A DNA stretch of 64,000 bases from Cyanophora paradoxa CCMP329 (GCA_004431415.1 QPMI01000582.1:100362-164361); one strand, 5' to 3'. Counted from the stretch's first letter, positions 1-64,000 are shown. Numbers and translations are program-made. The notes: a model not told the origin generated them from the letters alone.

Positions 1-1443
1 CGTAGCCCCCCCCTTCCCCTCCCCGCCCCCTCACCCCTCCCCCCCTCCCCCGGGGGCCCAGCCCGGGCCCCCCAGCCCCCGGCCCCCCCAGGCGTTCCTA
101 TCCCGCCCCTTCTTCGCGCTTCATCCTTCTTTACCCATACTCCCGCCCCCCACTGTACGGTGAATCGAGGTGCCACGGTGATACTGTGGCATCAAAATGC
201 CACGCATGTGCCATTCAATGATTAGCTGTAGGGGCCCGGGGCCCGGGGCGAGCTCGAGACGAGACCGTCGGACTCCGGGACGTCGCGATCGACTTCGAGG
301 CCCCTGAGGCCCTGAGGCCCCGACTCGCGGCGCGATTTCGAGTTCATCCTGCACTGCATACGGCAGCTGCGACTCCTCCCTGCGAGCTCGACGGGCATGG
401 GGGGGGGACTCCGCGGGCCGAATCGAAGCTCACTGAGTCAAGCTTAGGTTCGGGACGGGCCCGTCGATGGCTCATGATCAGTCTCGAGCTGTAGCCGCGG
501 GCTTAGCAATGGGCGCCGTAACAAATTTAAAGCCTTGGAGCATCGATATCCGGATCGATATCCTCAAGCTTAAGGGCATGTCATGATCAGATGCATATGC
601 ATGTGCCCACCATGGCATCATGGCATGCATATGATGCCGGCCACTGGCCGGGGCGCCGTATGCATATGCATGGGCCGGGCCATGCCATGATGGGGGCCGT
701 AGCACTGCGGCAAAGACTTGGATCCGGAGTATATGTTTCAGTGTATCAGCATCTGGCCATGGATCCGATGATCCGATGATCCTCATGATCCGATGATCAA
801 TGGCATGCATATGGCATATAATGGCATGATCATGATGCCGAACTCACTGTACATGTCACCCGGGTGACCGTGGCACATCATGGCATGGTGAAAGTGTCAA
901 TCATATGCACTGCGGCATTGAAATTTGAGACGACGGTTGCCGCACTGTCATATACTATGATATGCATAGATGTAGAGTGCCACCGTGCCAGGGTTGGTTA
1001 TTGCAATTGCCAGGTAGGCTTTAAATTTTGATGGGTGATCATGATGGTCTTCGAATTCCACAGTCACCGAGCAAGCCGCTGGGCAGCTTCAATGGATTCG
1101 TGCACGTGGATCGTCGAACATGCAGCTTCATTGAACACAGAGACTCCGAGACAGAAAAAGGGTCGAGGAAGAGCGGAGAGCGGGAGATCGCGAGGGATGA
1201 GATGTCGGGAGCGGGACGCGCGGGGTCGCCATTTCGGGGACGGGGGATGTGGCTGATCGAGAGGGGCATAGGTTGCCGAGGGCGGGCGGGGGAGAGAAGG
1301 GCGGAGGGGGAGGGGGGGGGGGGGGAGAGAGAGAGGCGCAGGTGGGGCGGCGCGGGGTACTGGTAGGGGCGGCGGGGTAGCGGGGAAAAAAGGAGGGAGA
1401 CGGGGAGGGAAGCGGGGGTCGGGAAGAGGGCGGAGCCGGGCGG

Positions 1444-4400
1444 CTAGACGCCGGCGCTGCCGGCGGACTCGAGGGAGGCGCGGCGGTTGGCGGCGCCGCT
1501 GTCGCGGGAGTAGGAGGGGCGGCGGCCGTCCCGGGACTGAGTGGGGCGGAGGGCGTCGCTGGGGGCCGAGGAGAGGGTGTCGGCGAGGTCCTCCTCCTCG
1601 TCCCCCTCCTCCATCGTGCCGTGCAGGCGCCGCAGCTCGACGACGGCGCGCCGGATGGAGACAACGAGGGCCACCCACGAGTACATCCGCTCCGCCGCCA
1701 CCGACCCCTTCTCCCGCACCTGCGGGCCCCCCGGGGCGCGTGAGCTGCGGGGCGGGGCGGGGCGGGGCGGGGGTGGCGGGGGGCGGGGGACCTCCTCGGC
1801 GGTGAGGCCCTTCATCTCGGCGTCGACGCGGCGGAACTTGGCCTTCTTCTGCTTCACCGTCGGGTCGTACGCCGCGATCCTCGGCTTCAGCTCGTCGCTC
1901 ACCAGCTGCCCGGCCCCCCCGCCCCGCGTCGGCCCGAGCGCGCGCGGGCGAGCGGCGGGGACGGCTGACCTGGCGGATCTTCTTCCAGTCGTCGACGTCG
2001 TGGGGCTTGAAGTCGAGGAGGTAGAAGAGGCCGCTCGGCCCCCATGTTCGCCTCCTCCACCATGAGGTACCCGAAGGCGCGGTTGCCGAGGTGGCCCCCC
2101 GTGACGGGCACGATCGTCTTGTCCGCCGCCTCCTCCCCCTTGGGGACCTTGTCCGTGAAGGCGAAGGCGACGGGGGCGTTGACGAGGCTCTTGAGGACGC
2201 CGATCGCCCCCTCGAGCACCAGCATGCTCCGCCGCCGCCGCTCGGCCCGCTCGTGCGCCGCCCCGAGGCCCTTGGCCATCGCCGCGAAGAAGTCGAGGTC
2301 CCAGGGGGTGAAGCCGGCCTTGCCGTGGTCCCCGCCCAGCCCGTCCATCGCCACCACCCCGATCACCTCCCCCTCCTTGTCCACCATCGGGAGGCACACG
2401 TAGGGCCCGTCCGCCCCGTCCGCCCCCGCCGGCCCCAGGTAGTGCACGGCCGGCTCGGCGCGCACGGAGGGGACGTGCATCGGCTGCGGGGCGGCGCCGG
2501 GCTTGACGGCCGCCGTCGCCTGCCAGGTGACCCCCGTGCCGGGGGGCACGACCTGCCCGACCAGCAGCGCGTCCTGCTCGGCCGGCCCCGCGGCGACGTA
2601 CTGGAGGGCGCCGCCCTGCGCGGGGTCCACGATGGCGACGTAGGCGGCGGTGGCGGTCGTGTGCGCGAGCAGCGCGTCGATGACGAGCTGGTGGAGGGGG
2701 TTCAGCTGCCCGTGGCCCTCGTTGTCCGCGATGTACGCCTCCAGCGCGCGCGCCGCCGCGTGCGTCGCGTCCTCCACCGCCGGCGCCAGCTGCTCCGCCA
2801 GCATCAGGATCATGTCCACCTCGCCCTCCCCGAAGGCCTCCCCGTCCTTGTACACGCTGACCGCCCCGACGCAGCCGCGGCCCTTGCCCGTGGCGTCCTT
2901 GAGGGGGACGGTCATGACGGCGCCGCGGGGCGGGCGGCCGAAGTAGGCGTTCTGCCCGGCCGCCTCGAGGTCGGGCACGAGCGTGTACTTCTCCCGCGCG
3001 ATCGCGTCAAACTCCGAGGGCGGCGGCGCCGCCGCCTCCCCCTCGCCCTCCCCGGCCCCCGGCCGCCGCTGCGTCTGGCCGGCCTCCAGCCCCAGCAGCG
3101 CCTTGGCGCCCTCGTCCGCCGCGTACAGCCTGCGCCGCGCCCCGCCGGCCCGTGAGCAGGGCGGGGGCGGGTGGAGGGGCGGGGGAGGGGGCGGGGCGGG
3201 GGCGCCTGAGCTGGAAGGGGTGGTCCTGGAGGGGGACCCACATGGCGCGCGCCGCCGGGCAGAAGGGCCGCACCACCTCCATGAACGCCGCGTACATCTG
3301 CCGCCCCGCCCCGCCCCCTCGACCCCGCCCCGCCCCGCCCCGGGGCGGGGGTCGGGGCGGGCGCGGACGGTGGCGGGGGCGGCCTTCTTCATGACGAGCT
3401 CCTTGACGGCCTGCACGGCGAGGGTGCGCGCCCCCTCGGCGTGCGCCGTCGCCAGCCCCGCCGCGCACAGCCCCAGCTGCTCCCCCAGCTGCTGCAGCCG
3501 CTGCACGTCCTCCGTCGCCAGCGCCGCCGGCGCCGCCGCCTGCTGCGTCGCGCTCGGGTGCGGCGAGACGGCCGGGAGCCGGCGGGGGCGCCGCCGGCCC
3601 CGCGGCGGCGGCCGAGGCGGGCCGGGCGAGGTTCTCCCCGCCCAGGACGCCGACGACGTCCTTGGAGCCCGGCACGCGGATGGGCGCCGCGAAGACGACC
3701 CCGCGGCGCCCGTCCGCCTCCTCCGCCTCCGCCTGCGCCGGCTTCCCCTGCGCGCCCGCCACGCCCCGTCAGCCCGCGCGAGCCGGTCGCCCCGGCGCGG
3801 CCCGCGCACGGTGTCGATGGCGGCGAAGAGCGGGGCGAGGCGGGTGGAGCCCGGGGGCTCGGCGCGGGCGACGCGGGTGCCGGGGACGTGGCGGCGTCGG
3901 CGGAGAAGACGCAGTCGAGGGCCTCCACGGGGGCGCCCTCCTCGCGGCCCGCCGGCGCCGCCTCGCAGAGGTACACGAAGCCGCCCGAGCCCTTCCCGAT
4001 GCGCCGCGCCGCTTCCGTCGCCACGCTCCGCAGCTCCGCCAGCGCCGCCTCGTAGCTGCCGCCCCCCCCGTTGCGCCGGGGGCCGCGGGCCGGCGCGCGC
4101 GGGGCCGCACCTGTCGCCCGGCTTGAAGCGGGAGACGATGGCCTGCAGCGTCTGCAGCGCCGTCTCTGCGTACCCCGCGTCAGCAGAGGCTCTGGCGAGG
4201 CGCGGCGCAGGAGCGGGGCGGCGGGGCGCGCCGACAGCCTTGATCTCGCGCTGGCGCCGCATGAACGCCTCGTCGCGCTCCCGCCGCGCCCGCTCCGCCT
4301 CCTCCTTCTCCCGCTTCCGCCGCTCCGCGAGATCGTGCCTGCGCGCCGGCGCGGGCACCCCGCCTGAGCGCCCCGCAGGCGCCGCCCCCGCCGGCATGCA

Positions 4401-5303
4401 GCGGCGCGCACTTCTCCTTGTCCTCGGCGGCCTTGCGGGCCTTCTCCTCTTCCTCGGCCTTGCGCTTCTCGGCCTCGGCCATCTGGCGCAGCTCCTCCTC
4501 GCGCCGCTCCCGCTCCTCCTCCTCCCTCTTCCGCTCCGCCTCCAGCCGCTCCTCCTCCTTGCGCCGCTCCTCCTCCTCGATGCGCAGCCGCTCCTGCCGC
4601 TCCTCCTCCGCCCGCCGCGCCAGCTCCTCCACCATCTTCTGCCGCGCCGCCCGCTCGGCTTCTTCCCGCACCCTTGCCTCCTGCGCCGGCGTCAGGCACC
4701 AGCCGGCACCCCCGGCGGGGCGGGCACGGGCGCGCCTCGGCGGCCCGCTCGTCGGCGGCCTGCTTCTCGGCCCAGGAGTGATACTTGGGCTTCGGGTTGT
4801 GCCGCATGAGGTACGCGGCTAGCCAGTGCAGAGGCTCGAAGTGTCGCTTGTCCATGTACGCGGGCGCCGACGCCGGCCGGTCCCGCTGCGGTACCTTCGA
4901 CTTGATCATTCCGGGGTGGGCGCTCGTCGGACGCGCCCAGATCGGCGTCGGCTTGGCCCCTGCGGTCGGCACGATGCCCGCCCCATCCACCGTCTTCAGC
5001 AGCTGGGCTATCGCGGGCAGGAGCGTCGGGAATAGCTGCTGCTCCATGAAGGCAAGGGAGCCCGGTGGCAGGTCAGGATTCGCTGCTACAGCTGCAATCG
5101 CCGCTGCCGGAAGTGCCGCTGCCGGGGCCCAGCCAGTTAGAGTCGTTCGGGGAGCACGCGCAGGAGGGAAGGGACGCACCAAGAGCGGCCTGCACTTCGA
5201 TAGCTTTTGCAGCTGAAGAGGGCCTAGAGCCCACCTGCACGGGCGCCCCACCGCTGCTGGGCCGCGAGCTTGGGCCCGACGGCGGGCGACTGCCCGAGCT
5301 CAT
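1444..5303 (-). CDS. EFCAB5-like putative ciliary protein (N-terminal DPY-30/RIIa-like motif, coiled coil, GAF-like domains), multi-exon
   Basis: Spliced translation contains FMEQQLFPTLLPAIAQLL...FEPLHWLAAYLMRHNP, an E/R-rich coiled coil (4430-4650), GAF-like segments (AVMTVPLKDATG...VGAVSVYK; YVCLPMVDKEGEVIGVVAMD) and C-terminal RIAAYDPT...VREKGSVAAERMYSWVALV, resembling EFCAB5 from memory. Exon boundaries approximate. Confidence 0.6.
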
Positions 5304-5488
5304 CCCGCTAGCTGCAACGCGCTTTGCTGGTCGACCACAAGGTCCCTGATTCGCACTGACTTCCCGTCCGGGGTTGTTCCGGGCCCTCCCGTTTTGCTCT
5401 CTAGCTAGCGCTGTACCCCTAGACACGGGGTGGGGTACAACTCAAAGGCAGTTGCTCCGACTCATGTCCAAGCCGGCGCCGGCGAGCA

Positions 5489-5600
5489 GCAGCATACAAG
5501 TATGATACAACCCGACGAGCGGCGCGCAACACACGCGCAGCATACAAGTATGATACAACCCGACACGCGGCGCAACCCGACGAGCGGCGCGCAACACACG
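5489..5600. repeat. 48-bp tandem duplication plus partial third copy in a divergent promoter region
   Basis: GCAGCATACAAGTATGATACAACCCGAC at 5489 and 5537; CAACCCGACGAGCGGCGCGCAACACACG recurs at about 5573-5600. Confidence 0.85.
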
Positions 5601-6118
5601 GCGGGCTGGGCGCCCCTCGTGGTCCAATCCCACGAACTGGAGCCCCAAAGTTGAGATCCGTCTAGCTTGTAGACGTTCTGTCTGCAGCCTGCATGTTTCT
5701 CGAAGTACAGACGGCAGCTGAGGTTTGCTCGAGGCGGTGATTGCCGCACCATTGCATATTGGGTGCGCGCAGCATTGCGCGTCCGCTTCTCTCGCTGAGG
5801 CGGCCGACCCCGCGCCGTGCAGACTCGGGCAGACGTTTGCGACGCTTGGCGCCGAGAAGCTTGATCGAGAATTTCGAAGCTTGGCGGTCTACCTGAGGAA
5901 CCACGCCTGCGATGGCCTCCGCCACCCAGAAGCCAACGTGGCTCGTGGAGAGTGCGCACGTTGCAGTTCCATCCGATGGCGCATGGCCAGGTTTGAGGCC
6001 CGGAGTTCGAGCTCGAGCTCGAGTCGCGCGCGGCCGTCGGCTGCGGCCGCGGCCGGCGCGCGCCGCGGCCCGGCCAGCTGCAGTCTACGTAGCCCTAGAT
6101 CTAAATGGAAGCATCGAT

Positions 6119-6934
6119 ATGCAGGGCCGCTCTTTAGCTAATTGAAACGCACAGTGAAGTCTGATGAACTCATGATCAGTCGGCGCGCGCCCCGCAGTGA
6201 GCACGGAGGAGGAGCTCGTGGCGCACCTGAACGAGCCCGGGCTGAAGGTCGTCGAGGCGTACAGCTCCTGGTGCGGCCCCTGCCGCGCCACCGTCCAGGT
6301 CCGCCCCGCCTGCCGCCCCTCCCATGTGCACAGTGCTGGGCCAGCGCGCGCTGGCCCGCCGGCGCCCGAGCGGCGGCCGACGTGTACGCCCGGGGGCTCG
6401 CCGCGCGCAGGCGTTGAAGTCGGTGTTCTACGAGCTGGAGGCGGGCCCGCGGCTGGAGTTCCTGGTGGCGGACTCGAAGCTGGTGCGGCAGGTGCGGGAG
6501 GAGCCGGCGCTCGCCGCCTCCGCCCGCCCCACCTTCCTCTTCTTCCGCTCCCGCGCCCTCCTCGACGCCGTCCACGGCGTCGACATGGTCCGCCCCCGGC
6601 CCGCTTGGAATTGATATTTGGAGATTCGATTCGATGAGATCTCGCTCACCCACTGACCGAGCCGCTCGTTGCTTCACGTGTGCAGCCCCTGCTGCGGCGG
6701 CTCTGCGGCGCCTACCTGCCCCGCGGCGAGGAGAAGGGCGTGCCCGCCCCGACACCGGAGGCCAGGCACCGCCTCATATGCGCACCCGCCTCATCCCCCT
6801 CGCTGGCCATGGAGCGTGAGCCGCTGGACGTGGATAGAATTCACCGCCCTTTATGGCATCTTTTTCCGTCGTACATGTATACTTCTATAGCTAGCAATAG
6901 GACGCGGCGCCTAGGAAGTACTAATCAAGTCTAG
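6119..6934 (+). CDS. Thioredoxin-family protein (TXNDC3/dynein light-chain thioredoxin-like), multi-exon
   Basis: STEEELVAHLNEPGLKVVEAYSSWCGPCRATVQ|ALKSVFYEL...ARPTFLFFR...DAVHGVDM with WCGPC active site. The start (MQ|V via a GC donor) is inferred. Confidence 0.75.
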
Positions 6935-7649
6935 GAGTATATCACTGAGTCATGCGTGCACGCATGCGCATGCGCGCGCATGCGCCAGCGCCTGCAGCTG
7001 CAACTAGCCTAGTAGCCGTACGCGTCGACGTCGATGTCGACGCCAAATTTGATCCGATGATCATGCGCAGGCTGATCATGAGGCCGGTACCGGTGTGAGA
7101 AGATTTAGTGTGGGAACTTGGAACAGAAGCTCGATCAAACCCAACGCTCGGTGGAAGGGTGGCACAGGAGGACCCGGGAACAGTGGAACACCGGTTCGCG
7201 GGTACACGAAATCAGCCAACCAAGCGCTCGTCCTACGTTAGCATGGACCGATAGCGATGATTACAGCTTCCGAGAGACTGCAGCGTGCCCAGGTGCGCGT
7301 GCCCACACAAGCCGTCCAGTTCCCGAGTCTTGATGAGTAGACGCTGTGCGCTTAGCACCAGGAGGAGAAGGTGTGGCGGCAACTGGAATTAGCTCGTAAG
7401 GAGGTGGAGCGCACTTTCAAGGTCCGTGGCCGCCCTGGGTCGTGCCAGCGTTGTAAGGAGACAGCCCTTCAATGGGAGACTAGCGGGACACATCGCAGCA
7501 TAGATCACTTGTTGCGTAGCACGGATCGCGTGTAGGTTGCCCGGGCGGGACGGGCCCGATCTGACACACGAGCAACGCAGGATGCAAAGGCCCCGGCACA
7601 CCCGGCGCACCAGCCGCCGCAAGCGCACGCCAGCCAGCTCGCATCGCTC

Positions 7650-9394
7650 ATGACCGTGTCCTCCGCACCGGTAGCCTCGGGCTCTGCCCCCGCCCCCAAG
7701 GCGTCAGATGTGTTCGCCATCGCGCGGAGCCGGGCGCCGGCGGAGGGCCACCGGCGGTCTCCCTTCAACAGGACGAACAGCGCGGGGAACGGGCGCACCT
7801 CGCCGGCCGAGCGCCCGCACGGGGACCACGCGGCGGCGGGCTACGGGTCCGACGAGGGCGGGCACGGCGCCGTCAGCGGGGGCGAGGGCCCCTCCCACGC
7901 CTTCTCCGGCGCCCGCTCCGCGTCTCCGCGCGTCACCGCGGGGCCGGCGCCGGGCCCCGATCAGTTTTCCTTTGTTTCCCGCGCCCCGATCGGGGCGCGC
8001 CTCCCGCGGCCGTCCTCCTCGAAGAACCTGCCGGCGCCGCCGCCGCGCGAGGCGGCGGGGTACGAGCACGAGGAGGGCCCCGGCCCGCCGCGGCAGCCCG
8101 CCTCGCGCACCCCCTCCTTCCGCGCCATCCGGGCCTCCCCCTCGCCCCCGAGTCGGGCCCGGGGCGCCCCCGACCCGGCGTCCCTGCTGCCGCCCAGGCG
8201 GGCCGCGGCGGCGGGAGGGGTCGGGGGCGACGACGCCGCCGGGCCGGGGGGCGGGCGGCGGGGCGGCCCCCGTCGGGGGCGGCGTCGGCGCGGATGACCC
8301 TCGTGGAGCGCATCGCCTCCCTCAAGGAGGCCGCCCTCGCCAACGCCGCCGCCGCCGCCCCGCCCTCCCTCCCCCTCCTCCTCCTCCTCCTCCCTCTCCT
8401 CCCCTCCCCGCCATCCCTCCTTCTCCGGCCCGGCGCCCTACCCCGGCCTCCCCGCCCCGACCTCCCCGGCCCCTCCCCGCACTCCGCGCCCACCGCCGTC
8501 GCCGCGGCCGTCGCAGCGGCGGCGGCAGCAGCGGCGGCGGCGGCGGCAGCAGGGAGGGGCGGGGGGCGCGGGGCCCGGGGGCGGGAGAAGGACGAGGGGC
8601 GATCCGGGCGGCGATGCTGGAGGCGAGCCTGGAGCTGGACCTCGCGGACAGCCTCGACCGCATCGCCCTCGAGGAGCTCCTCAAGTCCCGCGACCGCCGC
8701 CTCGCCGCCGCCCCGCGCCCCACCCCCGCCCCGGGCCGGGCCCGCCCCGGGCCACCCGCCCATCGCCCACCGCCCCGACCCCGCCGGCGAGCGCCCCGCC
8801 TCGCCGCTGCGGCCCTGGTCCCCGGGGGGCCGCGGAGCCGCCCCTCTCGCCCCGCCTCGGGGCCTGGGGCGACAGCGAGGTGGACCCGCTCGAGCCGGCG
8901 CCCCCGCCCCGCCCGCACGGAGCCGGCGCGGCCGCGGAGGGAGCCGGCGGGGCGCCCTACTCGGACGTGGCGAGCGCGGCGGCGGCGGCGGCGGCGGCGA
9001 CCGCGGCGTCGGCGTCGGCGGCGGGCGGCAGGCGGAGGAGCGCGACCTGCGGGAGCGGAGGCGGGCCAAGAGGCGCCTCGGCAGCGCCCGCCTTCGCGCC
9101 CAGGCCGAGCGCGACGCCGCGCTCGGCTCCCCCGGCCGGGCCGAGGACGGCGCGGCGGCGGCGCAGGGCAGGGGAGGGCGCCGGCGCTGCCGCCCGTCCC
9201 CTCGCGGCGAAGCTCCGTCGCCTCGTCGGCGCGGAGCGCGGCGTCGGCAGCCAGCGCCCCCGCCCGCTCCCCGCACGGTCTCGGCGCCGCCCCGCGCTCC
9301 CCGCACGCCCCGCCCTCCCGGCCCCCGCCCCACGCCGTCGGCCCGCCCCGGCCGCGCCGCTCCGTCCGCCCCGGGCAGGGGGAGGAGGATGAGT
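7650..9394 (+). CDS. Uncharacterised low-complexity protein, multi-exon
   Basis: Coding-like segments (MTLVERIASLKEAAL; AMLEASLELDLADSLDRIALEELLKSRD) separated by typical C-rich/G-rich introns; no family recognised; ends uncertain. Confidence 0.4.
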
Positions 9395-9474
9395 AGTGGT
9401 AGCTGCAGGGGGCGAGGCGCGTAGGGCGCGGAGGCGGCTCGCCGCTCGTCAGTTTTGCCTTCTCGAGCTTTGCT

Positions 9475-10900
9475 TCACTTCGCAAGAGTACTCGGGGGCG
9501 GGTCGTCGGGCGCGTCGGGGGCTTCCAAGGCGAGGCGCTCGCCCCCGCCGGGGGCCCGCCCGGGGCGCTTGAAGGCGAGCCCGCAGCACTGCAGGCCGAA
9601 GAGGGGCCACGCCGAGGCCCGCCGCGCCCGCTCCTCCAGCGTCCGCGCAGCCTCCTCCTCCCCCCCGCCCTCCCCAAAGCCGTACACGAAGTCGCCGAAG
9701 ATGGGGTACCCCTCGTGCGAGAGCTGCGCCCGGATCTGGTGCCTGCGGCGTTGCCCGTCAGGCGGCGGAGGGACGGCGCAGGGCGGGGCGGGGCGCGCGT
9801 TCGGCCCGTGCCGAGCTCGATCTCGATTTCGAAGAGGGGCCGCTCGAGCTCGCCGCCGCCGCGGTTGGCCCAGGATGCGGCGGCCTCGGCGGCGGGGCGG
9901 CCCCAGCGGCGGGCGACCTCGCCGGGGAGCACGCGGCGGGAGGCGAGGACGGTCAGGTGGCAGGGGAGCCAGCCCGAGCGGGGCGCCCGCGCCACCCGCT
10001 TCGGCGCCCGCGGGCACTCCTCCATCCAGTGCTCCATCGGCCCCAGGGGGGGACCCTCCGCCCCCGCACTCGCCCCCGCCCCGCCCTCCCCGCCGGCGCG
10101 ATCAGCCGGGCCCGGGGAGCCCGAGGCCTCCTCGTCCGCCGGCGTCTCCGGCGCCTCGGCGGCCTCCCCGGGCTCCGGCCCGCACCCTCTGCTGCGGGCG
10201 GGTCCGCCTGCCTCTCGCCGCGCACCGCCAGGACCCTGTACCGCTTCCGCACCTGCCGCCGGGCCGGCGGTCGGCGCGGGGCGGGGCGGGGCGGGGCGGG
10301 GCGGGGCGGGGCGGGGCGGGGGCGCCTTGTGCTTGCGGAGGAGGAGGTTGAAGCGGGAGAGGAAGTCGCGGGTGCGGGCGAGGACGAGCAGGCCCCGCGT
10401 CGGCTGGTCCAGCCGGCTCGTCACGAAGACCGCCTCGCCGAGCACGGCCGCGACCTGCTCGCACACGTTCTCCCGCGCGTTGTCCGAGTTCGCGTGGCAC
10501 GGCACGCCCGGCGGCTTGTCCACGACCACGAAGCCCTCCTCCGCGTGCACGATCGCCGCCCGCCAGTCCACGCGCCCCACGGGGAAGCGCTGCGACGATG
10601 CCGATCAGCCGCGGCGCGGACCGCGCTCGCTCGCCCGCGCTCGCGTGCTGCCGCTCGCCTTCGGGTTGAGGTGCGCTCGCACGTACACCTTCGCCTCGAC
10701 CTCTCGCTCGGCGTCCTGAGAAGCGAGCCGCTCCTTCCCCCGCAGCCAGACCGCTCCGAAGTCGATCAGCCACCGCATGCGCTCCTCGGAGACGCCGACC
10801 GCATCCGCGATCACCGCCGCCGCGGGCCCCGCGCGGAGAGTCTCCACATGCCTGATGTCCGCCGCGTTCTCTGATTCCTCCAGCGTTCGGCGCCGCGCTT
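9475..10900 (-). CDS. RluA-family RNA pseudouridine synthase (plant plastid-type), multi-exon; 5' end not located
   Basis: VVVDKPPGVPCH, catalytic SRLDQPTRGLLVLAR, KRYRVL, EIELGTGRT|HQIRAQLSHEGYPIFGDFVYG, LQCCGLAF motifs. Confidence 0.85.
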
Positions 10901-11167
10901 AGCTAAGAGAACGTTAACACTGGGCCTCCAGCTCGTTGGCTAGCGCCGTCTATAGCTAGCTGCCTAGAAGCTGGCGATTGTATACCTTGCCGACGGGATT
11001 CGAACTGCGGTCAGCCTCGCCCAAGAAGTCGCCGCCTCGCCCGAACTGCTGTCAGCCTCGCTCAAGAGCCGCCAGACTCGCCAGCTAACAGGCTAAACGC
11101 ACACGTAGTGACTGGGCTACGCAGCCGCAGCGCAGCCGCAGCGCAGCCGAATCCACAGCGAGTCGAG

Positions 11168-13332
11168 ATGGCGGCGCGCTCGATCTCGCTGCTCGATTCG
11201 TGTAGAGGGTTGCTTTTGGGTTGCATGTGCGGCGACATTTTAGGCGCTGCGGTCGAGATGCTGCCGGCCGAACAGATCGCGTCCCGCTTCGGGAGGGTCA
11301 AGACCTTCCTGACGAATCCGGAGAGGCCGTTCGGTGCGCCGGGCTCCGCTTTTGCCGCATAAGCTGCGCTCGTCGCACCGAGCTAGCTGCCGCGGCCGTA
11401 GCCCGCGCCCCGTCTGCCGTGCTTCCCGCCAGCTGCAGCCGCGGCGCCGGCTGAGCGCGGCGGCCGCAGGGTGCTACACAGACGACACGCAGATGACACT
11501 CGCGCTGGCCTGGAGGTGCGGATACGCCCCCACGGGCCGCCGCCGGGCGGCCGCTGACGAGGGGCGGCGGGGGCGGGGGCAGCCTGGTGCAGTGCGGGGG
11601 CCTGGTGGACCCGGAGCACTGCGCGGCGGCCTACACGGAGTTCTACCAGGAGTGGCGGGGGTACGGCAAGGGCGCCAAGAAGGTCATGGAGGCTCTCAAG
11701 GCGCGCTCCGTGCCCCGCCCCCCACCCGCCGCCGGGCTCTGCTGAGGGCCGGCGCAGGCGGGGGCGAGCTACAAAGATACGGGGATTATGTTCATCCCGG
11801 AGGGCTCCCTCGCCAACGGCGGAGCCATGCGGTACCCCCCCCACTCCCACCCCCCCTCTCGCCGCTCCCGCTGAAAATTGCGCGGCAGGATCGGCCCCGT
11901 GGGCCTCGCCTTCCGTAACGCGCCCCACGCCGTCCTCTATCGCGCCGTCCACGTGCGCAGCCCCCTTCGAGTGCGGGGCACGTGGGCCGACGGGGGTACC
12001 GGGCAGGACGCGGTGATGTGCACGCACCGGCACGCGGAGGGGATCGACGGGGCGTTCGTTCAGGCGGCGGCCGTCGCGAGCCTCGCGCGACTCGCTCTCG
12101 CCGACGCCCCGGCCCCGGAGGGGGCGCGGCCCCGCGCCGGCGTTCCCCGCGACTGGGACGTCGAGCTCCGCGTCCGCTGCGAGACCAGGTGGGGTCGATC
12201 GACCCTGTACCCCCCGGGCCCCGGCTCCGTCCCGCCCTGAGACGGGTACAGCTTCGGGGAGACGGTGTGCTTGGCGGGGGACTGGTGCGGCTGGGGTACC
12301 GAGACGGCCCTTGAGCTGCAAACGTCCGACGAAGACTACCCCCTCTGGCGAACGCGCACCCCCGTCCCCATCGTCCCCGGCCGGAGCATCGAGTGCGGCC
12401 TCCCTGCGCCCGGCCCCGGGCGCCGGCGCCCGCCGCTCACGGGGGTACAGGTACAAGTACATCGTGAGGGGGGCGGCGGGGGGCGCCGCGCGGTGGGAGG
12501 CCTTCGAGGGGAACCGGCGGTACGCCCCCCCGGGGCGGCCACCGAAGCCGCGGGGCGGGGAGGACGGCGCCGACGAGGGGCCGATCGCCGTCGACGACGG
12601 CTGGTTCGGCGCCCGCGAGGAGGGCGCGTGCCCCCCTCCCTCCCCCGCCCCCCGTCCCGAGCAGCGCGCAGGGGGCACGGCCAAGGGGGACGTGGAGCCG
12701 TTCCGGCTGCTGGAGTCGCTGGGGGCGCTGGCGCGCACGGAGGCGTGCCGCGGGAAGCTCGCCGCTGCCCGCGCCGGCCTCGAGCGGCTCTACGGGCCCC
12801 CGGGGGGGCCCCCCCGCGCCGCCCCGCGCCTCTCCACCTCCGACCGCGCCGCCATCGAGCTCCAGGCCCGCTTTGCCTGCCCCCTGCCCAACACCCCCTC
12901 CCCCCTAAGCGGGGCGGGGCAGGTGGCGAAGGAGCTGATGGGGGAGTGCGGGCTGCGGGCGGCGGAGGGCGTGGCGGTGGCCCTCTGGGCGCTCTGCCTG
13001 CACTGGCGGCACCCCGTCGACTGCCTCGCCGCCGCCGTCGGCTACGGCGGCGACTGCGACACCACCGCCGCCATGGCCGGCCCGCCCCGCCCCCGCCCCC
13101 TCCCCACTCGGCCCCAGCTGAGCCCGGCGCAGGGGCCCTGCTGGGGACGGTGCACGGGGCGGGGTGGGTGCCGGGGGAGTGGCGGGAGCAGGCGGAGAAC
13201 ACGCGGTGGGGCCTGGACGACGTCGAGGGCCTCGCCCAGGAGCTCGCAGCCGCCCTCCCCTCCGGCGACCCCCGCCGCTCCCTCTCCTTCCGGCTGCCCC
13301 CGGGGCCCGCCCCCGAGGCCGAGATCTCCTAG
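11168..13332 (+). CDS. ADP-ribosylglycohydrolase (ARH/DraG family) with inserted CBM20 starch-binding domain, about 11 exons
   Basis: GLLLGCMCGDILGAAVE, YTDDTQMTLALA, SLANGGAMRIGP, MCTHRH, GGDCDTTAAMAGALLG and WVPGEW ARH motifs; CBM20 motifs (TSFGETVCLAG, DYPLW, IEYKYIV, WEAFEGNR) at about 12155-12610. Confidence 0.88.
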
Positions 13333-13396
13333 CCCCGCTCCCCTCTCGGCCGCAGCGCTAGTCCGAGTGCCAGTCCCCAAGTGTGCCACAGACGCG

Positions 13397-16300
13397 TCAG
13401 GAGAGGGGGAAGAAGGCGGTGGCAAGGACGAAGGGGACGGGGGCGACGGGGGGCGCCTCGGCGGCGGGGCCGAGCTCGGGGGCGCGCCCCGAGACGGAGG
13501 CGGAGAGGGGCCCGAGGTGCGGGGCGGCGAGGTTGCCGCTGCGGGGGTCCACCTCGTAGGGCACGACGCGGAGGCGCAGGGCGCACTCGCGGGTGGCGAA
13601 GGCGGTGAGGGCGAGCTCGTTGGCGGCCCCGGGCGCCGCGAGGAGGCCCGGGGGCAGGAAGAAGGCCCGCTGCGGGCCCATGGAGCCGACGTAGCGGGCG
13701 AGCCAGGTGCCGTTGACGGCGGCGTTGACGACGGCGGGGGGCGCGCCGCCGGCGGCGTCGGTGACGAGGAGGGCGACGGGGAGGCCGGCCGGGGGCGAGG
13801 CGAAGGAGGAGGTCGCCCGCACGACGCCCGCCGCCGGCCGCAGGCGCAGCTCCCCCTCCGGCTCCGGCTCCGGCGCCTCGAACCAGGCCGCGTCGAAGCC
13901 GTCCGTGTTGTACGGCTCGTCGGGGGCCCCCGGGGCGGCCGGGCGCGCCGTGACGTCCACCCCCGCGATGCTCCAGCGGGCCTCCCGCACGGGGCTCGTG
14001 CGCGGGAGCACGTTCCGGGGGTCCCAGCTGCGGCGGGGGGCCTCTTCAGGGGGGGCGGGGGGCGGGGCGGGGCCGGGGGCACTTGTGGAAGAGGAAGGTG
14101 GCGGAGAGGAGGCCCCGCGGGTTGCGCACGTCGTTCAGGATCACAGGCTGCCGGCTCATCCCCCTGGCCCCCGCGCTTGAGGCGGAGAGAGGCAAGGCGG
14201 GGGAGGAAGGGGCGGGGCGCGGACACGCTGCCGACGACGATGAGGAGGGTCTGCGTGGGCCGCTCGGGGGCGAGGTGCGGGGCGAGGTCGTACACGTGCG
14301 ACCCGAGCCACGAGGGGTCTGCCCCGCCCCGCCCGTCAGGCGCGGGCGGGGGCGAGGGGGGCCGCTGGAGGGGGGCGCGCCGGGCCCGTTCTTGGCGCCC
14401 GGGTGGAAGAAGGAGGTGGAGTAGGTCTCGTGGGAGCCGACGAAGGCCCCGTTCATGTACACCGCGCAGTAGTGCCGCACGTTGAGCCGCAGCCGCAGGC
14501 CGGCGGAGGCGCCCGGCTGGAACTCGCAGCGGTAGAGCACGTGCCCCGAGGTGAAGCCGTGTTCCAGCGGGTCCTTGCCCGAGCGCAGGTGGATGGGGCG
14601 CCACGCGACGCGGCCCCAGTCGATCGCCCCCGCCGCGTACCGCCCCGGCTGCGGGGGCGCCGGCGGGGCCGCCACCTCCGCCCCCAGCTCGGCGACGCTC
14701 TCGGGGCCGGAAGGGGCGGGGGCGAAGGGGGGCGGGGCGGGGCCGGCGGGGCGGAGGAGGTGGACGCGCTGGCGGCCCCAGGTGGAGACGGAGAGCCCGA
14801 GGGGCGCCTCGGGCGCCGGGCGCTCGAAGCGGGCGTGGTAGGCGCCCCACGCGACCCCCGCGATCGCCCCCTGCGCGCACGCGGGGAGGTCGGGGGCGGG
14901 GGCGGGGAGAGGGGGCGGGGGGCGCGGGGGGGCGGACGGCCTCGTCGAAGTGGGCGGAGAGGGTGAGGGCGTCCTCCTCCCCGAGGCAGAGGACCATCAT
15001 CGAGGGCGCGGCGGGGCCCTTGCGCACCCGGGCGGCCCCCGGGGCGGCGAACGTGAGCACCGAGCAGCCGCCGCGGCGCTCGAGGGCGGCCCCCGCGCAG
15101 GCCCCCGGTTCGAGCTCGGCCTCCCCGACGAGCGCGAGGCCGCCAGGAGCGTGCTCGACGACCCAGAGCTCGCCGGCACCGAAGCGGCCGCGAAGGAGGA
15201 CGGGGAGGGTGGCGAGGGCGAGGGTGAGGTGCGTCGCCTCGGAGCGGATGTTGGCGGGGATGAGGAGGGAGCGAAGGAAGGGGAGGCGGAGGGGCAGGGC
15301 GGCCCCCGGCCAGCCGGCCGCCGCCACCTCGAGCTGCAGCGTCGAGCGCGAGCCGGAGAGGTTGCGGGCGAGCGTGAAGGCGGCCCCCGAGCGCTCGTCG
15401 GCCCGCGCGGGGCCGAGCGCGGCGGCGGCCTCGGGGTCGGTGCCGGGGACGGGGGCGACGGCGCCGGGGGCGGGGAGGCCGCGCTCGAGGGCCTCGGCCT
15501 CGAGGAGGAGCGGGGCGAAGGAGCGGGCAAAGAGGGCGGCGGTGCGGAGCTTCCGGTAGCGGCGCGTCACCAGCCCGTACTCCCGCACGCACGCGCTGTA
15601 GTCGTACGACGAGAAGGCGTCCGGGTCCCCCAGGCTCCCCGCGTTCGTCCCTGGCGCCCCAGCCGGGGAGGGAGGCGAGGGGTCAGAGGCGGGGGCGGGG
15701 GCGGGGAGGCGAGGGGCGCGCACCGCCGTAGAACATGTAGACGGAGAGGATGGAGAAGCCCTGCGCGAAGAGGCTGTGGAAGAGCAGCCGCTGGTACTCG
15801 TCTGCGCGGGAGCGGCTGAGAGGGGGGCGGGGGCGGAGGACGGGGCCAGGGGCGGGCACCGGTGAACCAGTCGTAGAAGAAGTCCCAGCCGCCGGCGCAG
15901 GTCCAGGGGCAGAACCAGCCGCCCTGGAGCTCGGGGATGAAGAGGGGCCCCGAGGCGCAGCCGGCCCCGAAGGCCCGGATGTCCCGCTCGAGCGTGTCGA
16001 CCGAGGGCGCGAAGCCGCGGAGCATCTTGTCGCAGCCGGCCCAGGAGCGGGGCGTGCCGGGGGCCGGGTGCAGGGGCGGCTCCAGCGCGAAGAGGTAGAG
16101 GTCGAAGCCGTACAGGTCCACCCCGTTCTCCGGCCCCGTCCCCGGGTTCCACGAGCCCCACGGCTGCACGAGGGAAGAAGGGGCGGGACTCAGGCTCCGA
16201 GCGAGGGGTGTGGGAGACGAGGGAGGGGGTACCTTGGCGTCGTTTGAGAAGACGGGCACCGTGCAGCCGGCGGCGCGGGCGTACCTGCAAATCCATGAGC

Positions 16301-17319
16301 GGGGGAAAAGTGGGGTAGAGGGGGGTACGCAGCGCACGCGGTGAGGAGGCGCATCTCCTCGGGGAGGCCCATGGTGAGGCCGAACTTGGACTGGATGAGC
16401 TCGTTCTCCACCTGCAGGCCGATGACGCCGTACCCGTTCGCGCCCTCCTTCCGCGTGATCTCGTGCCGCGCCAGGATCGGGATGATGGCGTCGAACCCTG
16501 CCGGCGGGGGGTTACTCGGCTGGGCCGCCGGGGGGCGGGGAAGGGGCGGCGCGGAGGCGGACACTCGCGGGAGCGGTCCATGAACTTCATGTCGAGGGAC
16601 TTGATGCCGGTGGCCCACATGTTGCGGATGCGCACGCCCCGCTCGGCGACGAGCCAGCCGGGGAAGCCGCCGGCCGACGTCTCCGCGCAGATGTACGGGC
16701 CTGGCGTGCCGGGCCGGGTCGGCGGCGGGCGGGGGGCCTGGCGAGGGCGGGCGGCGGGGGCCCACCGGGGGCGGCCATGACGTAGAGGCCGACCTCCTCG
16801 CAGGTGCGCAGGAGGAAGTCCACGTCGCGGTTGCCGCTGAAGATGTACGCGCCCCGCCGCGGCGAGTGGTAGCCCCAGTGGAAGTAGATCCGCACCGCGT
16901 TCAGGCCCGCCGCCTGCGCGAGCACGTCAGCGCCGCCGGCGCCGCGCGGGACGCAGGACGAGCAGGCGGCGCGGCGGGCGGCGCGCCTTGTAGTCCTCGA
17001 GGATCGGGCGCCAGCGGGAGCGGTCGGGCACGCGCCTGCCGGGCGGTCACATGGCGCGTACGTCCGAATTGCAGCAGCGGGCGACGCGTCGAGCAGCCAG
17101 CGGCCCACTCCGAGGTCCGCGCGGACGCCGGCAGAGGCGCGGCCGGCCCCAGCGACGCCGTTACGCGCGGAAAGCGGGAACGGACGAGACGCACCAGTAA
17201 TGGAATTCGCCGGAGAGGATCAGGACGCGCTTGCCGCGGATGAGCAGCGACTTCTTGTCCCAGTCCAGGATGCGGCCGTACTTTTGGCGATCATAGTTGA
17301 CCGGCGCCTCCGTCGCCAT
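13397..17319 (-). CDS. GH35 beta-galactosidase, multi-exon
   Basis: ILSGEFHYWR, AAGLNAVRIYFHWGYH, GPYICAETSAGGFPGWL, QVENE (acid/base), PELQGGWF (nucleophile), SVYMFYG|GTN, SSYDYSACVREYG, and C-terminal RYVGSMGPQRAFFLPPGLL. Confidence 0.93.
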
Positions 17320-17525
17320 CGCAGCTCGCGGAGTCGTCGCCGGGCCGAGTTGGCGGCGGCTTGGTCGGCTTGACTTGCGTATCCCCCCGAAGTCCCCCGG
17401 CCCCGGCCACCAGCACCAGCCCACGTCTCCGGGCCACGTACGGCATCAAAAAGCGCCGCACAAGGTGAACGGAAGTTGCACAAGGCCGCTGCAGTCGCGC
17501 GGCGACTAACCGACGCCTGAACCAG

Positions 17526-18343
17526 ATGCCCCAAATCGTCGTCACGAAGGAGGAGCTGCGCGTGAAGCTCTCGTACAAGGAGCGAATGTGGGCCGCACTG
17601 ACGGCGAGCACCATCATTGTTCCCCTGAAGCTCGTGGAGGGCGTGCGAGTCCACCGTGCGCCCGCTCCGAGGCTCCTTCCGCGGCCGTCCGCCGGCGTCA
17701 CCACTTGCGCGGCTCACTCCGCACGCGCAGCCCAAGAGGCCGTCGACGCCATGCAGAGCATCCCGCAGGGCGTCCAGGTCCGCCGCGCCGCCTCCGCGCG
17801 CTATATGCATGCCGCAGTGCGCCGCTGCGCCCCTGTCGGCGTCTGCGCCCGATCCTCGCGCCACAATCCCCGCGCGCGGTTGCTTCGCGCCGCGGCCTCC
17901 ATCGCCTCAGCGCTGTCTGCGATCCAACCGCGCGACGCGCGCCGCCGCAGCTCGGAGTCGCCCTCCCGTCCAAGTACGTCATCGCGTCCTTCTACCACCC
18001 GAGTGCGCCGCTCCGGGCCCGCCTGCCCCGCGCGCCCCGCCGCGCGCCGCGCGCCGCGCCGCCCACCCGCCGACCCGTCCCGCTCGCCGCAGTCGCGGGG
18101 ACGCCGCCCGAGTTCTACTGCGTGGCGCGGGAGCCTGCCCGCTGCCTCGCCCTCGACATGGCCCCCCGCGCCCCCTACTCCAAGCTCATCCTCCAGGCCC
18201 GCCCCCGCCCCCGCCGCGACGCGCTCGGAGCCGGCTCCCGCCTCTGAGGGCCGCGGGCCCGGCAGGTGGACGAGGGGGCGGACGTGGAGGCCATCCGCAA
18301 GAGCATCGAGGTCGCCCTGCGCCGCACCAAGTCCGGCTTCTAG
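17526..18343 (+). CDS. Small uncharacterised protein resembling a bacterial PH-like hypothetical family, multi-exon
   Basis: MPQIVVTKEELRVKLSYKERMWAAL...VPLKLVEGVRV...LGVALPSKYVIASFY...EFYCVAREPARCLALDM..APYSKLILQ|VDEGADVEAIRKSIE; family resemblance from memory only. Confidence 0.6.
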
Positions 18344-18464
18344 CTCCACTCCGCCCCACCCGGGGCCCAGGCCCAGCCGCGGCCCGCCCCGCGCCCCCTT
18401 GAGCGCAAAAGGAGTTCTCTGCTGAATGGGATGCGAAGCGAGAGGAAGGCTGCGCTGGGCTGCG

Positions 18465-20740
18465 CTACGAGCGCATGATCTTTGAGGGGGGGCCCTGGTC
18501 GGAGTAGAGCTTCTGGGCGGCGGCCTGGGCGGCGCGGGCCTGGCCCGAGGCCGAGCCCGTGGAGCCGCCCGAGGAGCGCGGGCGCTGCACGGCGAGGATG
18601 GACTGCCCGTGCAGCTCCGAGAGGGCTCCCGGCACGCCCTGCAGCAGCTGGCCCGTCGCCGCTGCCGCCGCCGCCCCCGACGCGCCCCCCTGGCCCCCCT
18701 GCGAGGGGCCGGCCGCCGGCGCGGGGCCGGTGGCCGGCGCGGTGGCAGCTGGCTGGGAGGAGGCGGTGGCGGGGGCGGCGGCGGGGTTCGGCTGCTGCAT
18801 GGGCTGCCCCAGCGGCAGGCCGTCCTGCGCGTGGCCCTCAGCGGGGGCGCCGAGGGCGAGGGCGGGGGGCGCACGGGGTTGGCGTGGCCGGGCTCGGTCG
18901 CCTTGAGGGAGCGGCGGGGGTACTGGATCGAGGGGCGCCCGACGGCCGAGGGGTCCGCGAAGGCGCTGCGGGGCGTCGCGCTCAGCACCCCCGGGAGGGG
19001 AAAGGGGTGGAGGGATGGGCGGACTTCATGGAGGGGAGGGGGTCGTTGTCGAAGTAGGAGTGGGCGAGGGCCTGGGCGGCGGTGATGCGCCGGGCCGGGT
19101 CGTACTCGAGCATGCGGGAGAGCAGGTCGTAGGCGTTGCTCTTCTTGTTCAGCCCGGGGATGTTCTCCGAGAGGCGCGGGGGGTACACCGGCCACGACTT
19201 GACGGCCTTCCAGTGATCGAGGTCGGCGATGCCGGGCCAGCGCTTGACGTCGGGCGTGCCGAGCACCTTGAAGATCTTCTCGAGCTGGTCCGACTGCAGC
19301 GGGTTGCGCACGTCCTTGTTCTCCACCCCGCGGAAGAGGGGCGCCGTCGTGATGAGCTCGGCGAAGATGCAGCCGACGGCCCACATGTCGACGGCCTTGG
19401 TGTAGTGCTTGGCCCCCAGCAGGAGCTCGGGGGAGCGGTACCAGATCGTCACCACGACGCCGTCCCCCGCCAGCGACCGCAGCGGCGACTGGAAGATCCG
19501 CGCCAGCCCGAAGTCCGCTGCCCCCGAGCGCCCCTCAGCCCGGCGCGCCGGCGGCGGAGGGGCCGCGGGCGCCTGCGCGCACCGATCTTGACCATGCCCT
19601 GCTCCTTCCCGTCGCCCATCACGAGGATGTTGCTGCGCGCGGGGGCGAGTCGGCGGGGGCGACGTCGAGAGCTGAAGGGGGCGGGGCGGGGAGAGGTGAG
19701 GGGCGGGGGGCGGGGCCCCACCTGGGCTTGAGGTCGCGGTGGATGACCCAGTTGGCGTGGAGGTAGTTGATGCCGTTGAGGATCTGCCAGAGCAGCGACT
19801 TGATCGTGAACTCGCTCGGCCGCTCCCGGTTCAGCGACTCCCGGTGGTGCTTGATCAGCTCCTGCCCCCGGGGGCCCCCCGCCCCGTCCCCTCACACCCG
19901 CCCCCAGCGACCCCGGCGCGCTCCCCGGCGGGCGCGCACGAAGAGGTCGTGCTCGGCGTAGTCGAACACGAGGTACAGGGAGCTGTTGTCCGGGTCCAGG
20001 AGGACGTCCTGCCGGCCCCGTGGGCCCCGGCCCTGCCGGCAGCTCCCGGGCGGGCCGGCGGGCGGGGCGGCGCGGACCTGCAGGCACACGATGTTGTCGT
20101 GCTTGAGCTCTCGTAGCAGCTGCGCGAGGAGCATGCCGCCGCGTCGGATGCGGGGCGCAGCGCGGGGTGCGGGGCGCGGGGCAGGGCGCACCGAGACTTC
20201 CCGAATGGCGGTCAGCGAGATGCCCTCGCCCTCCTTCCCCGACTTGATCTTCTTGACGGCCACTTCATTCCGCGGGTTAACCTTCTCCTGCGCACGCCCG
20301 CCTAAGCTTCGCAGCGTCCGCGCACTCGCGCTGGGGCTGCGCGCCTTCGCTTTGAACACGACGCCGTACGTCCCTGCGCAGCGGCCGCGTCGTGAGATTC
20401 CCGTCGCTCGCACGCGGACGCCGAGGAAACGGATCAGCGCTCACCCTCGCCGACCTGCGTGGGCGCGGGCGGGGTCAGGCGAGCGACGAAAGCGAGGGAG
20501 CGCGGCTAACCTTGCCAGGAAACACGAAATCAAACTGCATTCGTGCGGCAGTCAGTACCTCGAAAGTTCAATAGCTATGCTAAAGCGCAAAGAACCCAGG
20601 CCGCGCAGCGCACCTTGGTCTCGACCTGCGCGTGAGAAGTGACCGAGTGAGGCCGGGCCGGCTCGGCAGCGGGAGCCGTGCGGGAGGGAGCGCACCCGGG
20701 GCCTTCGCTTGTTCTTCTCTTCTCGCACGGTCTTGTCCAT
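18465..20740 (-). CDS. CDK8: Cyclin-dependent kinase 8 (CDK8/CDKE, Mediator kinase), multi-exon with micro-exons
   Basis: Spliced: RRPR|VETK|FDFVFPGK|VGE|[10 protein letters not shown]...GISLTAIRE...[10 protein letters not shown]...[23 protein letters not shown]...[13 protein letters not shown]...[26 protein letters not shown]; these are CDK8-specific signatures. Confidence 0.95.
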
Positions 20741-21034
20741 CCCGGCTGCTCGGGCTCCGATCCTCGCCTACCGCATCGCCACCAGCGCCGGCGTTGCTCC
20801 AACCGTGCCGGAAGGTCGCTCTCCGTCTGCTGAACGCTGTATCACCGGTAAAGGGCGTGCTGGAGGTTGGCTGGCAGAAGGTCGGCTTCTCAGACAAGTG
20901 GTCGACTCCGGGCGGAGAGATTATCGCGTTCACGGCCGTGGGCGCGGGCGCACGCGCTCGTGGAAGCGCGATCGAGAGGAGATGAGGATAGCAATAGCTG
21001 TACGTAGAAGCTCGAGATAGCAGGCTTCACGAGC

Positions 21035-23192
21035 ATGGTCAGAAGGCACGACGGCCTGCGCTTCCGGTGCGCCGGCCGCGCGCACGGCGTGGAACGCAAA
21101 AACAACACTCCGCGCGAAGCGTTGACACCGCCCGCACAGGATCCCCCGCATTGCCAGCTTGTCCCTTTCGCTCCGCAAGAAGTACTTCGCATTCTTGGGA
21201 CTGTGGGCGCTGAACCTCTTGTATTTCGATGGTGCAGTTCGCTATCCAGCGCTAGCTAATGCCTGCGGCTGCCCGCGAGCGCTCACTCCCGCTGCAGAGA
21301 TCGTTTACTACACGACGGTTTCAGGGTGCGCGTGGCCTGCGGCGGCGAGGAGCGGGAAGGAGGTGCAACGCGTTGCCCTCATCGCCGACCCGCAGGCGCG
21401 GCCCGCCCACCCACCCGCCCGCCCGCCCGCCCCGCCGCCCGCTTCGCGGCCGCGGCTGACAGAGTACATGTGGCTCGCGATCGGGGCGCGCAGCTGACGG
21501 ACAGGTACTCGCGGGACGCGTACCCGCGGACGGGGCCCGTGCGGGAGGTGGTGCAGCTGTACAGCGACGTGTACATGAAAAAGGCGTTCCGGCACGTGCT
21601 GGGCTCCCTCCGCCCCGACGCCGTCGTCTTCCTCGGGGACGTCTTCGACGGCGGGCGCCACGCGAGCGACGCCGAGTTCGACGAGAGCCTCGCCCGCTAC
21701 CAGCGCGTCTTCGGCCAGCAGCCGGCGGGCCGCGCCCGCGCCCGCGGCGCCCCCGGCCCCGTCCCCGTCTACCACATCGCCGGGTCCGTCCGGAGCGCGC
21801 GAAGCAGGGGCAGCGGCGGCTGATGCGGGGGCGGGGGCGCAGGAACCACGACGTGGGGATCGGGAGGGAGATACGCCCCGACGTCGCCGCGCGCTTCGAG
21901 GCCGCCTTCGGGCCCTCCAACCAGTGCGCACACCGCCCCCTCCCCCGCCGCCCCCTCCCCCTCCGCCCCCTGAACCCTCCTCGCCGGCAGCGTGATCGCG
22001 CTGGGCGGGTTCTCGCTGGTGGCGGTGAACGCGCCGGCGCTGGCGGGGGGCCCCGGGGATCCCCTCCACGACGAGACCCTCGGCTTCGTTCGCCGCCTCT
22101 CAGCAGGCGCGACCGGGGTACAGGGTTGGGGCGCCGCCCCCGCGCCCGTCCCTCACCCCCCGGCCCCCTGCAGAGGCGCGGGGGGGAGACCTGCGCGTCC
22201 TCCTCACGCACATACCCCTGCACCGCCCCGAGGGGAGCGGCTGCGGGGCGGCGCGCCGGCCCGAGCCGCTGCGGCAGTGCGCGGGGGAGGGCTACCAGTG
22301 CCTGCTGGAGGAGGGCGTCTCGCGGGAGCTGCTGGCGGCGGTGCGGCCGCTGCACGTCTTCTCGGGGGACGACCACTTCGACTGCTCCGTGGAGCACGCG
22401 GCGGCCGGCGCCCCCGGCCCCGGGGTGCCGGAAGAGACGCTGGCGACCTTCTCCTGGCTGCAGGGGAACCCCCGGCCGGGGTTCGCCCTCGCGACCCTCT
22501 CCCCCGAGGCGCCGCACGTGCGGGTCGCCCGCTGCGCCCTCCCCAACATGTACACCATCCTCCTCTGGTACGCCCTCCTCGGTGCGTCCCGCCCGCCCCG
22601 CCGCCCCCCGCCCGGCCTCTCTTGGCGTGCCTTACTTGATGATGGCCGCCTGCAGGGCTGATGACGGCCTTCCACCTGCTGCCGCGCCCCAAGAGCTTCC
22701 TCTGGCTCTTCCTCCTCGCCCGCGCCCGCCCGGGCCCCGCCTCCCCCGCCCCCGCCCGCCCCTCCCGCTCCCCGGCCCCGCCGCCCCCGCCGCCCCCCGC
22801 CTCCCTCCTCGTCTCCCCCGCCCCCTTCAAGTCCTCCGGCGAGTCCGCCGACGGTCCGCGCTCCGCGTTCGTTCCACGCGCCCTAAAGCCCGCCCGTCAC
22901 GAGCGATTTTGCAGAGGAGGCGGGGCGGGCGGTGAGCTCGAGCTCGGAGCGGGCGCGCTCGCCCAAGATGACGCACCGGGGCGCCTCCGGCACGCCCCCA
23001 GGACTGCCCCTCCCCGTCTTCCAGGAGGCGCGCGCCCCGCGGCGGCGGCTGCGGGCGCTGCCGCTCTCGCTCCCCGCGCGCCTGGCCGAGGCCGGGTGCG
23101 GGCGGGGCGGCGGGGCCGCGTGCCTCGCCTGCAACCTCGCCTTCGCCTTCTTCACCCACGTCCTCCTCCTCCTCGTCGAGCTCGCTATCTAG
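21035..23192 (+). CDS. Metallophosphoesterase MPPE1/Cdc1 (PGAP5-like), membrane-anchored, multi-exon
   Basis: N-terminal TM, ALIADPQ|LTD, SDVYMKKAF, VVFLGDVFDGG, HIAG|NHDVGIG, LLTHIP, FSGDDHFDC, TFSWLQGNPRPGF and C-terminal TM segments. Confidence 0.88.
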
Positions 23193-23604
23193 CCGCCGAG
23201 CACCCTTGTACATGTTCAGAATGGAAGCGCTACGCGTACGCACGCGTACGTTCGTACGCCCCGCGGTGATGAACCGCAGTGCCGAATGCTTCCCCCCCTG
23301 GGGGTACATCGCGCACGCAAGTGGTACCTGCACTCGGAGGCGGAGGTCGCTGGCGCGTTGACGGGGGCGGATCCCGGAGAAGGCCCGGTGGGCATCATTC
23401 TCGTAGCGGAACGAACCGCACGCGTCGGCGTCGCGGACCGTGCTCGATGTGGGGTGTACGAGCGGCCGCAGCCGCTGCCCTCAGCGTCGCTCGGCGCGCT
23501 CTACCGGCCAGGATAAAGCGGTGGGTGTTGCCTTCCGTCCCGCTCGACTGGTCGGGCCCTTGACCGCATCCTCCACCTGCAGATGGGGGAGACGCGCATG
23601 GTGG

Positions 23605-26600
23605 ATGGCGCTGGATCCGGACGATGGCGAGATCCGTGCAGCAGATGAACAGAAGGATCCCGCGGACAGCCCAGCGTCACCGGCGAGTTCGGCCGGTGCG
23701 CCCTGTTCGGACGAGCCCAGCGACCGCCCTTCCCAAGCTCACGTACGGCCCGCGATCTCAGCGGGCGACGCCTCGTCACCGCCCAGCAAGCCCGCGGACG
23801 GCATGGCCAAGCCGGAGCTTAAGCTGTTCCTGCCGAAGTGAGACCCCTGCATGCGATTTGGGCGCCCGTGCCGGGCCGACGCGCCGGCGCGCAGCGACGA
23901 GGGGCTGAAGCGCTTCTACGTCATCGTATTCATCTTTTCGACGTACAATATGGTCATCATCCCTTTCCGAGCGTGCGCCCCGCGATCGCCCCGCCCGCCC
24001 GCCCCTGCCGCCCGCGGCCGCCAACGCCGGCCGCTGCGCAGTGCCTTCCTGTACGACGAGGCGCGCCGCGGCCGCTCCCGCCCCTGCGGACGTACAGGCG
24101 GAGGCGGGGCGCTGATGGGGGGCGGGGCGGGCAGGCGCCGCACGGGGTGTACCTGGTGCTGGACTACGCGGGGGACGTCGTCCTCTGGGTGCACCTCTAC
24201 CTCGGCTTCCGCACCTGCTACCACGACTCCGACGGCATGTGGGTCGAGGACCCCGCCAAGGCCCGCCCCCGCCCCCGCCCCGCCCCTGCCCCGCCCCCGC
24301 CTCGTCCCGACCCCCCGCCGCCCCGCAGATCCGGGCGCAGTACGTGCGCTCGGCGGCCTTTATCGCGAACCTGATCTCCCTCATGCCGGGTGAGAGCGCC
24401 GCGCCCCCGGGCCCCCGCCGGCGTGACGGGCGCCCGGCAGCGGACCTCTTCGCCCTCGCCTTTGGCTGGAAGCACTACGTCCTCCTCCGGTGCCCGCCGG
24501 CCCCGGGCCCCACGCGGCCCCTCTGAGGTGGACGGGGGCCGGCCGGCAGGCTGTTCCGGTTCGCGCGGCTCCCGTGGACCCTCCGCCTCCTCGAGATGTG
24601 GGAGTACGGCGCCGTGCGCCCCGCCCCCCCGCCAGATGATCGCCACGAAGCGAGGCAGCGAGACGCCCACGCGCCCGCTCCGCTCGCTTCGCAGTCCTTC
24701 TCGAACTACGTGCGCCTGCTGAAGTCGCTCATCATCGTCGTCCTCATCATCCACTCCATCTCCTGCCTCTACCGCGGTCCGCCCTACCCCTCGCGCCCCC
24801 TCAGCGCCCCTCCTTCTCCGCCCTCCGACGCGGCGGCAGCGGTGGCGCTGGCGGCGCACGACCCGGAGGCGCTGGGGGCGGCCCCCGACGGGCCGCCCCC
24901 GGACCTCGCCATGCAGTACATCCTCAGGCCCGCCCGCACGCCCCCCCGGGCTCAAGAGCGCTCCGAGCCCCAACGCCCAGCACGCGAGGCTCCTTCCCGC
25001 CTCGGCTGTGCCTCCTGACGCCGCGCGCAGCGTGATCTGGACGATGGGGACGCTCGCCGAGAACGTGCCCCCTCCTCCCCGCCGCCTCATCTGCCTGCGC
25101 CCCGCCGGGGCTGACGGGGCCGTGGCGCAGACGGGGAACCCGCCCCGCAACCTCAGCGAGGCGGTCCTCACCGCCTTCGTCATGTGCGCGCCCCGGGCCG
25201 GTCGGGAGCGCCCTCGCGGAGAGGGGGCGCGACGTGGGGGCGGGGCGGGGGCAGGTTCCTGGGGTTCTCGATGGTGGCGGCGTTCATCGGAGGGACGTCG
25301 GACCTCATCTCGAACATGAACGCCGCCGAGGTCTCCTTCAAGGAGAAGATGGACATCGTCTCCCAGGCCCGGCCCGGCCCCCCCGCCTCTCAACCCCTCC
25401 CGGCCCGGCTCCTCCCGCCTGAGCGGGCGGGGCGGGGCGCAGTTCATGTCGTACCGGCAGCTGCCGCCGGAGCTGCAGCGGAGGATCGTGGGGTACCTGG
25501 AGTACATGTGGCGGCGCCAGCGGGGCATGGACGACAAGGAGATCCTCGCCGAGCTGCCCCCGCACCTCCAGGTCCCAGGCGGCCCCCGCGCGCCCCGCGC
25601 GCCCGCGCCGACCCCGCGGGGCGCGCGCAGGCGGAGATCGCGCGGCACCTGAACAGGGAGATCCTCGCCAAGGTCCCCGCCCGCCCCCGAGCGCCCGGCA
25701 CGCCCCGGCGGGGGGGCGAGCGGGGTGGGCGGGCAGGTGCCGCTCTTCGCGAACGCGGACCGGTCGTTCCTCTCGGAGCTGGTGACGAAGCTGAAGCCGC
25801 GCCTCTACGGCCCCGGCGAGTACATCATCCGCTACGGCGAGGTGCCCCTCCCGCACCCCACCCCACGCCGCGGGGCGCGCTGAGCGCCGCGCCGGGGCCT
25901 CCCGGGGGCAGGTCGGCCGCGAGATGTTCTTCCTCTCCCGTGGCTTCGTCGAGGCGCCCCGCCCGCCCCTCCCGCCCCGCGCCCCCCTCGCCGCCCGTCA
26001 CCCCGCGCCCCGCAGGTGTGCAGCGAGGACGGGACGCGGGTCTTCAAGACGATGAGCGACGGGGAGTACTTCGGGGAGATCGCGCTGCTCCTCGCCGACA
26101 AGCGCACCGCCTCGGTGCGGGCGAGGACCTACTGCGACCTCTTCTGCCTGGAGAAGGTCCGCGGGGCGCGGGGCCTTGGGCGCGCCGGGGCGCTGAGGGG
26201 GGGCGCGCAGGCGGACCTGGAGGAGCTGCTGGAGGACTACCCCGACGTCCACGCCATGCTCCGGTGCCCTCCCGCCCCGCCCCGCCCCCTCGCCGCCGCT
26301 GCCTCCCCCTCGCGCTCACCGAGGGGGCAGGGAGATGGCGCGGATGCGGGCGAGCAACCCGACGACGGCCTCGGCGGCGGCCGGCAAGGGCCCGCAGCGC
26401 ACCGTCTCCTTCTCGGCCGCCGCGCACGGCATCCTCCTCACCACGCGCCGCGCCTCCACCGGGGGGTTCGTCCCCGCGGGCCCCGGGGCGCCCCCCTTGG
26501 CGCCCGTCATCTCGGACGCGGACTCGTCGGGGCACGCCTCGTCGTCGGCAGGGCCGCCCACGCTGCCCCGCCAGGGCTCCTGGCGCGAGGGCCGCCGCGG

Positions 26601-28168
26601 CTCCAACTGCAGCGCCGACGGCTCCGACGACAGCGCGGCGACGTCGCCGCGGGGCGGGCCGCCCTCGCGGGGCGCGCTGGGCCGCCGGCCGGGCTCCTTC
26701 ATGGCCGACCGCGGCCGCATGGACGTCGTCCTCCGCCACCAGTGGGCCCTCCGCATCATCCGCGTGCGCCCCCGCGAGCCCCCGCGCGCCCCCGCCCGAG
26801 CGAGCCCCGCGCGGGGCGCGCGCGCAGCGCTTCGTGCAGGCCTGGGCGGCGATCCACCGGGCGCGGCGGGAGGCGGAGCGGGAGGCGGCGGCGGGGCGCG
26901 CGCCGCTCCCCAAGACGCACTCCATGCGGGACTTGCTGGGGCCCCCCAGGCGCGCTCGCCTCCGCCCCCCGCCCCCCGGCCCTGCTCACGCCCCGGGGCC
27001 CCTCGCAGGATGCGGCGGCCGGGCTCGGGGCCCTCGCGGGGCTGCCCCCGTGCCGCCCTTCGCCGGGGCGGCAAGCGGGCCTCGCTCCCCGACGCCGCCC
27101 TCGGCGCCGTGCCGCCCGCCGAGCGCCCCGAGGCCGCCCTCGCCCTCGGGCCCGCCCCGGAGTCCCCCTCGGGCCCCCCGAGGCCGGCGGCGAGGCGGCG
27201 GGCCTCGCGGCGCGGCGGCGCGCGATGCGCACGGCGTCGCTGCCGGCGCTGCGCATCCCCCGGGGGCCCTGCTGCAGCCGCCCGGGGTGGGGGCAAGCTG
27301 AGCCCCATCCCCCACAGCCCGACCAACGCCGGCGAGAGCGGCTCGGGCGGGAGGGCGACAGCGGGCCGCCCTCCCCGCCCCCGCCGCGCCGCTCCCGAGG
27401 GAGAGCCCCGTGCGCGCGAGCCCGCAGCGGGGGCGCCGGGGCGGAGGCGGGGCAGGCGGGGACGCCGGGCAAGGGGGCGGGGACGCCCTACTGGACCCGC
27501 AAGGCGGTGGAGGTCATGCTCTCCCTCAACGAGGCGCCCCTCCCCCGCCCCGACCGGCCCACCCCGAGGCCCCGCCCCCGCCCGAGCCCCGCGCACCAGC
27601 GGAGGGCGAGCTCGACATCGAGGCGGCGGCGGCGGCCGCTGCGGCGCGCGTGATGCAGGCGGCCGGCGTGGGCTCGGGCGGGGCCGGGGCGGGCCCGGGG
27701 CCGGGGAGCTGCGGCGGCGGCGGCGGGGCTCGGCGGCCTCTGTGGGACGGAGGGGGACGACGAGGAGGAGGTCCACGAGCTGCGCCCCGCCGACCTCGGC
27801 CTGCCCCCGCCGCCCCCGCCCCCGCCCGCCCCGGCCCCGCCCCGCACTCCGCCCCAGCGCCAGCTCGGGAAACGGGGGGCCGACCCCCGCGCCCTCCCAG
27901 TAGGGAGGGCCGGGGGTCGGCCGCCCGGTCCCGACCCCGCAGCCCCGGCCCGGCCCCGGCCCCGCAGCCGCGCCCCGCCGCCGGGGCCGCGCGGGTGCCG
28001 CCCCTGCGGCACCTCGCCGTGGACGTGGCCCCCGCCGGCCCCGGCCCCGGCCCCGGCCCCGGCGCTCTCCTCGAGCTCCCCGCCGCCTTCCTCCTGCAGC
28101 TGACGCCCCCGACCCCGCGCAAGGACAGGGCGCCCTCGCGCTCCCCCCGCGGGCCCGACGCCGTTTAG
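23605..28168 (+). CDS. Cyclic-nucleotide-binding-domain cation channel (CNG/HCN/KCNH superfamily), multi-exon; 3' end uncertain
   Basis: S1-S6 helices (YNMVIIPFR, YLGFRTCY, RLFRFARL), C-linker (FKEKMDIVSQFMSYRQLPPELQRRIVGYLEYMW), CNBD (VPLFANAD, YGPGEYIIRYGEVGREMFF, GEYFGEIALL, RTASVRARTYCDLFCLEK). Confidence 0.9.
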
Positions 28169-28489
28169 CCCCCCGCCCTTTCACCTTCCCGCCCGCCCCG
28201 CCGGCGCCGCGCCCACGTATACGTACAAAGCGGCAGTTTTCGAACTCGCGGCGATTGTTTTTCAAGGATGCATATTCAACAGTAGTGCCATACCAAACCG
28301 TTTCATCGGAACGTAGTGTTGAGCTAGAGTAACGAAGAGTAACGACGTGATACTGCGATCGCAAACAGACAGACTTTTCAACTTGCTGGCAAGTTTGTAC
28401 GTGTCTCAGATATCGATTCGATCACGCAATTGCACTATACACCTGCAGCTGATCGGATGCAGAGGCAGCGCTCGACTCGGGCGTGGGGC

Positions 28490-29417
28490 CTAGGGGGCGG
28501 GGGCGGGGGCGGAGGCGGCGAGGAAGGCCTTGAGGTCCTCGATGAAGTCGGAGAGGAGGCCCTCGGCGGCGACGCGGAGGCCCGCCGCCTCGACCACCAC
28601 GTACACCTTCGCCTGCAGCGCGTCCGCGTGCACGTTCGGGTTGCAGTCCACCTGCGCCCCCCCGCCCCCGTCACCCCGGCCCCGCAGCCGCCGCGCACGG
28701 GGCGCACCGCGAGCTTGACGGCCCCGTCCTCTGCGCGGTACTCCATCTGCTCGTACCGCGTGCGCGCCGACGGCTTCGCCGCCAGCTCCTCCTTCTTGTT
28801 CTTGAAGGAGATGAGCACCCCGTTGACCTGAGGGGCCGCAAGCGAAGTCAAGCCGGCGCAATGACCAGCTGCAGCGTGCGATATCGATGCGAAGATTGAT
28901 TCGGAAGGGCGCTGGATCTCGGACCTCATCGCCGAGTTTCCGGGCGGATTCGTACGTCCACGGGAAGGAGACCATCGTCCCGTCCGCGAAGGCAAACCGG
29001 AGGGTCGTGGCCGTCGACGCGGCGGCGGATGCGGAGACTGCGACGTCGTGGCCGCGGTCAGGACAAACCGCGGGGCTCCCGTTCCGCAGCAAGCACCGAC
29101 TGAAACGGAAGAGAAGGACGGGCCCGCCGGAACGGCAGAGAACGCCGAGCTGGGCGCGTACGTACGCCTGACTTCGCCGCCGACGAACTCCCGGCGCCCA
29201 AGACGCTCCGACCGGGCTGCCGTCCTGGATTTCACACGTACGTGCTGCTGGCAGCCGACCAGCCCCGGTGCCTGCGGAGCCGCGTACGTTTCAGCAAGTG
29301 ATAAGAATCTCGCCGCACCCGCCTGTCGGAGCTCACCGCAGCGGACGCGAACAGATGTGCGGCCGCAGGCGAGCGGCTTGACGAAGAAGCGACGGCGGCG
29401 GCGGCGGCGAAGGGCAT
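28490..29417 (-). CDS. Putative plastid-targeted protein similar to a cyanobacterial conserved hypothetical protein, multi-exon
   Basis: MPFAAAAAVASSSSRS presequence; mature part TLRFAFADGTMVSFPWT..SARKL...MEYRAEDGAVKLA|VDCNPNVHADALQAKVYVVV...LIEDL-like end resembles a cyanobacterial family with an MEY...CNPN...AKV pattern (from memory). Confidence 0.65.
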
Positions 29418-29521
29418 CTTTCGAACCGGGGGACGAACTGAGGACGGGTAGAGGAGCCAACGTTTTTTGCAACCGACGGGTAGAGGAGCAAACCCACGAA
29501 GCCGAACGCCTTCGAATATCA

Positions 29522-30347
29522 ATGGAAGAAGTGAACAAGCTCATCGACACGGAGCGCGGGGTGCTGAAGCCCGGTGCGCCACCCCGCTCTCGCGGCGCCC
29601 CCCCTGCATTCGCGGCGCCCCCTGCGGCGCCCCCTGCTGCCTGCGCGCTCGCTAAGCTCACCCATGATTGATTCCTCTCGCGTACGCCGCTTGGATCGCG
29701 CGCTGCGAGTGGCCTCCTGACGCGCGCGGCATTTTGTTGGCGTTGTTCCCTGACCCGCCTCGCGCCTCGCGCAGCCGAGGAAGCGGCGCTTCGCGAGCAG
29801 CACCCGTCCTGCAAGGAGCTTCGTGGCCACCCGGTACGCGGCGCCTTCTCTCGCGGCGCGGCGCCCAAAAGTTGACGATTGATCACACAATTGAAGGTGA
29901 GGCCGTATCCGACGGGCGCCAGCGTTGATGCAGACGCGAACATCGTTCGTGGAAACCTTACAGCTTGTGACTGGAGCGCGCGCTGACGCGCCGGGTCGGC
30001 GCAGACGCGCGAGGGCGACCCGAGCGACGAGAGGCTCGCGGACCTCGTGCGGCGGGAGGACCTTGTCGAGGACGTCGGTTCCGGCGACGAGGGAGCGCTG
30101 CGGAGCCAGCCCGCGCGCCCTTACCCGACGGAGGACGAAGGCACCGCCGGCGAGGTCCGTGCCTGGACGCTGTCGAGGCTTGTTGTTTCCTGTGTTTCCT
30201 GGTGTGAGACGGCGTGCGTGCGGGCGGCAGCGCATCGAGAGCACTGGAGCGGGCGAGGTGAGCAGCTAGCGCGGCGGACGCGAGCGGATCCCCGCGCCGT
30301 CGCCTCGGCACGCATAGCTCCTCGCCACGCAGTACCCCCCTGTTTAG
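29522..30347 (+). CDS. Possible small multi-exon gene, or 5' exons of the downstream PX-domain gene
   Basis: MEEVNKLIDTERGVLKP followed by a GT donor; internal exon TREGDPSDERLADLVRREDLVEDVGSGDEG flanked by CAG and GC sites; no family recognised. Confidence 0.3.
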
Positions 30348-30462
30348 ATTGCCGCCGTGAGCAATAAACCAGCGATCCACGCACCACCCATGCCGCGCGC
30401 AGGAGACGCCGGGGCCCGGGCGCACCGCATCCGAGGTGCACCTGCAGCTGGGCCGGGGGCGC

Positions 30463-33400
30463 ATGCGCCGGCGCCGCGGGGCCGCCGCACCGATCGCGAC
30501 GGGCGGGGCGCATGCGCAGGGCGAGCGCGAGTGGGAGCGGACGCCGGCGCCAGAGATCGTCGTCGAGAGCTCAGACGCGGGCGCGGGCGCCGCCGCCGGC
30601 CCCGCGCAGGCACAGGAGGCGCCGTGGGGCGCCCCGCCGCCACCGCGCCCGCCGCGGCGGTCGCCGCCGTCGGGCGGGGAGCGGGAGGGGGCGCCGGGCC
30701 TGAGCCTCGGGGCGCGGGAGAGCTCGACGTCGCTGGCGTCGCTGGCGCCGTCGGCCTCACCGCCCTCGAACTGGCCGCGCCGGAACCGGAGCCGCGGCGC
30801 CGGGCGCCACTCGCGCTCCTCCTCGGGGGAGCGCTCGGAGGGCTTCGGGCCCGCCACCCCGCCCTCCACCCCCTGGTCCGTCTCCGGCTACCCCGTCGGC
30901 TACACGGCCACCACCGTGACGCCCACGGCGGGGCGGCTGCGGCGCGCCAGCGAGCACCTCTCCAGCGACTCGGGGGCGCGCCCGCCGCCCAACACGTCGC
31001 CCCCGGACATCGGCGGCGACGTCTCCGACCCGAGCGAGGCCCGCCGGCGGCCCTCTCCCCCCGCGCCGCTGGAGCATGCCGCCCCTCGACCGCTCCCCTA
31101 CGCCGGGGCCCTCGGCGGGGCGGGGGCGGGGCGGCAGCCGGCGCCACTCGTGCGCGGACGAGCACACGCGGCCCGTCGTCTCCGGCCGCTCCGCCTACGC
31201 CCAGGCCCCCCGCCCCTGCCCTCCCCTCCCCTCGGCCCGCGCCCCGGGCCCCCGCTCACTCTGCCCCCGCAGAAGTACGTGCCGGCGGCGACGGCCTTCG
31301 AGCCGGCCCTCCGCCGCGCCGCCGGCGAGCTCCGGGTCCGTCCGCGGCTTCCTACTGGGCTCCCAGCTGAGCGCCGCCGCAGCCGCACGACGAGGAGGCC
31401 GTGGCCGTCACCGTCCTCGCCCCGCCCGGCACCGTCCGCCCGCCCCGCCCCGCCCTGCGCCCTCTCTCGAGAGGCCCCGCAGGAGAGCGTGCCGGCCGGG
31501 GAGCGGGCGCGGCGGCTCTTCTTCGAGGTGCGCCACGCCACGCTCCCCTGCCGCCGTGAAGCGGAGCCGGGGGCCGGGGACTGACGCCGTGTCGCCGGCC
31601 GTGGGAGGTGCGGGCGCGGAGCTCGGCGGGGGCGTTCGCGGCGGTCTCGCGGCTGGGGCGCTGGGTGCCCCTCCCCGAGGAGGCCCCCCTCGCCGCCGCC
31701 CTCGGTCCGCCCCCCTGCCCACTCCGCCTCGCCTCGCCTCGCCTCGCTGACGGGCCGGGGCAGGGGGCGCCCCCGCACCGGAGCGGCCGTGCTTCGAGTT
31801 CGCCGTGCGCCGCCGCGTGCGCGACTTCGCCGCGCTCTACGCCGAGGCGCGCCCCCCGCCCGCAGCCCCCGCCCCGCCCGCCCCTCTAACACCGCCCCCT
31901 CCCCCGCAGCTCGCCGCCGCCGTCCCGCACGAGCTGATCCCCTTCCCGGCCTCGGCCGGCGCTGACCTGGCGGGGCCCGAGGCGGGGGCCGTCGAGCGCT
32001 GCCGGCGCCGCCTCGAGGCCTTCCTCCGCCGCGCCGCCGCCCGCCCCGCCGCCCGCGCCAGCGCCCCCTTCGTCGCCTTCTGCACCCTCCAGGCGCCCCG
32101 CCCCCAGCGCCGCCGGCGGAGCGGAGGGGCGCTCAGGGGCGGGGCGGGGCAGGGCTGGAGCCCCGCGCCGGCGGCCGTCGCCGAGGGGACGACCTCCTCT
32201 CCGTGCGCCCACCCCGCCCCGCTCCGCCCCGCCCGCCCCGCCCGCCCCGCCCGCGCGACGCCGCCGCAGGCGTGGGCGCCCCTCGCGGGGCCCGCCTCCG
32301 TCTTCGGCGGCGGCTTCGTCGCACCCTCCGCCCACGGTCCCGCCCCCGCCCCCGCCCTCGCCCCGCCCCGCGCGGCCGCCCGAGGGCCGGGGCGGGCAGG
32401 CGGGGCGAGCGCGGCGGGGCGGCCTCGGACGACGGCCCGCGGCGCCGCTTCTCGCTCCGGGCGCTGCTGACCCAGGAGGCCGCCCGACGGGCGCCCCTCC
32501 CCGCCGCGAGCTCTGGACCGCCGCCGACGACGCCGCCACCCCCGACGCCGCCGCCCGCGCCGCCCGCGAGCACTCCAACTGGTCGCCCCTCGACCCGCCT
32601 CTTCGCCTTGGGCCCACGCCCCTCCCCTCATCCTCGCCGTCGCGCAGGTGGCGGGCGGCGGACGCGTACTGCGCGGGGGTGCACGACCGCGCGCACCGCG
32701 CCGCCCGCGCCCTCCGCCGCCTCGACCGCCACTTCGCCGGCCCGCGCCGCCCCGCCCCCGCGTGGCGCCGCCCTGAGCCGCGCGGGGCGGGCAGAGTCGG
32801 GGGGCACTGGGCCGCCTTCGGGCGATCTGCGGCGAGCTCGGCTCCGTCGCCGGCGCCTCCGCCGAAGAGGCCCCTCCTCTCCCTCACGCCCCGCCCCGCC
32901 AGCCCCTCACCGCCTCCCCTCCATGCGCAGGCCCGCCAGCGCGCCGAGGCCGAGGCGGCCGCGGCCGCGGCGGCGGCGGCGGCGGGGCGCTCGGGGGCGG
33001 GGGCGGGCGGAGCGGGTCCCTCCCGACGGTAGCCGAGGAGGGCGAGGCGGGGCCCTCCGAGGCGGAGGCAAGCTAACCCATGCCGCGCATCGCGCCCCGT
33101 CCCGTGCATTCCTCTCCTCACGGTGCCTCCGCGCGCAGCCGGCGTCGCTGGTGATGCAGGGCCTGCTTCGCGCGGCGGCCGCCACGGCCGCCTGCCTCGC
33201 CGCCCTCCCGCCCCGAGCCTCCCCGCCGAGGGCCCCGAGCCGGTCAGCGCGCCCGCCCGCCCCGCCCCTCTGCCCTCCTCGGCTGCGCGGCGGGCGAGCC
33301 TCAGGGTCGGGGTGCAGGGCGGGCCGCTGGGGGACGCGCTGGACGAGCACGAGTTCCTCCTTGACGCCCTCCGCGTCCGCCCCGCCCCGCCCCGCCCCGC

Positions 33401-34310
33401 CGCCCCGCCCCAGGCGCGTTGAGCGCGGCGCGGGGGGCCCGGCGGCAGCGGGCGGAGCGGCGGGCGGCGGCGCTGTGGGGCGGGCGGAGGAGGCGGAGGG
33501 GGAGCTCGCCTCCGAGCGCCGCCGCCTCGCCCACGTCCTCCGGTCCGCCGCCCGGGGCGGCCTGCCGCGCCCTCCCCCGCCGACCCCCGCCTCGGGCACG
33601 CGCAGGACGGGCCACGCGGGGGCGGCGGAGGCGCTCGGCTGCTGCGGCCCCCGCGCCGGCCTGGCGGAGCTGCTGGGGCCCCGCGGGCGGCGGGCGGGCC
33701 TCGGGGCGGGGCCACGCGGAGCGCGCCCGCCGGCGCTCCTCCGAGCTCCAGTCCCGCGTCGCCGAGGCCCGCCGCCCCGCCTCGCTTCTCGCCCCTGCGC
33801 GTTCTCTCCCGAGGCGGCCCTCGCAGCTGGAGGCGGGCGTGCGGCGGCGCAGGCCGAGTACGACGCCTTCTTCGAGTCCGCGTGCGCCCCTCCCCGCCTC
33901 CTTCCTCCCGCCCTCGAGGCGAGGCGATGGGCCGGGGCGCAGGCGGGGGGCCCTGGAGGGGGCGGCGCGGGGGCGGGCGGGCGTACGGGCGGGTGCTGGA
34001 GGGGGTGGCGCGGGGCCACCTCGAGCGCCACGAGGTGCCCGCCTGCACGCAGCCTCCCCCCGGCTCGAGCCCTCGCTCGCTGAGCCCCCTCCTGCAGGCG
34101 GCCGAGGCGGCCTGGTCGGAGCTCCTCGCCGCCCTCGACGACGCCGCCGCCAAGCTCCGCCCCGCCGCCGCCCCCGCCGCCCGCGAGGCCGCCCGCCTCG
34201 GCGGTCATGATCAGGGCGAGGGCGAGGGCGAGGAGATCCGCGTGGAGGGGGCGGGGGCCTTGCGGGGCGACGCCGGGGCCGGCGTCTGCATCGCCGCCCC
34301 CGAGGAGTGA
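30463..34310 (+). CDS. PX-domain (sorting nexin-like) protein with helical C-terminus, multi-exon; start uncertain
   Basis: FEFAVRRRVRDFAALYAE|LAAAVPHELIPFP...VERCRRRLEAFLRRAAARP...SAPFVAFCT at 31790-32090 fits the PX consensus. Confidence 0.65.
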
Positions 34311-34811
34311 TCGCTTGCATCATCGATGTCCCCGCATCATGATCACGCGGACCACTGGACCAGGCGTTCGAGCTCCAGATATCTCAGAGTCTTTTCAAAT
34401 TTTGGCATTCAAGTTTGACTCGGTGAAATGCCATGGCCAGGATGATGCACGTGTACATGTATATGTATGTGTACATCTCTACGACTGCTGCTCCCTACCA
34501 TAGCTATAGCTAGCGCTAGGCCTGAGGACTACGGACTGTACAGTTTCATTTTACGTCTTTGAAGCCTTTAAGCTGAGAACTTGAAAAGGACGCGAGAATC
34601 GAAGCTCGTAACATGTAATCGATATTCGATAATCGATCTGTAAAAAGAATACGTGACGATGAGCGTGCCAAGTGCAACTGCAATGGCCTCCTAGCGAGAT
34701 AAGACTCGCGCTGAATGCATATGGCGGGGGGAAGGCTGCAAGATGAGCGCACGAGAGACTAGAGCGCGCCGCGACGCAGGAGCCGGGCCGGCGGGGCGGG
34801 CGGGGCCTGGG

Positions 34812-36615
34812 TCACATGATGAGGGTCTGGGAGAGGCCGGCGAAGACATCCCTCAGCGCCACCTGCCAGCCGCCCGGCGCCGGCCGCCCGGCCGCCCGGT
34901 CAGTGGAGGCTCGGGAGGGTGGGGGGGAAGGGGAGGGGGCGCCTGGGCGATCCAGGCCTGGAGGGCGTCCCACTGGGCGGCGACGTCGGCGGCGGCCTCG
35001 CGCGCGTCCTGCCCGTGGCCCGTCTGCCAGCGCCACGTCGAGACCTTGTCCATGATCGCCCCCAGCCGGTCGTACGCCCCCCGGCTCGTCCCCAGCAGCC
35101 CCGCCGCCTCGCTGCCGCCCCCGCCCCGCCCCTCAGCCCAGCAGCCCGGGGCGCCGCGGGCGCGTGCGGCTGCCCGCCTGCCGAAGATGCCGGGGAAGTA
35201 GTTCGCCATGTTCAGCACCGAGCGGATCCCTTTCCGGCTGATCCCAGGAGTCGGTGGCGGTGGCGGGGTGGGAAGAGGGGGTGCGCACAAGTTGTGGTAC
35301 GCGGTGATGCTCTCCTCCTCGAGCAGCGACTCGCGCGGCAGCTGCGGCGTGCGGGGGGCGCCGTCGAGGAGGGGGCGGGCCACCGCGGGCCGAGCGGGCC
35401 CCGACAGAGCGCAGAGGCGCGACGAACCGCGGCGGCGATGTCCATGAGGCGGTCGGCGCGCTCGAGCGAGGCCCGCTCCAGCCGCGCTGCCCGCCCCCCT
35501 ACCGCTCAGAGCCAGCTGGGGGGGCTCGGAGCAGGCAGCGGGGGGTACCGATGTTCTGGAGGCCGGTCCAGCGGAGGTCGGGGACGAGGCGGCAGGCGCC
35601 CCACCAGGCCTTGACGCTCAGCTCCGCGTCGGGTCGGTAGAAGAGGACGGTGCGGAAGGGCCGGGCGAGGTAGCCCCGCCAGGCCGGCTCCTTGGAGAGG
35701 ACGGCGGCCTTCCACTGCAGCACCGCGGCCCGCAGCTGCGCCGCCTCCTCCGCCGTGTACTGCCCCCGGGGCGGCCCCCCCGGCGCTCGAGCCTCGAGGC
35801 GCGCCCTCGGGCCCGCTGGGCCGGGGGGCGGGGCGGGCGCACGGGGACGCCGGAGTCGCAGAGGTCCTTGAAGGCGCCCGCGACGGCGTGCCCCCTGTTG
35901 AGCGCCCGCCGCACCTCTCCCCACCCCGCAGCCCCCGCCCTTCGTTCAGAGGCCCGCCCCGCTCCGCGCAGCGCTCGTCGGGGCGCACCGATCCAGAGGT
36001 CCGGCTTCCCCGGCGTCCAGGGGTACGCGAAAGAGAAGCTGCGGCAGACCGTGAGCACAGCTGCGCGAAAGGGCGGGGGGCAGGGGCTCACATGTCGAGG
36101 TAGTCCCGCATCACTGTTACCGCCTGCAGCGGGCAATCAATAACAAGCCGATCTCTGCAGAGTCTAGATACGGCGCGCGGAGCTGCGTGGGCCACGAGCG
36201 GCTAGCCGACCACGCTCCGGACCCCGCCGGTAACGCAGCGCGCTCACACGGGATGAGCCGCATGCATTGCGAACTACTGATAGCAGCTAAGCTAAAATCT
36301 TGTGTACCGCACGCAGATCTTTGCCCCCGGCAGGCGCTGTGGTCGCGTTGAAGCTCGCAAGCGCTCGCATCACTTGGTTCAGGCCGTCTACCGTCCTCTG
36401 CGCCAGATCACCTGCGCTGGCATGTAGGCCGGTGGAGGGCTAGCGATCGGAGGCGCCGCAGCGCCGCGCGTACCATAAGGCCGCGCGTCGAACTCCCCTG
36501 GCTGAATCACCCACGCTCCCTGGCGCCCTTCGTCGTCGAGGGCGAGCGCAATACCCGCGGCGAGCAAGAGCAGCGCCGCCAGCTGCAGCTGCAACCGGCT
36601 GCAAGGCCGCATCAT
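34812..36615 (-). CDS. Uncharacterised protein with predicted signal peptide, multi-exon
   Basis: MMRPCSRLQLQLAALLLLAAGIALALDD N-terminus; coding-like exons FSFAYPWTPGKPDLWI, LQWKAAVLSKEPAWRGYLARPFRTVLFY, GIRSVLNMANYFPGIFG, VALRDVFAGLSQTLIM*. Confidence 0.5.
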
Positions 36616-37143
36616 CCCCACTCCTGTGACGTACCCGGCTGGTGTCGGCAGAACAGTGTACCCGGTCTGTGCTTGCGAGCTAATTCTGAAGTCTCCGATC
36701 CGCGCATCAGCAGCAAAAGACAGCTAACATCATTCGGGCGGCAAGTCAGCAGATGCCGACCGTGGGTCTAAATTCTACAGGGCGTTCCGACTGGAACGGC
36801 TCCGACAACCTGCACGTCCCCGGTGCGCACGGCGCTGGCTGGTCGCATTTCCTGGCATTTGCTGACTCCACACAGGCTATGGCGGACATGTTTCCATGCT
36901 CCGGGGCGTCAGCGATATCGGCAGGACTTACGGTCACGGCCAGGTGCTCGTGGCGGCCAGCCCGTCCTGTCATCCGGCTGACGCAGTGCAGGTTTTCGCA
37001 CGGAGCACGCGCCCTTGGCAGATTGAGAGGACTTCGGTGCGCTGACCCCGCTCGGAGCCGGATGGTGATATCGACTGGCATCGTCATGGAGGGCGGGGCT
37101 GAGCGTCACTCTGCGAAGGGACTCATCATGCGCGCAGCTTCCC

Positions 37144-38240
37144 ATGGATGCCAGCGAAGAGCGCTGCTGGGGTCCGATAGTGTCATGGAGTCAGAAGGTT
37201 GCGGAACAAGAGGCGATGCAGAAGGCACAGCTTGAAGCCGAGGCGCAAGCCCGCTCAGAAGAGTGCGTTGCCTCCTGCGCTCGCTTTCTTCCGTCCGGCG
37301 CTCACACGTGGCAGGATCGCGAGGCGGACGCGGGCGGCTCAGGAAGCGGCCTTGCGGCGGGGCCCAGTGTACCTCACTAGGACGACCGCGCGAGTGTCGG
37401 CCCCGCGGCCGCGCTCCGCGAGCGCCACCCGCCCCCGGCCGCTCGGCGCCTACCTCAACGTCAACGGCGCCCAGCCTCGGACCCCTCAGCCCGGACCGAA
37501 CCCGTGCGCCTGGGCCGGCCCGTCCCGTCGACCCCCAGTTCGCTGACGCGCGGGTAGGTTCGGGAGGCGGTTCACTCCGCGTGAGGAGCCGTGGGAGGCT
37601 GTGCACGGCACGGGGGGGCGCCCGCAGACGCCGACAGCGACGGCGGCGGCCGCGCACGCGCACCACCACCACGCCGACGGCGCCGACGAGCAGCGGCCGC
37701 CCACGATCAACGGCCGGCCCCGCACCGCCGACGGCCGCCCGCAGAGCGCGTGCGGCATGAGGCCCTTCAGCGCAGCCGGCAAGATCGCGCGGTGCGCCCT
37801 GCGCCACCCCGGCGGCAGCGCTCCCCCTGAGACGCTCCTTTTGTTCCTTGCGCAGGAGCGACCCGTGGGCGCTGAACCACACGGGCCACGCGCTGCACGA
37901 GCACGAGCAGTACGAGGAGCCGTCCCCGAAGGCCCTCTGCCCCTGGGATCGCATTTCGGGATACGGCGGTGCGTCCCGCCCACTCGCTCCCGCCGCGGGG
38001 CCGGGTGCGGGGCCGGCGAGTGACGCGCGGGCGGGGCGCAGGGCACGTGCCCGGCGTTTCGACAACGTTCGGGCTGTCGAACATTCACGCGCAACACGAT
38101 GCGCGCAAGGCGGCGTCGCGGCATATCGAGGAGAGCCTCGGCGCCTCGCTCCGGCCGCGCTCTGCCTCGGTTACGCGCTCCCGCGGGGGCCTCTTCTAGC
38201 GCGGCGGCCCCGCGTGCAGCCAGCGAGCATCTTTTTCTAG
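37144..38240 (+). CDS. Uncharacterised protein, multi-exon
   Basis: MDASEERCWGPIVSWSQKVAEQEAMQKAQLEAE first exon and further short exons with typical splice sites; structure uncertain. Confidence 0.35.
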
Positions 38241-38456
38241 GGAGGATAGGTAGGCAGGCAGCCAGCTAGCTCGCTTTTTCCGGCGCCCCGCACCCGGGCC
38301 CCGCGTCGCGCGTCGCGTCTCTACTCCGCTCTCTGTATTTGAAAGAATAGGCCGTGGAGGGACATTTCGAGGCTGATTCCCGTGGCTGGCGGGCGGTGCA
38401 GGTAGCGAGCTATCGTTTTAAAGAAGGGGGCGCGGGGCGCGCGCGTGGGGGGCGGG

Positions 38457-40609
38457 TCAGTCGGGGGTGATGCCCGGGGGCAGCTCGCCGGGGCGGAGCT
38501 TGGCGGGGGTGGAGGCGCGGCGCTGGGGGCTGGCGCGGGGCTCCTCGGGGGCGTGCTGGAGGAGCCGCCTGGGGTCGGCGAGGCTCGGGCTGATGCGCCG
38601 CGTGCTCCCCTCCTCCGCCGGCAGCTGCAGGCCGCCCCCGCTCCGCGCCTTCGCCTGCGGGGCGTGAGGCGGGGGGTGAGGCGGGGCCGCGGGAGGGAGG
38701 GGGCGGGGCCGGGGCGGGGCGGGCGGACGAGGCGCAGGGCGTTCTCGAGGCGCTGCATGAGGGCGTTGAGGTCGGCCAGCGAGTCCAGCGAGAAGAGGTG
38801 CTGCACCACCTGCCCCCGCTTGGCCCCCCGCCTCGCCCCGCACCGCGCCCCGCCGCGGCCGCGGCAGGCACCTGGCGACTGGGCGAGGGCCGCCGCTCGC
38901 CCGGCGCCGCCGACGGGTTCACCGACACGCGCATCTGGAAGGCCCGCTCCTGCGCGCCGCCGCCGCCCCGCGTCGGGCGGCGCGGGGCGCGGGGGGAGGG
39001 GGTGGAGGGGGCGGGACCCGCTCGGTGGGGTAGCGCTCGGGGGCGATGGCGGAGATCTGCTCGACGGCGAAGAGGTGCTTCTTCTCGTCCTGCCCGCCCC
39101 CTCGCATCGCATCCCCGGCGGCCCGCGGGCGCGCGAGGGCGGCGCGGGGGCGCGCGCGCCTTCTTGCCGATCGTGAAGACGTTGCCGGCCTCGATCAGCA
39201 GGCGCTCGGGCTGCCCCGCCAGCGATCAGGCCTGCGGGGCGGGCGGGAGGGCGGGCGGGAGGGCGGGAGGGCCGCGCACTGCCCACGTGGAGCGGCCCAG
39301 CAGGCCGCCGGTCTTCTGCCGCTGCACCGACATCTGTGGGGGAGGGGGGGAGGGAGGCTCCAATCAGCGGGGCGGCGCGCGGGGGGCAGTCTGCGGGGGC
39401 CAGGCGCCTCGAAGGGAAGGGCAGCATCGAGCATCTCCTGGCTGACGAAGGAGCCGCCCTGCCCCTGGGGCGAGGTCTGCGGCGCGCCGGGCCTCAGCGG
39501 CGGCTCGCTGCCCCGGGGAGGCGGGCCAGGGGGCGCGCACCTGGCCGGCAAAGATGACGGAGCCGTCGTCACCCATGAACTTGACCGACTTGCGGCGCCC
39601 CGCGGCCCCCATCTGGCCCCCGCCCCCACCCGCATCACCCCCCGCCCCCGCCCCGCCCCGCACCCCGTCGCTCGCTGGGCGGGCGCACCGAGGGCGAGGG
39701 CGTGCGGTTGCCGTCCATGCCGGGCAGGTCGCTGCCGGAGTGGCTCTTCTGCATGCCGCCGCTGCCCGTGTCCGTGACGCTCATGCGGCGCTTGGATGCG
39801 ACGAACGAGTCGACGTGCGGGAACTTCGGCTCCGGCGCCGCATCGTCCGTCACATCCTGCCGCCCGGCTCGCCTCGGCTTGGCCCGGCGCCCGCCATACC
39901 GCTGCGCAAGCGCGCCCGCGCACCGTGTAGTTGTCTGAGGCCGAGTTGCTGCGATGGATCTTCAGGCCCTGGTTCGAGGGCTGCAGGTTCCCCGGCGACG
40001 GCGGCCGCGCGTAGACGTTCGACGGTCTGGCGCGGAGCCGGTAAGAACGATGTGCGTCAAAGCTGAGGACGGCGGTAACGCACGTCGCGAAAGCGGGGGC
40101 GGGAGGCGTTTGCGGCGGCTGGACGTTCAAGTGCGGTGCCTGCGCGCGCGCCTTTCAGTTAACGAGTTCAATGAATCGGACTCGTTCCCTATGCGACCAG
40201 CGGACGCAGGTCGGTCGGAGTATAAAGCGGCGCAGACGGTCTTATCGGATAAGGTCGGTTTAGGCCCAGCTGGCTTGTTCGAACAACGTTTAACACTTTA
40301 ACACGCGAAGGATGAAGAAGGCGCAGCTCAGCGAACTGCCTTCACGACACTGCGCACCGGCGGAAGGCGAGCCCCATTGAGGAAATCGGGGCTTCCCGGC
40401 GAGAAGTGCTCCCGTCGCTCAGGTGTAGGTTGCCGGCGGTTCTGGCCTACGTCTTCTTGCTGGTTGAGGGAAAGCGAGCGGACCGGGCGCGCGCTGTCGC
40501 GTGCGATGGCTCGCGTGTCCCGGTTAGGCCGTTGCAGCTGGAGTCCGTCATCCGCGGGTGTGTTCTCGCTTCCTCCGAACCCAATGCAAGGCAGGCAGGA
40601 CGAGAACAT
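38457..40609 (-). CDS. Uncharacterised protein with possible PH-like domain and N-terminal Cys motif, multi-exon
   Basis: MFSSCLPCIGFGG start; spliced ..PFE|MSVQRQKTGGLLGRSTW..PERLLIEAGNVFTIGKK|DEKKHLFAVEQISAI...HLFSLDSLADLNALMQRLENAL has a PH-like beta-strands-then-helix pattern. Confidence 0.5.
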
Positions 40610-40835
40610 CCCTGCCGCTCGCTCGTTCGCCGGCCGCGCTCCTCGATAGACTGGGGCGTTCCTCGGGCGTTCCTCGACAGCAGCGTGGTGAAGGACAGAG
40701 GGGGGTACAGCGCATCAAGCGTCCGACAAGAACATCGCCCGTTCTGAAACAGGATCGGCTCGCTTGGCTCTCTCTCCGGAAGCTGCTCGATAAGAGCAGC
40801 CTGCTTCCTGGGAGCGCGGCGCGAGGGTTTGTTCA

Positions 40836-42126
40836 ATGGATTTGGCAGCCGCAGACGCAGGGAGCGCGGGCCACAGTATGCACAGTATACAAGAAGACCC
40901 CTTCCATCATGCGACCACGGCCTGGGGAGGCGCCGTTGAGATCGTTCCTGGGCTGTTTCTCGGCCCGGGCGCCCCGGCGCGCGTGTGGCCCCCCACGCAG
41001 CTTCAGAAGCTCAAGATCACGCACATGTGAGTATTCAATGCTATTAACTCCTCCCGTCGTTTGCCTGTCTGCCTGACTAGTGTGACGTGTCATGCAGAGT
41101 GAAGGCAAGTTTTAATTGGAGGGGGGGCGATGCGGGCGATGCGGGGCGATGCGCGTCTCGTGCTCTGCATTCAAATCTAGCTTGGCCGCACCCGCCCTCG
41201 CGCCGTCTCCCTTGAACCGCCGCACGCCGGAGGGAGCTGACGCCCTTCTCTCGCAGTGCTTGCCGGACGATCTCTCCGAGTTCGATGAATTCTTATACGC
41301 AAAGGTTCGATGAATCCTCAAATCTAGTCCCGTCCGACCTCTAATCGCTAGCGGTCCTCTGATCGTCCGCCCCGTCCGAATCGAAGTCCAACCCCCGGCG
41401 CTAGCGGCGCGGCACTCTCCCGTGCCGGCGATGGTCTCACTGTTCCTCAGGTGCCCATAGAAGACGATCCGAAGGCGCCGATTATATTGTATATCGAGCA
41501 CGCGCACGACTTTGTAGACGCTGCCATCGCGAGAGGCGGCCGCGTATACGTGCATTGCAACGCGGGCATCTCTCGAAGCCCGACGGTCGTCATCAGCTAT
41601 CTCATGCGTAGGCGGGGCATGACCTTGAAAGCGGCTTTCGAGCACGTCCGCGCCCGTCGCCCTCAGGCAGCACCGAACGCAGGCGCGCGCTAGCGCTTCG
41701 CCCAGGAGTCCCGCCGCGCCTTCTCTGACGTCGCTCGCCCAGGCTTCTTCTCGTTCCTGTGCTCCCTGGAGAGGGAACTCTACCCCGACGCGCCGCCCTC
41801 GTTCCCCCTTATCGAGTACAAGGTGGGGGGCGCCGCTCAAGCCGGGGGCGCGCGGGGCGCGGGGGGGCGGGGGCCGAGGGGCGGGCGGGCCCGCAGGTGA
41901 TGATGCTGAAGGACTTCGCGGGGGAGGAGGTGCCGGAGGGCGTCGTCCGCGAGAAGCTCGCCGAGGCCGGCGGCGAGCTCTCCCTCGCCCAGATGAAGGC
42001 CCGCCCCCTCCCTCGCCCCCCGCGCCCCCGCCCCTCACCCCCGCCCAGGTCCTCGACTGCATGCTCGAGATTGCGCGCGCCACGTCCCAGGGCGCGGCCA
42101 TGCTCGCCGCGCAGGCGCGGGCGTAG
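40836..42126 (+). CDS. Dual-specificity protein phosphatase with short helical C-terminal extension, multi-exon
   Basis: VEIVPGLFLG, KLKITHI|VK|C, VPIEDDP, catalytic VYVHCNAGISRSPTVVISYLM, RRPQAAPNA|GF. Confidence 0.92.
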
Positions 42127-42772
42127 ATGTGAAGGACTGTTCGGGGGCGGCCTCTCGGGCCTCGGCCCCTTCTATTTGCTAGAGCTTAGATTATTCGTTT
42201 ATTTCTTTTTCGTTTATGCCGCGCGCGGCCCTGCTCCAGCGATCTTTTAAACTGTCGGTCATGTTTCAGAACTCGTCTTCGCTGCCAGCACATGCATTTG
42301 CAGCCGTAGTCAGCTGGATTTTTGTAGCCGTAGGGCCTAGGGACCTCTGATCGCGCTTTTCGTTGTGAGCATCGCTGCGTCAGAGCCCCGCCTGGGGGCA
42401 TCAGTTCTGAATAAATCCGCTCCAAACCTTTTCCTGTCCTCGATCAATCGATCCGATGATCCCATGCGCATACGCATATACACGCGTACGTGCGCGATTA
42501 TTGCTCTAGCTATATATATAGGCCTACGAAGCTACGGGGCGAGAAGCCGCGGACGACACGGGCAGGCCCGCAGTGCATGCTTCCCACGAGGGTACGCAAT
42601 TGCCGGTGCATCGATAGGGTTCTCGTGTCGCTAGCTATTGCAGCACGCGATAGCCAAAACGGAAGCGTTCATTGCCGCGAGCGGGGCGGCCGCGCTAGCG
42701 CGGTCCGCCACGCCGCCGGGTTCAGATCTGCGGGCCTTCGTCATCGCAGGCCCACAGCATGTCGCCGCGCGT

Positions 42773-44231
42773 ATGCGGCAATGCTTGCCCGCATGGCTTC
42801 CGGCCTCTCGGCGGCCCGCGGCTGTCGGCGGGCGACAGGGGCTCGGTTGGTCCAGCACGCTCTTTTCGGCGGTAAGGCGACGACCCCCCGCGGATCACCG
42901 TCTGCTCGGATGGCATTCGCAAGTAGCAGCTGGGCGATCGAATCTCCTTATCCTGGCTCGGCGAAGAGCCCGCAAGCGGCCCAGCGAAGATACCGCTCGG
43001 ATCGCCGAGATAGCTGCCGCCTTGGCAGACGCGGATCTCGACCGGACAGCAGTGCAAGCACCGAATGCGCACAGCGGTCAGCCGCATCGGAGATTGCCAC
43101 AGCCGCGTCGCAACTTGTCAGGCGCCGGCTCGCGGCCAGTGCTGCCCATCCCTGTCGGCAGCCTCAAGACAGCGCTTCCTGCGGAAGACTACAACAAGCG
43201 CCTCATCTTCATAGGCGACGTTCACGGCTGCATCGACGAACTGCAGGTCCGCGTGCCAACCGACCCTGCGCGCCTTCTTTGCGGCTGTCCTGGGGCCGCC
43301 ATTCCGACCTTTCTTTTCCTTTCTCGCGAACAGGATCTGCTCAAGGAGTGCGACTACTCTCCAGCAACAGACCGTGTCATCTTCGTCGGTGATCTGGTGG
43401 CGAAGGGTCCGGACTCGCAGGCGGTGCTACAGCTAGCACGGGAGATCGATGCGTTAAGCGTACGCGGCAACCACGATGAGGCTACGCTACGCGTTCGCCA
43501 CGTGCGCCAAGTGGGCCCCAAAGCCTCTCTTGTTCTCGTGCTCACGCTCTCGCAGGCGTGGATGAACCCCGGCTCTGGCCTGGACATCAGCGCCAAGCAC
43601 AAAAAAATCGCAACGACGCTGAAGGAAGAAGACTGGGAGTACCTTTCCTCGCTGCCCTACTATCTCACCATCGGCTCCACCATTTCGCGAAACGGCGTGA
43701 ACCCCGGTTCGTGCCGCAGCCGCCGCTCCCCGCGCTGTACCCTCATGGAGCCGCGCCAGAAGCAAATTTCAACGGTCTCGGCCCGTGCGTCGTGGTCCAC
43801 GCGGGGCTGGCGCCCGGCCTGCCCCTGCGATGGCAGCGCCCTATCGACATGATGGTGAGCCCGAATCGCCCGCCGGCCACGAGCCGCCGTGGCTGACGGC
43901 TCGGCTGGGGCCCTCCCTGCAGTACATGCGGGTGATCACGCAGGACGGGACGCCGTCGCCGCGGGGCCACGACGGGGTCCCCTGGGCCGGCGAGTGGCGC
44001 GGCCCCGAGCTCGTCCTCTTCGGGCACGACGCAGCCCGCGGCCTCCAGCTCTGGCCCCACGCCGTTGTCCGCCCCCGCGCCGCCCCGAGCCTAATTCAAA
44101 GCCCGCAGCGCCTGACCCGCGCGCAGGGCTTGGACACGGGCGCGGTCTACGGCGGGAAGCTGACGGCGTACCTCCTGCCCGAGAAGCGCATCGTCTCAGT
44201 GCCCTCCAGGCGCATGTACCTCCCTCCGTAA
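42773..44231 (+). CDS. ApaH-like / Ppn2-type metallophosphatase, multi-exon; start uncertain
   Basis: IFIGDVHGC, VIFVGDLVAKGPDS, SVRGNHD, VVVHAGL, VLFGHDAARGLQ, GLDTGAVYGGKLTA motifs. Confidence 0.9.
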
Positions 44232-44715
44232 CTGCGACCCTCGGTCGGCTCCTCTGTACATTACCATCGTAGGACACCCGTTGCGATCTTCCTCTGGGTT
44301 ATTCAGCTAGCTCGCTCCTTTTTAGATCGCTCCCGCACCGCCTCCCTCGAGTTCCAGTACAGTGAATATTAATATTGAACCGCTTTTTTCAGCGAGCGCT
44401 AACGTGCGTGCACGTGCGCGCTTGAAGCTTTCCGCGGATCGGAGCGCATGCACACTCGTCAGGCCAGTCGCAGCGAGCGACCCCTCTCAGCTGCAGGGCG
44501 CCCGGCCTTCTGCATCAAGAGGCACTGCGAGGCATGCCGCATGCGCAGTGCGAGGCACTGCCTCAAGCTCGAGGGGGGGTGCCGAGTTCCGTGACACGAG
44601 GAGTCTTCAGCTTGCGCATGCGGCCCCATAGTGAGCCGTGGCGACGGTGGCAAGCGGTACAGCTGCGTAATACTAGCTATAGCTGTGACAGCGCCATCAG
44701 TTTGTGAAGGGCTTC

Positions 44716-46195
44716 ATGAAGCACATCCGCGCGCGCGGGCAGGGGGAAGCCGACGACCTCTCCGATCACTCTGAGAGCACGAGCTCGCCTTCGCCCATAC
44801 CGGCTCCACAAGCTCAGCAACCGCCCGCCGGAGCCTGGGCGCTTGGCTTGGAGCGACCAGCCTCGAGCGCGGCTGGCGATGCGGCGCATGCAGACTTTAT
44901 CGAGGAAGTCGTGCGCATGCGCAGTGCGCTTCGTGTGATCCCATCTTAAGGGCGCCGCAGCGGCCTGGCGAGGCGGAGGCGGACGAAGAGCATGTGAAAG
45001 AACGGATGCGCCTGCGGCTCTCGCGGTCCCTGGTTGCGCATGCAGCAAGCAACGTGGATACGCCGAGGCCTCCCGACGACCTGAGTGAGCGCGCGAGCCC
45101 GCGCTCGCCGGAGGCGCCGTGCGCGGCGTCGAAATCGATGCGGGCGTGGCGGCAGCAGGGCAGGCTCCGTCCGTGGCACCGACAGCTCGTGGCATGACCA
45201 TCGCCGAGGACGATGCGGAGGAGCTGCTGAGCGTCTGCGGCACAGAGCGGGAGGAGGCGCAAGACCCGGAGCCGTCGCCCGTAGCCGAGCGCTCGCCGCC
45301 CCGGGGCGGCTCCTCCGTCAAGCCCCCGGGGCACCCCGCGCGGCCGCCCGAGCGGGCGTTCGAGCGGGGGGGCGAGGGCGGAGAGGAGAGGCCTGCGGGG
45401 CGGGAGCGGCCGCGGAGCTCGTCGCACGACCCCGTCGAGCTCTTCGGGGCGGGGGCCGAGGACGCGCCGGGGGCTGAGGACCCCCGCGAGCTGCGCCGCG
45501 CCCGCGAGGCCGCCGCCGCCGCCCACGCCGCCTCCGAGGCCCGCCGGGCGGCGGAGGCAGCGCGGCGTGCCCCGGCGAGAACCCTCGAGGACGAGGAGGA
45601 GGAGGAGGAGGAGGACGAGCTGATCCGCACCGCGCTGCTCCGCCGGCAGCAGGCCGCGGTAGCCGCGGCGGCGGCGGCAGCAGCAGCGGCCTCGGCCGCC
45701 CAGAGCCTCCCAGGGCGCACCCGAAAGCGGGCCCCTCGAGCCTTCGCCGGCGCCGGCGGCTGCGGGGAGCCCTCGGGCGGGGGTGGGGGCGGAGGAGGGG
45801 CGGGGCGGCGGGCCTCGCGGAGGCTGTCGCGGGCGGCGTCGGGGCGCTCGCAGAGCCAGCGGGCGCCGTGGGGAGCCACGCAGCCTCGCAGGCCGCCCTC
45901 GAGCGCCGCCAGGAGTTCCTCCTCGTGCGCCCTCCTTCCCTCCGGGGCCCGCCCGCCGCCTCTTGACCGCCGGCGGGGCGCGGGGCAGGGCCTGGAGGCG
46001 TCGACGGCGGACCTCGAGGCGATCATGAGCTACCTGTACGGGGGCGAGGCCCCGGGGCGCCCGCCCTCCACCCCGGGCCGCCCCGCCCCGCCCGGCCCCG
46101 CGCTCGGCCGCCCCGGCTCGAGCCTGAGCGCGGGGGGGAGGCGCCCCTCGACCGGCTCCATCGCCTCCCTCGAGCGCGCCCTCGCCGGCGCCTGA
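44716..46195 (+). CDS. Uncharacterised low-complexity protein, multi-exon
   Basis: MKHIRARGQGEADD first exon; long open exon with E- and A-rich tracts, ending TADLEAIMSYLYG...SLERALAGA*. Confidence 0.45.
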
Positions 46196-46984
46196 CCGGG
46201 CCCGCGGCCCGCCCCGCCTGGCTCGAGCTCCGGGATCCCCCCCGCCCCGCTCGAACTCCGGATCCCCGTGCGCGCCTGGCCCCCTCCTGCTGCAGCTGCA
46301 GGGCCGGCACTAGTTCTAGTTATAGTTCTAGTACTGCTAGCGCTTGCCTCTCCAATTTCATTCAAGACATCGGCCGCAGCCGCGGCACTGCGGCACCGTA
46401 AACGTATACGTATACGTACCAGCACTAGTATACTAGTGCTGCAGCTGGCATGCGCACGCGTACGTTCGATCCGGATCCTGGCGCGGCCATGGGCCGGCCC
46501 GGCCGGGCCCCAGGGGCGCGCGGGGGCACGCCGTGTGACGTGCGCATGCACTGCAGCTGACGGCCGGGCGAGCTTAGCCTGCGCATGCAAGCCATTAACT
46601 GTATAACTAGTTTATAATACTACCTGTTCACTTCACTACCGGCTAGTGCTGGGTTCAGTCAGGCTCCAACCCTGACCCAGGTATTCGTGAACTCAGCCGT
46701 CTGCGTGCAGTTGCGTGGGATTTGGGGTACATCGGTTCTGGGAAGGAAAGAGCCTTCAAGCAGAAGCAGTGCGAACGTAGGTACCGGGCGATAATTTAGA
46801 ATTAGAAATTAAGGCTGGAGTCGGGAAACCGCCGACCGTCAAAAACCGGTTCGGTGCTTCGTCCACGTCCCGGCGCCGCCCGCGCGGCGCCCCGGGCCCA
46901 TGCAGGCATGCGCATGCGCAGCAGCGCAGGCCGGGCGCCCGGCCGGCGCGGCGGCGCCCCGGCCCCCGGGCCCCGGGCCCCGGC

Positions 46985-47494
46985 TAGAGCTGTGCTCGCT
47001 GGGGGGGGGCCGGGCCCAGCGGCCGCTATAGCGCCGCGAGCGGCACCCGTCGCTGGCCCGTCGCTCAGCTGGGGGTACCGCCAAAACCTGACGAAAAAAT
47101 GCTGAAAACCGATCGAAAACCTATCTGTTCCGCTAAGTTTGTTCGTACAAGCTCTTATAATTAAGCCGCAAACTCAGGTTTAATGCTTGGTTTTGCGAGC
47201 CATGCGTCGATTTCAGCGAGATTGAGGCCAGCCGCAGGCGGCTTGCAGGCTGCTTTTGGGCGAAACGGGGCGTCTGGATGCTTGAAAACCGTTGAACAGT
47301 CGGAATTTAGCAAGATTGATCGGCTACGCCGACCTACGTCGACCTTCAGATGAGAAAAAAGCGGGGTGGGGCTTTTTTTGGCGCCTGTCGGCCACAAAAA
47401 ACGCCGAGCGAGGAGGGGTCGCTGGCGGAAAACGCCGAGCGTAGCGGCCTCTGGGACCTCGCGAGCGAAGCGACCACCAGCGACCACAGCCCTA
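46985..47494. mobile_element. 510-bp hAT-family MITE inserted in the left TIR of the long-TIR element
   Basis: TIRs TAGAGCTGTGCTCGCTGG and CCAGCGACCACAGCCCTA (16/18); perfect 8-bp TSD GCCCCGGC at 46977-46984 and 47495-47502; absent from the right arm. Confidence 0.93.
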
Positions 47495-48559
47495 GCCCCG
47501 GCCCCCGGCCGGGGCCGGCCGCCGCGCCGGGCCCCGGCCCCGGGGCCCGGGCCCGGCCGGGCCCGGCCCGGGCCCACGGCCGCGGCCGCGGCCCGGCCGG
47601 TCCGGTCTGGCCGGCCAAGCCTGGCCGCAAGTCAAGCCGGGCCCCAGAAGCCCGGGCCGGGCCGGTGCCGGCTGGCCGGCTTGGCGCTACCACCCGTACC
47701 CGGGGAGCATGCCAGGAAGATCGACCTGGGAGAAATGAATCGCTTTCTTGTTCTTCAAGCGAGAGGGGGGGGGGAAGAGAGCACCGGGGGGTGCCGCGAT
47801 TCGAAACCTGTGCCTGGAGCTCGGCTCCAAGGGCGCGCGTGGGCTCGGCGCTAGCAGCACTCGCTTTGAATCGGCGCGCATGCTCTCCAGTTCCAGTCTC
47901 GACGAAGCCCTCCGTCCTTTTCGCCCCGCGGTCGGCTCGCCTTGTCACGGCGTTTGGCACGCAGACGACAGGCACGGGGCCGTGCGCACGATCCCCGAAC
48001 TTCATGTACGCTATAGATGCGTAGTTGCGCGTCCGGAGCGGCCGCGCCTTGCCGTTTTCCCGGGCCCAGAAGCCGCGCACGAGCCAGCGATCACCGCTAC
48101 GTGCGCCCCGGTCGCTCATGACCTCAGCCGCTTGCCAACGCACTCTCCGCAGAGAGCTCTTTGCGTGGCGAGCTCCGTTCTCCATGGCGCGCTCCCCCCT
48201 TGCCCTGCGCACAATCTGTGCGTTTGTTGACAGCCGGGCCTCCTCATTCACCGCTACAGCCTGGGTCTGGAGCACGCGCACTCGACATATGCAATGTACG
48301 TTCTCTGCGGAGCGTCGTCCTGCGCCGCCCTCGCAGCTCCGTGTGCCGCGCGCCGCTGACGTCCCAAAGCAGGTCCATTCGTGCTCCTGGCTCACGGATA
48401 CGCGCACGTGGACTGACTGGGCCAGCGCGACCTTCTAACAGCATGCTAAATCTCGTTCGGGGGTCTTCCCAGCCCTCGCCGCCGCCTGCGCCGAGCGCCG
48501 CTGACGGCCTCCTACATGCTGCAGATCGAATCGTGCTGCGACGGCTGCACGAGGCCTAG

Positions 48560-48779
48560 CTTCACCTGCACAGCACGCCGGTGCCATTAAGCCCGCGCCG
48601 AGGGCGCCGCTCCATCGGCCGATGCCCAGGCCGCGCTGGGTCGCAGGGCAAGCGCAGGCCGCTCGATCTCGCGCCAACGCTCTCGCCTCGCCTACGGCCT
48701 CACGGCGGGGCGCGCCAGACCCCTTCAGGGGGGTACAGAGGTGCGCCCCGAGCCCCTAGAGGGGGACGGCGGGGGGGTG

Positions 48780-48818
<39 letters not shown>

Positions 48819-51328
48819 CGAGAGAGGAGAGGCGGGGGAGGGGGCGGAGACGGGAGCCTTGCCGTGCTGATGCGTCCCGATTTGCGATGCAGCTCTCGGG
48901 CCCTGTATCGGCGCGGCGAGCGGCAAGAGGCTTCCCCTGCACAGCACGCCGGTGCGCCTGGGCCCGCGCCGGGGGCGCCGCCCCATCGGCCGATGCGAAG
49001 GCTGCGCTGGGTCGCAGGGCGAGCGCAGGCCGCTCGATCTCGCACCGACGCTCTCGCCTCGCCTACGGCCTCACGGCGGGGCGCGCCAGATCCCTTCAGG
49101 GGGGTACAGAGGTGCGCCCCGAGCCCCTAGAGGGGGACGGCGGGCGGGTAGGGGGGAGGGGGCGGGGAGGGGGAGGGGGGCGAGAGAGGAGAGGCGGGGG
49201 AGGGGGCGGAGACGGGAGCCTTGCCGTGCTGATGCGTCCCGATTTGCGCTGCAGCTCTCGGGCCCTGTATCGGCGCGGCGAGCGGCAAGAGGCTTCCCCT
49301 GCACAGCACGCCGGTGCGCCTGGGCCCGCGCCGGGGGCGCCGCCCCATCGGCCGATGCGAAGGCTGCGCTGGGTCGCAGGGCGAGCGCAGGCCGCTCGAT
49401 CTCGCGCTGACGCTCTCGCCTCGCCTACGGCCTCACGGCGGGGCGCGCCAGATCCCTTCAGGGGGGTACAGAGGTGCGCCCCGAGCCCCTAGAGGGGGAC
49501 GGCGGGGGGGTGGGGGGGGGGGGGGGGGGCGGGGGGGGGGGGGGGGCGAGAGAGGAGAGGCGGGGGAGGGGGCGGAGACGGGAGCCTTGCCGTGCTGATG
49601 CGTCCCTATTTGCGCTGCAGCTCTCGGGCCCTGTATCGGCGCGGCGAGCGGCAAGAGGCTTCCCCTGCACAGCACGCCGGTGCGCCTGGGCCCGCGCCGG
49701 GGGCGCCGGCGCCGCCCCATCGGCCGATGCGAAGGCTGCGCTGGGTCGCAGGGCGAGCGCAGGCCGCGCGATCTCGCGCCGACGCTCTCGCCTCGCCTAC
49801 GGCCTCACGGCGGGGCGCGCCAGATCCCTTCAGGGGGGTACAGAGGTGCGCCCCGAGCCCCTAGAGGGGGACGGCGGGCGGGTAAGGGGGGGAGGGGGCG
49901 GGGAGGGGGAAGGGGGGCGAGAGAGGAGATTCGGGGGAGGGGGCGGAGACGGGAGCCTTGCCGTGCTGATGCGTCCCGATTTGCGCTGCAGCTCTCGGGC
50001 CCTGTATCGGCGCGGCGAGCGGCAAGAGGCTTCCCCTGCACAGCACGGCGGTGCGCCTGGGCCCGCGCCGGGGGCGCCGCCCCATCGGCCGATGCGAAGG
50101 CTGCGCTGGGTCGCAGGGCGAGCGCAGGCCGCTCGATCTCGCGCCGACGCTCTCGCCTCGCCTACGGCCTCACGGCGGGGCGCGCCAGATCCCTTCAGGG
50201 GGGTACAGAGGTGCGCCTCGAGCCCCTAGAGGGGGACGGCGGGCGGGGAAGGGGGGGAGGGGGCGGGGAGGGGGAGGGGGGCGAGAGAGGAGAGGCGGGG
50301 AGGGGGCGGAGACGGGAGCCTTGCCGTGCTGATGCGTCCCGATTTGCGCTGCAGCTCTCGGGCCCTGTATCGGCGCGGCGAGCGGCAAGAGGCTTCCCCT
50401 GCACAGCACGCCGGTGCGCCTGGGCCCGCGCCGGGGGCGCCGCCCCATCGGCCGATGCGAAGACTGCGCTGGGTCGCAGGGCGAGCGCAGGCCGCGCGAT
50501 CTCGCGCCGACGCTCTCGCCTCGCCTACGGCCTCACGGCGGGGCGCGCCAGATCCCTTCAGGGGGGTACAGAGGTGCGCCCCGAGCCCCTAGAGGGGGAC
50601 GGCGGGGGGGTGTTGGGGGGGGGGGGGGGGGGGGGAGGGGAGGGGGGCGAGAGAGGAGAGGCGGGGAGGGGGCGGAGACGGGAGCCTTGCCGTGCTGATG
50701 CTTCCCTATTTGCGCTGCAGCTCTCGGGCCCTGTATCGGCGCGGCGAGCGGCAAGAGGCTTCCCCTGCACAGCACGCCGGTGCGCCTGGGCCCGCGCCGG
50801 GGGCGCCGCCCCATCGGCCGATGCGAAGGCTGCGCTGGGTCGCAGGGCGAGCGCAGGCCGCTCGATCTCGCGCCGACGCTCTCGCCTCGCCTACGGCCTC
50901 ACGGCGGGGCGCGCCAGATCCCTTCAGGGGGTACAGAGGTGCGCCCCGAGCCCCTAGAGGAGACGGCGGGCGGGGAAGGGGGGGAGGGGCGGGGAGGGGG
51001 GAGGGGGGCGAGAGAGGAGAGGCGGGGGAGGGGGCGGAGAGGGGAGCCTTGCCGTGCTGATGCGTCCCGATTTGCGCTGCAGCTCTCGGGCCCTGTATCG
51101 GCGCGGCGAGCGGCAAGAGGCTTCCCCTGCACAGCACGCCGGTGCGCCTGGGCCCGCGCCGGGGGCGCCGCCCCATCGGCCGATGCGAAGACTGCGCTGG
51201 GTCGCAGGGCGAGCGCAGGCCGCGCGATCTCGCGCCGACGCTCTCGCCTCGCCTACGGCCTCACGGCGGGCGCGCCAGATCCCTTCAGGGGGGTACAGAG
51301 GTGCGCCCGAGCCCCTAGAGGGGGACGG

Positions 51329-51363
<35 letters not shown>

Positions 51364-52038
51364 CGGAGGGAGGGGGCGAGAGAGGAGAGGCGGGGAGGGG
51401 CGGAGACGGGAGCCTTGCCGTGCTGATGCGTCCCGATTTGTGCTGCAGCTCTCGGGCCCTGTATCGGCGTGGCGAGTGGCAAGAGGCTTCCCCTGCACAG
51501 CACGCCGGTGCGCCTGGGCCCGCGCCGGGGGCGCCGCCCCATCGGCCGATGCGAAGGCTGCGCTGGGTCGCAGGGCGCCGCGGCGAGCGCAGGCCGCTCG
51601 ATCTCGCGCCGACGCTCTCGCCTCGCCTACGGCCTCACGGCGGGGCGCGCCAGATCCCTTCAGGGGGGTACAGAGGTGCGCCCCGAGCCCCTAGAGGGGG
51701 ACGGCGGGCGGGTAGGAGGGAGGGGGCGGGGAGGGGGAGGGGGGCGAGAGAGGAGAGGCGGGGGAGGGGGCGGAGACGGGAGCCTTGCCGTGCTGATGCG
51801 TCCCTATTTGCGCTGCAGCTCTCGGGCCCTGTATCGGCGCGGCGAGCGGCAAGAGGCTTCCCCTGCACAGCACGCCGGTGCGCCTGGGCCCGCGCCGGGG
51901 GCGCCGCCCCATCGGCCGATGCGAAGGCTGCGCTGGGTCGCAGGGCGAGCGCAGGCCGCTCGATCTCGCGCTGACGCTCTCGCCTCGCCTACGGCCTCAC
52001 GGCGGGGCGCGCCAGATCCCTTCAGGGGGGTACAGAGG
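48560..52038. repeat. Tandem array of about 366-bp units, about 9.5 copies, each with a long G tract
   Basis: Marker CAGCACG(C/G)CGGTGC at 48571, 48942, 49304, 49670, 50041, 50404, 50770, 51132, 51498, 51868 (period 362-371). Confidence 0.97.
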
Positions 52039-53797
52039 GGGTTAGCCGGGGGCAAGCTGCCCCCGCCGCCCCTCGAACCGCGTACCCCCGGTACGCGGCC
52101 CGGGCCCGACCCCCCACCCACTGACGCCCTGCGAGGGCACTACCAGGGCACGTCGGCGGGTAGATGATCTAGATCTAAATTAAAGACATCGCGGTCCTTA
52201 CTGATGTATTCGCTGGGTCCCACCCTCGCTGCCCCGGCCCCGCCGCGCGCCCCTAGGCCTCGAACCTCGAACCACGAGCAGAAAGGGCGATCGGGCCTCA
52301 TTATCCAGAGCTGCGGACCTGAAGCGCTTTAAAACGCATATAGGTTTCTGTTTCAAAGCGTTTGCACGTGTACCGTATACGTATGCGAATGATGCCTATG
52401 ACTAGTACTGTTCTTTTTTTCCCCGTGATGCGTCGTATATTCAGGAACACCGCAGTACAGACTCCTACCTACTCCTTAGGTGGCCAAATATACGTATACT
52501 AGCCTGCCCAGGGCTCCTGCCGTCACTGGCCCCGACTCCCCAGGGCTTCAGACCCAGCAGACAGAGAGGTGGGAAGGGCGCTGAGAGCACCCGCGCAGTG
52601 ATCATGAGTAGCCGACGGAGGACGCCCCCCACAGGTGATAATCTACGATGAGATTGGGCGAGGCCAAGGTTTCGAATTCGTCGGGTGGGCAGCCGGGTTC
52701 GGCATACGGAAGGAGTGAGAGGGGGTGGCGCATTGGGGGGTGGGACGCATGGGGACGGACCGGAGCTCGAGACACCATGGGCGCCGGCAAAGGGCTGGAG
52801 GCCTAGGGGCGGGGCGCGGGGCTGGGGCAACTAGGCGAGCGAGAGAGGGGTGAAGGGGGGCCTGGGTTCGGGCATTCGCTGACGTCGACGCTGATGGTGG
52901 GGGAGGCGGGGGTTCAGGATCGATATCTGGCCATGGGGCTGCGATGGAGGGCGAGGTACGGTGGGCCCGGCGACGGCGTGAGGGGCGGAGTTGGGCGGGA
53001 GGTGGCGAGCTGGAGGGGGCAATTAATTGCAAGGGAGGTTCTCGGGGCGGGGCAGCGGCTAAGGGCGCAGGCTGGGTTCGGGAACGCGTGCGCACGGTTT
53101 AGGCATGCGCAAATGGGCCCTTAAGCTTCTTGTAGTCGACGCAGATCTAGAGGAGCTATCGTTGCCTGCTGTGTGTCGGTGCTATCGAGCTGCAGCTTAA
53201 CCTGCAGCACACGTGCAGCGTCGATATCTTGAACGCTAGTGCTGCAGTCCGGCCGCGGATCCGGATCCTCTGGTCAGAATATTAATGTCGTACCAAAACA
53301 TGCTAGCACAACGTTATGTAGCCTTTTCAACGACTGTTAATGATATGTCTAGATAGTATAGCTGTTGTTCGTCCAGGAGCCTGCATGTGCAAGATGTTGT
53401 CTTGCATCGCACCTGTGCAGCTGCTGAGCCTTCCTTCAACTTTGAATTTCTGTTGACGAGGTGTAGTTCTATGACAGCTAAATATATCGTTTGAACGCCC
53501 TTTAAAGAGCTTTCAGAATATGTAAAGATGTCGGGGTTCAAAATTGCTCTTTTTCGAAGAAGAGCCAACGAGATGTTCCGATGCGACAAAATCCTCAACA
53601 TGTCGAATCACTCAGTGATCATGACCAGCTGACTCATCAAACCCGAGCCATGGCGACCAGTCTAGAAAAGCATAAAAGATGAATATAAAGCTTAAAAGAA
53701 GCCTGATATCATAGTATATCACTCATTGATTGAAATCACGTGCGCCTGGGACATGGGGTGCATGATCATGATGAAGAGGCGAGAAGAGCTCTTCAAA

Positions 53798-54257
53798 GAT
53801 GGGCGTCGGGGCCTGGAAGCTGCGGAGACTGGCGAGCCGCTGTCCAAACACCATGGGGCCTCTACGGACGCAATTGCTAGGGGGCCGGGTGCTTTGCATA
53901 TTGCTCGAGGGGTACGATGGCGCCTGAGAGACGGGGGAGCATGGAGGGGCGGGAGGGCTCTTGGAGATGGGCGTCGGGCTGGACGCTGCGGAGACTGGCG
54001 GGCCGCTGTCCAAACACCATGGGGCCTCTACGGACGCAATTGCTAGGGGGCCGGGTGCTTTGCATATTGCTCGAGGGTACGATGGCGCCTGAGAGACGGG
54101 GAGCATGGAGGGCGGGAGGGGCTCTTTGGAGATGGGCGTCGGGGCCTGGACGCTGCGGAGACTGGCGAGCCGCTGTGCAGACGGCACAGGGTCTCTACGG
54201 ACGCAATTGCTAGGGGGCCGGGTGCTTAGCATATTGCTCGAGGGGTACGATGGCGCT
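53798..54257. repeat. Tandem array of about 166-bp units, about 2.8 copies
   Basis: GATGGGCGTCGGG unit starts at 53798, 53966 and 54131. Confidence 0.93.
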
Positions 54258-54369
54258 TGACACTGGGAGATCATGTGCTGGTACGCCGACTGAGTAATAG
54301 TGCTTCGCCGACCTTTAGTACACCGACGAGGTCGGTGTTTTCCCACGGGCGATTACTCCGAGCATGTCA

Positions 54370-54437
54370 GTGTAATAGGGTCGGTGTAATAGGGGTCGGT
54401 GTAATAGGGGTCGGTGTAATAGAGGTCGGTGTAATAG
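54370..54437. repeat. 15-bp minisatellite GTGTAATAGGGGTCG, about 4.6 copies
   Basis: Directly visible; preceded by the perfect hairpin ACACCGAC-GAG-GTCGGTGT (54320-54338), which contains the same GTCGGTGT motif. Confidence 0.93.
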
Positions 54438-54767
54438 CGAATGTTGCAAACTGGCCCGCTCGTTCTTTTCATTCCAGCAGCGTGTCGCTATTATAGAGCT
54501 TTGTTTTAATGTTTAAATTCAATCACACATATAGCTGAATAAGTTTGGCTAGAATAAGCTGTCACACAGAATACCTCCTGCGTAGATCTAGCTAAAGTGC
54601 ATATATATATCTGGGAGAGGGTAACGCAGGTCCGAAGAAGAGACGAATGTGTCCCGCAGCTCGAACCTTGAGCTGGTTGGCACTGGCTGGAACTGCGGAC
54701 TTTGTTGAACGGATTGGCGCACTCTCCAGAAGTTGACGGATTGGTGCAATCATTCTGCGAAGGAGAA

Positions 54768-55749
54768 GCTGCGCATTTAATCGAATTTCCAGCTTGATAT
54801 TGATTAGTAGATACGGATAAACGCACCCGGCGGGCCAGGGTCGCCCTCTAAGGCATCCCGAACGAGCCTCGCGCCCTCGCCCCCCTCAGTGACTTGGACG
54901 GAGGGCCCTCGGCGACCTGCAGCGGGCTGCACATTTAATCGAATTTCCAGCTTGATATTGATTAGCAGATACGGATAAACGCACCCGGCGGGCCAGGGTC
55001 GCCCTCTAAGGCATCCCGAACGAGCCTCGCGCCCTCGCCCCCTCAGTGACTTGGACGGAGGGCCCTCGGCGACCTGCAGCGGGCTGCACATTTAATCGAA
55101 TTTCCAGCTTGATATTGATTAGCAGATACGGATAAACGCACCCGGCGGCCAGGGTCGCCCTCTAAGGCATCCCGAACGAGCCTCGCGCCCTCGCCCCCTC
55201 AGTGACTTGGACGGAGGGCCCTCGGCGACCTGCAGCGGGCTGCACATTTAATCGAATTTCAGCTTGATATTGATTAGTAGGTACGGATAAACGCACCGGC
55301 GGGCCAGGGTCGCCCTCTAAGGCATCCCGAACGAGCCTCGTGCCCTCACCCCCTCAGTGACTTGGACGGAGGGCCCTCGGCGACCTGCAGCGGGCTGCAC
55401 ATTTAATCGAATTTCCAGCTTGATATTGATTAGTAGATACGGATGAACGCACCGGCGGGCCAGGGTCGCCCTCGAAGGCATCCCGAACGAGCCTCGCGCC
55501 CTCCCCCCCTCAGTGACTTGGACGGAGGGCCTCGGCGACCTGCAGCGGGCTGCACATTTAATCGACTTTTCAGCTTGATATTGATTAGTAGATACGGATA
55601 AACGCACCCGGCGGGCCAGGGTCGCCCTCGAAGGCATCCCGAACGAGCCTCGCGCCCTCGCCCCCTCAGTGACTTGGATGGATCCGAAGGGCCCTCGGCG
55701 ACCTGCAGCGGGCTGCGCATTTAAACGACTTTTCAGCTTGATAGTGATT
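54768..55749. repeat. Tandem array of about 157-bp units, six copies plus partial
   Basis: GCTGC(A/G)CATTTAA unit starts at 54768, 54926, 55083, 55239, 55394, 55549 and 55712. Confidence 0.96.
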
Positions 55750-56050
55750 CGGGCGAGATTGGGCAAGCTGTCGCGTGCGATATTAGTGTGTCTAATCGGG
55801 CGCGCGGGAAGCCCGTGCGGAGTGCAAGCTCGGCAGGCGGGAATGGCGAGTGTCACTGCTGTCGTCGCTAAGATCCAACTCACTGGGTGTACCCGTCCAG
55901 ATACGGCGTACCCCGACACAAATACAAGTGACCGCGGCGCTCTAACTAGCCTAGGCGCCGTCGGTCCAGCAGCTCGAAGGCTGACGTGATCTAGAGCCCT
56001 AGCGGCTCACATGTAAATGAGCATCCGCTATAATGTCGGATGCGACACAA

Positions 56051-56615
56051 GCCACACCTGGCGGAGAGTGCCTCACGCAGGCCGGACTCCGGAGGACCTG
56101 CACGCTTACAATCAATCCGAGAGATTTGAATCGGGCGAGGGCCTGGCGCCCCCACGACGCGCTCTCGTGCTTGAGTGTACATGTGTTTGGGGAATATTAA
56201 TACTCGGTCAAGATCGGGCGAGCCGCACCTGGCATTGCCAAGTTGAGGACCTCAGGCGGGGGACCTGCAAGTTCACAATCAATCCCGAGAGAATAATCGA
56301 GCGAGGGCCTGGCTCCCCCACGACGCGCTTTCGCGCTCGATTTAGTTTGAGAACACAATTCAATAATTGGGTGAGATCGGGCGAGCCACACCGGGCGGAG
56401 AGTGCCTCACGCAGGCCGGACTCCGGAGGACCTGCACGCTTACAATCAATCGAGAGATTTGAATCGGGCGAGGGCCTGGCGCCCCCACGACGCGCCCTCG
56501 TGCTTGAGTGTACATGTGTTTGGGGAATATTAATACTCGGTCAAGATCGGGCGAGCCGCACCTGGCATTGCCAAGTTGAGGACCTCAGGCGGGGACCTGC
56601 AAGTTCACAATCAAT
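56051..56615. repeat. Higher-order repeat: about 334-bp dimer of diverged ~167-bp A/B monomers (A-B-A-partial B)
   Basis: GCC(A/G)CACC(T/G)GGC monomer starts at about 56051, 56222, 56385 and 56555; copies 1 and 3, and copies 2 and 4, are near-identical. Confidence 0.9.
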
Positions 56616-59528
56616 TTCGAGTGCTCTTTTCCCCCCCCCTCTCGCTTGAAGAACAAGAAAGCGATTCATTTCTCCCAGGTCGATCTTCCTGGCATGCTCC
56701 CCGGGTACGGGTGGTAGCGCCAAGCCGGCCAGCCGGCACCGGCCCGGCCCGGGCTTCTGGGGCCCGGCTTGGCTTGCGGCCAGGCTTGGCCGGCCAGACC
56801 GGACCGGCCGGGCCGCGGCCGCGGCCGTGGGCCCGGGCGGGCCGGCCGGGCCGGGCCCGGCCCCGGGCCCGGGGCCGGGGCGCCGCGCGCCGGCCGGGCG
56901 CCCGGCCTGCGCTGCTGCGCATGCGCATGCGCATGACTGCATGGGCCCGGGCGCCGCGCGGGCGGGCCGGCGCCGGCGCCGCCGGGACGTGGACGAAGCA
57001 CCGAACCGGTTTTTGACGGTCGGCGGTTTCCCGACTCCAGCCTTAATTTCTAATTCTAAATTATCGCCCGGTACCTACGTTCGCACTGCTTCTGCCTGAA
57101 GGCTCTTTCCTTCCCAGATCCGATGTACCCCGAATCCACGCACTGCATTTTTCCAGCTAAGTATGCGAACCCGACCCAGTCGCTCAGCCCCCCTGACTGT
57201 GACTGAATCAGTCAACCGAGGTTCGCTACGAGTTATGGGCCTTAGGCGCAGTTTCCGCCATACAAACTTTTTCCGAGTCAAGTCTATTGACCAAACTCGG
57301 CGAGTTTTTAGACTGGGAACACCTTCCAAGTCAAATTAGTACCGGAATTATCAGATTTGTTGCATTGGCTAAAAGATTTGGCAATGTTTGTGATATATAG
57401 CTAGCACGTAATAGTATACTTTAACTCAGCGTTTTTTGCTTTTCAGCATGGAAATGTATATCCATTCGCAAATCCCATTGGCGTGAGTCAAGTCTCCCAG
57501 GCCAGGATCTTGCCAAATCTCTGCCAAATCTCTGCCACTCCCGAGTTCGCCCCACAGGGCCAGGAAACTTTGCTCCTAGCGCCCAACTCGTAACGGTTCA
57601 GTCAGGCTACCGTGCAAAAACTGAGGAAAATGACCCGGAAATGACCCAGATGCGATCCATCGATATCTAAGTTGCCAAGCACAGTGCGCGGGCAGTAGGG
57701 ACTCTAGGGAGTGATTAGGCGAGCAAAGCTTAAGAACACTTGTGAAAGGAATTCGGCCCCGTTAGCCTCGTTGGCGCGGCGGTTTTGTTCAGATTTCGTT
57801 GTTTTTCTGGAGGTAAGCGACAGAAGATCCTTTTTAGGTCGATCCACGTCGAGCTTCAGATGGAAAAAGCCACAGGGGGCACGCTCCAGCAGGGTTTTGT
57901 ATGGACTGAAGAACCTCAGTCGGCCAATTTGTTGACTCAGTCGGGTCAGTCAGACCTCTGACTTTGACTGACAGTGACTGAACCCAGCCCTACTAGACCG
58001 CCCAGCTGGAATTTGAAACTCGGTACCGGTCACCGGAGGCTGCCACTGGCACAGCACGCCGGCCCGAGTCAGCTCCTGCCGGTGGCTGCATATATTTAAC
58101 AAATATATGCAGTTAACCGTATATAACCAAATATATAATTCTTTTAATCAAGACTTGCGTGACCTCACGGTCTTTGTCATTGGCCAGGCGCACGTGTGCC
58201 TCACGTGTGTCGCCTATCAGCACTACCCCCCGCCTACGTTCGCCCAAACTTTCCGCCCGGCTAGCTCGCTCCGCTCGCTCCAGCGCTCGGCCTGCGCGCG
58301 CTCCGCGTGCTCGGGAAGCATGTTCGACGCTCTCGCTCGCTTGCCGCCGCCCGCCGCAGACAAACGCTCCTCGAAGGCGATCCTGCGGCGCGCGTCTTCC
58401 GTCAACGCTCTTCCCGTGCTTTAGATGCGTGTACCAAGCTCTAGACGGGCCGGGGCGCCAGGCCTGCCGCTGGATCGGTCCCGGTCGTTCGAATCGCGGT
58501 TTCCGCCCATCCGGCGCGGTTTCGCCGCCCCGGTGCCGCTCGTGCTCCTGGGTGCGATTCTCCATCCTTGTGCATGCATTAGAACACCGCTGCATGCCCA
58601 GAAAGAGTGCCGCCCACGCGAAAGAAAGGTCGAGGTGCCTTGGACACGGGCCACACGGGCGGGCGCTACATACAAGGGGGGGCTGGGCGAGCGGTGCCAG
58701 AAGCTAGTAAACATGCCTACGAACGCCTCGGAATGGCGCTGCGTGCGATTCCGGCCCGGGGCCGCCGCCGAGGTGAAGGACCGCGCCTGGGTGGTGGTGG
58801 TGGTCCATCAGGCGGCGGCGAAATGGTCGCAGAAGAGAACGGAAAGGAAGTATAGCACCTGTACATCAAGAAACGACGATGCGCAGCCGGCGAGCGAGCC
58901 CCCCGTCGTCAGGCGGCCGAGGAGCAGGGAAGTACTGCAGGCGCGGTTAGCAACAGCAACAGATTCACACGAGCGATTTGCCTACCATGCAAGGGAGAGC
59001 TTCAAAACCTTGATGCGCATAGGGAAGAACGCTTGCTGTGCATGGGAATTGCACACTTGCGGCGGGTCAGGAACTGTTCAAAAACCTCGGTCAATGGCAC
59101 AAGTCGCCCCAGGGCGGGTAGCGCGGGCGCTCCAAGGCGCACCCGCATGATCGCATATACTTTCTTATGTCAGCGCACCATGTCCCGAGGCCGCAGTGAG
59201 GCGCTCCTCGCATCGGATGTTGCTGCTCTGTCTCGCGCGGGTCAACTACGGAATCGCGGGCATGGCGAATGTGGTTTCTGATATCGATAGCGTACCTGTA
59301 ACCGAGCTGGGCTCGTCCGGCGCAAATCGCTCGTGTAGCCGTGGTAACTGCCGACTAACTGCCGTAACCGCCCAGGTCTAGGGGACGCTCGGCCCGCCAA
59401 GGCATCCTTCTGGGTGCGCTAACAGTGATGCTGGTGCGCTTCGCCGCTCAGGCTGCTCAGGCCGCTCGCTGCCACGCACAAGGTCGCCGGGGTACGAGCG
59501 CGAACGAGAACTCGCCGTACCCACAAAG

Positions 59529-60061
59529 TTGAGTTGGAATTTGCATACTACGGCGAGTCGAGTCAAAAAGTCCGAGTCAAAAACTCGAGCGATTTGCCTG
59601 ATTGGTCAAAAAGGACTCGGAATTACTCAATCCACCGGCGCAGGTCCTGTTGGACCGGCGTGCTGTGTGGTAAGTTTTGAACATATTAGGGACAGTCCGA
59701 AGTACGGCTGGTGCGAGTCTAAAGGGAAAGAAAAAAGCAAAATTCTGCCAGCAATTTGGCTGACCAGTGCTGTAATTCAGTCATAAAAAAATGCACTTTG
59801 CCAGCCCGCATAGTACCGGGCCTCCATGTACCCGTGCATGGTCCGAACACAGCCAAAACATCGCTGGGGTACGTCAAAACATTTGAGTTGAAATCGCTTA
59901 CTACGGCGAGTCGAGTCCAAACGCCCCAGCCTAAAACTCGGGTGACTTGGTGATTGGTTATTTAAACCTATAGCTAGGCCACGAATACCTGCGCTCGCAA
60001 TTCCGATTGGCCAGCTAGCAGGGGGGGGGGGTGCGGGGGGGGCGGAGCCCCCCCTGCTTGT
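59529..60061 (+). mobile_element. Possible 3' end of a non-autonomous Helitron-like element with an internal ~80-bp direct repeat
   Basis: Imperfect direct repeat 59529-59608 and 59883-59960 (core TACTACGGCGAGTCGAGTC); GC hairpin GGGGGGGC-GGA-GCCCCCCC followed by TGCTTG|T at about 60036-60061; 5' end not found. Confidence 0.35.
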
Positions 60062-60177
60062 GCAAAGGATGCCGGCCAGGCGGCGCGGCAATAACCCCAT
60101 CGCTAGCGCTAGCGCTGGTGCACCGGCACCGTACACGTAGCTATACTACCCCGAGCCGCCCTCGTATCATACCCCCC

Positions 60178-62084
60178 ATGGCGTTCGGTCCGTCGCTTTC
60201 GTGGGGCCCGCTGACGCTTCTGACAGCTTTCGTGCGCAGTTGTCGCCCTCGCCGGTGCAGCGCCGACCCGCCGCGGCGTCGCACGTGCAGGCCCGAGCGG
60301 GCGGGCCTGCGTCGATCCGGCCTCGGCCCAGCGGCATGCGCCGGTCCAGAGCCGCTCTTTCATGGGCACCAGAGTGGTGGTTCGGTCGGCGGCGCGGCGG
60401 GCGGCGAGGGCGGCGGTGTTCGAGGGCGCGGCGTGCTCGGCGCGCGCGCTGGCCCGCCAAGAACCCCGAGCTCGTCTCCCGCATCGTCGACCTTCTCAAG
60501 GTCCCGCCTCGCGCCGCCGCGCTGCTCTCCGCCTATCTAACGCGGCGCCGCCGCTCGCCCGCAGCACGAGCTGCCGTCCATGTTCGAGGCGAGCGCCCCA
60601 GGCTCGCCGCCCGCACGGCGCCGGGGCGCAGCTGACGCGCGCTGCAGCCGGGCAACAGCGTGGACTACTCCATCTACGCGCAGGACGTCTTCTTCCAGGC
60701 GCGCGCCGCCCCGGCCTGCGCGCCCGCGCACCGGGGCGCGGCCCGACGGGGCGGGCGGGGCGCCGGCGCAGGACCCGCTCAACAAATTCAACGGGATCGG
60801 GAAGTACCGTCAGAACATCTCCTTCCTCCAGACCTTCTTCAAGGACAGCAAGCTCGACCTGCACGACATCTACGTGCGCGCGCCGCGCCCGGCGGCCCGG
60901 GGCGCGGAGCGGGCGCCGAGGCGGGGCGGGGCGGGGCAGACGGACGTGACGGCGGGGGGCGAGGACGTGGTGGTGACGCGGTGGACCCTCTCCATGACCG
61001 CCCCCTTCCCCTGGCGGCCCCGCCTCGCCTTCACGGGGTCCGGCCCCGTCGCCCACCCTCCCCCGGCCCCCGTCTAGGGGGGATTGAACGGCTCGCAGGA
61101 CGTCGGAGTACGTGCTCGGCCCGGAGGGCACCGTCGTCCGCCACATCGACAAGTGCGCCCCGCCGCCCCCCTGCCTCGAGCTCGCTGGGAGCCGGTGCGA
61201 CGGGGGCGGGGCGGGGGGCAGGTGGGACAGCCTGCCGGGCCCGACGGAGGGCGGCCTGCAGGACCTGCTCTCCGAGATGTTCGGGGCGGGCAGCGGGGCG
61301 CCCCTCGAGGGCTCCGCCCCTGGCGCCGGCGCCGTCGCCCAGGCCCCCTACACCCTCCTCCGCCGCTACCCCGGCTTCGAGGTCAGCCTAGCCTAGAAGC
61401 CTAGCCCCCGAGCCTAGAAGAGGGACGGGGGGATGGGGAGGAGGGGGCCCGCGCCCCGGCCTGGCGCCTCGGGCCTGGAGGGCTGAGGGGCGGGGCAGGT
61501 GCGGGAGTACGGGGCGTTCGAGGTGGTGCGGACGGCGTACACGGCGCGCCCGGCCGGCTTCTCGGCGCTGGACGCCTACCTGCACGGCAACTCGATGTCG
61601 GGGGAGGGCCTGCCCCGCTCCGCCCCCGTCATCTACGCCGTCCCCTCCGACCCCGCCTCCCCCGCCCCCAAGCGCATGGCGTACCCCGTCCCGGCGGGGG
61701 CCTCCGAGCCCCTCGACGACGACCTCGAGGTCGTACCCGTCGACTGTGCGGCCCCCGCGCCCGCCCCCTCGCGCCCGCACCCCCTCACAGTCCCCCGCGC
61801 GCCCGCGCCGCAGTCTCGCGAATCGCGGCCATCCGCTTCTCGGGCTCGGCGACCCCCGAGGCGCGCGCGCCGCGCCGCCCCCTCCGCCCCCCTCTTCTCC
61901 GCAAACCGCCTCCTCCGCCGTGCAGATCGTGGCGGCGCGGCGGCGGCAGCTGGAGCGGATGGTGAAGGCGGCGGGCCTGCGGGCGGTGGAGGAGCCGGTG
62001 CTGCGCTTCGCCCAGTACGACGCCGTGTACAGCCTCCCCTGGACCCGCCGCAACGAGGTCTGGCTCCGCCTCGAGGCCGACTAG
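60178..62084 (+). CDS. Plastid-targeted SnoaL-like (DUF2358) plus SOUL heme-binding protein, multi-exon
   Basis: MAFGPSLSW presequence; DYSIYAQDVFFQ|DPLNKFNGIGKYRQNI...TRWTLSM..FPWRPRLAFTG|TSEY...RHIDKWD; SOUL part YTLLRRYPGFE|VREY...GFSALDAYLHG...AQYDAVYSLPWTRRNEVWL. Confidence 0.88.
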
Positions 62085-62285
62085 CCCGAGGGGGCGCCGG
62101 CCAGGGCCAGGGCCCCGGCCTCCGACCGCGAGCGACGCTCGGCGCTTTTTGATCGCGTAGCTGAGAGCAATCTGCTCACAAAAGCGCGGGGGAGGGAGAG
62201 TTGCTCGCGAGCTCGGGCCGGGGGGTCAGAGCGCGTGGCCGTGGGGGGGCCTCGGGCGCGGCACGCCTCCGTGCGTGGCCAGCGG

Positions 62286-63440
62286 CTAGCGGACGCGGAC
62301 GAGCTCGACGTCGAAGACGATCGTCGCGTCGCGGTTCGTGTAGAGCACCGACCGCAGCCGCTGCCGCGCCGCGAACTGCCGGCGGCGTGGGCGGGGCGGA
62401 GGGTTGGGGCGGGGAGGGGCGCGCGTCCTGCGGCCGCGGCTCGTCGTTCTCGGAGCGGTAGCCGAGGGCGGGGGGCACAACGATGCGGCGGACGCCCCCG
62501 GCCTTCATCCCCTCCAGGCCCTCCTCCAGGCCCGGCACGACCTGAGCGGGCGTTGGCTCGCGTTGCTCAGCGAGCGGCGGCTCGGGCCCGGGGCCGCCGT
62601 GGCGGGCCTCGCCGCTGCCGTAGGTGAAGGTGAAGGGGTCGGCCACTCCGTCCTGTCTCGAGGGCCGTCAGGCACGCGCCTGTGCTCTGCGGCGCCCTCC
62701 AGGGGCGGCGCGCCTTGGCGTGGTCCCCGGTGGAGTCCAGCTTGATCCCGTTGAAGCCTGAGGCCGTTTGGCGGCGGGTGGAGGGGCGGCGGCGCGGCGG
62801 GGCGCGCCCTGCAGCCGGGAGAGGAACTGGATGGAGACGCGCGTGCCCGCCGCGGGAGCCTCCCCGCTCCCGACCTGTCGCGCGCGGCGCCGTCGGCCGC
62901 CGCGCAGGCCCGCGGCGCAGGCCGCGGCGCGTGCCGGCGCTGGCGGTGCGACGATAGGCGCGGCGCACGTCGATGTCGAAGTACTTGAGGCCGCTCTCCT
63001 TCCGCACGACCTTGCTCGGGTCGAAGCGCAGGCCCTGCGCGCCGCGCGCGCCGCGCCGCGCAGCAGATCGGCACGCGCCGCTGCATGCGGCACGGCACGC
63101 GCTGACCGCTAACCTTCAGCTTCTCCTCGAGGCGAGCTTCGAACTCCGTCGACAGCGCCAGGGCCGGCGCCGGCAGAGCGGCGACCAGGGCGAGGAACGC
63201 CCGGCGGGGGACGCTGGGCGCGGCCTCCCGCGCGGTATCCGCTTCGAATCGCCTCTACACTCGGGAACGGTCTCTGCTCGGCGTATGCGCGTAGCGCAAG
63301 GCGTGTGGGCTCACCTCGCAGCGGACGGACGGAAACGCTGGGCCACTCAACTTCCGATCTCGGCGACATGCTGCGGGCTTGAAGACGATCCCGGGCGAGC
63401 TGCTTACGCGCCCCAGCGCCGAGCCGCCCACGAAGGCCAT
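62286..63440 (-). CDS. Thylakoid-lumen FKBP-type peptidyl-prolyl isomerase with bipartite presequence, multi-exon
   Basis: MAFVGGSALG transit peptide; twin-arginine PRRAFLALVAALPAPALA signal; ESGLKYFDI, DPFTFTYGSGE|VVPGLEEGLEGMKAGGVRRIVVPPALGY, ATIVFDVELVRVR*. Confidence 0.92.
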
Positions 63441-64000
63441 TTTTTTGCGCGGCCGGGGGTATACGTTCCTAAGCCGCCTGGCCGCGGCGCGCCAGGCCGC
63501 CCCGTCCTGCCGAGGACCGTTGGCCGCACGCTATGTCAACCACGCCGGGAATCTCGCCGGCTCTCGCCGACGCGCCGTGCCTCCGATTCGAGCGTGCGCC
63601 TTGGCAAAACCCGAGCAGCAAAAGCCAGCGGCCGCTACCGAGGTTCGCAGAATCAACATCGCATACTAGTCAGCGGTCCCTTGAGTTGCCCGCCGTTCGC
63701 CACAAGGTCCGGAGCGATTTGCGATGGATGCCTCGTGCAGGGATCAACTTCGCTGATTTTATACGGTTCGCTCCAACTCCGCTAGAGCCAGCCGAGTGCG
63801 GCCTGGCGCCGGGCGGCCGCCGCGCGTACTCGCGGATTAGTGAGCCTGTGCGGTGACATTGCACGCTGTCGTGCTTCGCCTCCCCGGCCGAAATCGATCT
63901 TCGGATCTCTTGACGCACGTGCAGGAGGGCAGCTGGCCGATTCGCGTTGCCACACGAACGCGGTGCACTTGCTGGACGACCTGCACATCTTCGACCTGCA

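Follow-up and report, generated by a model that had tools for sequence, protein, structure and literature searches.

A 10.5-kb element in the nuclear genome of the glaucophyte alga Cyanophora paradoxa is, on balance, best read as a class II (cut-and-paste) DNA transposon relic, non-autonomous and foldback-like in its architecture. It lies in a 14-kb repeat-rich intergenic island of the window, the 64-kb stretch of DNA analysed here, which belongs to contig tig00021244 and to which two predicted proteins of the assembly map at 100% identity. Two inverted arms, abutted on the outside by copies of a heptamer, enclose four satellite arrays; the interior has no coding content, and the left arm carries a nested insert. 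From this arrangement we infer that the element transposed, in what order the events took place and that the arrays grew in place.

Inverted arms, termini and flanking heptamer

The initial annotation had described inverted arms of about 550 bp and a flanking GACCCAG direct repeat. Both were recovered, and the left arm was corrected to 1104 bp because a 512-bp MITE-like element is inserted there. The features are:

46674..46680, no strand: left copy of the heptamer GACCCAG (putative target-site duplication), adjoining the first base of the left arm
46681..47784, plus strand: left inverted arm, 1104 bp with the nested insert
46984..47495, no strand: nested MITE-like insertion, 512 bp, in the left arm only
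56621..57172, minus strand: right inverted arm, 552 bp
57173..57179, no strand: right copy of GACCCAG (putative target-site duplication), adjoining the end of the right arm

By blastn and repeat search, positions 46706-46979 plus 47487-47784 of the left arm pair with 57147-56621 of the right. The arm cores are 98-99% identical. With the nested insert removed, global alignment of the arms gave 155/158 identical positions over 46706-46865, and an alignment of the same type gave 181/183 over 47601-47784; the middle of the arms, GC-rich and microsatellite-like, shows indels between the two. The high-identity unit starts with TGCAG and ends with GAGCA(C) in both arms, and identity is lost abruptly at 47784/56621. 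The least similar part is formed by the outermost 25 nt (46681-46705 vs 57172-57148), of which 12 match. Over the first 30 nt, compared without gaps, 17 positions match, where the null mean is 7.85 (P(>=18) = 8e-5).

The GACCCAG copies are equidistant, each 25 nt outside its high-identity core. The direct repeat is limited to 7 bp: CT precedes the left copy and CC the right one, and the heptamer is followed by arm sequence at the left copy and by TC at the right copy. Identity of a 7-mer at fixed boundaries is expected by chance with a probability of 3.8e-4. We estimate roughly 0.015 if about 40 symmetric registers are allowed, and below 1e-3 for a symmetric GACCCAG jointly with the excess of matches in the intervening bases. 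The heptamer, which abuts both termini and is known from one copy of the element, overlaps a motif that is recurrent locally. Together with the right terminus it reads CTGGGTC GGGTTCG... on the minus strand and resembles CTGGGTTCGG; motifs of this type recur within the element and in the flanks, so that the putative target-site duplication could belong to the recurrent motif.

These features bear on two origins that do not involve mobility of the whole structure. A repair or inversion event, e.g. at staggered breaks, may have copied ~530 bp across an array-rich intergenic segment, the heptamer then being chance or a common motif. Such events leave two similar inverted copies of a few hundred bp that bracket a segment, are single-copy and end abruptly. 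The abrupt ends of the cores, the poorly matched outer 25 nt, the single-copy state in the window and in the metagenome and viral collections scanned, the recurrent CTGGGT-type motif around the heptamer and the ~10 occurrences of GACCCAG in 64 kb outside satellite A (see below) agree with such a local inverted duplication. Nevertheless, we consider it unlikely, although a serious candidate: the model predicts neither a flanking direct repeat nor residual similarity past the duplicated block, whereas both are present here, if weakly, the heptamers lying symmetrically at exactly 25 nt from either core and the bases in between matching above chance. An origin by two independent, opposite insertions of one dispersed repeat of ~530 bp (solo LTR, SINE or MITE-like, with TG...CA-type ends) around a satellite-rich stretch is improbable. 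The shared TGCAG...GAGCA(C) unit and the other small insertions collected at the locus speak for it, but reading of the sequence around the arms revealed no direct repeat of its own at either arm, the heptamer links the outer end of one arm to that of the other, and a third copy of the unit is absent from the 64 kb.

Tandem arrays and spacers

For the interior, arrays of ~366, ~166, ~157 and ~167/334-bp units plus a 15-bp minisatellite had been reported. Repeat analysis agreed, with units of 366, 167, 157 and 167/334 bp:

47785..48558, no strand: unique non-coding segment, including the start codon (47880) of gene model tig00021244_g19597
48559..52038, plus strand: satellite A, ~366 bp x 9.5, 94-96% identity
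52039..53770, no strand: spacer, 1.7 kb, 47-69% GC, without tandem array
53771..54260, plus strand: satellite B, ~167 bp x 2.9, ~90% identity
54366..54437, plus strand: minisatellite, 15 bp x 4.9
54768..55749, plus strand: satellite C, ~157 bp x 6.2, ~96% identity
56050..56615, plus strand: satellite D, 334-bp dimer x 1.7

Satellite A has 76% GC and a GC skew of +0.19. Each monomer contains one G-rich block; poly-G and GAGGGG variants alternate, with G runs of up to 37 nt in alternate monomers. Satellite D, which reaches the inner edge of the right arm, is 98% identical at an offset of 334 and 76% identical at 167, i.e. between its 167-bp halves. The four arrays and the minisatellite make up 53% of the element interior. 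No relatedness among the four arrays was detected (blastn word size 7; nhmmer E<=1), no array monomer was found elsewhere in the 64-kb window (blastn; nhmmer E<=1), and in positions 1-46000 TRF found no further array scoring >=150. The large repeats of the window are all confined to this one locus.

Within the spacer at 52039-53770 are two exact copies of CTGGGTTCGG and an inverted pair of 43 nt (52224-52266 / 52793-52835). The possibility that this G-rich spacer hides a fifth, degenerate array was rejected, as TRF reported none even at score 30. A special G-quadruplex domain was likewise dismissed: the density in the element equals the window average and is nothing unusual for this genome; the one conspicuous feature is a strand bias in satellite A.

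The C. paradoxa assembly rests on RSII long reads with Illumina-based correction (PMC6704402), and G runs of this length in arrays of 76% GC are hard to sequence. A chimeric join or collapsed repeats in the PacBio/Canu contig might thus mimic an inverted structure, a source of error that we regard as very improbable. The arms differ by substitutions, by microsatellite length and by the 512-bp insert, differences that are foreign to a duplication artefact; 8.8 kb of sequence with ordered, distinct arrays separates them; and every array is below the typical read length.

The initial annotation had further taken the monomers as nucleosome-length units that could seed heterochromatin or a centromere, ideas for which the sequence offers no basis. 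Satellite-based centromeres bind CENH3, and there is about one such domain per chromosome. A functional chromatin domain, with the arrays as nucleation sites of heterochromatin or of a small regional centromere between inverted repeats, would be in line with monomers of 157-366 bp, with 14 kb devoid of exon-like codon periodicity in otherwise gene-dense DNA and with the lower GC content (47-60%) over much of 52-60 kb. It is extremely improbable: the arrays total only 5.6 kb and fall into four unrelated families, G-quadruplex density is ordinary, and non-coding DNA in this window generally has a lower GC content. Our literature search found no paper describing Cyanophora centromeres.

Coding content and gene models

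The initial annotation had recognised no transposase, integrase, polB or capsid motif, and a Pfam search of the 15 ORFs within the element, run on each ORF singly, bears this out: at E<=1 nothing beyond low-complexity noise was matched. No codon-position GC periodicity is seen from 46.35 to 58 kb. Rfam and tRNA searches returned no match, and an rDNA spacer, a tRNA/SINE origin or a structured RNA was rejected on this ground. A herpesvirus-like or other viral origin, suggested by the high GC content combined with inverted repeats, was rejected because the window has intron-bearing C. paradoxa genes and the ORFs of the element are without domains. Polintons/Mavericks encode a protein-primed polymerase B, an integrase, capsid and packaging genes and have a 6-bp TSD; here the ORFs contain no Pfam domain and the repeat has 7 bp. 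DIRS-like retrotransposons have inverted LTRs, a tyrosine recombinase and RT and produce no TSD; the element has no coding content and possesses a flanking direct repeat.

The published gene model tig00021244_g19597 is composed of satellite A monomers. As shown by mapping the database protein back onto the window, it is the satellite read as a protein of 51-residue repeats, and the gene model is probably spurious. A satellite A ORF and the whole gene model were both used as queries; among 1.84 billion protein representatives only g19597 itself was returned, with no relative, and the predicted proteome contains no paralogue. P0003 and P0004 are unrelated tandem-repeat proteins and not relatives of g19597. 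The element is devoid of genes, and a cellular role is not evident.

Signs of nested and surrounding mobile DNA

The 512-bp insert in the left arm has CTAG at both ends, terminal inverted repeats of ~15-19 nt and CCCCGG on both sides. It contains a 35-nt motif that is 83% identical to 57835-57868. Outside the heptamers lies a further inverted pair with 17 of 18 matching positions:

46643..46660, plus strand: left half of the outer pair (17/18, inverted), with GCTGGGTTCAGTCA as core and CTAG immediately external
57975..57992, minus strand: right member, partner of 46643..46660

This pair may be the termini of a short-TIR element that hosts the 10.5-kb element as a nested insertion. In a MITE of this kind rebuilt by joining 46636-46680 to the sequence from 57180 on, which bridges the insertion site, significant pairing was limited to the outer termini of 18 nt; the similarity does not reach across the junction and therefore gives no proof of an empty site. 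Repeats make up 29.4% of the C. paradoxa genome, and unclassified repeats account for 11.5% of the genome (PMC6704402).

Search for further copies

The element is known from a single copy, with no second insertion and no empty site on record. The arms do not recur elsewhere in the 64-kb window, two arm 28-30-mers had no exact match in the metagenome contig collection, and the one that was also compared with the viral contig collection had none there. An ORF at the junction of the inner right arm and satellite D (56541-56942, minus strand) matched no protein, not even itself. Raw ORFs of this genome are thus not part of the protein collection, and this blank is silent on copy number. As the searches covered the 64-kb window, metagenome and viral contigs and predicted proteins, their blanks are absence of evidence only.

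Comparison with known elements

The initial annotation had proposed a non-autonomous long-TIR element of Mutator/Foldback type. The layout agrees with the first part, as seen in the arms, the abutting 7-bp repeat, the non-coding interior and the internal arrays. The family assignment does not fit: Foldback and Mutator families have a TSD of 8-11 bp, to which 7 bp is unfit, and 7 bp is the value of Galileo and the P superfamily. Terminal inverted repeats at both ends, as in class II elements, and a non-coding middle domain, as in Foldback and Tetris, are present. Long inverted termini and the frequent lack of coding capacity are shared with Foldback/Mutator elements. However, Foldback arms are built from short tandem subrepeats, whereas the arms described here consist mostly of unique sequence, apart from a single GC-rich stretch of microsatellite type.

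Tetris of Drosophila virilis is a modular, non-autonomous foldback transposon with long TIRs and a non-coding middle domain, whose internal ~220-bp tandem repeats also form satellite-like arrays and have seeded satellites (PMC4079207). It is known from only three structurally complete copies; its dispersal is documented by 610 repeats on 69 contigs, and TSDs of 8-10 bp go with its assignment to Mutator (PMC4079207). The element resembles Tetris in its non-autonomous layout, long TIRs, non-coding middle domain and tandem repeats. In Tetris, however, the repeats form one family within the TIRs, while four unrelated arrays occupy the middle domain here; the direct repeat is 7 bp instead of 8-10 bp; and Tetris is dispersed, in contrast to the one copy known here.

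Galileo, a Foldback-like member of the P superfamily in Drosophila, has TIRs of up to ~1.2 kb, 7-bp TSDs and abundant non-autonomous 'two-TIR' copies without transposase; its TIR length shifts through recruitment of adjacent sequence and tandem repeats, and extended TIRs have been described (PMC3573991). Long TIRs, a 7-bp repeat, which falls within the 7-8 bp TSD of the P superfamily, and the lack of an internal transposase give the element an architectural resemblance to Galileo. Autonomous copies of Galileo encode a P-type transposase with a THAP domain, but no such gene lies within the present element; its four large arrays are located between the arms and not inside the TIRs; and it resides in a glaucophyte alga instead of an insect.

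Proposed origin and significance

In the transposon reading, a transposase encoded elsewhere would recognise the imperfect terminal ~30 nt and insert the element through a 7-bp staggered cut, thereby duplicating GACCCAG. The target would have been an already repeat-rich intergenic island, possibly within another short-TIR element. The ~500-bp part of the arms with 98-99% identity may reflect later extension or homogenisation of the inverted repeat, via inverted duplication or gene conversion. Slippage or unequal exchange would have expanded unrelated internal sequences in situ into the four arrays, and the MITE-like element would have landed in the left arm later.

This reading is supported by the identity of the cores, the symmetric abutting heptamers, the 17/30 match of the termini and the non-coding interior, by arms without direct repeats of their own and the confinement of the large repeats to the locus, by the other signs of mobile DNA on site (the 512-bp insert and the outer 17/18 pair), and by the architectural precedents of Tetris and Galileo. 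It is weakened by the single copy, the lack of an empty site and of a transposase within the element, by the 12/25 match of the outermost 25 nt, where transposase binding is expected, by the resemblance of the heptamer to a motif recurrent in the locus, and by the absence of a g19597 paralogue from the predicted proteome.

Dispersal of satellites by the element finds no support. That it represents a glaucophyte family of transposase-less long-TIR vehicles, which each carry several unrelated satellite families, spread them through gene-dense DNA and so seed heterochromatic or centromere-like domains, is scarcely credible. The element looks like a known kind of dead foldback-type transposon and is unsurprising to transposon specialists unless joint dispersal of all four arrays is shown. 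Three lineages have primary plastids, glaucophytes among them, and to our knowledge the mobile DNA of glaucophytes is almost undescribed. A characterised long-TIR element with a 7-bp TSD would be a first handle on a DNA-transposon family in glaucophytes, and would provide a further example of the connection, already known, of satellite birth with foldback-type transposons. Since at least one published gene model (g19597) is satellite, the locus should be masked in annotation and comparative proteomics.

Genomic setting of the element

The window is nuclear DNA of the glaucophyte Cyanophora paradoxa, contig tig00021244; a human, viral or bacterial source is rejected. The genome of this species has a GC content of 67.6% and consists of repeats to 29.4%, with unclassified repeats making up 11.5% of the genome (PMC6704402); gene identifiers of the tig000.../Augustus type for the long-read assembly appear also in bioRxiv 10.1101/674762. 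Within the window the GC content ranges from 58 to 84% (2-kb steps). An ORF on the minus strand (1899-4397) encodes GAF domains and shows 100% identity to EukProt protein tig00021244_g19579.t1, pieces of which map as separate exons with a GC3 of 1.00. GC contents at codon positions 1/2/3 are 0.78/0.49/1.00 in the GAF-domain exon, and third-position GC is about 1.0 in the exons of the window. Codon bias is extreme across the whole window. The two mapped gene models, g19579 (~2-5 kb) and g19597 (~48 kb), carry numbers that are 18 apart. Since several kinds of repeat are present at the locus, we regard the surroundings of the 10.5-kb element (46681-57172) as a 14-kb intergenic island in which such repeats have accumulated within gene-dense DNA.

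Features of the element and its surroundings
2046-5119, minus strand: g19579, GAF-domain gene, 1049 aa
46643-46660 and 57975-57992: outer pair, 17/18 inverted, core GCTGGGTTCAGTCA, CTAG outside
46681-47784: left arm
46984-47495: nested insert in the left arm, 512 bp, CTAG at each end, terminal inverted repeats of 15-19 nt
47880-51971, plus strand: gene model tig00021244_g19597.t1 (EukProt, P0002), 390 aa
48559-52038: satellite A, ~366 bp x 9.5
48782, 49512, 49531, 50615, 51330: G runs
53771-54260: satellite B, ~167 bp x 2.9
54366-54437: minisatellite, 15-bp unit
54768-55749: satellite C, ~157 bp x 6.2
56050-56615: satellite D, 334-bp dimer x 1.7
56621-57172: right arm

Inverted arms and flanking heptamer

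The inverted arms that the initial annotation had placed at the borders of the element are real and well delimited. A repeat search and blastn paired 46706-46979 plus 47487-47784 with 57147-56621, and these cores, the high-identity parts of both arms, were aligned after removal of the nested insert, yielding 155/158 identical positions in the outer and 181/183 in the inner core. The middle of the arms is GC-rich and microsatellite-like and differs in length between the two, and arm identity ends abruptly at the inner edge. Only 12 of the outermost 25 nt are identical; an ungapped comparison of the first 30 nt gave 17 identical positions versus a null mean of 7.85 (P(≥18) = 8e-5). Because the arms differ in substitutions, in microsatellite length and in the 512-bp insert, a mis-assembly of the locus is very unlikely.

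The direct repeat GACCCAG, a putative target-site duplication, was likewise found as described: it occupies 46674-46680 and 57173-57179, adjoins both element ends and lies at the same distance from each core. With fixed boundaries, two 7-mers would be identical by chance with a probability of 3.8e-4, which is estimated to rise to about 0.01-0.02 if a choice of register is allowed. The heptamer could be part of a recurrent CTGGGT-type motif; the 10-mer CTGGGTTCRG, itself derived from the locus, occurs four times in the window, always at this locus. Two independent insertions of a dispersed unit of about 530 bp are an improbable origin of the arms, as neither arm is flanked by a repeat of its own.

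Satellite arrays and non-coding interior

Four arrays and a 15-bp minisatellite lie between the arms, in line with the unit sizes reported before, and together they account for 5,590 of the 10,492 bp of the element. Neither relatedness between the arrays nor relatives of them elsewhere in the window were detected by blastn and nhmmer, and the first 46 kb of the window hold no comparable array. In agreement with the earlier view that the interior is devoid of a recognisable transposase or other coding motif, ORFs of the element matched no Pfam family beyond low-complexity noise and codon periodicity was absent from 46.35-58 kb. Rfam and ARAGORN searches of the element gave no match.

Gene model g19597 is a composite of satellite A monomers, each of which contributes two 'exons', resulting in a 51-residue repeat. 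GC1/2/3 values of its exons (0.71/0.70/0.78) set them apart from the real exons, whose GC3 is ~1.0 in this genome. No relatives of the protein were found among 1.84 billion representatives or in the other protein libraries searched. Two weak matches were rejected as unrelated repeat proteins. The model most likely represents satellite DNA mistaken for a gene, an artefact of annotation.

Homopolymer runs of at least 15 nt in the window consist exclusively of G (16-37 nt) and fall into alternate satellite A monomers, although the run lengths given by this PacBio assembly are doubtful. The resemblance of a G-rich tract at 1245-1363 to the G-rich portion of satellite A is due to low complexity only. 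The spacer of the element contains a 43-nt inverted pair (52224-52266 / 52793-52835, 81% complementary, 526 nt apart), at which no flanking duplication was seen.

Interpretation as a probable transposon

We favour, by a modest degree, a non-autonomous cut-and-paste transposon with a foldback-like build, given that the inverted arms are long, a 7-bp direct repeat adjoins them, the middle is non-coding and tandem repeats lie inside. That a single copy was seen, that the termini match poorly and that the heptamer may belong to the recurrent motif speaks against this reading, and a local inverted duplication without any mobility is a possible, if rather unlikely, explanation. For a transposon, the original termini would have been short and imperfect, and the identical part of the arms (~500 bp) would have arisen later, as an inverted duplication or a conversion tract, which best accounts for the outer 25 nt being so much less alike than the cores.

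Among the nearest described elements are two Drosophila transposons. Galileo has 7-bp TSDs and TIRs that reach 1.2 kb and can be extended, and many of its copies lack a transposase and consist of two TIRs. Tetris combines a non-coding middle domain and tandem repeats from which satellites arose, and is known from just three complete copies. Most likely, the element is a DNA transposon of the foldback type, dead by now and of a kind already known, residing in a poorly charted genome. Dispersal of satellites by the element and seeding of a centromere or heterochromatin, as suggested initially, are unsupported, and a chromatin or centromere role of the locus is extremely improbable.

Arm 28-30-mers had no exact match in metagenome contigs, nor had the one also tried in viral contigs; these negative results are weak, since genomic DNA of Cyanophora is in neither collection. 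Arm ORFs matched nothing in the protein collection, not even themselves, which says little about copy number.

Other repeats and insertions at the locus

The nested insert is flanked by CCCCGG on each side and is missing from the right arm; it is a MITE-like insertion that took place after the arm duplication. A 35-nt internal motif of it is 83% identical to 57835-57868. The outer pair encloses the whole element plus 0.8 kb and, together with its CTAG, suggests that the element may be nested in a short-TIR element (body 57180-57996), its insertion target. Similarity does not extend across the insertion junction within the outer pair, which is therefore no proof of an empty site.

The 13-mer CACAGCACGCCGG opens every satellite A monomer as well as an inverted pair of ~36 nt outside the element (58050-58085 / 59632-59667), in which it is located at 58050 and 59655. 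Moreover, 58036-58062 (~27 nt) shows three differences (two substitutions, one 1-nt gap) from a satellite A monomer junction, a similarity hinting that satellite A may derive from the end of another repeat.

The right-hand intergenic DNA also harbours a 60-nt direct repeat with 80% identity (59537-59596 / 59890-59949, 353 nt apart), to which CGAGTC/GACTCG-rich motifs at 57270-57310 are related.
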